Source of the DNA: Antedon mediterranea
Taxonomy: Eukaryota; Animalia; Echinodermata
Reading direction: 5' to 3'
DNA length: 64,000 bases
Assembly (NCBI RefSeq): GCF_964355755.1
Contig: NC_092670.1
Coordinates: 23,856,795-23,920,794, forward strand
In this document: in pieces, positions 1 to 64,000 of the stretch
Layout: every line of letters starts with the position of its first letter
How positions within the stretch are numbered: position 1 is the stretch's first letter
Notes under the pieces: model-generated
What the model saw: the letters and a program-made list of their open reading frames with translations, nothing else
Told to the model about the DNA's origin: nothing
The model's database searches: none
Program-made: the position numbers and the translations under genes

Positions 1-1387
1 TTAACAATCTTTACCTAAAGGATATTAAAGCAATATATAGGACAGACAGGTTCTGAACCTGTACGTCTAAAATGCCATGTCTTGCGATATATTAGAACCT
101 GGAAAGTTATATACCAAAGCGCGATTCCCACTATGCAAATTATGTACACGCAAATAATTTGACCAATCACAAGCGACAGAAAAAATAAAAAATTACATTG
201 CTTTTATGCTCTTTTTATTTCATCCTTAGTGGCAACTAAGCTTTAATCAAGTCATTTATTAATACTTTTTGAACACAAGTTGAATAACATGTTGAAGTAA
301 TGGTCTATTAACATCAAGACTTTTGTTAGTATCACTTACAGCCTTGCGTTCATCTATCCATAACATATGCAAAACTTGACATTTAGCTACTAATATAGCG
401 ATGATATTTGCTCTACACTTTCTACTATAGTATAAACTTTGTATACAAATTGATGAGTATAATCTAAAATTGTAAACATCGATGTATTACATTCCTTCTA
501 TTGAACATGGTAGTGTATTTAAAAATGGTTACCGGTACTTTAATTCGCAGCAGAGAATAATAAAAACTAAAGATGGCTCGAAATTTAACCAAACTAGCAA
601 TTTGTAGATTTTTTAATAATTGCAAGTTGAAAATTTCAGTAGTTACGTTAAGTCTAGTCTAGCAAATTCTTTTGTAGATTTTTTAAATTCCTATATTTCA
701 TATGCAAAAAGTACCTTATCACTGAAATCTATGGTTGTTGTAATATAGTGTGTTTGTGTTGTGTTGAAATAAATTAATGTAATAGGGTTACACACCCCAC
801 GGTGCCCTCAATTTCATGTACAAGTGTACATGCCATTTTATTATTTAAAGTTAATCAGGTTTCATCACCCTTTATCCCTCCTGTGCAAGTGTACTGTACA
901 TTTTTATTATTGACATCAGGTATGACTTGGTTTGTTAAATATCACTTACAATTTAATATCCATCTGTCTACAGTATAACAACTTATGCAGAAACTGACAT
1001 TTAGTTAAGTGTACAATACGGAACATCGAAGCAGACATGCAACATAATTAGTCAGTCACCGGAGAGTGCTTAGTAATAACTATCTATACTATGACCCATA
1101 TACTAAATACATATATAATAAAAATATATTGCATATAATAAAATAACAGTAATCTATCAAATATATGCAATTATTATTAAGTTGTGGTTTATTTAATAAT
1201 GGATATATAATAAAGCTCAGAAATCCATCTGTTTATTATTCATTGATCAGGAAATACATATTATTATTTAATAGTATTTAATAAACAAATTATCATAGCA
1301 AAGCAAAGTATAACTCAAAAGGTTGGAGACATATGTGTCTTGTCTATGGCATAAATATCTATGTAAACTTTCTACAGTATCTATGAC

Positions 1388-2602
1388 AAAATGCACACAC
1401 ACAATACTGTGGTATAGGGGACTAAAGATTGAGATCAAAACTACAAGTGAAACTTTCCTAGTATGTCAAACTCCTGAACAAACAGCAAGTAGTATGTAAA
1501 AAGTGAATTCCATCAGATACCAGATTCACACACACACACACACACAATACTGTGGTATAGGGGACTAAAGATTGAGATTTAAACTACAAGTGAAACTTGG
1601 GTGTCTAGAAAACTCAGATCTATAAAGATGTAGAAATCTAGATGTAGAAAAGTCAGATATCTGAGTTTTCTAGATCTAGAAAACTCAGATATCAATATCT
1701 GACTTTTCTAGTTCCAAAATGGAACTAGAAAACTCAGATCGTCAAATGATTGGTTGGTAGGTCATTTCATTATTAATCAGAAGGTAGAGTTTAAAACTGA
1801 TTACTGTGTAGGCCTATATTTTCTTACTAATAATAATAATTGTAACATGTAGAAGCGGCCTACGGCTTAAATCATAAAGAAAATACAGTGCATGTTACCG
1901 TTAAAATGTAGGCTTAAAAATTAGGTATGTACGAGTTGGTGTGGATACAAGTTGATTGAGGTACGAGTTAGCCAAGTGGGGAATATTTATGAGTTATTTT
2001 GGGTACGAGTTGACCACTTCTTGCCTAGTAGGGCAAGGCCTACTCTTTTTGATACATCGCGATAGCGCCTACACGTTAAGCTCTGAATTGAGTATGCTAA
2101 GCTAGGCCTAAATGCTAAGCCTACATTTTAAAAGGTGTATACTGTATTTCTTTATGATTTAGGTCGTAGGCTGCTACTACAAGTTACAATACTTATTATT
2201 ATTAGTAAAAAAACAAAATAATACTGTAGTATTTCAAACAAGCTACCCTCTAATAATAATGGAACGATCCATTTGATGATCTGGGTTTTCAAGTTCCATT
2301 TTGGAACTAGAAAACTCAGATATTGATATCCGAGTTTTCTAGATCTAGAAAAGTCAGATATCTGAGTTTTCTAGATCTGAGTTTTCTAGACACCCGTGAA
2401 ACTTGCCTAGTATGTCAAACCCTAGAACAAACAGCAAGTAGTATGTAAAACGTGAATTCCATCAGATATCAGATTCATAAAATGCACACACACAATACTG
2501 TGGTATAGGGGACTAAAGATTGAGATCAAAACTACAAGTGAAACTTGCCTAGTATGTCAAACTCTAGAACAAACAGCAAAAACATGAATTCCATCAGATA
2601 TC
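1388..2602. repeat. Three tandem copies of a ~140 bp unit; copy 2 interrupted by a transposon
   Basis: Unit cacacaatactgtggtataggggactaaagattgagat...caagtgaaactt(t/g)cctagtatgtcaaac...gaattccatcagata recurs at ~1388, ~1530 (split) and ~2479. Confidence 0.85.
1599..2395. mobile_element. Non-autonomous Mutator/MULE-like foldback element (797 bp)
   Basis: Long TIRs gggtgtctagaaaactcagatcta...tagatctgagttttctagacaccc, inverted over roughly 300 bp. Exact 9 bp TSD gtgaaactt at 1590-1598 and 2396-2404. The empty site is visible in neighbouring repeat copies. Confidence 0.9.
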
Positions 2603-5558
2603 TGGTTGTATGTTTGACTTTTAACATTAATTTAAATGAATGCTTGAATGATGAATGATGATGAATTGTTTCATAAAGGATCTGTTCAGGATATATAACA
2701 ACTTCCTTTATCATATCTGGACAAATATAGCACACCTCATGAATTAACAAATATGAAAGCTAACACTATTTTTTTATTAATTAAACATAGAAATATAAGA
2801 ACTAGATGACCAACTAGGCAAGGTGATGCTAACTGGATTGGGCAAAATGGTCGCCATATCTTCAAAACTATCATTTAGTATATATGTAAATATTGTTGCT
2901 GGGACTTCACTGTCTCTTTAGAAGCCCCAGACATTTTTTGTCAAACAAATAAATGAAATGAAATTATTATTATATAAAAAATATAACAATCTAAAATATG
3001 AAAAACCATATAAATCAGAAAACATAATTGAAAAAAAAAATACAGTTTTTAAATTCATTAATACATTTTAATTTAGTTTTGGTAACAGTTTTATATCAAT
3101 GTTTCACTTTAAAAGAAGTTTATAAGAAAAATTCTCCAATAATTTACTATAAATAATCCTTATTAACCTGCAGAAAGGATAGACATTCTAAAGGTTTGCA
3201 TAATTGCAAGTTTAACGAATGCAAAAGGTGACATGTACGCCCGCCGTCTGAACTAGATCAGAAGATTACAGTAAGTCATTTGCTATGCTGCTCAGCTGGA
3301 CTAAGCTAGGACTAGATTAGCGAGCGCCACAGAGGAATATTGCTACATCAATCAAATGGAAATAGTCATATTATGAGGTGCTTCATAGACTTCCACCATT
3401 TTGAAAATAAATTATTACCTGTAGATATGGTAATCAAATTTTATAACTAATATATTTTTAGAAGAAAGAAAGATATTTTCTAAATTAAATACAAAACTGT
3501 TCCCAACCCTAAAGTAAAATGTAAAATATATTTTTAGAAGAAGAGTGAAAAAGCAGAAAAGGAAAATGACTCCTGAAAAAAAAAAAGATTTATTCTGTAA
3601 GGGCATGTGGTGCAGTGGTTTATGTGCTATGTCTATAGACAGAATGGTGATAATATACACAAGTATAAAATGCAACATTCTCAGTCACCAAATATAATTT
3701 ATAAATATCATATAAGTTGCTTTCCTGTAAAACGAGGGAGAATATATATGTTTTAACACTATATAACCAAAACCTATATTCAATGGAACACCTCTATAAT
3801 AGGCACACTTGTGTCCCCTTAATAGAGGTTGTACTATGCTTTTCCAAACAAGTTTTATAATCATATTGGCTGAATAAATAATGTTTGTTTTAGATTTATG
3901 AGATAAGTTTAACAATAGGTTTATTGATTTTTTTTTACAAACAGCCATCACCTACATTTTCACACTTTTAAAATATTAATTCAGTCTATTGATATACAGG
4001 TAGAGCATATTGATCATCACTGTAATTGGTAAACATCACACCAGGAGCTAACACCATTGCTATTAATGTCACCACAACTTATGATGTTAAAATAGGTATT
4101 GACGACCGTGTATAATTATGTGTCGGTGTGAATTATTAATTGACTAATAATTTCATGCATGAATAATTAAGTAATCAAGCGCAACAACTACTGTACTGTA
4201 TGCAGAGGAATTGGAAGCAATGTAAATTAATTCATGCTCAGAGCCAATTCATTTCCTCTAATATGTTCTTGGTGGACCAATTTGTTAAATAATGGTGTGT
4301 AAAACATTTTTTTTTAAATTGGGAACAAATAAAAAGGTTACATTTTATCATAATTTTTGTAACCCAAATTCAAGAAAATACATTCTGAGCAGAAGATACA
4401 CACACGGTTTAACCAGTAATTTACTTTCAGAAACTGACCCTATGCAATATGTGGCACCTTGTGATTGACATGCTTGTTTACTTGGGGTACTGGGTTCAAA
4501 TCCAGTAATTCCAGGTGTTTTCCGATGCCCAAGATTCATAGGGGACTTGGATTAGAAAAAATGGCTTTCCTATAGTAACTAGTGCATGCTATGTTTTTTC
4601 CATTTGATAGTGTGATTTAATAATAAAAAAGAGTAAAATATCTGCTTATTAAGCAAACAGTTAATGAAAGAAAATGTTTCTGTAATTTAAGGAAAAATTC
4701 AATTTATGACAAAATAATTAGTAAATATTAGAATAGTAAATATATTTTGACGCAAACAATTTTTGCACACTGGCTAATGAATTTAGCCAAGTTGATTAAT
4801 GCGTCGCTCCGTAGGATTAATTGTAAACTGCACTTTGAGCAAATCTTACTCAAGGTCGCAGAAATGCCAATGAAATGTGCGTTAAAACGCTGGAGGAGTT
4901 TGATCACGTTTTCCATCGTAACCGTAGGTTTGTGATAAATTAAGACTAGGCAAAACGACAGGTAAAAATACTTGAAATTGTAAAGAGCTTCCAAATATGA
5001 GAGTTCGACCTTGAACAAAATAGTGTGTTGTAGGGTTTTTTTTTTTTATACAATTTGAGTTTTAATAGAAAATAGGGTAATACAAGGTGGGGTTGAAGAA
5101 CTCAAACCTATAAGACAGCATTTGCAAACAGAAGTATTTGTAGACTAACCAGAGCTAGCTATATGCAAGAAAGACAACACTATTTACTGGTGTTTTCCAC
5201 ATCCAAATTGGCAGTGTTGGTTTTAAAGTTATAAGCAAATAATAATGTTAATAATATCTTACTTAAAATACAATAATTCTAATTTAGTTGTACCTTGAAG
5301 AAAAATTGTCTTTAAATAAAGGAGTTTAAAATCCATTGTTACAAATTAAAATTGTGTTTGCATTTAATAAAACAGTGTTTACTCTCATAATTTTCAACAA
5401 AAATAATATATTTTGAAAGACCAATATAATATAATAGATTTGATGAGTACTATTAATGTATTGTGATTGAACATATGCAGTGAATAATTTATTTTAAAAT
5501 AACTCAATAACATGATGGTGTACAAAACAAATTGTATTGAAAACCATTGCTTTAATAT

Positions 5559-6275
5559 CTTTATGAATATGCATGAGTTCAAGCAAACCACTTTGCATAA
5601 TAGACAACGCTTGCGATGACAGCACACACCATTTAAAAAAAAAATAAATATCTTTATGAATATGCATGAGTTCAAGCAAACCACTTTGCATAATAAAGAC
5701 AACACTTGTGTTTCAATTTTTTTTCCTGCAATATATACTTATGAATTTGAATTAGTTTATATGAATGCAATATGCTTCATATTAAATGAAGACAACGCTT
5801 GCGATGATATCGCACCAGATTTTTTCAATTGTATTGCTTCAATATACTTTATGAATATGCATGAGGTCAAGCTAACCACTTCGCATAATAGACAACGCTT
5901 GCGATGACAGCACACACCATGTTTTTTAAAAATTGTATTGCTTCAATATACTTTATGAATATGCATGAAGTCAAGCAAACCACTTTGCATAATGAAGACA
6001 ACGCTTACGATGACGGCACACACCATATTTTTTTAATTGTATTGCTTCAATATACGTTATGAATATACATGAGGTCAAGCAAACCACTTTGCATAAACGA
6101 AGACAGTTTTTTCAATTGCATTGCTTCAATATACTTTATGAATATGCATGAGTTCAAGCAAAATACTTTGCATAATAATAAAACACTTAGGTTTCAATTT
6201 GTTTTCCTGAAATATACTTTATGAATATGCATGAGTTTATATGAATGCAATATGCTTGCGGTAACAGCACACACA
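5559..6275. repeat. Degenerate minisatellite, units ~90-115 bp
   Basis: Core ctttatgaatatgcatgag(t/g)tcaagcaaaccactttgcataat...gacaacgcttgcgatgacagcacacacc is repeated about 7 times. Confidence 0.85.
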
Positions 6276-6639
6276 GTAATTAGTTATACCAAGAAAAATT
6301 GTATCACTAATTATATGTCACAGAAAAGTGGTCATTGATTTGGTAGGTATTTTAGATAGAGGAAAGAGCTATATAATATTGCCCTTAATATTATGCGTTA
6401 ATCTAGTACTACAGAAGTAAACGGTAGGCCTAATTGGAAGGACTTTTTAATAAAAATTTTAGAAGGAAAACAAAAGGCTATACAGTGTTATAAATTTCCA
6501 GATTTTAAAATACCCTAGATGTTAAGCCACAAATGCAGACATTAAACAGTAGGAAATATAACAGGGAATAAGGAAGACTTATATTGAAATCCCTCGATAT
6601 AGATATGAGTTAAAAAAAAATTGCCATGTTTACCATTTA

Positions 6640-7298
6640 CCGTAATGACGCGGGTATAAGCCCACCCCCCTTGAACATGAAATCACGTCAAGTTTTGGGG
6701 TGGGCTTATACCCGAAGATCAAAAAATGCAGATCGTCAAAAACAGCACATGTACACTGTGTATTCCACCATGTGAGTGAGCGCCCTCACGTGTACGACGT
6801 TGCCTCTAAATACATGAGGTTTAGAGTGTCGGAAAATTAAGCTTATAGTTTGTGTAATTTATCGTAGAATATCTTATTTTAAACATCAATTGAACAAGAA
6901 TTTATCAAGCAAGTATACAATGTTCGTTAAATAGAAATGTACCAAAGAAATTTAATAAGCTTGTTTCATGGCAGCCGATACCAAATAGTGGTTTTCCGTT
7001 TTGGCGACTTGTAGCGTCGTGTGTGAAGCGATCTTCGACCGCGATGGAGTGTAAACAAAACAGGACCGCTAGGCCTCATATGGCCTAGCGTATATTAGCC
7101 TAGCTTGGTTATGATCAAAGGTAGGTGTATTCGGTGTATGGACGTCGCCAAATACAAAATAATGTATTACGACACACACTGTAGATATTCGAATTAATGG
7201 GTGGGCTTATACCCGAGTGCCTCATTTTTCATGAAAATTAGTCAAAAGTCGGGGGTGGGCTTATACCCGAGTATGGGCTTATACCCGCGTCAGTACGG
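6640..7298. mobile_element. Tc1/mariner-superfamily (Tc2/pogo-like) MITE
   Basis: TA|CCGTAatgacgcgggtataagccca ... tgggcttatacccgcgtcagTACGG|TA. TA TSD; subterminal gggcttatacccg motif repeated. Confidence 0.85.
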
Positions 7299-9034
7299 TA
7301 GTAGGAATCATTAATTAAAAATTAAGCGATACGAGTATTTCAAACACTTATTTTTTTCAATACAAAAATAACAATAGCAGCATACACCATAAGTTTGCAT
7401 AAAGCATCTGTCTATTGTGATATCAAATAAACTAAATGACCTTTGGTATATTAATACTATATTTACATAATAAACAACAAATGCATTCCACTTTAATCAC
7501 GGATATTAATACAGTACACTGTCAGTCTCATTGTTATTAAAGCCATTTTAATTATACAAGGTACAGATTGAAATGCTGTTTAATAAAAGAAAAACACTTG
7601 CAAGAGAATGATATTGTAAGAAAAAACAGAGCAAGGTTCTTTAAAAGCAAGCCTGGATTTTTACATAGGGAATTCATATTTTTAACGAAAGGGGCAGAAA
7701 TCATGGGCAAGGCTAGTTTAGGCTTGTTTATCATCACATCTGCTGGCACTAGTCCCTTGTTTGAAAAGAGCACCTCGTTCGAACCCTCGATCCCCCTGGC
7801 TACAGGCTGAAATAGTATGCCTAGTGGTGGTTGCTATGATGTAAATATAAAAACTACTGCAACACCGCAAAAATGATTCACCATGGAGGACTCTGCAAAA
7901 TGGATGCAGAAATTGGTTATAAAGATAGGTCAGTTTGAAGGGACGCACACTACACTATGACTGCGTAGAGCGTACATATCTAATTTTATTGATATTCAAC
8001 AGTTCATTTTATAAAAACTTTACAGACTGTATTAAAAAAAATATATGCTGATTAGTGTGGTTCTTATATTCATAATATTTTAGGTTAATATTTTTTTTGA
8101 ATAGTTTAGTTATTTTTTAATAGTATACAGCCGCAATAGCTATTTTTTTCAAACATGCCCTGTTGGCTTTTTTCGCTGTCGCCTAGTTCAATATCTAATT
8201 CTTATACTACATATGGTGGGACACGCCCATTTTTGCCAATAGAATAGATATCTTCTATTTGATAAAGTAATCAATATGATTTTTTTTAGGTGTTATATAT
8301 GCCAGTACCGGAGGACCTATAAATAATTAAATTGATCTAGTGTTCAATAACACTCAATCAGACACTATCATTTTCTATATATATATCTAAAATTTACAAA
8401 ATTAGGTCCACCAAAAAAAAAATCAACTCTAAATGTTTTCCTATACACTTGGGCTATCTATTTACAATTTCATCGATGTCACATCAAATGTCCAGTTTAT
8501 TGCAAAATTTGTACAGTATAGTAGTTCAATAGTAATTAGAAAATGAATGTCAAATTGGTATATCCTTGGCATATTATAACTTAATTTAAATGGACAACCA
8601 GCAACTACAAATGATACCTGATAGGACCAACTGTCATTGACACTTATTGTTACCATAGATAGATTTTACAAATAATATTTATTTTACAATGGTAAATTAA
8701 ATCTAAGGGTCAATTAAATGGACAACAGATATAATATAAATTTATATTGCTGAAAAGATATTTATTATTTTTGGTTTTTGTATTCCTATCAAATCACAAC
8801 TTGTTGTGCTGCATAGGCAAATTTGACCTTAACAGTAAAATAGAATTTTTTTAAAACAACACTTGTATACTTGTTGATTGATTTGAAAAAAAAATGCAAC
8901 AAGCTTGTCAATTAAATGATGGGTTACAAACTTGTTCTTTCTTTTAACCGACATTTGCTGCAATGAGAAAAAGTCTGGTACTATGACAAAGGCTGTATCA
9001 TCCGCCATCTTGCAGAACAAACTAGAAGAAGATC

Positions 9035-9905
9035 TAATACTGGAGAGGAGTGCCACAAGGGATCTGTGCCAACTTGCAGTAAATCAAGAAGAACGAGCTC
9101 TATTACAGGTTAGGAGTGCCATGAGAGACCTGCAATAACTTGTGAAACACTCAAATACAGCTCTATTACTGGAGGGGAGTGTCATCAAGGATCTACAACA
9201 AACTTGCATTAAATCAAGAAGAAAGAGCTCTATTACTGGAGAGGAGTGCCATCAAGGATGTGCAACATACTTGCATTAAATCAAGAAGAAAGAGCTCTAT
9301 TACTGGAGAGGAGTGCCATCAAGGATGTACAACAAACTTGCATTAAATCAAGAAGAAAGAGCTCTATTACTGGAGAGGAGTGCCATCAAGGATGTGCAAC
9401 ATACTTGCATTAAATCAAGAAGAAAGAGCTCTATTACAGGAGAGGAGTGCCATCAAGGATGTACAACAAACTTGCATTAAATCAAGAACAAAGAGCTCTA
9501 TTACTGGAGAGGAGTGCCATCAAGGATGTGCCACATACTTGCATTAAATCAAGAAGAAAGAGCTCTATTACAGGAGAGGAGTGCCATCAAGGATCTGCAA
9601 CATACTTGCATTAAATCAAGAAGAGCTCTATTACTATTAAAGGAGTGTCATCAAGGATCTGCAACAAACTTGCAAAAGAAGAAGGAGCTCTATTACTGGA
9701 CAGGAGTGCCATCAAAGATCTGCAACAAACTTGCATTGAATTAAAAAGAAAGAGCTCTATTACTAGAGAGGAGTGCCATCAAGGATCTGCAACAAACTTG
9801 CATTAAATCAAGAAGAAAGAGCTCTATTACTGGAGAGGAGTGCCATCAAGGATGTGCAACATACTTGCATTAAATCAAAAGAAAGAGCTCTGTTACTGAA
9901 GTGTC
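9035..9905. repeat. 67 bp tandem minisatellite, ~13 copies
   Basis: gagctctattactggagaggagtgccatcaaggat... recurs at 9225, 9292, 9359, 9426 (period 67). The ORFs here are repeat translations that shift frame. Confidence 0.95.
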
Positions 9906-12088
9906 ATGGTACCTGCAATAATTTGCAACACCAAGCTCATACCAGAGAGGAGCACCAAGAGAGATAAGATTTTAAGAAGAAAATCAACTTACATCAGAGT
10001 CAGCACCCTTATCTCCACCTGGGCACTTGAAGGTGACAAATTCATGGCATCTTTTGTGGACTACAAAACAACACACTGGAAAGATAAAAACATGATTATT
10101 ATTCTTCAAATCCAATTAAAGCTTCTTAATTCTCTTTGTAGTGGTGAAGCAGAGCAAGATGAACGATCACACACACACACACACAACATCAGACATTTTG
10201 ATGATGTCAATCAAACATAGCAAATGTAGCGATTATATGGAGACCATAGAGTGTTTCGTCGCATTTTTTTAAAACAACAGTATATTATGGTAATAATAAT
10301 CATCATATAATTATTCATGAAAATATGTATTAACAATACACTGGAATGCATTGGAATGCATTGGAATGGAATATGATGAATATATGCAAACTCAGTGATT
10401 GAAATCTACAGTTTGAAAAGATTATTGATTTTTTATATGATTTACATGCATTTTATGTATTAGTTATTTTCAAAATTAATTAATGAATTGCATGGTCTTA
10501 CATAAAGATCTTGCCTAAAGAATTACTAGCCAACAAATAATTATCTTGACAATGATATTTTTTGGTTTGATTTTTATTAGTTTTTTAACTACAGTAGGGA
10601 TTAATTCTCCTTTACACAATAAAATACTGCATAAAAAACCCCAAGAAATTGAAAAAATTTTGAATTTTCTTCATAATTTAAACGAGTATCATCTCTTAAT
10701 AACCAGGATTGTCATTAATATGTTAAATTCAGTTGATGCAGTAATTGGATTAATTATAACTATACCTGAATGAGTCACAAAGTGTAAATCTAGTGTTCAT
10801 TAGCAATTGGGATATTGCAGAAATATTTAAATAATGATTGTTCAGTGAACGTATTACACAATCAAAAGCATAGGAGAGCATAAGTAACTGTAACTAACAC
10901 AAACATTAATTTTACTGACATTATTTGATTGACTATTCGGTTATAATCATTACTGACTCGAAATCGATAAGGACGGGATTTAATTTTGTCAACATGATCA
11001 AACGAAGCATATGGAAAATCAACAAACACTCTGTCACGCAACATGTTTATCGTTGTATGCAACACCAAAGAAATTCTATTCATCTAGCCTACAATTTAAC
11101 ATTATGATGGTCTATGAATTATGATAATAAAAGAAATATGGCAAAAATGTGACTTTAATCACTCAGTAGCCTGCAGTACAACCCCTCCTTCAACCCTGTA
11201 ATTATTCAGATGCCACCCTGTTAACAGAATGCTTTCTAGTGCAAAATAAACTAGGGGAAATATGGTACTTTATGAACGCTTTATAAGTGCCTACAAGTAT
11301 GTTTAAATTAAGAGGATGTACTTCAATAGCTTGTTGGGCTCTCAAACAAGCTTGTATTTCACTTCCCAAGATTCTAATCTTTTACATTTTTTTTGAATTA
11401 AAAAGTATACACTAAAGATTTGTTCAATGTTATATAAAATTGAAATTTCAGTTTTAATTTCAAAAGTTGGTATTTGTTGTGGAAATTAGATTTTAAAAAA
11501 ACATACAAACTTCTACTATACTTTATTTATCACTGTAAAACAGAGTGATGGAAGATACCATTGTCTTGGAGGGGAATCCTTAAAATGTTATATTACTTTT
11601 TGAGTTATGTTCTCCTTATGTTGTTTTATTCAAGTAAGCCAGGCACGAAATAATTAAATATTAATTATGTTAAATGCAGGTGAAATATTAAAACTATCAA
11701 TAACTTGCTAATCTACTGATTTATATTGTCATTTTTGCATAAAGATAAAAACCAATGATCTGCAGGAAATGAATCAAAGTACAGGTGGTTACCATGGTAT
11801 TTTTGGAATAAAAATTGAGGTTATTTATGGAAAAAATAAAGTATAATGGCCGAATTTTACAATCAACTTTCTGTCATCTCATATTTTGATCAACAGAGGG
11901 TGTCAAAGCACATGATTTCATTCAATCCTTTTCATAGTGCTAGTTTTAATATGCATTATACCTAGATTTATAGGTTGTTTAGTATTATTATATAGTCCAA
12001 TGACTAACAAATTAGGACCTGTTACCTGTAGTTACCTAACTTGACCAGGCCTAACTGTAAGAGCTGATATTCATTTGTTAATACCTAC

Positions 12089-12123
12089 CTTGACACTGTA
12101 ATCCCTGTCGGCCAACCACGCCC
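12089..12123 (-). CDS. PRKCA/B-like: Conventional protein kinase C, coding exon 2 (C1a domain; (W)GVVGRQGLQCQ(V))
   Basis: Minus strand tccttttcttctttcag|G GGC GTG GTT GGC CGA CAG GGA TTA CAG TGT CAA G|gtaggt. It completes the Trp codon split at the end of exon 1 and matches the short second exon of cPKC genes. Confidence 0.9.
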
Positions 12124-13089
12124 CTGAAAGAAGAAAAGGACAATCTATTAAATAATATGTAGGTTAATAGTTGTGGCCATCTTTAATATAATTTACCCCT
12201 GCAGTAGTCAGAATCCCATTAAAAAAAAAAAGTATCTACTACAAGATTTAATAAAGGTTAAAGTATGACTATCGTCTAGGCATTTTCCAACTAGATACCT
12301 TTATTTGAACAGCTCATATTTTATGCATTGTTGCAACTAAAAACCTTCAATTTGAACAACATGTGACCATTGCTTTTTTTTAAGGGAAAGAAAGGAAAGG
12401 AAATGCCTTGGGAAAGAACAAAACAACATACAAATGACTTTTAGTAGTAACTTTAAATAATTTCTTTAAATACGATTGCTTCCGCTGATAATGCTTAAAA
12501 GACAGAAGAAGTTGGCAATTGTCTTATACCCAGTAGTCATAATAATAATATATATTTTCTATGACGTATATATTTATTTGTTAGAGTTCCAAGTACTTTA
12601 TACACACTCTGTATTATACTGCTATTAAATGCAAGACCACAATATCCTTGATTTAATATACAAACTATAGTTGAGTATAAATTGGTATACAATAGGTGAA
12701 ATGATTATTACCACAATACTATAGTTGGTATTTAAGCTTCACTGACTTTATTTGTTAAGTTAATCCTAGCATTCAAGTATTGGTATGTTTGCACAACAGG
12801 ACACCTTGCTGGGGTTCTAATTTTTAAAACATATAGCCATTGTGTTTGAAGAACCTTTTCTACAATTTTGGAACACAATTTCAAGCAAATTCGCAAATAA
12901 AAATGGACAATGTTGATATTAATCACAATAAATTTGGTAAAAGACTGTACAAGTTACAAAATAAACAACCAAAAGTGATATTTGTAGTCTATAAGTACCA
13001 TTTAATCAACACTTCCTCCTCCCCACTTGACAAGCATATCCTCCTAAACGGTAAGGTATTTATGGAAACAGTGGCCCACCAGAGAGAAA

Positions 13090-13838
13090 TTTGTTCTTAC
13101 TAGATTATGAAGAGTATTATTAATTCAGTCGAATATTCAACTAATAATATATATTTTATCACAATAAAATATAAAAAAATCTTTTTGTGTATGTAGATTA
13201 AAAAAATTGAGAAAAATGGGTGTGAACAGACACTACCACTGTCTTGGAGGTGCAATTTTAATATTTTCAATTCAATTCAATTCAAAGCAACATTTATTTT
13301 CTCCTTTCATATACAAAATAGATTTCAGTAATCAATAAATATGTAAACAAAATTTCGAAAGAAGAAGGTACACGCCCAGAAAGATGAAAAACACATCTTG
13401 TGGAGGACGTACCTATTACAGACACAGACAATGAAAATTTATAAAATAAAAAAAATATAAAAATAAAAAAAAAAAAAAATAAATAAAAAAAAAAAAATAA
13501 ATAAATAAAAAAAAAAAATAAATAAAAAAATTTGTATTACTTTTTGGTCATGTTCATGTTCTATTCAGATGTTATCAAATTCCAAATGTGTGCTATTAAC
13601 ACCCCTATCCATTAATTGAATTAGTCCACAAACGACACATTCATATAAACAACCAACATTTCGAAATATAAAATGTTCACATACCAATATTTGAATGCCC
13701 CCATTTTTCTCAATTTTTTGAATCTACATAATGTACACAAAAAGATTTTGTTAAACTTTATTGTGGTAAAATATATATTATTAGTTAAATATTCGACTGA
13801 ATTAATAATACTCTTCATATTAAATCTAAGAACAAATT
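13090..13838. repeat. Pair of ~135 bp diverged inverted repeats (13090-13220 / 13699-13838) around an A-rich tract
   Basis: atgaagagtattattaattcagtcgaatatt...attgagaaaaatggg is reverse-complemented at 13699-13838. No TSD identified. Confidence 0.7.
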
Positions 13839-15500
13839 TCTGTGCTTTGATTGGTCAATCAACACCTATCTTGAAATAGATATCTCTCACTGTATATTAC
13901 TAATTACGGTCAGTGACGTACAGATATAAAAAAAAAATAAACAAAAGGTAATTTTAAACGTTTATATTTATACGCATAATTTAGCTTCTGTGGCATAATC
14001 AGTGAAACACTTGTCTTGTCATAAAAAAAAAAGCTGTCATAGTTCGAATTCCATTGTAGGTTTATATCACACGATGGGATAATATCTGCTGATAACTAGT
14101 TTATGTAGGCTATATATCATGTTCTTATTTGAAGACTGTATTTTTTTTGTGTTTAATTTGTGTACAGTACATACAGTACTATACATACACAATTATATAG
14201 AACACTCCTTTTGGATAACTCTATACAAGTGACACCCTTGTGAAACAAATGATAAGTGAGCACTATATGTTGCAGACTACACTGTTTAGTGTATGAAGAG
14301 GACATTTTGTTATGTCTTAAATGTGTCCTCTTAATAGAGGTTATACTGTATTTTTAAATACACATCATTAAAGTTAACTTCCTTATGCTATATAGCCACT
14401 TTGAACAGTATAAAATTATAATTTTTTTACCAGACATCAAAGATAAAAAAAAAGCAACTTGAACAAGTTTCCAAAGTATAATTTGCAAATAGACGGTTGA
14501 CCTTTAATATCAGATAACTACCATTAATATCCTCGTTTACGCAAGAGGAGTCCAAATACTGTTATACTTTGGATATAAAGACTAACAATAGTCAATACTG
14601 ATAGTTCCCCTTATAAAAGAAAAACTATGATTCAGTACTTGATATGCATTATAAATGGCAATGATAGGGAAAAGCATGCATTAGGAATTGGAAAATATTA
14701 ATAAATGAGAATTGACTTTCCCATGCAATATTCTATTCTAAGGTCTAATTTTATGGTAAAAAATGCAAATTATGTAAATCCGATTAAAAAAAATGCAATA
14801 TTGAATGCAAGCTTTAGGCAAACAACAATTGTTTAAAAGTCGGTAAACTAGATTTTATTCTCATCAAATTAATAATAAACAGTATGGAAGGTTGACATGT
14901 AGATTGGGAAGGGGGAGGGGGAAATGAGGAGGGGTAAGTATTAAATATTCAGATGCCTCACATAACCTTTTCATCTGTAATTCAATTGATACATATAGAA
15001 TGCAATAAACATCCAGGCCAATCATTTGAAGCAACATCAATCATCCACGACGCTAATAAATTAAAGTATGGTATCATACTTGTATTGATATGTACATGGT
15101 GCTACCACTTAGGTCAAACATAGGGAAGCATATTGATTTATAAGTGAAACATTATGTTGCCAGTCAGTAATTAGATTCAACTAGCAAAGTAAATATACCT
15201 ACTTTAAAAATGGACTGTTCTAAGTTAATGAGGACATTGGATATGGATAGTGAATCTCATCATCTTTTTCAGATGATAATTTCAATATGTGCATTACTAC
15301 TGATGGAAAATTGAACTTCAATATTTCAATAACATGCTTTCAACATAATGTCACTGCATAGAAAATAATTACTAATTGACTAAATAGATCATCAGTTGGC
15401 AATATACACCTCGTTGTTGTATGTAGACTACATATGGTTGAGATCTTTTGAATATTTCCAGGAAGCTAGTTAATACTACTTACTGCAAAACATCCCACAC

Positions 15501-17858
15501 TGGGGTAGCACTAACATTTCATTTTGTTTAGCCATTTGGCGAAAGTCAAAATATTTTTTTTAGTCAAATCAGTTTATCTATAGCCAAAATGGCTAAAGTA
15601 AAATTTTTTTATTTAGCCAAATGAATCGGTTTATAGCCAAAATTTAAAATTTTTGAAATATAGTGGTAAAAATATTTTAGTCAATTTATCTATGTCAACA
15701 GGTCTATACACTGTTCCCTGAACATTTTTGTAAGGCATTGAGATAAAGAACCATGCCTAAATCACTGTATGATTAAAAAAAATATTTTTTTTTGTATTTT
15801 TTTTACATGATCAAAACAATTCTTCAAATTGTTTTTAATTATACAGCATTTATACAGTTATCAATTTAATAAGAAACATTTAACAGTTTTCTGAAATCCC
15901 CTGAACGCTATGTTACTTTTGTTTTTTACGCTTGGCTGGTCATGGCGTACCAGGCGAAAATCGTGTCCTAGAATCACCGCCGCGCAGCGGGTTAATGTTT
16001 TTAAATTGGGTATGCTCAAGAGGTGCGAAAGTGCAGAACCGCCGGCCTAGGCCTACAAAATTATGTACAACAACGCAACGGTATATCGTATGCTAAAAAT
16101 ATTGAGGAAAATTCCTAGCAAACGAACACTCGTATCGTTCTTAAAAGTAAGATAATATAGGCCAAAGCACAGAGTACACGTCTTTCCATCCCTCAAGACT
16201 GCGCCGAAGCGTTTCTGTCAGGGCGAGAAATTTCCGATTATTATTTATTTACACAAAACAACACAGAATTAAGCCGGCGACCGGCCCGCGATTTTTTTTT
16301 TCGTACATAAGTTGGGGACCCCTCATGAAACGTCACAAAATAAACATGAATAATTCATCAGTTAAATTATCTTGTTTCGTGTGCACCCAAGCGTATAGCA
16401 ACAAGAAGTGATTACACAACTGCGATACGATACTTTCTACAGTAGGCCTAGGATTCTAAGTCAATTCACGTGATTGCCTTCGCGCACTCTTCTTCACACG
16501 CACACCACTATGCAAAATGTGTCGAGTCGAGGCTAATCGACAGCTAGGCAAGACATTACACTAAGTAGTAATTCATTGGACATAGCCCAAAGAAAGCTTA
16601 GATCCACAAGAATAAGAATGTGTATGATTTGTGTACTTATTTTTTTAATTCTGCTATTTTATTATCAAACAATATGCATGTACTCAAAGGAACTTTAAAA
16701 ATGCGCGTATATTAACACATATGAGATGGGAAGATTAGACCCACGAGAATAAAAAATGTATTTTTGTGTAATGTTTATTGTTTAATTTTGCTGACTTATT
16801 ACTCGGATTGTGTCATACCTACAAACACACGTCACACATACCCACACAGCTACTACTAAAATAGACATGGGTTTAGAGACAAATAATTAGGCCTAATACT
16901 TAATAGTATTAATAGAAACTATAATTTTAACACGTAATTCTTTAGTAATACATTATATTAAAAACACCATAAACTAAAGGCTGATTATTTAAACAATCCA
17001 CACAAAACGCAGCTATTCTTCTATGAAATCGCACGTCGCAACAACAGCGGAGATAGGCCTAGAATCGTACCGCAATACGCTTGGGTGCACACGGAACAGG
17101 AAAATTTAACTACTGATGAATTATTCATGTTTATTTTGTGACGTTTCATGAGGGGGTCCCCAACTTATGTACGAAAAAAAAAATCGCGACCGGCCCCGCT
17201 CAGATGCACGTGTGTGTTTAGCTAAATCCCCGTTAGACTCTACCATTTCCCGCATGTTGTTTTGTTTACACTACTGACGCACGAGGGAAGTTTATTAAGG
17301 CTAAAATATGAAACTACATTAAATTGGAAGACTATAAAATGCATAACGCATACATTTTTGATTTCGATAAGATTAAGACGTCATTCATCGAAGATACTAT
17401 AATGTTTCTTTTTAATCTGAAAAGTACACCCCTATCGAAAAAATAGACAATCCCGGTAATTAGCCGACCGTCGGCTACGTAGTCGATCGTTTGTGCAGCG
17501 CACAACACGTGATAGTTTGGGTAGACTTCATCATCCATGTGTCGTGTAACGTCTTTCTCTCTGTGCAGTCTACCTCTGCTATCCATCTTTTTGAAATAAC
17601 AAAGAGACGCCTGGTACAACGAAACAAGTTTACGAAAAATCGAGCTTGAAGTAAACAACGTGATAACGAACAAAATAAATGCTTGGAGATCGACAAATGG
17701 ACGTTTTAGTTGGACTTTATGCTTTCGCCAAAATGATTATTTAATTATCTATTTTATCATATGTCATCGCCAAAATGGCTAAAGTAGCCGTTTTATTTTT
17801 CGCCAATCTAGAAACGTTTTCGCCCATGGCGACTTGGCGATCGGCCAGTGCGAGCCTA
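15501..17858. mobile_element. Decayed hAT-like element hosting a nested MULE MITE
   Basis: Short imperfect TIR tggggtagcact / agtgcgagccta and subterminal (t/c)gccaaaatgg repeats at both ends. ORF relic 17332-17673(-) QASLCYFKK resembles a transposase N-terminus (inference). No clean 8 bp TSD. Confidence 0.5.
16288..17187. mobile_element. MULE-like MITE (900 bp, ~115 bp TIRs)
   Basis: TIR gcgattttttttttcgtacataagttggggacccctcatgaaacgtcacaaaataaacatgaataattcatcag. 9 bp TSD gaccggccc at 16279-16287 and 17188-17196. Confidence 0.88.
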
Positions 17859-18279
17859 GCCACAGTCGTTTTGTTTGAAAGATGGTTTGATGAGTTATAA
17901 TACATATGTGATCAATGCAGGCATATTTACATTTTTGTGTGGGGTTATAGTATAGTGTGGGGTTATTGCACCAACATAGCAAATATTTACAGATAAAACT
18001 TTCTTAAAACAACCCATTCATTAGGTTGGGGTTGAGGCAATGGAACATTTATAATAACCCTATACTGTATAGCTTAGAGATCATTTACAGATACTGCAGT
18101 CCTAGAAAGCCCATCATCTTTTATTAGAAAAGTTCATATTCATTGTGATTCACTGTTGTACTGTATTCTGTCTCTTTTATGTATGGAACGCCGTTTACGC
18201 AACATTTCGATATGAATTTTATGACGCGATATGTGTATGAAATGCATCGATATGAATTAAATGGTGCGATATATGAATT

Positions 18280-18480
18280 AAATGTTTTGAATTGAATGCT
18301 TTGAATTGAATGTTTTGAATGAAATGTTTTGAATGAAATGTTTTGAATAAATTGTTTTGAATGCAATGTTTTGAATGCAATGTTTTGAATGAAATGTTTT
18401 TAATGAAATGTTTTTAATGAAATGTTTTTAATGAAATGTTTTGAATGAAATGTTTTGAATGAAATGTTTTGAATGAAATG
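18280..18480. repeat. 15 bp tandem repeat (gaatgaaatgttttt/g)n
   Basis: Directly visible array of about 13 units. Confidence 0.9.
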
Positions 18481-18946
18481 AAGTTTCCTTTGGCAACCAT
18501 AGCACTGATTTATATCCATAGGGACTGTGTGAATCAAATCAGTATATTTCCCTATTCATCTCATAAACAAGAACCATGGAGTGGTATGTTGCTATCTTAT
18601 AGTCTAAGTGTTTATTGATTTGACACCCCTGCCTTAACCACTTGGCCATTGACTTAAAAACAATAGTGTACCGGTATCTAACAAGTTGACACATTTATAT
18701 CTCACTGAAGAATTTACAGTCTTTTCTACAACACAGCAACTACTCCAAAGTATCTGACAATAATCAAAATGTCATATTGCAATATTGGCCTGGTGTGTAA
18801 TGGGAATATCACAATGAATAATCATCATCTGAATTATAATGAGTTTAACAGGCCATACCATAAACATTTACAGTTAGTTAACATGAGCTAAACTAGTACT
18901 GTAGGCCTATATAATTTGATTTGCAATGTTGTGTCAATGCGCCATG

Positions 18947-19752
18947 TCATTTTCTATGAACTCTGTATACTGTATTATCTTTCACTGTACAGTATGATAC
19001 CGCACAGTATAAAACCGGTTCCGTCCATGTGCGTTCGTTATGAATGACATCATTATATACACCACAATGCAGTTCGTTAGGCGGAAGCGCGATTTGATCG
19101 AGGTCATGTTTACTTTTTTTCGCATATCGCGATCTCCAAGAAATAGCATCCATTTCATCATAGAAGGGGGAATTATTACCTGAAACGTTATTGTGGTCCT
19201 TGGTTAAAGTATAGGTACGTCGCACCCTCTGATATTGTCAAGTTGAACTCGTCTATTTTTCACACGCTTTACAATATTCTTAAAAACATGTAGGCCTATA
19301 CGTGAGTCTTTCTTCCGACTCCCGACAAGTCCCCTCATCTTCTTTCCTTCACATATTTTTTACGAACCTCGTAATGGCATCGGTCAACATTTTTTAGTTA
19401 AATAAAATACTCACTATCTAGAGAAATAAAAATGACTTAGGCCTGGATCCTATCGCGCGAGTTTGACTGCGAGTTGACAACAATCGTCCCAGTGCAGCAG
19501 ACTGCAGAGTTCAGTTTTTGGGGTCAAATTTAGACCGCGATTGTGTTGCAGCTAAAAATTGCTCCGCGGAAACTGGTTTCAGAACCGTTCTTTGCGATCG
19601 AGACCGCAATCAATTGGGATTTTTTAAACCGTTTTTAAGATCGGTTCTTTTTTGTGGTTTTTTGTGAGGACCCATTTCTGCTGGCAAGAAAAAATGGTTC
19701 TTGAAAAGAACGGTATTCAAAACCGTATTCTCTGCTCTATACAAACAGGCCC
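18947..19752 (-). mobile_element. PIF/Harbinger relic with Myb/SANT(trihelix) ORF fragment
   Basis: Minus-strand TYTLTKDHNNVSGNNSPFYDEMDAI, continuing LGDR after a 1 nt frameshift, is a typical Myb_DNA-bind_4-type C-terminal motif. Terminus gggcctgttt (minus strand) abuts TAA at 19753-19755. Confidence 0.7.
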
Positions 19753-19755
19753 TAA

Positions 19756-20074
19756 GGGACTGTTCAGACCTACAGAGTTATGCTTTCGTATTGTACGTGT
19801 TGCGGTTACTCCTTAGGTCTAAACCCCAAAAAGATCAGTGGAAGCCACCTCTTACGACACTGATCTTTGGTTCGTTATGACAGCTCAAGTTACAAGGTTA
19901 GTGAACGACGCTTATGATACGAAAGTTATGCAACGATTTTGACCGAGGTAACTGATCAAATTTACTCCTGTTCGCCAAAATCGGTGAAACTTCAGTTTCA
20001 ACAAAAGTGTTAGTTATAATATGACAGTTGCTTGCGACACGAAAGCATAACTCCATATAGATCTAAACATACCC
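19756..20074. mobile_element. PIF/Harbinger (Tourist-like) MITE
   Basis: TAA|gggactgttcagacctacagagttatgctttcgt ... acgaaagcataactccatatagatctaaacataccc|TAA. 3 bp TAA TSD. Confidence 0.8.
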
Positions 20075-21185
20075 TAAGCAAAACTAAAAATTAAACTGAA
20101 TAGGACTACAAGGAATCAGTATGTGAGCGATTATCGAAACATGCAACTGATTGTAACTAGTTGTCATTATCATATCACGTATGCGATACTATTCACATTG
20201 CCAACATCAAACAGTCAACTGTAGTATAGCGGTTAAGCATATCATATGTGATTCGAAAGTTTTCAGTTGCATTTATTTCTAAGTTCCAGAAAGGTAGAAC
20301 CATATTCAACTAAACACAACTGCACTTTTGTGCAACTGTGCGTTACTTGGAGTTGCGGTTTTGTTCAGTTGATCAGAGCATTTATGTTGACACAGTTGAG
20401 TTGCGTGGAGTTTTGTATACAAATAGTATAAAAATATTTCTCTTGTCATTATTCGGTAGATACAAACCAAAACCCAAGTAGTAGTAGTATAAGTAGTAGT
20501 AATATAATATATACCATATATGATCAGTTAGGATAAAAATGATATTAAAGAAAACTATTTTCATTAACCATGACAACAATGCATCATATAGGTATGCGTT
20601 CACCATGGATGCTTTAAGGATGTTTAAATTGGGAGTTTAACACAAAAAGTTTATATTAGCTATAGTATGTTGTGTAAACAAGAACTATACTTAGAAGAAT
20701 TAGTAATTAAAACTATTAGATATGGGATCTTTATTGTGGATTTAGGCAGAGGTTAAACAGGTTTAGAACAGCCATGTCTCCCGACGGATCTTTTTTACCA
20801 TTTATGAAATGTTTAGCCCTCATTAATCTATAATGCTGGATCCGTCTCTGTTTATTGAACACAGTCTCATGTTATAAGCATTACAGACATCAAGGGGCAG
20901 TATAAAAAGCAGGGTTGAACCCTCTGTGACATTGGCATTGAACAAATATCTACCTTGAGATCAATATTGCATATCAAAATCAAATATAAGAGAATAAACA
21001 AAGGAATTACACTTTGGATATTTTATCATTGAGAGGAAGTTGATATTATAAGTTTGATATATAAAATGTGGAGGGTATAGTGATTGAAACTAATATTACC
21101 ATAGAGGACATATGGTCCAATAATTATGAATATAATGTTTACATTCACATTGGATTCTGACATATGGCATACAAATAATGAATGT

Positions 21186-21905
21186 TTGGAGTGTGTACGG
21201 GTTGTGGGGGTGGAGTGTGTACAGGTTGTGGGGGTGGAGTGTGTACAGGTTGTGTAGGTGGAGTGTGTACAGGTTGTGCGGGTGGAGTTTGGAAGGGTTG
21301 TGGGGGTGGAGTGTGGACGGGTTGTGGGGGTGGAGTGTGTACAGGTTGTGGGGGTGGAGTGTGTACGGGTTGTGGGGGTGGAGTGTGTACGGGTTGTGGG
21401 GGTGGAGTGTGTACAGGTTGTGGGGGTGGAGTGTGTACGGGTTGTGGGGTGGAGTGTGTACGGGTTGTGGGGGTGGAGTGTGTACGGGTTGTGGGGGTGG
21501 AGTGTGGACGGGTTGTGGGGGTGGAGTGTGTACAGGTTGTGGGGGTGGAGTGTGTACGGGTTGTGGGGGTGGAGTGTGTACGGGTTGTGGGGGTGGAGTG
21601 TGTACAGGTTGTGGGGGTGGAGTGTGTACAGGTTGTGCGGGTGGAGTGTGTACAGGTTTTGCGGGTGGAGTTTTGAAGGGTTGTGTGGGTGGAGTGTGGA
21701 CGGGTTGTGGGGGTGGAGTGTGTACGGGTTGTGCGGGTGGAGTTTGGAAGGGTTGTGTGGGTGGAGTTTGGAAGGGTTGTGTGGGTGGAGTTTGGAAGGG
21801 TTGTGTGGGTGGAGTGTGGACGGGCTGTGGGGGTGGAGTGTGTACGGGTTGTGCGGGTGGAGTTTGGAAGGGTTGTGCGGGTGGAGTGTGGACGGGTTGT
21901 GGAGG
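21186..21905. repeat. G-rich 24 bp minisatellite (~30 copies) in PKC intron 1
   Basis: Unit gtgtacgggttgtgggggtggagt with variants such as ttggaagggttgtgtgggtggagt. It has no stops in most frames, which explains the overlapping ORFs. Confidence 0.95.
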
Positions 21906-22424
21906 TTGACTGAGATTAGAATGTGCCTTTTTAATAGTTGAATGTCGTGAGCTCACATACAACATCTTCCTAAAAATCTCGAAACTTTAGACAATAATAA
22001 AACTTTTAGTTCTTCTATTATGTTATTTTATATACCTGTACAAATATAGTCTGAAAGGTCAGAAATTCCCAAAAGCAAATTATGCAGAATGAAAGGTATC
22101 TAGACAAAGAAGACCCATTGTAAAAGGAATATTGGTAAGTGAACCCTTACATTTGACATTTCATATTATACACTTCAATACATTGCACCTTACTTCTGCA
22201 TTAATTAAACCAGGAATAAATACTTAAGGAAATTCCATTATTACTAGCAGCATTAACAAGATATCAAAAGTGACCCTGACTAAGGATTTAGTTAAAAACA
22301 AACAAATGACCTGAATCGCAAGTATTCTACAATATTCTATTATAATTTTTATTGTCATAATGTTCTGTAAAATATACAATTATTAATCCATAATTCCAAA
22401 ATGTTTTCACCACAGCTAAAGCTC

Positions 22425-23383
22425 TAGTCTGGGTTCCAGACGGAGTTTTGTCTTAATATTAGTAAAAAGATAAATATTTTGGCACATATGGCGTTTCATA
22501 CGTATACTACTTGATTTTGGATACTCCGTCTGGGGAAACACGCACAAGTCACGTGGTTTGACACCAAGAATTCTTGGTGCATACGATTATCCGGTTGATT
22601 AGTTTCAGCTATATGCGATTGGCTACTCACTCGTACACTGTTTTAATATTCATATTTCAAAATTTCAAAGCCTCAACAACTAAGATGATGCGCATGCGCT
22701 ATGTTACGTTTAGACAATGTGTACATTGATGACAGTTTCTGAAGGCTAGAAATGATTTTATATGCCTAGTAGTCTGGTAAACATTTGATGGGATTTTTCC
22801 CAAGAACATGAAAACTCGTCTTGATATGATAGGGTAGCTTCGCCGCAAATCAAACATTGAATGGATCATTTATTACGCGGAGATAATTTTGATTTAATTC
22901 CCACCCAGACCCTGTCCTGTTCTGTATAATGGTGTAGACCTAGCCCTGTTGTGTGCCGGTGGTGGTATGTAGCTAGGCCTACTTTATTGGCGTTTTATTT
23001 GGCAGGTCATACGTGCAAGTTGAGTAGGACCTACGGAGGAGGCCTAGGCCAAGGACTAAACAATTAATAAACAAAACAACTTGGCAACACGATTTTATAT
23101 TTCAACAGTCTCGATTGTACATTCAGCACACTGTACGTACTCGATCTTTTTCATTTTGAAACAAAATGATCATTGGTGGTTGATTCGAAATCCATATTTA
23201 CATACCGCCCGCCCCATATAGCCAAATACGGTATGATAACCTACGTCATTCTTATCGGATGTTTGCGGTCTGCAAATCGATTTCTATACGTGTTTCACAA
23301 GTCTGTATTTTCAGACAAAATTCGCGGTCGAAATAAAAACAAATAAATAAAAAAAAAGATAATACAGACTTGGGGCAAGTCTA
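22425..23383. mobile_element. Non-autonomous TAG...CTA-ended DNA transposon with 9 bp TSD (Academ/AcademH-like)
   Basis: ctaaagctc|tagtctgggttccagac ... gacttggggcaagtcta|ctaaagctc. Internal subterminal palindromes at both ends. Superfamily assignment is inferred. Confidence 0.75.
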
Positions 23384-23512
23384 CTAAAGCTCCAAAGAGT
23401 GCAATTTCAGGAAAAGGTTCATTATTCTCAAAATATTGTTACCGGAGCTCCAACAATTGCGGAATGGGGCCATGGTACTGTATATTAGCGACAGTCTGCT
23501 TATTAAAAATAA

Positions 23513-23821
23513 TGCACTTGTTAATTGTATGACCCACTATACAAACCCCAAGAGAGGTCGTCACTTGTCCGATGTGCATCATACCTTATGAATACCTTGC
23601 GTCAAAAAAGTGATTTACCCTTGGTGACCATGACGCACCCATTTTAACGCATTATGATCATGTTGTTCATGATATAGTGACAGACATTGATACACCATTG
23701 TTGTTGTGACATACCATATGTTTTTTGACGCACCCCTGTGTCAATAATTATTTGTAAATGACGCACCCATGATGCACGTTTCCCGGGGGTTGTATAGTGG
23801 GTCATAAAGTTGACAAGTGCA
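23513..23821. mobile_element. MITE with ~35 bp TIR and TAA TSD (Harbinger-like)
   Basis: taa|tgcacttgttaattgtatgacccactatacaaaccc ... gggttgtatagtgggtcataaagttgacaagtgca|taa. Internal tgacgcacc repeats. Confidence 0.8.
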
Positions 23822-24130
23822 TAAAAGGCTCTGATACTTTATTAATGCTCCGATACTTTATTAATTATGTCCTGCTGGACTCCACCAAAAGGGTAGTCTG
23901 GTATGGGACCTGAGAAAAAGAAACCTTTCTCTCAACAATTCTCTCTGGGCTCTCTGGAAAATTGTTGAGACCAAAGAGAGGCCAAATTATTTAGTTAGGC
24001 CTAAGTAAAATACTAAACCAATTTAGAGATAGTTTAGTTTAGACCTGATCTATAACAGACACCTGTAGCTCTTTCAGAATCAGACTATTGCCACCCGTTG
24101 AGATATCAAAAAGATAAAATAACAACTTAC

Positions 24131-24276
24131 CAAATGAAATCTTTGCAATGACTGCAAAAGGTCGGCTGTTTGAAGTACCGCGCGATAAATTCGTGGTCTT
24201 TGACTTGATGAACATTCTTCTGTCGTAGAGCTCCTCTTCTGGCGAATCCTTTTGGTTTATTTCCAGTAGTGGACAT
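24131..24276 (-). CDS. PRKCA/B-like: Conventional protein kinase C, coding exon 1 (pseudosubstrate + start of C1a); the gene continues beyond the left window edge
   Basis: [48 protein letters not shown](W)|gtaagt matches the cPKC signature [34 protein letters not shown]. Confidence 0.97.
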
Positions 24277-25073
24277 GTTTACAGATATCCCATAAAATGT
24301 TTAAAATGAAAAATGTACAGAGAATTTCGCCCGAACTAGGCCTAGCCTGGGGTTTGTAATCACCTCAGTATCTTCCGCTGATAACGAAGGCTAATGATAA
24401 ACTGTTGAGATACTACCTTTCCCACAGTGTAAACGCAAAGCACTTAACTCACGTTCTCATTATCCCAGCCAACCTGCATAACATTTACCTGGTATATCAC
24501 CGGGGAAGGCACGATTATCAGAACAGGGAGATTTTATCGCATTAAATTCGCCACTGGGTTTCAATTTCATATAATGGTCAAATATAGGAAATAGGAAATA
24601 ATAAAATATTATGAACAGACAGTTTCAACGTTTTATACAATTTGTTTATTTTACCTTTATTGTTTTAAGTGTGGATTACGGGAATTAAGTACAGGGCTCT
24701 GGGACTTTTGGTATTTAAGCCGCTAAGCAATAACATAGGTGGCGCTGTTTAACTTTTATCATCATTCAAAGTAATTTTTTTATCGTTCTTCGCTAGATTC
24801 AGGAGTAATAATAATATGTATTTGGAACAACACTTTTTTAACAGTGGCACACATGCGTAGATGGTACGTCCATACCAATTACAAAATTCAATACAAAAAC
24901 AATGAAAAATAAAAACTGAAACGAAAATAAAACATATTTGAGATAATGACATAAAATTTGACTCGACGCTATTACAAAACTTATTTGCAAACTAAAACTA
25001 CACTAATATACAACTGCTAATTTTGCAACAGCAATGGAAAAGAAAACACTTTTTTTTTTTAAAATAAAACAGT

Positions 25074-28022
25074 TCAAAGTTGTAATACAATTGCATTTCT
25101 TAATTTCCAAGCACGGCTTGTGTACATTTTACAATAACTGTCAAATACAGCATAAATGTCGTGAGAGTTATTTTTATGGAATAACGTGCTTCCTAGGACA
25201 TATTGAACCTTAATAGATAGGTCACCAGAAATAAAATTTACCCAAGTATCTACACAATTTATTGCAATAAGTTTATGTTGAAGTGTTTGTAATTCTTCCA
25301 TTCTAATACAATGTAACTTATTACAAATAAACAGGAAATGTTTAACATCTTCTTCACCTGACCCACAAACCTTACACTTGTCATTTAGATTATCAATGTT
25401 CCACTTATTTGTAATTTTTCCAAGTGGTAAAGTGTTTGAACGAAGTTTAAATTTTAAACTTGAGCCATAAAAATCTGTTTTATCCAGTAGGTAAGGTTCT
25501 AGGCTAGGTGACTCTTTTATCAAAGAGTAATCAAGCAAAGATGATTTTCTTAATACTTCTTGTTTCCAAAAAGTAGAATACGATTGTTTAATTGTATTTT
25601 CAAATGGCTTGACCCAGTTTATATCAATAAAAGTACCTGTACATATATCATTAAGAATGGCATTGAAATCGAACTTAATATAATCACAAGTTTTTTTCAA
25701 ATTCATTAATAAATTGGTACCTTGAATTAAAATTCTTATGTCTAATAATTGTGTTTAATATAAGTTTTGGCCAACGATACATTTCCATACACATAACATT
25801 TCTTATATATTTTGCTTTAAAAATATCCTGAGTTACTTTAATTGGTTGCCAACCTAGATCGCCATAAAGTGCCTCTTTTGCAGTGCTTCTACTCGCTTTA
25901 AGAATTGTTCGCGCCATTTGTAATTGAAGAGACTCAATCCTTTGTATGTCTTTAGTATTTGTATTGACACATACAGCACAAGCATAGTTAATAGTCGGAA
26001 GTCCGATACTTCTCCAAAGGATATCTCCATATACAACACGATCAAAATTGTTGAGTCTATCTATAATAGATTTAATGTACGCAATGATCCTATTGCCCTT
26101 TTTAATAACTTGATTGATGTGGAAATTGTCTTTTAGATTTCTAGAAATGTATACACCAAAATACTTATATGTTTCAATTATCCCCCAATTTCCAAAGTTT
26201 TTCGCTATTCAGATTCTGGCCTATTATCAAAACATTTGACTTTTCACTATTAAAATTAAATTTCCATTTTTTAGCAAATAAGGATACTAAATCTAACATT
26301 TTATTGAGTTCTTTTTCGCTATCTGCTAAAAGTACGATATCGTCGGCCCAAAAAAGGCTACCAAGGCAGATATCGTGTATGCGCACACCTAACGCGTGTT
26401 CTCGTAATAATTTAGTGAGTTCGTTCATTATTATGCAAAACAGGGTTGAGGAAAGGACACACCCTTGCTTAACACCTTCTTCTATATCAAAAGACTGTGT
26501 TTCAATGTCACCAAATCTTACTTGCCCCTTAACATTGTCGTACAAGCTACTTATAATATTCCATAATCTACCACGAATTCCAATATTCCATATTGCCATT
26601 AGCAATCCATCTCTCCATACGCTATCAAATGCTTTTTTTATGTCAAGGAATGCTAAGTAAGTCTTCTTGCCTTCCGCAAGTCGGCAACTACCCAGTGGGC
26701 AAAAATTGGTTGAATTAACGTTAATTCAACGTTATCTGCAAACGTTGAAATAACGTTGAAAAAGTGGTTGAAAATGAAAGTTTGCCTCAACGTAAATGTC
26801 AACGTTGAATCAACATAGAAATTATCAACGTTGAAACAACGTTAAAATAAGTAACGTTGAAATAACGTTGAAAAAATGGTTGAAAATGAAAGTTTGCCTC
26901 AACGTAAATGTCAACGTTGAATCAACATAGAAATTATCAACGTTGAAACAACGTTAAAATAAGTAACGTTGAAATAACGTTGAAAAAATGGTTGAAAATG
27001 AAAGTTTGCCTCAACTTAAATGTCAACGTTGAATCAACATAGAAATTATCAACGTTGAAACAACGTTAAAATAGGTAACATTGAAATAACGTTGAAAAAA
27101 TGGTTGAAAATGAAAGTTTGCCTCAACGTAAATGTCAACGTTGAATCAACATAGAAATTATCAACGTTGAAACAACGTTAAAATAGGTAACGTTGAAATA
27201 ACGTTGAAAAAATGGTTGAAAATGAAAGTTTGCCTCAACGTAAATGTCAACGTTGAATCAACATAGAAATTATCAACGTTCAAACAACGTTAAAATAAGT
27301 AACGTTGAAATAACGTTGAAAAAATGGTTGAAAATGAAAGTTTGCCTCAACAAAAATGTCAACGTTGATTCAACATAGATTATCAACGTTGAAACAACGT
27401 AAAAATGTATACGTTGAAATTATCAATGTTGATTCAATGTTGAAATTATTAACGTTGAAACAACGTAATAATTAAGTTGAAATGAAAATTTGCATCAACG
27501 TAAATTTAAACATAGATTTAACGTTGAAATTTGATTTGTTGAATTACTATATCCAATTTGAATCAACGGTTTTAAAGTAGTTAGTAGTAAAGTTACTGTT
27601 ACGTCGCAGAATCCATCAATAGAGACATTTTATAAATACTGTATATCTTACTAATCTTTAATTTCTATAAAAACATAAAATAACATTTAATCAGGTGTTA
27701 TCAAATCATCAGGCAAAATCCAAGCAACAATCAAATAATGTACATCCTCACTGACAGTTCTCAGGTACCAATGATATTCCTCTAAAGTTATTTAGGTCCC
27801 TTCTATCACCCTTTTTATATATTGGTACAACAATGCTACTATTCCATTCCGACGGTACTTTTTCAAGACTAACAATTTTTTTGAATAGTGATAACATTAA
27901 TCTATTTAAAATCGTCCCACCGTTTTTAAGTAATTCATTAGATATATTGTCAGAACCAGCAGATTTGTTGTTTTTTGATTGGTAGATAGCAGATTTAACT
28001 ATATCTAATGTGACTGTATCTT
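25074..28022 (-). mobile_element. 5'-truncated, frameshifted non-LTR retrotransposon ORF2 (RT + C-terminal zinc finger), interrupted
   Basis: 27757-28022: KSAGSDNISNELLK...VPSEWNSSIVVPIYKKGDRRDLNNFRGISL. 26688 downward: FLDIKKAFDSVWR...GVKQGCVLS...LFWADD. 25074-25706: CKVC...EEDVKHFLFIC. Confidence 0.92.
26690..27560. mobile_element. CCCAG-ended element (CMC/EnSpm-like) containing a 112 bp tandem array rich in aacgtt palindromes
   Basis: Begins ta|cccagtgggc. Unit starts at 26741, 26853, 26965, 27077, 27189, 27301 (period 112). The other terminus was not found. Confidence 0.7.
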
Positions 28023-28806
28023 ATCCGTGAATGATTATTAATCACTGTCCCCAAAGTTTTAGTCTTTTTTGACTGAAACGATGAATGCGATAATTTTGAT
28101 ATAATAATGTGTTTGCAAGGTAGGCTACCATACACTTTTTGAATTTATGTCTAAATAATGGAAAAAATGTTACAATGAATTCTTTAAAAAAGTTTTGGTT
28201 AGCATTTCAATTAGACTTTGGATAAAAAATAAACTATAAAGAAAGAAGAATGAATGTAAACGCAAAAAAAGTCAATGTGGAAAAAACATGGTTTCATATC
28301 TCCTAGCTTTGATTTATTTATTTTTTGATTAAATTTTTTTTTAAGATGACACTAGATGTCTTAAAATTTTACCACTGATGTTATTATCATCCATCCTGAA
28401 GGTTTTCCCACTGTTGGGGACATTTGAAATAGATTAAAATATAAAAAATAAACGGGGATGAGTTTAGACAATACATTTTATATACAGAATAATGTTATTA
28501 ATTATGTTGTGTTTGGAAATTACGCAAACCATGCGTACCAGTAACACCTTCTTCAAAACGAAGACGAGAACATTTTATCTGTTAAAATACATTGGTCATC
28601 TTCTTCTTGAGAAATTCTTCAGTTGTAAAGTTATCGTAAACATAGATTCATTCAGCAATGTTTATTTCTGAAGTTAATAACGGATCAACTAAATCATAGG
28701 CCTAACTAACATAAGAAAAACAAATTCTTCAAACAGACGAAGGTTAATATCCCTTTAAGGCCATGTTTTTTACCACGCATTTTCCCTTTAATCCACTATT
28801 AGTTAC

Positions 28807-28807
<1 letters not shown>

Positions 28808-28853
<46 letters not shown>
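28808..28853. repeat. (TAA)n microsatellite
   Basis: About 15 perfect units. Confidence 0.95.
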
Positions 28854-28854
<1 letters not shown>

Positions 28855-30375
28855 TAAGATGCGCCATTATATCCAATACATGATTACTCATATGCGGAGT
28901 ACATACATGTATGAAATCATTATAAGAATTAAAAAAACAAGTTAAAATACCATAAAGGTCTACGGCAACTTCAACAAACCGGAAATTAAAACGGTTTAAA
29001 ACATGTTAAAACGATTTTAAAAAGTAAACATTTATGTCGTACAATTTTAAAATCAATCAAATGAGAACTTAGAAAAGTCGATTGATGAACAGCACCCTCT
29101 TATTTGAGATCTATTTTGAATTGGATTATTCTATTTTAACTTTAACAATATTATCATCAGATCACCAAAATTTATTCGAGCAAAGTGGGATGCAATAATA
29201 TACTATCTAGGATATACTATACAATGTTTTAATGTGTTCAATACCACATTTACTACAATTAATGGGACACATTGATAAATAATGCATTTTTTACCATAAT
29301 TTGGCATGGTATGTCCAAGGATGATTATAGTAGAAAACACACATAAATATGTATCAGCATCAGAGTGTTATCAACAAAATTAAAAAGGCGTATTTCATCA
29401 TATAGAAATTAATGTTTGATCAGCTTTTAAAGGAAGCATAAACTTACGAAGGAAACAAAATGGTAAATTACTGGAACAAAAGTCTTTAACAATTGAACCA
29501 AAAGGACGTAAGTTTACAAAGAAAATAGCACATCTTTAAAAGTGTCAAAATATTCAATTTTTTAGGCATATTAAGTGTTCTTCATTGTTTCAAAAGAATA
29601 GCATAAACACATTTTTCGTAGGCATTTCAAAGATTCCAAATACACTGCATTTAAGAGGAACATAAAGAAAGGGAAAAAACATCGATTTTAACTTATTTGT
29701 CTTAGAAAATGAAAATAAAAATAAATAATATAGTAACCTTTAATGCACCAGGAAACAATATTTATTAATTTAAAAGTTCGATACACTATCTTAATAGAGA
29801 AGCGTGGAACAACTTGAATAAAACCACTCTTTCCTGATAAAACCAAATATGTGAGATGTTTACGCAGAACAAAGGACAATACAAAGCTGACTTATACTTC
29901 GTTTCGGTATTATTATAATATAAAAAAAGGTGACCTCCACAGCAGCAAAGCTGTACTTTATAGAAATCTTTTTATCATTGATTACAACAAATATTCAGTA
30001 AAATTTGTTTACAGAATTTTTGTTCTTTTATCTGATCTATGTAACACTCAGACCGTATAAACATCTCATTTTATGAATGCCACTACATCTATGATTAATA
30101 ATCTAAAAATTCACCTGGAAAATTTAAAAACGAAAAGAAAACTGCAATTTTATTCAATTATAATGATGGGAAAGTTCGCAAATTGAACGACTAAGACGTA
30201 TCAAACAGTAATCAATTACGTAGAAGCTTATTAAATGAATTAAAAAATAGGCCATGGTAGAAAGTAATTATAAAATAATATATCTAGATTTTATTATGAT
30301 TATTCTTGGTTTTTTTTTCGTTTTATTTTATATTAATACTGTAGTTGGTTATATACTTTTTTATATCGGATTCTT

Positions 30376-30671
30376 TACCACGTTGAAACACCGGTCCTCG
30401 TCAAATCACCGTAGTTAAGCAAAGTTGGGCCGGGTAGGGGCTTGGATGTGAGACCATCTTAGAATATCGGGTGCTGTAGAGCTGGCATTTGAAATCAGCA
30501 CTGCTGATTCTTATGGCAGGCCCTACATCTAGTAGTATGGCAGCCCCTACATCAGACTTTGGCATATGCCTCTCCTCTGGTTAAGGTGGACACTGGACAA
30601 GAGAAGCCCTTGATCAAATGGGACCAACCAAGGTGCCTTAAACAGTCATGGCTTAGTTTCATCTATCATTC
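30376..30671 (+). mobile_element. 5S rRNA-derived SINE (SINE3-type) or 5S pseudogene with GC-richer body
   Basis: 30376-30482 taccacgttgaaacaccggtcctcgtcaaatcaccgtagttaagcaa...cttggatgtgagacc...cgggtgctgtag aligns to metazoan 5S rRNA (A and C boxes, several mismatches, 5' end missing). No oligo-T terminator; continues into ~190 bp of non-5S body. Confidence 0.8.
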
Positions 30672-31237
30672 AGATGAATGCAAGGATAGTTTACGATTTG
30701 TTTGCAATACTATATACTTTTTGGTGAACCAAATTAAAGTTATCAGTTTTTTATATTTAAACTTATATATTTTATTGGAGTGTTCTAAATTAATTAAACT
30801 GTTCATTGATTTGAGATGATACTTTCCTTAAAAAGACGATTCTCGGACGATTCTCATTTCAAACGACTGTAATAGGCCCATCCATAACACACGCATTTAA
30901 CTGTTACAAATTCAAAATAATATTAACTGAACCTAACCCGCTAATATTCTCTACTTGTTCTATCCAGTTAGTAAGTACCGTATGAGATCAGTGCGTCTCA
31001 CAGATCTGATTAAGCTGGTAAGTGTTCCACAATGGTTGATGTGATGATGCCTTTTAAATATGAACTAAAATATGAATATGAAATATAAATAGATTTTTAG
31101 TACTTAGTAGATTTTAATATTATTAAGATTTTGGTATTTTTCTTTTTTAAAATAGGTCGTGGTAAGACAAAAATACTTTGGAAATTCCTCAATCTATAAT
31201 AATTACCGTACATTTATATGTTGTTGGTGACGGGGCA

Positions 31238-31245
31238 TGACGTAA
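31238..31245 (+). promoter_or_regulatory. TGACGTAA (CRE/ATF-C/EBP-type bZIP site) conserved in all three receptor promoters
   Basis: atgacgtaa(a)tt(t)catatt at 31238, 37809 and 55550, upstream of the homologous non-coding first exons (donors after 31399, 38009, 55752). Confidence 0.45.
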
Positions 31246-31653
31246 TTCATATTTATTTTGTAATGCAAATTTTACATTCAGTTAATAAATGAGGAAGTGT
31301 GCAATAACTACTGTATAAAAGGCCGATAAAAAGGAGTTGAATTAACTACTTTCTAACTATATAAACATCAGATTTTATGCAAATTCAATCTCGACAAACG
31401 TAAGTATTCACTGAATAAAATTGTTTAGTGGATATAGTGGTTGGTGCTAATTCAAGAGCCGGGGCTAGACAGGCCATAACAGCAATATCACACTTTTAAT
31501 TAAAATCTCTTTTTTTTTGTATAATTTCCATCCAAAAAATGTATATCTTTTTTAACAAATTGTATACATTCAAATATTAGTGTCAAACAAGCTAATGCAT
31601 TGTATTACCTTACTTGTATTACTTTTTATTTCTTTTATAGAAAACTGATCAAA

Positions 31654-34340
31654 ATGAAATACTATGTAATGTGGGTTATATGTGTCTGTAGCAGCAGCAA
31701 CTTAGTAGCAGCCCAAACTGGTGAGAAAATAATTGTTATTTGGTCTGCGTTCTTCCGGCCGATAAAATAACATCACAAGTATTAAAAACCTTTCATAGAA
31801 CAGCTTCTCATTGAAAAATAAATCAATTGCATTGTAAGTGGCAGGTTAGCAGAAGAGTATAGGGTATCAAAAACACCAGTGTTGGAAGAACAAGATCTCT
31901 TTGAAATTATCAATAAACAAATAAGAAATAAATAATCATACTGATCTGTTTCTCCGTCAAATGGAACAATAAGTAACTTTCACCGGGTTTGCAGTGGAGA
32001 ATAAATACTAGTAGTAAAGTTAGTTTGTGTAAAATAAATTATGAGAATTTTTCTGAGAATTTAATGCTTATAATGTTTTAAAATTTAACGATGTTATTCA
32101 CGGATGTGATTACCGATATTGCCAGTAAATCTGAATATCAACTACGGTAAACTTAACATCATCAAGAGTTACAGCGTAGACAGCTTGAAATATGTAGTTT
32201 TGTAAAGTAAGACTAAATATCATATTTTATATAAACACCTTTTTTATACATGTTTTTCTTTTATATAAGGGTTTGGTTCCTGTTCAAAAACCCCATCCCA
32301 TCCAGATAATGGTGTTATACTGTATAGTCCAGGAAGCCCCGGCAATCTTCCAAACTTAATGCACGGGACAAGAGCTCAGTATTTATGCAATGTTGGGTAC
32401 ACCAATATTGGACCTCAACTTGTTATATATTGCTACAATGGAACATGGCTTGGATTAGATAACGATGAACCATCTATGTGTGTTAAAAAGCGTAAGTAAG
32501 ATAAATATATAATAATAAAATACTTGATAACAGTATAATCTGTATACTTTTAATTGTAGTGTTCTCCTAGCTGTTATATCTACGTTCAATTGACAACAAA
32601 CTGCTTAATCCGAAACTTGTGTTATAGGCCTATTATTCGTCAGAACTGCATCTTTTAAGGAATTTAGTTTATATGTAATTTCTCTCTTCCCTGATTATTT
32701 CAAATATCGAAACACAATACAAAGGTAATGACTGATTTGATACATGCAAAATTTGAAGAAAAGTTCAGTAAAGATCATATCAATTACTTATCGAACTCAT
32801 CATTGAATCATTTAAGCCTCCTTTGAGAACTTATGATAAATAATGATGATGACTATCAATAAAAGTAGAAAAGTGAATTGTATTCTAGTTTTCTACTCCA
32901 ATAGTTATATATGTAACAATTTATCTCAATTAGTTATGATAAAATAAAATCTCGCCGTGTTTATGATCCTTAGATAATAATGATTGCAAGTCACCAGAAG
33001 GTAATTCTAGAAGGAACTATTTGATACAAACTGGTAGCTTCAGAAGTGCAGTAAAGTACAAGTGTGTTCCAGGCTACATTTTGCATCCGAAGAATAGAAC
33101 GGTATCAAACTGTATCAACGGAGGGTGGACACAGCTTGCACCACATTGTATCGATCCATCAAGTAAGTAAGAAAAGTAGGAGAGTAGGAGCCTATTTCAT
33201 TTCAAGAACATTTTAATAATTTCAGCAATGACATAATAACGACAGCGGATTGCATTAAGGTATCTAACACTTATAGAAGAAACAAAGTTGATTGTTTCGT
33301 GCAAGATCTCAAAGAAAAACTAACAAAGTTTCAGAAATAAAATTCCGATTACACTTGTGTATCAGAATGTTGAAATCGGAAAAAAAATATCAAGATATAT
33401 TAAAATTAAATATTTTAAATAAGATATAAAATCATAATTCAACAATAATAAAACATTGTTTTTCAGTCATCTTAGCATCACCAACTCCAGATGATAAAGG
33501 TAGGTCTAATTTTATTACTAGCTATGAATGATAGTAAACAAATAATACACTATCTTCAGTATTTCATATATTTTCATAGGCCTATGATATAAATAAAAAT
33601 ATTCATTTTCTTGTTAGACCGCCTAATAATTTTAATGTTTATATTTCATTATAAAAATGAATGGGTTAATACTATGCTTGCGTGGTGTCAGATAAAATAC
33701 AAATTAATGAATATTCGATTGAGAAGGTGTACCTTGTAAAGGACCGACATTCAACAAACAAACCTCTTGATTTTTACATAAACTATATCTATGAAAACTG
33801 GACTATTTTCCATAATAACGCTGCAGTAGTTCACTCAGTATATAATACCACCTTTCACTCTTCATACCATACTACCTTTGCATTGTATTAAGTTAGATAC
33901 ATTAGGCCTATACAATTGAATAATCGAGCTGCCCGCAGGCAATCCGAGGTGGAACCCTATTGACGGGTAGGCCTACTCTCCACTCGGCGGATTATGTTGA
34001 GTTATATCTAGTCAGCTTAACTTGTAATTCTTTAACATAAAACATAATTAGCCTTCTGCCTTAACTGCATTGCATTGTTTTAAGCTATACATGCATTTTA
34101 ATTGTAGACGAAAAAGACAATTCGTCATCGGGTTCTCTGTCACCAGGAGTTGTAGTTGGAATCGTGGTAGCAGTTTTGTTAATCCTTATCTTTGGAATTC
34201 TCATCTATCGTACGCGTTTTCGCTTCTATAAACGGAACAGTAACTTGTAAGTATATATAGTATCATTTTATGTTTTTTAGCGTATACGTATATAACTTAT
34301 CAACATTTTTCACATTACGATTTTTTCTCATAGTGTTTGA
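31654..34340 (+). CDS. Receptor paralogue A: signal peptide - 2 Sushi/CCP - TM - short tail, no kinase (~218 aa)
   Basis: Exons 31654-31720, 32270-32491, 32974-33162, 33467-33499, 34108-34246, 34334-34340 (TGA); all GT-AG and in frame. Sushi motifs C..P.HPDNG...C..GY...C.NG.W...C. TM GVVVGIVVAVLLILIFGILIY. Probable terminal exon from 34652 with AATAAA near 34920. Confidence 0.8.
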
Positions 34341-37300
34341 GATGGACATGACTCTGGGACAGCTATTGAACCGCCACAAAGGTTAGATATGTTTGCTTGT
34401 TTTTTTCAATCATAATTACCGTAAACATAAATATAAATTTCAACAATTAGACATTTGAAATTACGGTAAATTTCTTAATGCAGTTGCCATTTTTTCCATA
34501 AACATGTATGATAAAGAGGATATGTGTATATAGTCTTTATTCATTCTCATAAAAAAATTCTGTGCAAGTCCAGTTAGCTAAGTTATTCCCTTGTTTCAAA
34601 GTGTATTCAATTTCTTTATTAACATAACCAGGCCTATGTTTTTTCTTCTAGGGGGACGCTCTCCGACCAGCCATGGATACGGCACGCATCATTTTTTTTC
34701 TATTATTGTAAAGGAGAAAGCATGGATAATCCATACGACTAATTATTAACATGGCGTCCAGTTGTTTGGTTAAATAGTATACACCTCGGTTTATGTAGGC
34801 GGACCTCTTTCAATCCATATCGACATATTTATGTTTTTTAAATTAAAATTACTGTTCTTGTAGCGTGGTCTATTCGAGATCCACCTATTATTTAACATTT
34901 TGATTTATATAAAATGGAAAATAAAAGCTGTAACGTTTATTACTATTACATTAATATACAATTAGATAATCGATCTGGCCGTAACCGGGCACTCTCTCCT
35001 CGGATCAGGGAGATTAGGTTGAGTTATATCTAGGAAATAGGTCAGCTATTTTGTAATTCTTAATAGAAAGTAATTAGCCTCATGCATTATTCGTAATTTC
35101 TGCCTTAACTGGATAGGACAAAATAATGTATCCAGCCACTTTATTTATCAAGAGTGGTAAAATATAAAATATACCACATTTTTAGGAATGTTATTGTCAA
35201 ACTCTTGACACATAGAAGGATGGAATATGCGAAGGTAAAATATAAACTTGGAATTTTATGGGAAATGTTTATAATTACTATTAGTGGAAGTAGAGTGGGG
35301 AAACTATTAACATGTATCATTAACATATTATAAGATAGATATTAAAGGCCAGGTGCGGGCAAAACATTTCTATTGATCATACATTCCAATAATTATCGAT
35401 CTATAGTTTCCCCTATGTTTCATAATTTTGGGGATTTTATTTGTGTTACACGAGCTTGTTGAAAATAAGGACTTTCTTATCAGTGGGGGGATAGTTCAAA
35501 TTACACAGTAAAATCTCTATTCTTTTGTACACAAATTTTGTAAATAGAGAGGCATTTTAAAAAGCTACGAAAAATAAACAGTGTGGTAAAAAATGTTATC
35601 AGATGACTAAGTATAAGTAATATAACTTGAATATTAAATTTCTGGAATGTTTATTGAACTTCAAATTTTTATTTTCATGCTATATCAAAAATTATCCACC
35701 GTATATCCACCATCTTTTTTTACCTTCTAGTGAGTCACAAAACATGTTATTACATTAGGTTAACTACCTAACTACTGAAAAAAGTCTTCCTGGTTTTTAT
35801 GGAAGAATTGTGCCAAATTTTGTATTTGACCATATTAAGGGAAATTCATGTTTTTTCGTCGTGATTTCTGTTACAAATATTTGATTTATATTATACAATT
35901 AACCAAATATTATATTTAAAATTCATGCCTGTTCCTGAGCTTTAAAGCATCCTAGGAAAAAAAATTAGTATTTTAAAAGGTAATTTTTAATATTGCTGCT
36001 AATTGTTTATGATTTTCATTACTATTGGATTTTCGTTTGTATTTTTTATGTTGTTAAAATGTTAGATGATTTGTTTGTTTAGTTTAAGATTTAATAATGT
36101 TTTTTTATGCATGTCGAAAACTCAAATTTACAGAATACCCGGAAAAAATTTTGTATTGATAAATATAGATTACCTCAGTAACTTTACATTTTCCTGGGCT
36201 CTGTTTTTCATGTATTTGTCATATATTTGTACAATAAATTTGTCAATATAAGAAGATTTAGGTGTTTTAACAATTAACGTATGATAGGATTACATCATTG
36301 CAGTATTTAAAGAAAGGCAGTGGAGGTTGAATTGCCTTTTTTAAATAAATAAAATAAATACAATAAACTGTGCCACTGACGTCACTTACTTTATACAATA
36401 GAGTGTATAATAGACTGGCGGAACTTTGTAATAAAACATCAGTACATTTAGATCCTAATCTCATCGAATCAACTTTTAAGCGAAGAAAATATTAATAATA
36501 CAATTCACAATGCCTAAAACGATTTTTTATAAACCAACCAACAGCGCATTACACAGATTGCTAAAAAGGCATAAGAGAAGTAAAGAGTGAAATGACACAC
36601 TTCCCTGGATTAATCGAATACTATATCCCTTAAAAAAATCGTATTAATAATCAGCATAGCGGATATAACTAGTGCCATCACAGTTCATCAAACTAAATAT
36701 TGTATAAGCAGCAACAATGTTATATTGTGGGTGAAAATCGATGAAAGATATGTGGCAATTATGAATTATGGCAAACTATGACATTTTTTATTTAGATTTT
36801 CTGAAACATGCTCTAATTTCATTATAAATTGATTTTTGGCAAATGTTGACACACACACGACATGTGTATGTACCGGTACCATGTCTCCTTCTTCTCAAAT
36901 GTTTAAACTTTAATTACCCGATGTGTATCTGATAAGCGGTTGATACGGTGAATTCACAAAATGGCGCCTTGATCGGTGGTTGAGTGATTCTGTTTTCAAA
37001 AAAACATTAAATAAACATTGAGGAGGAATATACAGAATTCTACATTAACAAAAGGACACTTAACAAAATAAGCACTATTAACTTTGAATATACCAGGAAA
37101 CATATATTATTTTCTTTGATACAAACACATCTTAACAGAAGCGTGAAAGGTATTGTAAGCAATAATTATTTTGGCGCACTAAAGTTACAATACAAAGCTG
37201 ACTAAGCATTATTTGTTTAAATTTATGATATTGTTAGGAATATGGAAAATGACCTTAATAGACAACAACGCTGTACTTTATGAGAATATTTTTAGCCGTG

Positions 37301-38277
37301 ATTATATAAAATGACAATTTTGTTATAGCATAGTATGTTCTTCTGTGTAACAATAAGACTGTGTAAACAACTCAGTTTCGTCGATGATTTAACTTCACGT
37401 TTAAACTTTACAAAAAAAGGGAAACTTTGAATTTAATACTCAAAGTGCAATGTGAAAGTTTAGGTCTAAAATATCTACATACTTCAGACGTCTCAACATT
37501 CTAAAGTCTAATTCGTCATGAAGTCTAAAAAAAAAAGAATTTTGCAGGTAAACGAAAATGCAGTTATGCGAGATTTGGTCAAAATTATGATAGTTTTTAG
37601 GTTTGTGCACAGGTTTCGGATATATCTTATTATTTCTTTATTATTATCATCTTTAAAATAGGTCGTGGTAAGACAACAAATTACAAGAAAGTCACTGTAC
37701 CTATAATAACTTCGAACACCTATTGAAAGATAATGAACCGTGTATGTCGAACAAAACTTTGAACAAAGCATTGAATATTTTGTTGACGACGGTACTAAAT
37801 TTAAAATATGACGTAAATTTCATATTCAACCAATAGGAAGTAAACGGTATCTGTATTCTGTGCCAAGTGTGGTATTGTTCCTCTGATGAAAACTGTAAAT
37901 AAAAACGAAATCCTTCTGTTAACAGACTTATTGTACCAAACAATTTTCCATTAGCCTAAACCTTTATTTAAACATCAGAATTCACTATGCAAGTACAATT
38001 TTGACAAACGTAAGTATTTTGCAGAATCAAATTGTTAATTGAGTGGGGAGATGTGAGTAATCCATGCTGATCCGGACTAGACAGTCCATGATCTGTGTAG
38101 TAAGCATACTGTAGTACATTTTAATTATAATATCATTTTTTGTGTAATTCTTATTCTAAAACATAAGAGGTATGATATCCTTGTGAAAAGAAGTACATTT
38201 AAATTCTATTTTCAAACATACAGACTACTGTAATACATTATTTTTCTGTTTTATTTCCTTGTAGAAAACTGATCAAA

Positions 38278-52055
<13,778 letters not shown>

Positions 52056-52700
52056 TGATGTGGGATAGCGAGAAATAAAGTCAAGATAATCAAGATTAAT
52101 TAATAATGATCTTTAATATACCATGGCAATCAAACAACAGGACGCTGAGCTCGCTTGCCAAGATATGCTATCGCAACAGACTTTGATCCGCGATTTAGGC
52201 CTTTACGAATTCTTACAAAGCCGTCGAATTCATACGTTGAATTTTATTTATTGTTATTTTTAAATACAATTAAAATTGTATTTTGGTGTTTTAAAACGTT
52301 CTTTGTGTGTGCATTTTACGAATATGAATTTTAAATAGGCATTTAATTTCTTTAATTGATTTAAGTTCATCGAAGTAGTCACAACATTTTAGATCCAACA
52401 GTTTTCCAGTTTTTTTCCTTGATTTGAAATTATGTGTACCGTTACATTTCATTTTGACAATGTTGCCATTAAAATACATAAACCAGAGATGTTTATACTC
52501 ACTTTATTGTTAGGTTTCCCCAAATGAAGTGTCCTTCATACATTCTCATTAATTCTAATCGTATCGGGGTCCAAACTTTTCCCTTTGATCTAGGAAAGCG
52601 TAGTGTTTAATATATCAGTTTACAGTTACTTTGTAGAAGACAAGGTAACGATTTCTCACAATACCATGGGTCAATCAAAATAATTTTTTATTGTAACGGT

Positions 52701-52886
52701 GAACAACAACAACAGCAGCACCAGCACCAGCAACATCAGCAACAGCAGCAACAACAACAGCAACAGCAGCAATATTAGCAGCAACAGCAGCAGCAGCAAC
52801 AACAACAACAGCAACAGCAACAACAACCGCAGCAGCAACAACAACAACAGCAACAGCAACAGCAACAGCAACAACAACAACAACAA

Positions 52887-52919
<33 letters not shown>

Positions 52920-53000
52920 TAGCAGCAGCAGCAACAACAACAGCAACAACAACAGCAAAAACAACAACAACAGAAGCAGCAGCAGCAACAACAGCAGCAC

Positions 53001-53062
<62 letters not shown>

Positions 53063-53268
53063 ACAACAATAACAACAACAGCAACATCAGCAACATTAGC
53101 AGCAGCAGCAACAACAGCAGCAACAACAACAACAACAGCAACAACACAGCAGCAACAAAAACAGCAACAACAGCAACAACATCAGCAACAGCAGCAGCAA
53201 CAGCAACAACAAAAACAGCAACAACAGCAACAACAGCAGCAACAGCAACAACAACAAAAACAGCAACA
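52701..53268. repeat. Compound (CAA/CAG)n trinucleotide tract, ~570 bp
   Basis: Directly visible; gives poly-N/S, poly-L and poly-T/A ORFs. Confidence 0.97.
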
Positions 53269-56200
53269 ATGTTTCTTCTTCTAGGAGGATGCTTTCAGAC
53301 CAGTGGATACAGCACACATCATATTTTTTTTTCTATTATTGTAAAACAGAAAGAGAAAGACTAATTATTAACATGGCGTCCAGTTGTTTGGTTCAATAGT
53401 ATACACCTCGGTTTATGTGGGCGGAGCTCTTTCAAACCCTATTGACATATTTATGTTTTTTAAATTGAGATAACTGTTCTTGTAGCTGGTTTATACCACA
53501 CCTGTAATTTTAACATTTTGATTTATATAAAATGGAAAATAAAAACTGGAACGTTTATTACTATTTACATTAATATACAAAATAGATAATCGATCTGGTC
53601 GTAACTGCGTACTCATTTCTCGGATCAGGGAGATTAGGTTGAGTTATATTTCGGAAATAGGTCAGCTATTTTGTAATTCTTAATTAGACTCATGCATTAT
53701 TCGTAATTTCTGCCATAACTTGATAGGACAAAATAATGTATCCAGCCACTATATTGATAAAGAGTGGTGAAATAGAAATTATAGAAGGATGGAATATGCG
53801 AAGGTAAAATATAACCTCATAATTTTATGGGAAATATTTATAAATACTATAAATGGAAGTAGGGCGGGTGAACTATTAACATGTATCTTAGTTATAAGAT
53901 AGATATTAAAGCATCCTAGGAAAAAAACTAGGATATAAAAAGTTAATTTTTAATGTTTCTGCTAATTGTTGTTTATAATTTCATTATTATTGGATTTTCT
54001 TTTGTATTGTTTACGTTGTTAAAATTTTAGATAATTTGTTTGTTTAGTTTAAGATTTAATTTTGTTTTTTTTATGTATGTCGAAAACTCAAATTTACAGA
54101 ATACTCGGACAAAATGTTGTGTTGATAAGAACATGTGGAATAAATATAGATTACCTCATTAACTTTACATTGGCTTTGTTTTTCATGTATTTGTCATATA
54201 TTTGTACAATAAATTTGTCAATATAAGAAGATTCAGATGTTTTAACAATTAACGTATGATAGCATTACACCATTGCAGTATTTAAAGAAAGGCAGTGGAG
54301 GTTGAATTACCTTTTTTGAGTAAATAAAATAAATACAATAAACTGTGCCACTGACGTCACCTACTCTATACAATCTTAGTGTATAATAGACTGGCGGAAA
54401 TCTGAAGTAAAACATCAGTACATTTAGATCTTAATCTCATCGAATCAACTTGTAAGTGAAGAATTCACAATGCATAAAACGAATGCTTATAAACCAACAG
54501 CGCAATACACCATTGCTGAGAAGGCAAGATTAATCAGAGAAGAAAGAGTGAAAGTACACTCTTCCCTGGATTAATCGAATACTATGGCCCTTTAAAAATT
54601 AATAATCAAGCATAGCGGATGTAAATAGTGCCATCACAGTTCAACAAACTTTGAATTGTATAAGCAGCAACAATGTTATATATTGTGGGTGAAATCGATG
54701 AAGGATATATGGGAGGCACGCTGTACGAATTATGGCAAACTATGAAAATCCAAATTTTCATTTAAGATTTCCTGAAACATGCTCTAATTTGATTATAAAT
54801 TGATTTTTGGCATGACATGTGTATGTACCGGGTGGTATCATGTTTTCTTCTTCTCAAATGTTGACCATTTAATTACCCGAAGTGTATGTGAACATGTAAA
54901 CATTTAGGAGAAATATACAGAATTCTACATTAACAACAGAACACTTAAAAAGAAAATAAGCACAATAGTTACTTTGAATATACCAGGAAACTTATATTAA
55001 TTTTTTTTTAGAAATTTGACACACACACATCTTAACAGAAGTGTGAAAAGTATTGTAAGCAATAATTATTTTGGCGCACTAGTTACAACATAAAGCTGAC
55101 AAAGCATTATTTGTTTGAATTTATGATATTGTTAAGAATATGGAAGATGACCTTTATAGACAACAACGCTGTACTTTATGATATTATTTTTATCCTTGAT
55201 TATTAAATGATAACAAAGTTTTGTTATAGAATATTATGTTTGTTTATCTGTGTAACACAAAAACAATTTGCAGGTAAACGAAAATGCAGTTATGTGAGTT
55301 TTGGTCAAAATTATAATAGTTCTTTGGTTTACGGATAAGTTTCGGATATATCCGCTGAACAAATCTTATTATTTCTCTTTATTATTATCATCTTTAAAAT
55401 AGGTCGTGGTAAGACAACAGATTACAAAAAAGTCCCAGTACCTATAACAACTTCGAACACCTATTGAAAGATAATGAACCGTATAATGGCGAATACACTT
55501 TCAACAAAGCATTGAATATTTTGTTGGCGACGGTACTAAATTTAAAATATGACGTAAATTTCATATTCAACCAATAGGCATACTCGAGGAAGTATACGGT
55601 ATCTATATTCTGTGCCAAGTGAGGTATTGTACCTCTGATGAATAGAAATAAAACGAAACCCTTTTGTTAACAAACTTATTGTATCAAACCATTTTCCATT
55701 AAACCTTTATTTAAACATCAGAATTCACTTTGCAAGTACCATTTTGACAAACGTAAGTATTTTGTAGAATCTAATTGTTAATTGGGTGGGGAGATGTGAG
55801 TAATCCAAGCTGCTCCGGGCTAGACAGTCTAGTAGTAAGCATACGGAAGTGCATTATATATACTATATCATACATAATTATTTGTATAATTCTTATTCTA
55901 AAATATAATAGGGAATAATATCCTTGTCAAAAGAAGTACATTTAAATTATAGTTTTAAACATACAAACTATTATAATGCGTTATTTTTCAGTTTTATTTC
56001 TTTATAGAAAACTGATCAAAATGAAATACTATGCATTGCTGGTTTTATGCGTTTGTGAAATAATACACTTAGTAGCAGCCCAAACTGGTAAGAACATTAT
56101 TTTTACTAGGTCTGTTGTATAAACACAAAATAAACTCGTTTATTGACAAAATAAATCCATTGCATTGAACCGTGTTATTACTGTTTTTTACTTACTGTCC

Positions 56201-59200
56201 AGGCACACTAGTGTTAAGTAATTATTGTCTGACAGCAACTATTTTGTTTCAATTCATTTTGCTGTAGGGCCTATTAGTTTTTTTCTCAAATCAGCATCAA
56301 ATTACATTGTTTTTTTCATTACTATTCAGAGAATCCTAATATAATTTCCATGTTGATTTGATCAACCAGTAAATAGTGAATGATATTAAAATAAATTATT
56401 TTACAGAATTTTATCAACGTACTAAATATTTTGTGGTTTAAGACTAAATATTCTAAACATTTTTTTACATAAGAAACGGGTTCCTGTGAAAAAATCCCAA
56501 CCAATCCAATGAATGGTGTTATAATATATACTCCAGAAACCCTGAATGATCTTCCTAACTTAATGAACGGCACAAGAGCTGACTATGTATGTAATGATGG
56601 TTATACAAATATTGGACCTCAACTTGTTATTTATTGCTACAATGGTATATGGCGTGGATTAAAAAACCATACGCCAACTAGGTGCGATGTAAAGTCTACA
56701 GGTAAGTAAAAGTACAACAAAACTGTTTTATTCGTAGGTTATGCTTATTCGGCTGCGCTGATCTATTTGAGATATGTCTCCAATAATGATGGGGAATACG
56801 TTTTGCAAGTTATGAAGATCATTTTGGATTCTCTATAACCACGCAAGGCATTCACACTTCAATGTGTTTTTAACAATTTAGACAAAAGTGGGAATAAGTG
56901 GATAGAGTAAATAAATGGAATTTATTGCTATAAATGATTTAATGAAAGATTAACAATTTTTATCTAGATTTTTTGGAATATAATATTTTTTTGTAATTAT
57001 ATTTTGTTTTCTAATGTATATTATGTTTGTAAACGTTTTTGTCTGTTTTTCATTTTATCTATTTATCTTACGTATCTTTTATGATATTTTTTGTTATAAA
57101 TTAGGAAATAAACACAGGTAACCTTAACAATTTAGTTGAGTTTAGGATGAGTCAAATAATACAAAATCTCTTTATGTGATTATCCTCAGATATTACTAAT
57201 CTTGATTGTGAGTCCCCAGAAGGCGAATCAAAAAGGACTAACTTGATACAGACTGGTAGTTACAGAGGTGCAGTTAATTATGAGTGTGTTCCAGGCTACA
57301 CTTTGTATCCGAAGGATAGAACGGTATCAAACTGTATCAACGGAGGATGGACACAGCCTGCACCAAATTGTGTCGATCCATCAAGTACGAATTAGAGTGA
57401 TAGATAGATGGCTATGATGAATACCAGAGTTCACATCTCACATTGACATTTTTGTTATTTCTAAATGGTCTACATACACAATTGAACACAACGTAAATGG
57501 GCTGTAAAGGTCGATCTGTTTATGCTATTGTGTATCAAAATGTGGAAAATATACAAAATATTAAGTTGATTTTGAAATAAAAAATTATCAAAATCTATTA
57601 CATTTCAAAAATTATTGTTATAAGGTATATTCAGCAGTCCTAGTTAATAGTTCATTAGCTTGGGTCGGAATATCAAATATAAGAAACCCAATAATTTTCT
57701 TTTCAAAAAGATTTCTAAATTCCTTCATTCATTAATGGAAGAATAAGTTGTATAGAATGAACTATCCCAACAATTGAATGAAAGTTCGATTGAAAGTGTA
57801 CCTTGTACAAGGACTAATAGACAGACAGCCATGCCAATATGTTATACCATAAAACTCTATCTTACTTAATAGTTATCCTTGCTATCTACATTATATATTT
57901 ACACTATACATTTTAATTGTAGACGAAGAAGACGATCCGTCATCGGGTTCTTCGTCAACAGGAGCTATAGTTGGAATCGTTGTAGCAGTTGTGCTAATTC
58001 TTATAGTTGCAGTTCTCATCTATCGTTTTCATTTCTATAAACCAAAAGATGATCAGGTAGGTAGTATTAACCAATGATTTTTGACCGTATAATTAATTAT
58101 TGTCAATAAGAGGGCCTAACGTTATTATATATTCTTTTAGAATTTGAGGGGGAACGAAGCTCCGTGGAATGCTGTAGCTTTTGAACCGGCGGCACAAAGG
58201 GTATTTAGTATGTTTGTTATATTTTGCAATTTACAATCACATTTTACCAGGACCATTAATATTACACTATACACTGTCTTTTATATTTTTATAGAATGTG
58301 AATGATAGACCGAGGATAGACGCTCCACCAGTGGACCCTGCACCAAGGGTACGGTATCTAATGCATCTTTTCAGTTTACATTTAGAATCATGTACACAAT
58401 TCCACTCACTTATCTTGTACAGTGCTTGCTGTACATACATAGAATATAACATTGAAGCATGTTGAACATGGATTACAAATTAAAAAAAATAACACTAATG
58501 ATTTAAGATTTACGGTACTTCATGTGCTTCCGACAAAGAACAGTCTCAACGGTTAAAAATATATACACTTCCATCTACATTTCATTTCCTTTTGGACAAA
58601 ATATCTTGTACCGCAAACATTAAGTTACTGGTGGTAGTGTAAACTTACTTACTGTACTTTATGACTTATATCATCAGGTGATAGATGACGTTGAGTTTCC
58701 CTACTCGTCTCCAAATATTGTGTTGCAAAACACTAATGTCACCTTTATTGATCCAGTTGAGGACGTTGCCAACACTTACACGGTTACAATAGCTCACGAA
58801 GGAAGTCGTCGACAAACAGTCATTGCTCATGTTATACATGGTATGTAAAGCTCTGTTAATATAAAACGAGTTTGACAAACAAAGTGTGATGTGCCCAAAT
58901 ATGTTAATTATAATGACGTCATCATGTACATAATAATATGGACAGATGACATTTTTGTCACATAAAATTTAATAGTGTAGACAAAGCTTTAATCATTGTA
59001 ATGATAATATGCGTTGATGATACCAAACAAAATTCACAATCATAATTATCTGTATCCCCATCTTCATCATGGAATAGTTTCTGGTTTTCTAGTTTATTTT
59101 GATCAATTATTATTAAACATTAATCTGATTTCCATTGCTCTTGCAGGCTCGTATACGGAAGAAGAACTACAAGCAATGGAAAGGGAAATAGACACAGTGT

Positions 59201-61355
59201 TCAAACTACCAGTTCACTACGGTGTTATTCGACCAATTGCTCAGATTAAGGACGCAGGTACTTTTATTTATTTCACCTCCATGTTTAATATAACTACAAA
59301 TGAGTAAAGATAATTAAAATACAGCATTTGGAAAAGCTACTTCTACTTGTAAGCTGTTGAAAAAAAGCACAACGGTACCGAGTAAAGAAAGTAGATTTTA
59401 TGAAACAAATATTACAATATATAAAGCTATTGCAATAAGTGTTAATATAACTTTAAATTGTTTTTTTTTTATATAATTACATTATACCTGTGTAAATGCT
59501 TATACAGATATGATCGGTATCTGCACTGAAAAGTCACCGAAGGGGACTTTAAGGAGCTACTTACATTCATTTAGAGATGCACGTAATTCTGTTAAACCAA
59601 AAGCAAGGGAGTTGATCAACTATGCTATACAGATAGCCGAGGCAATGCAGTTTCTACACGAAGAAGAGGTAATAATAATAATAATCATAGTTAGTAATAA
59701 ACATAGGTTATAGATTATAATACATTGTATCGTGTAGGCCTATTCTGCTGTTTGAATACAACATCGTCATCAATGGTGCAAATATTATACTTATTCTATT
59801 TTCTTTGCCGGTGTCTAAATGTCACAGAAAGAGAATAAGCATTGTATTCTATCTTGTATCATACCATTAATATTCATCCATTTTATTACAGAGAGTCTGT
59901 CCAATGCTCCGTTGTCAGTTGGTTATGCTATTTCGTGACAATGTCGTTAAAATTCCAGTTCTTGGTTTGAAACATATTAGTGATAACACCGATCTCTATC
60001 GATTTGTAAGTTGGTTTATTTACAAAAATACATCTTACAGCATAACTTGTTTCTAAATCTATTAAAGGAAGTAGAACATATTACACTTGTTCTTAATTAT
60101 AATAGGGAGGAGAGACGAGACTTCCATTAAGATGGATGTCACCGGAAGCAATTGCCTACCACATTACAACAAAGAAATGTGACGTGTGGACTTTTGGAAT
60201 CGTCCTCTATGAAATTGTAACTTTAGGTAAGAAAACTATTCTTAATAAATTTTAAAACATATTTCTATTCTATCGTTATTCAAAGAATAACCAGTGTGTG
60301 CAGTGTGTTATCGAGTACTTGTTTTTGTTTGTTTCAATATCGTAAGTTGATTATTTCCAGGTTGTGGGCGGATACCTTTATGATTATACTTTTCTTAATG
60401 CGAATATATTTTTTTTTCAGGTGATATTCCGTATGATGGCATAGACGAGAAAAATCTGCCTGGATTGCTATCCAATGGCCACCGTCTTGCAAAACCACAA
60501 TGTTGTTCCAATGCACTGTAAGCGTTGTTAAGTTTAATTCATCCTTCCCTTTGGTAAAAGAGGTATTGGTACAATATGTCTTAGTACAAGGCATCTTTGT
60601 AAAAGGTATCTATGTAAAAGGCATCTTCCATGGCACAGTATGTCTAGAACAGTTAACTTTTAAGTTAACTTTTATCATTCAAGTTCAACCAAGCAGCTGT
60701 GGATGCAAGTTACATTGTCATTTTAAGTTTGTCAAAAAATGTTTTTATGTTATTTTTAAAAATAGATTTTCTCTTATGGAAAGTTGTTGGCAGACTGATC
60801 CAAAAGATCGACCATCTTTTGGTGACCTTGTTTCATATTTGAGAGTTCTAAAAGACGATAACAACGTACGTAATGAGTTTATTACTAACTAACCTATAAT
60901 ATTAAGATAGATTTTTGTGATGGCGCTAGTTACTCTTCGTTATGCGTGAATGATTTATAGAATGACGAATGAATGAATGATACCAAATCCAATGTTCAAT
61001 GCCGTTTCATGACTAGCAATGAGTAAAGTAATGATTGACACGTATTATACAAGTTTAAGATACATACTCCTCTGGCTAGTTAATATAATATTTTAATTAC
61101 TATAATTAACTATTCAAATTGTTTAGTTTGCTTTTTCTTTTATAGGCTATATGTTTTGGACCAGATTACATTGAACATCCATCATCAGGAAATCCATTTT
61201 TGTAGTTCGGTGTAAATTGATGCGGAATGTAATAATATATAAAGGAATGTAAAAACGATAATCATGAACGGCGAACGTCCAAGTAATAATGATTTACTAT
61301 ATATACTCAGAATGTATCAGTTGTTATTTGTAGAAGACAAGCAACGATTTATCAT
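53269..61355 (+). repeat. Segmental tandem duplicate of 34636-52655 (B unit minus its TE insertions)
   Basis: Colinear intergenic, promoter, intron and exon similarity from 53269~34636 (atgttt.ttcttctagg) to 61355~52655 (ttgtagaagacaag..aacgattt). Confidence 0.92.
56021..61205 (+). CDS. Receptor paralogue C: signal peptide - 2 Sushi/CCP - TM - tyrosine pseudokinase (~554 aa)
   Basis: Exons 56021-56087, 56474-56701, 57190-57384, 57923-58056, 58141-58200, 58295-58348, 58678-58840, 59147-59257, 59508-59668, 59892-60005, 60106-60226, 60421-60517, 60766-60865, 61146-61205; open frame. Lacks the stalk mini-exon. Confidence 0.92.
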
Positions 61356-61939
61356 CTATTGGTATAATAAATAATGACTATAATGAATAGTGGTTTGGCT
61401 TTACACATTTCACTTGTTCGCAGACGAACATTTATAATAGGCTACCGTCAACCATGGAGGAAGAAATAAGGGTGAAAATATAGCAATACTTTTTGTATAA
61501 TTAGTTGAAACTATAAACATACAGAACAAATTATGACAACGACTGAGAAGATGTCATATTTACATATTTTGCATTAACAATGTAGCATAGATTGTAGTTG
61601 GTCTACTAAATATTTTATATAATTTTGATATATTATTAAAAATATTATCTTCCAACGACGGGCTAATTGTTTTGTCTTATTATTATTATATATTATGAAT
61701 ACATTTTTGCGACAGTAAAGTGACTTAGGGAAAGACTCTTTGAATGTCTTGAAATTTAATTATTTAAAATATTTTTAAGTACATAGTAAACAAACAGCAA
61801 AATACTGGAACTACGTTATTTTGGTTCAGCTAAAAAATATTAGTTACAGTAAATTGAATGTTTGAATGCGAAGTTGTTGAGAATTCTTTGCGTCCCACAA
61901 TAATATTGATAATCTCGCCCCCATCGGCCAGTCAACGCT

Positions 61940-62035
61940 CTTCCATACTCGACTCATTCAAGCGTTGAGTTTTGATCAAAACACTGCTGCAGCTTGCTTG
62001 CTTATCATCATCGATATAGTAAACATTTTTGGGAG
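61940..62035 (+). other. Probable non-coding first exon of FOXRED2
   Basis: GC-richer segment ending in a strong donor gag|gtaagt at 62035/62036, with candidate acceptors at 63273 and 63403. Start position approximate. Confidence 0.45.
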
Positions 62036-63732
62036 GTAAGTACAGTACTCTACTTAGTGTTCGATTAGGCTAAACCGCTTTCCTCCATCATTGGATGCAA
62101 CACTAGGCCTAGTATAGTAGTTTACTAGCCTATGTAGACTAGCTAGACTACCTACTATACTGTAGTGTATGTAGTGTAGAGTACCCGGTCCTTTCAACCC
62201 AACCAGCCAACTTAGTTGGAACTAGCGCCGTTATTTAGTGTAGTAAGTTACTAGCTGGCTAAGTAAAGCTAGGCTATAAGTTGGGCTAGATAGGACTACT
62301 AGCCTCTACTTCTAGCTAGGCCTAACCCGTGTAGTAGTAATAATAGTAGTATCTACACAGTGTAGTACTAGTAAGGAAAGCTCAGTGAACATAGCTGACT
62401 GTCAAATGGCATTATTGAATCCACTGGCTGGGAAATTCCCGGGAAATATTACTTTTCACATCATACAGAACAGGTACTGTACATTGGCTCCACATGGGAA
62501 TAATATGCATGGAAATGGTAATGAAAAAAAACTCGCAGCATCCACCTATAATACAGATTACAAAGCACTTCAATAGCCATTTACTCTGACTGCTGACAAA
62601 TGTGGCAGCCAGAGTTATTGGTTAGTACATTAGTGTATTGCAACTTTTACAGTAGAGAGTAGGTTCGAAAGAATGTGACAAAAGCATTTTCTAGTACTGT
62701 ACCAGTATAACCTGTGATAAACTATATAACATTTCAATTTTAGCAATTCTCAACATTTAGAAATTGCCAAAAGACCTAAACTTTATCATTTTTGTACTGT
62801 ATCACAGTTTTCTTTTAATTAAACTAAGCGAATACATTAATGATTTTGCATTCAGCAAAACATTGATTTTAATTTTAACAATCAATTTCAAATGTGAAAA
62901 AAAGGATTTCAATTTTTTACAATAATTCTTAAAAGTTATAATCATGTTGAAGAAGCTTTTCTATTTTGTAAAAATCTAAGTATTTATTATGTTAAAATTG
63001 TAATTGTTTAATCAAGTCAACACACAAAATTATTGTTCATTTTGTTGATGTTAAACAGTGAATCAACAGCAGCATATCATAACTCCTAACAACCATTTAA
63101 TGCAGTGAGTACTTCACTGCATGTAACCTGCTACGGTTTATCATACAGTATCTATAATAGTGTGTATTGTAATCTGTTTACTAGAGTAGTTCATTCGCTA
63201 CTCAATTTCAACTCACTAGTTCTATTATTAGAACAGTAAAATACTGTGACAAATTTAGCTTTTTGATTTTCAGCTGTCTACTCTCGTCCAAATACTGTAC
63301 TGGACACCCTTTAAGGCTGTTAAAAACTGATCAGAATGCATTTTGAGGTAATCTTCCTACGTGTAAAATCAGTTTTTTAAACAAAACTATCAATTTATTT
63401 ACAGATGTAGGTTGCAGTTTACCACATTCTATCAAGTGACAAGTGACAACGATTTTATTGTGACAATCACAAAATACCTTCGTCAATTAACTAATTGCCA
63501 ATAAGACATTAATCTGATAAAACGTTAAAGCTCTATGTATGACATCGACCAATACCGATGCTTGGTTGTAAAAAAGGTGGAGCTAACATGATAATTTTTG
63601 GACAAAGAGTGTATCTGGTCTGAAAGGCTAACAGTATATCACCCCTTGTGCATATTATCAACTACTGTGTTTGCAGTGTACATTTGCCAACGAAACATTT
63701 ATATTGATTAATAATAATATGATCAGTTGTAT

Positions 63733-64000
63733 ATGAACAAGATTTTCAAGATGAATTTATATCAAGGAGTGTTTCTTATTTTGCTAACATTAACAATTCA
63801 AACTGTACTGTCCAGTGATGTTACCAGTGACAGAAACTTTTACCAAAGACAGTATTGCATTGTGGGTGCTGGGCCAAGCGGACTACAGATGGGATATTTT
63901 TTAGAAAGATCTAATCATGATTATATGATATTTGAGCAGAATAATGCCAGCGGATCATTTTATGTGAAGTATCCAAGACATCGTAAACTTATTAGTATTA
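63733..64000 (+). CDS. FOXRED2: FAD-dependent oxidoreductase domain-containing protein 2, N-terminal part (runs off window)
   Basis: Signal peptide, then [29 protein letters not shown]...[16 protein letters not shown], matching the FOXRED2 motif YCVLGAGPAGLQMAYFL...[12 protein letters not shown]. Confidence 0.93.

Follow-up and report, generated by a model that had tools for sequence, protein, structure and literature searches.

A tandem cluster of two-Sushi receptors with and without a degenerate tyrosine kinase domain in the crinoid Antedon mediterranea

Described relatives of the cluster

The eight human receptor pseudokinases (PTK7, ROR1/2, RYK, STYK1, HER3, EphA10 and EphB6) combine an ectodomain and a single transmembrane (TM) helix with a tyrosine kinase (TK) fold whose motifs are substituted. 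Their established modes of action are trans-phosphorylation and scaffolding (PMC13259870, section 5), and none of them lacks the Gly loop, β3 Lys, HRD, catalytic Asn and DFG all at once (Table 2 of the same paper). Sushi (CCP) domains are also found outside a TK domain in other echinoderms: S. purpuratus XP_030830350 and P. miniata XP_038065016 and XP_038056137, automatically named Cad96Ca-, FGFR3- or Tie-like, have Sushi or WSC-Sushi ectodomains. Among expanded invertebrate tyrosine kinases MARTK is one name and EXTK another, the latter reportedly defined by D'Aniello 2008. Animals repeatedly show lineage-specific expansions of tyrosine kinases, EXTK being an example (excerpts of PMC3342872), and the allorecognition receptors known so far are encoded in haplotypes that are linked and polymorphic, fester carrying a Sushi domain (excerpts of PMC12582321).

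We analysed a window of 64,000 nucleotides from the crinoid A. mediterranea that holds three adjacent genes, A, B and C. B and C resemble the human pseudokinases in layout: ectodomain, single TM and TK fold are in one transcript, and the VAIK Lys, HRD Asp and DFG Asp are all three substituted. The expectation of scaffold or allosteric action is shared as well. They differ from the eight in having a two-Sushi ectodomain and a tandem arrangement with a kinase-less sibling, and have lost more motifs than any of them, Gly loop included; the B/C kinase domain is 24-29% identical to solved RTK domains. The human ectodomains were compared by published description (PMC13259870, section 4). PTK7/CCK4 should have seven Ig domains and an HKD..N loop, whereas here the ectodomain is Sushi only and the motifs differ; in trees the crinoid clade is separate from the Acropora PTK7-like P0004. 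ROR, RYK, STYK1, HER3 and EphA10/B6 (Ig-CRD-Kringle, WIF, minimal, L-domain and Eph ectodomains) were rejected because Pfam finds Sushi only. FGFR, the automatic name of the Anneissia orthologue described below, was rejected on the lack of Ig, an identity of 29-30% to the Ig-bearing FGFR-like P0080 and a position outside the P0080 clade.

The preliminary description had noted that no classical vertebrate RTK or pseudo-RTK class has a CCP-only ectodomain, which holds for the eight human pseudokinases. Sushi ectodomains on RTKs are nevertheless not unique, as sea urchin (P0078) and sea star (P0142, P0160) have Sushi RTKs with intact motifs. Unlike B and C, the S. purpuratus and P. miniata receptors named above keep Lys, HRD and DFG; their kinase identity is 25-29%, and echinoderm Sushi RTKs group with the crinoid clade in neither tree. 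Like the cluster, Botryllus Fester/FcoR has linked genes and a type I receptor with a Sushi domain, and haplotype variation may be a further likeness. It differs in its larger number of genes (more than 35), in its Ig domains and ITIM/hemITAM co-receptors, in lacking a kinase fold and in having genetic proof of function. Our searches found the three genes of the cluster plus a single unlinked relative. The tail has no ITAM or ITIM and the juxtamembrane region no ITIM-like pattern, pattern matches lying in the kinase core. In family size and tail the proposed likeness to allorecognition receptors did not hold up for the FF/FcoR type.

Gene models and transcripts

The cluster runs from the ATG of A (31654) to the last base of the C stop codon (61205; Table 1). 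The models have 6 coding exons (218 aa) for A, 15 exons (565 aa) for B and 14 exons (554 aa) for C; all introns are GT-AG (5/5, 14/14 and 13/13, respectively) and there are 0 internal stops in each. A script test found exact identity of B with P0022 (XP_071965946/7) and of C with P0002 (XP_071965949), and A reads the same as P0023 (XP_071949311) when compared by eye; RefSeq isoform X2 (P0001) is B minus exon 7. All CCP exons (6/6) are above the Pfam Sushi cut-off, and the whole C protein matches Pfam PK_Tyr_Ser-Thr with E 2e-50. With the Anneissia orthologue as query, tblastn found two complete sets of kinase exons (43845-52043 and 58675-61199), whereas the stretch separating A from B gave no such match. 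Intact, RefSeq-matching models with Sushi and kinase profile matches thus bear out the earlier picture of three adjacent paralogues, two with a TK-fold domain and one, A, without. Its further claim that the family is undescribed stands for the literature searched (mostly open-access main texts), in which we found no paper on a crinoid Sushi pseudokinase family, but not for databases, as the genes are already annotated in RefSeq, with all three proteins labelled 'uncharacterized'. A, B and C are a real crinoid receptor (pseudo)kinase family.

Table 1. Features of the cluster (positions in the window)
Feature	Position	Strand	Description and evidence
A 5' UTR exon, probable	near 31367-31399	+	
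Gene A	31654..34340	+	kinase-less; SP-2xCCP-stalk-TM, 218 aa; models, RefSeq XP_071949311, A-like CCP1 contig in run X1
A coding exons	31654-31720 (SP), 32270-32491 (CCP1), 32974-33162 (CCP2), 33467-33499 (stalk), 34108-34246 (TM), 34334-34340	+	
A last coding exon	34334-34340	+	stop two codons into frameshifted remnant of juxtamembrane exon
Putative leftover 3' end downstream of A	34636..35347	+	80% homologous to region downstream of B, 53269-53911
Gene B	38278..52055	+	SP-2xCCP-stalk-TM-pseudokinase, 565 aa; identical to P0022
B exons 1-8	38278-38344, 38741-38968, 39320-39514, 39831-39857, 40352-40485, 40567-40626, 42157-42210, 43848-44010	+	
B exons 9-15	44616-44726, 44964-45124, 47132-47245, 47346-47466, 47662-47758, 48022-48121, 51990-52055	+	
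Helitron-like copy 1, non-autonomous	40646..42081	+	intron 6 of B; A/T target, 5' TC, 3' CTAG, subterminal palindrome
Helitron-like copy 2	42352..43666	-	intron 7 of B, inverted relative to copy 1
Helitron-like copy 3	45141..46899	+	in B, intron 10; shares 93% identity with copies 1 and 2
B catalytic-loop exon	47132-47245	+	same residues as C exon 59892..60005 (CPM, Leu, VLG)
Gene C	56021..61205	+	SP-2xCCP-TM-pseudokinase, 554 aa; identical to P0002
C exons 1-7	56021-56087, 56474-56701, 57190-57384, 57923-58056, 58141-58200, 58295-58348, 58678-58840	+	
C exons 8-14	59147-59257, 59508-59668, 59892-60005, 60106-60226, 60421-60517, 60766-60865, 61146-61205	+	
C exon with degenerate catalytic loop	59892..60005	+	CPM for HRD, Leu for Asn, VLG for DFG

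Run X1 was taken as RNA on the tool's guess, and its joints coincide with predicted introns. Among the joints listed, X1 confirms at least 10 of the 13 C coding introns, 2 of these 10 with variant letters at the joint and 1 via a B-like join; introns 2, 3 and 12 are not among them. An 880-nt X1 contig joins the TM exon to kinase exons; the CCP2-to-TM joint comes from the RefSeq models and the Anneissia orthologue rather than the X1 joints listed. A-like, B-like and C-like CCP sequences are all present in X1. Expression of A rests on the RefSeq models and one short A-like contig that covers CCP1 and has two letters of its own; the A 3' region has little cover in X1, which is no sign of silence.

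The reading frame of A is open and none of its 8 CCP cysteines has been lost, despite a dS of about 0.4 from B/C and several frame-breaking indels in its exon-6 remnant, the only nhmmer match downstream of A (E 0.017). An RNA contig covers the stretch behind B that is homologous to 34636..35347, and the segment behind A would be the 3' end left over after internal deletion of the A kinase exons.

The kinase domain and its relatives

The Gly loop, β3 Lys, HRD, catalytic Asn and DFG are missing from all crinoid domains compared, while the αC Glu is retained in B, C and the Anneissia protein. An AF2 model of the kinase domain (pLDDT 88.7, pTM 0.88) has β1-5 and αC, with FGFR, RET and ABL kinases as best Foldseek matches (TM 0.75-0.80), though it is biased to the canonical fold because its alignment was mostly of active kinases; a full-length model from a 3-sequence alignment (pLDDT 32.6) was set aside. 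With five catalytic motifs gone and the fold predicted, the TK-fold module is probably non-catalytic, as the preliminary description had proposed.

It had also called the module conserved and the B/C relationship recent, and both agree with the comparisons. The B and C kinase domains are identical at 302/308 residues (dN 0.010, dS 0.067). The one close Anneissia orthologue found, A. japonica XP_033103710 ('FGFR3-like'), has identical architecture and is identical at 190/308 kinase residues (62%) and at 51-57% in the Sushi domains; 11 of the 13 post-TM tyrosines and the tail NPF are common to both genera. Judged from sequence, purifying selection acts on the dead kinase domain in both crinoid genera. 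Most of the conserved tyrosines belong to the kinase core, where their role may be structural.

A second relative, A. mediterranea XP_071964453, lies on another chromosome-scale contig and has WSC and Sushi domains and two tandem dead kinase domains; no function was described for it or for XP_033103710 in the papers searched. B/C and these two proteins form a clade (support 1.0 in FastTree on 183 domains, 99 SH-aLRT in a quick-search IQ-TREE on 44 of those) with a common CP[ML]L catalytic loop. The dead-kinase family is thus older and wider than the window. Neither tree placed the clade within a parent RTK family (long branches), and its join with Anneissia P0112 is a meeting of long branches. 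ESM Atlas matches were generic, namely Cad96Ca/STYK1-like clusters and a Sushi+TK cluster of 52, commonest in Porifera.

By its ectodomain and motifs, the cluster represents a further lineage of receptor pseudokinases, independent of the eight known from humans. The crinoid pseudokinases have degenerated further than any human counterpart and are still under purifying selection, so that they offer a clean case for testing whether the TK fold can signal by non-catalytic means alone.

Divergence of B and C and readings of the locus

A, B and C are single-pass two-Sushi receptors, and the reading to which we give about an even chance is that B and C act as non-enzymatic co-receptors or scaffolds and A as a membrane-anchored competitor. 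The CCP pair would bind an extracellular protein or partner receptor (an ectodomain homodimer prediction, with score 0.00, was counted neither way). The receptors may pair through a TM GxxxG found in A, B and C, weak evidence since roughly every second TM helix has this motif. An active tyrosine kinase could then phosphorylate in trans the conserved tyrosines of C (Y255 in the juxtamembrane region, Y427 in the activation loop, Y543 in the tail), which would dock adaptors, and the conserved C-terminal NPF, an EH-domain motif, may link the receptor to endocytosis. Kinase-less A is predicted to compete at the membrane. A would stem from an old duplication followed by internal deletion of its kinase exons, and B and C would have diverged in their Sushi exons while recent conversion or unequal crossing-over prevented their kinase halves from drifting apart.

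B and C are identical at only 103/139 residues (74%) of the Sushi exons. With four intronic elements removed, their identity is about 0.83-0.95 upstream, 0.50-0.86 in the CCP exons and adjoining introns and 0.90-0.99 from TM to kinase, and nonsynonymous and synonymous differences stand at 50:24 in the ectodomain versus 7:13 in the kinase (Fisher p 0.011). This suits an alternative that we consider unlikely, a polymorphic locus serving immunity, allorecognition or gamete recognition, with diversified or old-haplotype Sushi exons, a shared dead kinase and an inhibitory or decoy A, in the manner of the linked haplotypes and fester Sushi domain cited above. Also in its favour, X1 contains a TM/juxtamembrane version matching neither B nor C, and contigs exactly matching the C ectodomain have about half depth (147-159 in X3 versus 271-303 for A and flank; 4.9-5.6 in X2 versus 8.8-10.7), hinting at haplotype variation, though these depths come from a single sample and depth per contig is an approximate measure; the variant TM version is from a second, two samples in all. 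Against it, Sushi dN/dS is 0.43-0.57, only the CCP1 exon of the B/C pair exceeding 1 (1.3, with 6 synonymous changes). Moreover, dS is 0.33 in the ectodomain, five times the 0.067 of the kinase, so that much of the contrast is history, through old haplotypes or a kinase half that was homogenised recently, and not demonstrated selection. The variable ectodomain of the preliminary description holds between B and C, but against Anneissia the Sushi domains are barely more variable than the kinase. The small family and lack of an ITIM-like pattern also speak against a recognition locus. Mosaicism among CCP exons is not claimed: a per-base test gave 48 changes of 103 (p 0.0001) and suggested patchwork exchange, but at the codon level, with 36 changes in 60 codons, the test was not significant (p 0.26).

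A fuller version, doubtful in our view, is a haplotype-variable recognition locus embodying a new principle, with diversified Sushi pairs on a near-invariant dead TK module, a kinase-less decoy, transposon-driven exon skipping and reuse of the module in tandem on the WSC-Sushi receptor. To our knowledge, crinoid immune and self-recognition receptors are little studied. Balanced Sushi haplotypes in population data would make this a candidate recognition locus in crinoids; otherwise it is another lineage-specific receptor family, as echinoderm genomes hold.

It is also improbable that just one gene is of consequence, as a conserved crinoid developmental or adhesion co-receptor, and that birth-and-death duplication left A as a truncated copy in slow decay and C as an additional copy that is segregating. 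The one close Anneissia orthologue, the half depth of the C ectodomain, the three Helitron copies and foldback element accumulated in B and the recurrence of lineage-specific kinase expansions fit this, but the intact frame and cysteines of A and the presence of all three CCP types in X1 do not. That B and C are divergent alleles set in tandem by the assembler, leaving two genes, is very unlikely: half depth at the C ectodomain and upstream region, kinase-region contigs near single-locus depth (292-358 in X3) and a long CAA/CAG repeat at the B/C junction would fit, but contigs of the B ectodomain have a depth of 238-250 in X3 instead of about 150, and the sequence downstream of B is unlike that downstream of C save for the last exon and a 50-base match. 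If B and C were alleles, an identity of just 74% in the Sushi pair would favour a recognition locus.

Helitrons are marked by an A/T target, 5' TC, 3' CTAG and a subterminal hairpin, features present in 3/3 of the B intron copies. Copies 1 and 2, identical at 1313/1314 aligned bases, form an inverted pair flanking B exon 7, and copy 1 has very high depth in DNA run X3.

Gene structure and transcription

The window has a GC content of ~31%, as animal DNA rich in introns, and its comparison against itself revealed three related units, for which we built the exon models of genes A, B and C (see table). All introns of the models (32/32) are GT-AG, there are no internal stops, and 6/6 exons for CCP (Sushi) domains pass the Pfam Sushi cut-off. 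Single-exon searches returned Antedon mediterranea proteins at 100% identity; the B and C models equal the RefSeq proteins letter for letter, and the A model gives the same reading as P0023 (XP_071949311). A, B and C are real genes, annotated in RefSeq, yet merely as 'uncharacterized'.

Sequencing run X1 was taken as RNA on the tool's guess, and its joints coincide with predicted introns; 10 of the 13 coding introns of C appear in the tables shown, 16 joints not being displayed. The preliminary description had allowed that ectodomain and kinase exons might belong to separate transcripts. An 880-nt X1 contig joins the TM exon, by way of the juxtamembrane exons, to the kinase exons, and a single transcript therefore holds membrane anchor and kinase; the CCP2-to-TM joint comes from RefSeq and the Anneissia orthologue, not from the X1 tables. 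CCP sequence resembling each of the three genes is also present in X1, and two letters of the piece resembling A are absent from both B and C. The main TM/juxtamembrane contig matches neither B nor C: two joints have nine replaced letters each, and the contig thus represents another allele or paralogue. Besides the spliced form, X1 has an unspliced contig that spans C's last intron; retention would swap the conserved Tyr/NPF tail for a short different end.

Genes and other features of the window
Feature	Position	Strand	Details
Exon encoding a pseudosubstrate and the start of a C1 domain	24130-24300	-	Pfam C1_1 E 1e-5, narrowly missing the cut-off
Broken-up LINE-type reverse transcriptase frames	25077-28020	-	recognised by eye; interrupted by 112-bp tandem repeat
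Gene A	31654-34340		218 aa; exon model from sequence
Gene B	38278-52055		565 aa; exon model from sequence
Two inverted Helitron-like copies	40646-43666		around 54-nt exon 7 of B; 1313/1314 bases identical
Small very high-copy element	44040-44100; 58869-58991		intron following first kinase exon
Foldback-like element	48400-51900		last intron of B; ~346-bp internal repeats and inverted arms; absent from C
CAA/CAG repeat	52684-53270		~590 bp; 3' of B's stop, at B/C junction
X1 contig	53400-53911		extends towards CAA/CAG repeat
Gene C	56021-61205		554 aa; exon model from sequence
Unspliced X1 contig	60837-61519		crosses last intron of C
Start of secreted flavoprotein gene	63751-64000	+	Pfam Pyr_redox_3

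The kinase domain and its relatives

We judged the kinase motifs against FGFR3, EGFR and a motif table of labelled domains. The crinoid domain lacks the Gly loop and retains the alphaC Glu. In place of the beta3 Lys it has His, or Arg in Anneissia; CPM/CPL replaces HRD, Leu/Gln the catalytic Asn, and VLG/IIG the DFG motif. By these motifs the kinase domain of B and C is dead; of the eight human receptor pseudokinases, not one has lost all of them according to Table 2 of PMC13259870. The dead domain is still predicted to fold (pLDDT 88.7, pTM 0.88, with an input alignment of 51 sequences, most of them active kinases), the best structural matches of the model being FGFR, RET and ABL. Between B and C the domain has dN 0.010 and dS 0.067, it has 190/308 residues in common with Anneissia, and 11 of the 13 tyrosines after the TM are conserved, as is the C-terminal NPF, an endocytosis-linked motif. 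As judged from substitutions, the dead domain is under constraint, which bears out the conserved non-catalytic module proposed earlier.

One close relative outside Antedon came up in word-based searches: Anneissia XP_033103710, which carries the automatic name FGFR3-like. We also ran a profile search over 1.84 billion representatives and considered the best 150 matches, among which, crowded by multi-kinase proteins, no family member outside crinoids was seen. It returned P0026 (XP_071964453), encoded on a different Antedon contig, with WSC and Sushi domains, a TM and, in tandem, two dead kinase domains of the B/C kind; its second kinase domain scored 371 bits, every other protein among the matches listed scoring <=174. 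In trees, five crinoid kinase domains form one firm clade, which was not placed within any parent family. The profile search also brought up the Sushi-bearing pseudokinase P0112 (Anneissia XP_033107830), whose ectodomain aligned across both CCPs (E 1e-11; 25% overall); it is possibly an older paralogue. This distant 2-CCP receptor has a kinase degenerate in another way (Lys kept, QPH loop, NFG). Among 24 proteins scanned with Pfam, Sushi occurs with an intact kinase in three echinoderm receptors, P0078 (S. purpuratus XP_030830350), P0142 and P0160 (P. miniata XP_038065016 and XP_038056137).

By sequence, B and C are receptor tyrosine pseudokinases; their ectodomain is new for this class, and the cluster they belong to is small. 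We found no description of the family in the literature searched (listings and abstract starts), though supplementary kinome tables could list the Anneissia gene. The passages searched in the holozoan kinome paper mention neither CCP nor echinoderms (PMC8662651). EXTK expansions are described as recurrent (PMC3342872), and the Tie-2-like receptor reported from starfish coelomocytes is different from this family (PMC13409769).

Divergence among the paralogues and possible function

B and C share 103/139 residues in the CCPs versus 302/308 in kinase and tail. With four intronic elements taken out, their DNA is 0.83-0.95 identical upstream; across the CCP exons and the introns next to them identity drops to 0.50-0.86, and starting at the TM it is 0.90-0.99. 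Synonymous sites show the contrast too (dS 0.33 in the ectodomain versus 0.067 in the kinase, p 5e-6), and therefore the two halves differ in history; a recently homogenised kinase half would fit, and so would old haplotypes of the ectodomain. A per-codon test for patchwork exchange among CCP exons was not significant. The ectodomain is thus variable between B and C, as the preliminary description held, but CCP dN/dS is 0.43-0.57 (CCP1 alone reaches 1.3 between B and C, on few changes), and identity to Anneissia is 51-57% in the CCPs and 62% in the kinase, a divergence that by these comparisons is not hypervariability.

The kinase-less sibling was confirmed, with no kinase exon found in the A-B interval. 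What is left of the first juxtamembrane exon forms the last exon of A, frameshifted and carrying several indels, and the DNA 3' of that exon is homologous to the region downstream of B that is transcribed; we infer an old internal deletion. The frame, eight cysteines and TM of A are all intact, which fits a decoy role without proving it.

With chances we judge to be even, B and C may be receptors in which the CCP pair would bind a ligand or partner, an active kinase would phosphorylate them in trans, the phosphorylated forms would recruit adaptors, NPF would couple them to endocytosis, and A would compete with them. This mechanism is modelled on known receptor pseudokinases (PMC13259870). A polymorphic recognition locus resembling Botryllus FF/FcoR (PMC12582321), close to the recognition system suggested earlier, would agree with the B/C divergence trough and haplotype hints, but is unlikely given the family size, dN/dS and the absence of ITAM/ITIM. 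It is also improbable that a single gene is functional and the other copies neutral. That B and C are alleles and the duplication false is very unlikely, although a depth hint places C's 5' half on one haplotype only.

Contig depth and minor features

In the DNA run X3, the depth of exact-match contigs, a rough measure, was 147-159 over the C ectodomain and upstream, versus 273-303 around A, 271-278 downstream of C and 238-250 over the B ectodomain. In runs X2 and X5, from the same sample, the depth of C shifted in the same direction, a hint that the 5' half of C is present on one haplotype only.

RefSeq isoform X2 (P0001) is exactly B minus exon 7; together with the inverted Helitron-like pair, this suggests that skipping of the exon may be hairpin-driven. 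The CAA/CAG repeat may lie within the 3' UTR of B, as an X1 contig extends towards it. Upstream, the C1-bearing exon presumably belongs to a protein kinase C gene on the opposite strand, and the flavoprotein we take to resemble FOXRED2. The very high-copy element produced a depth spike in 4/4 runs.
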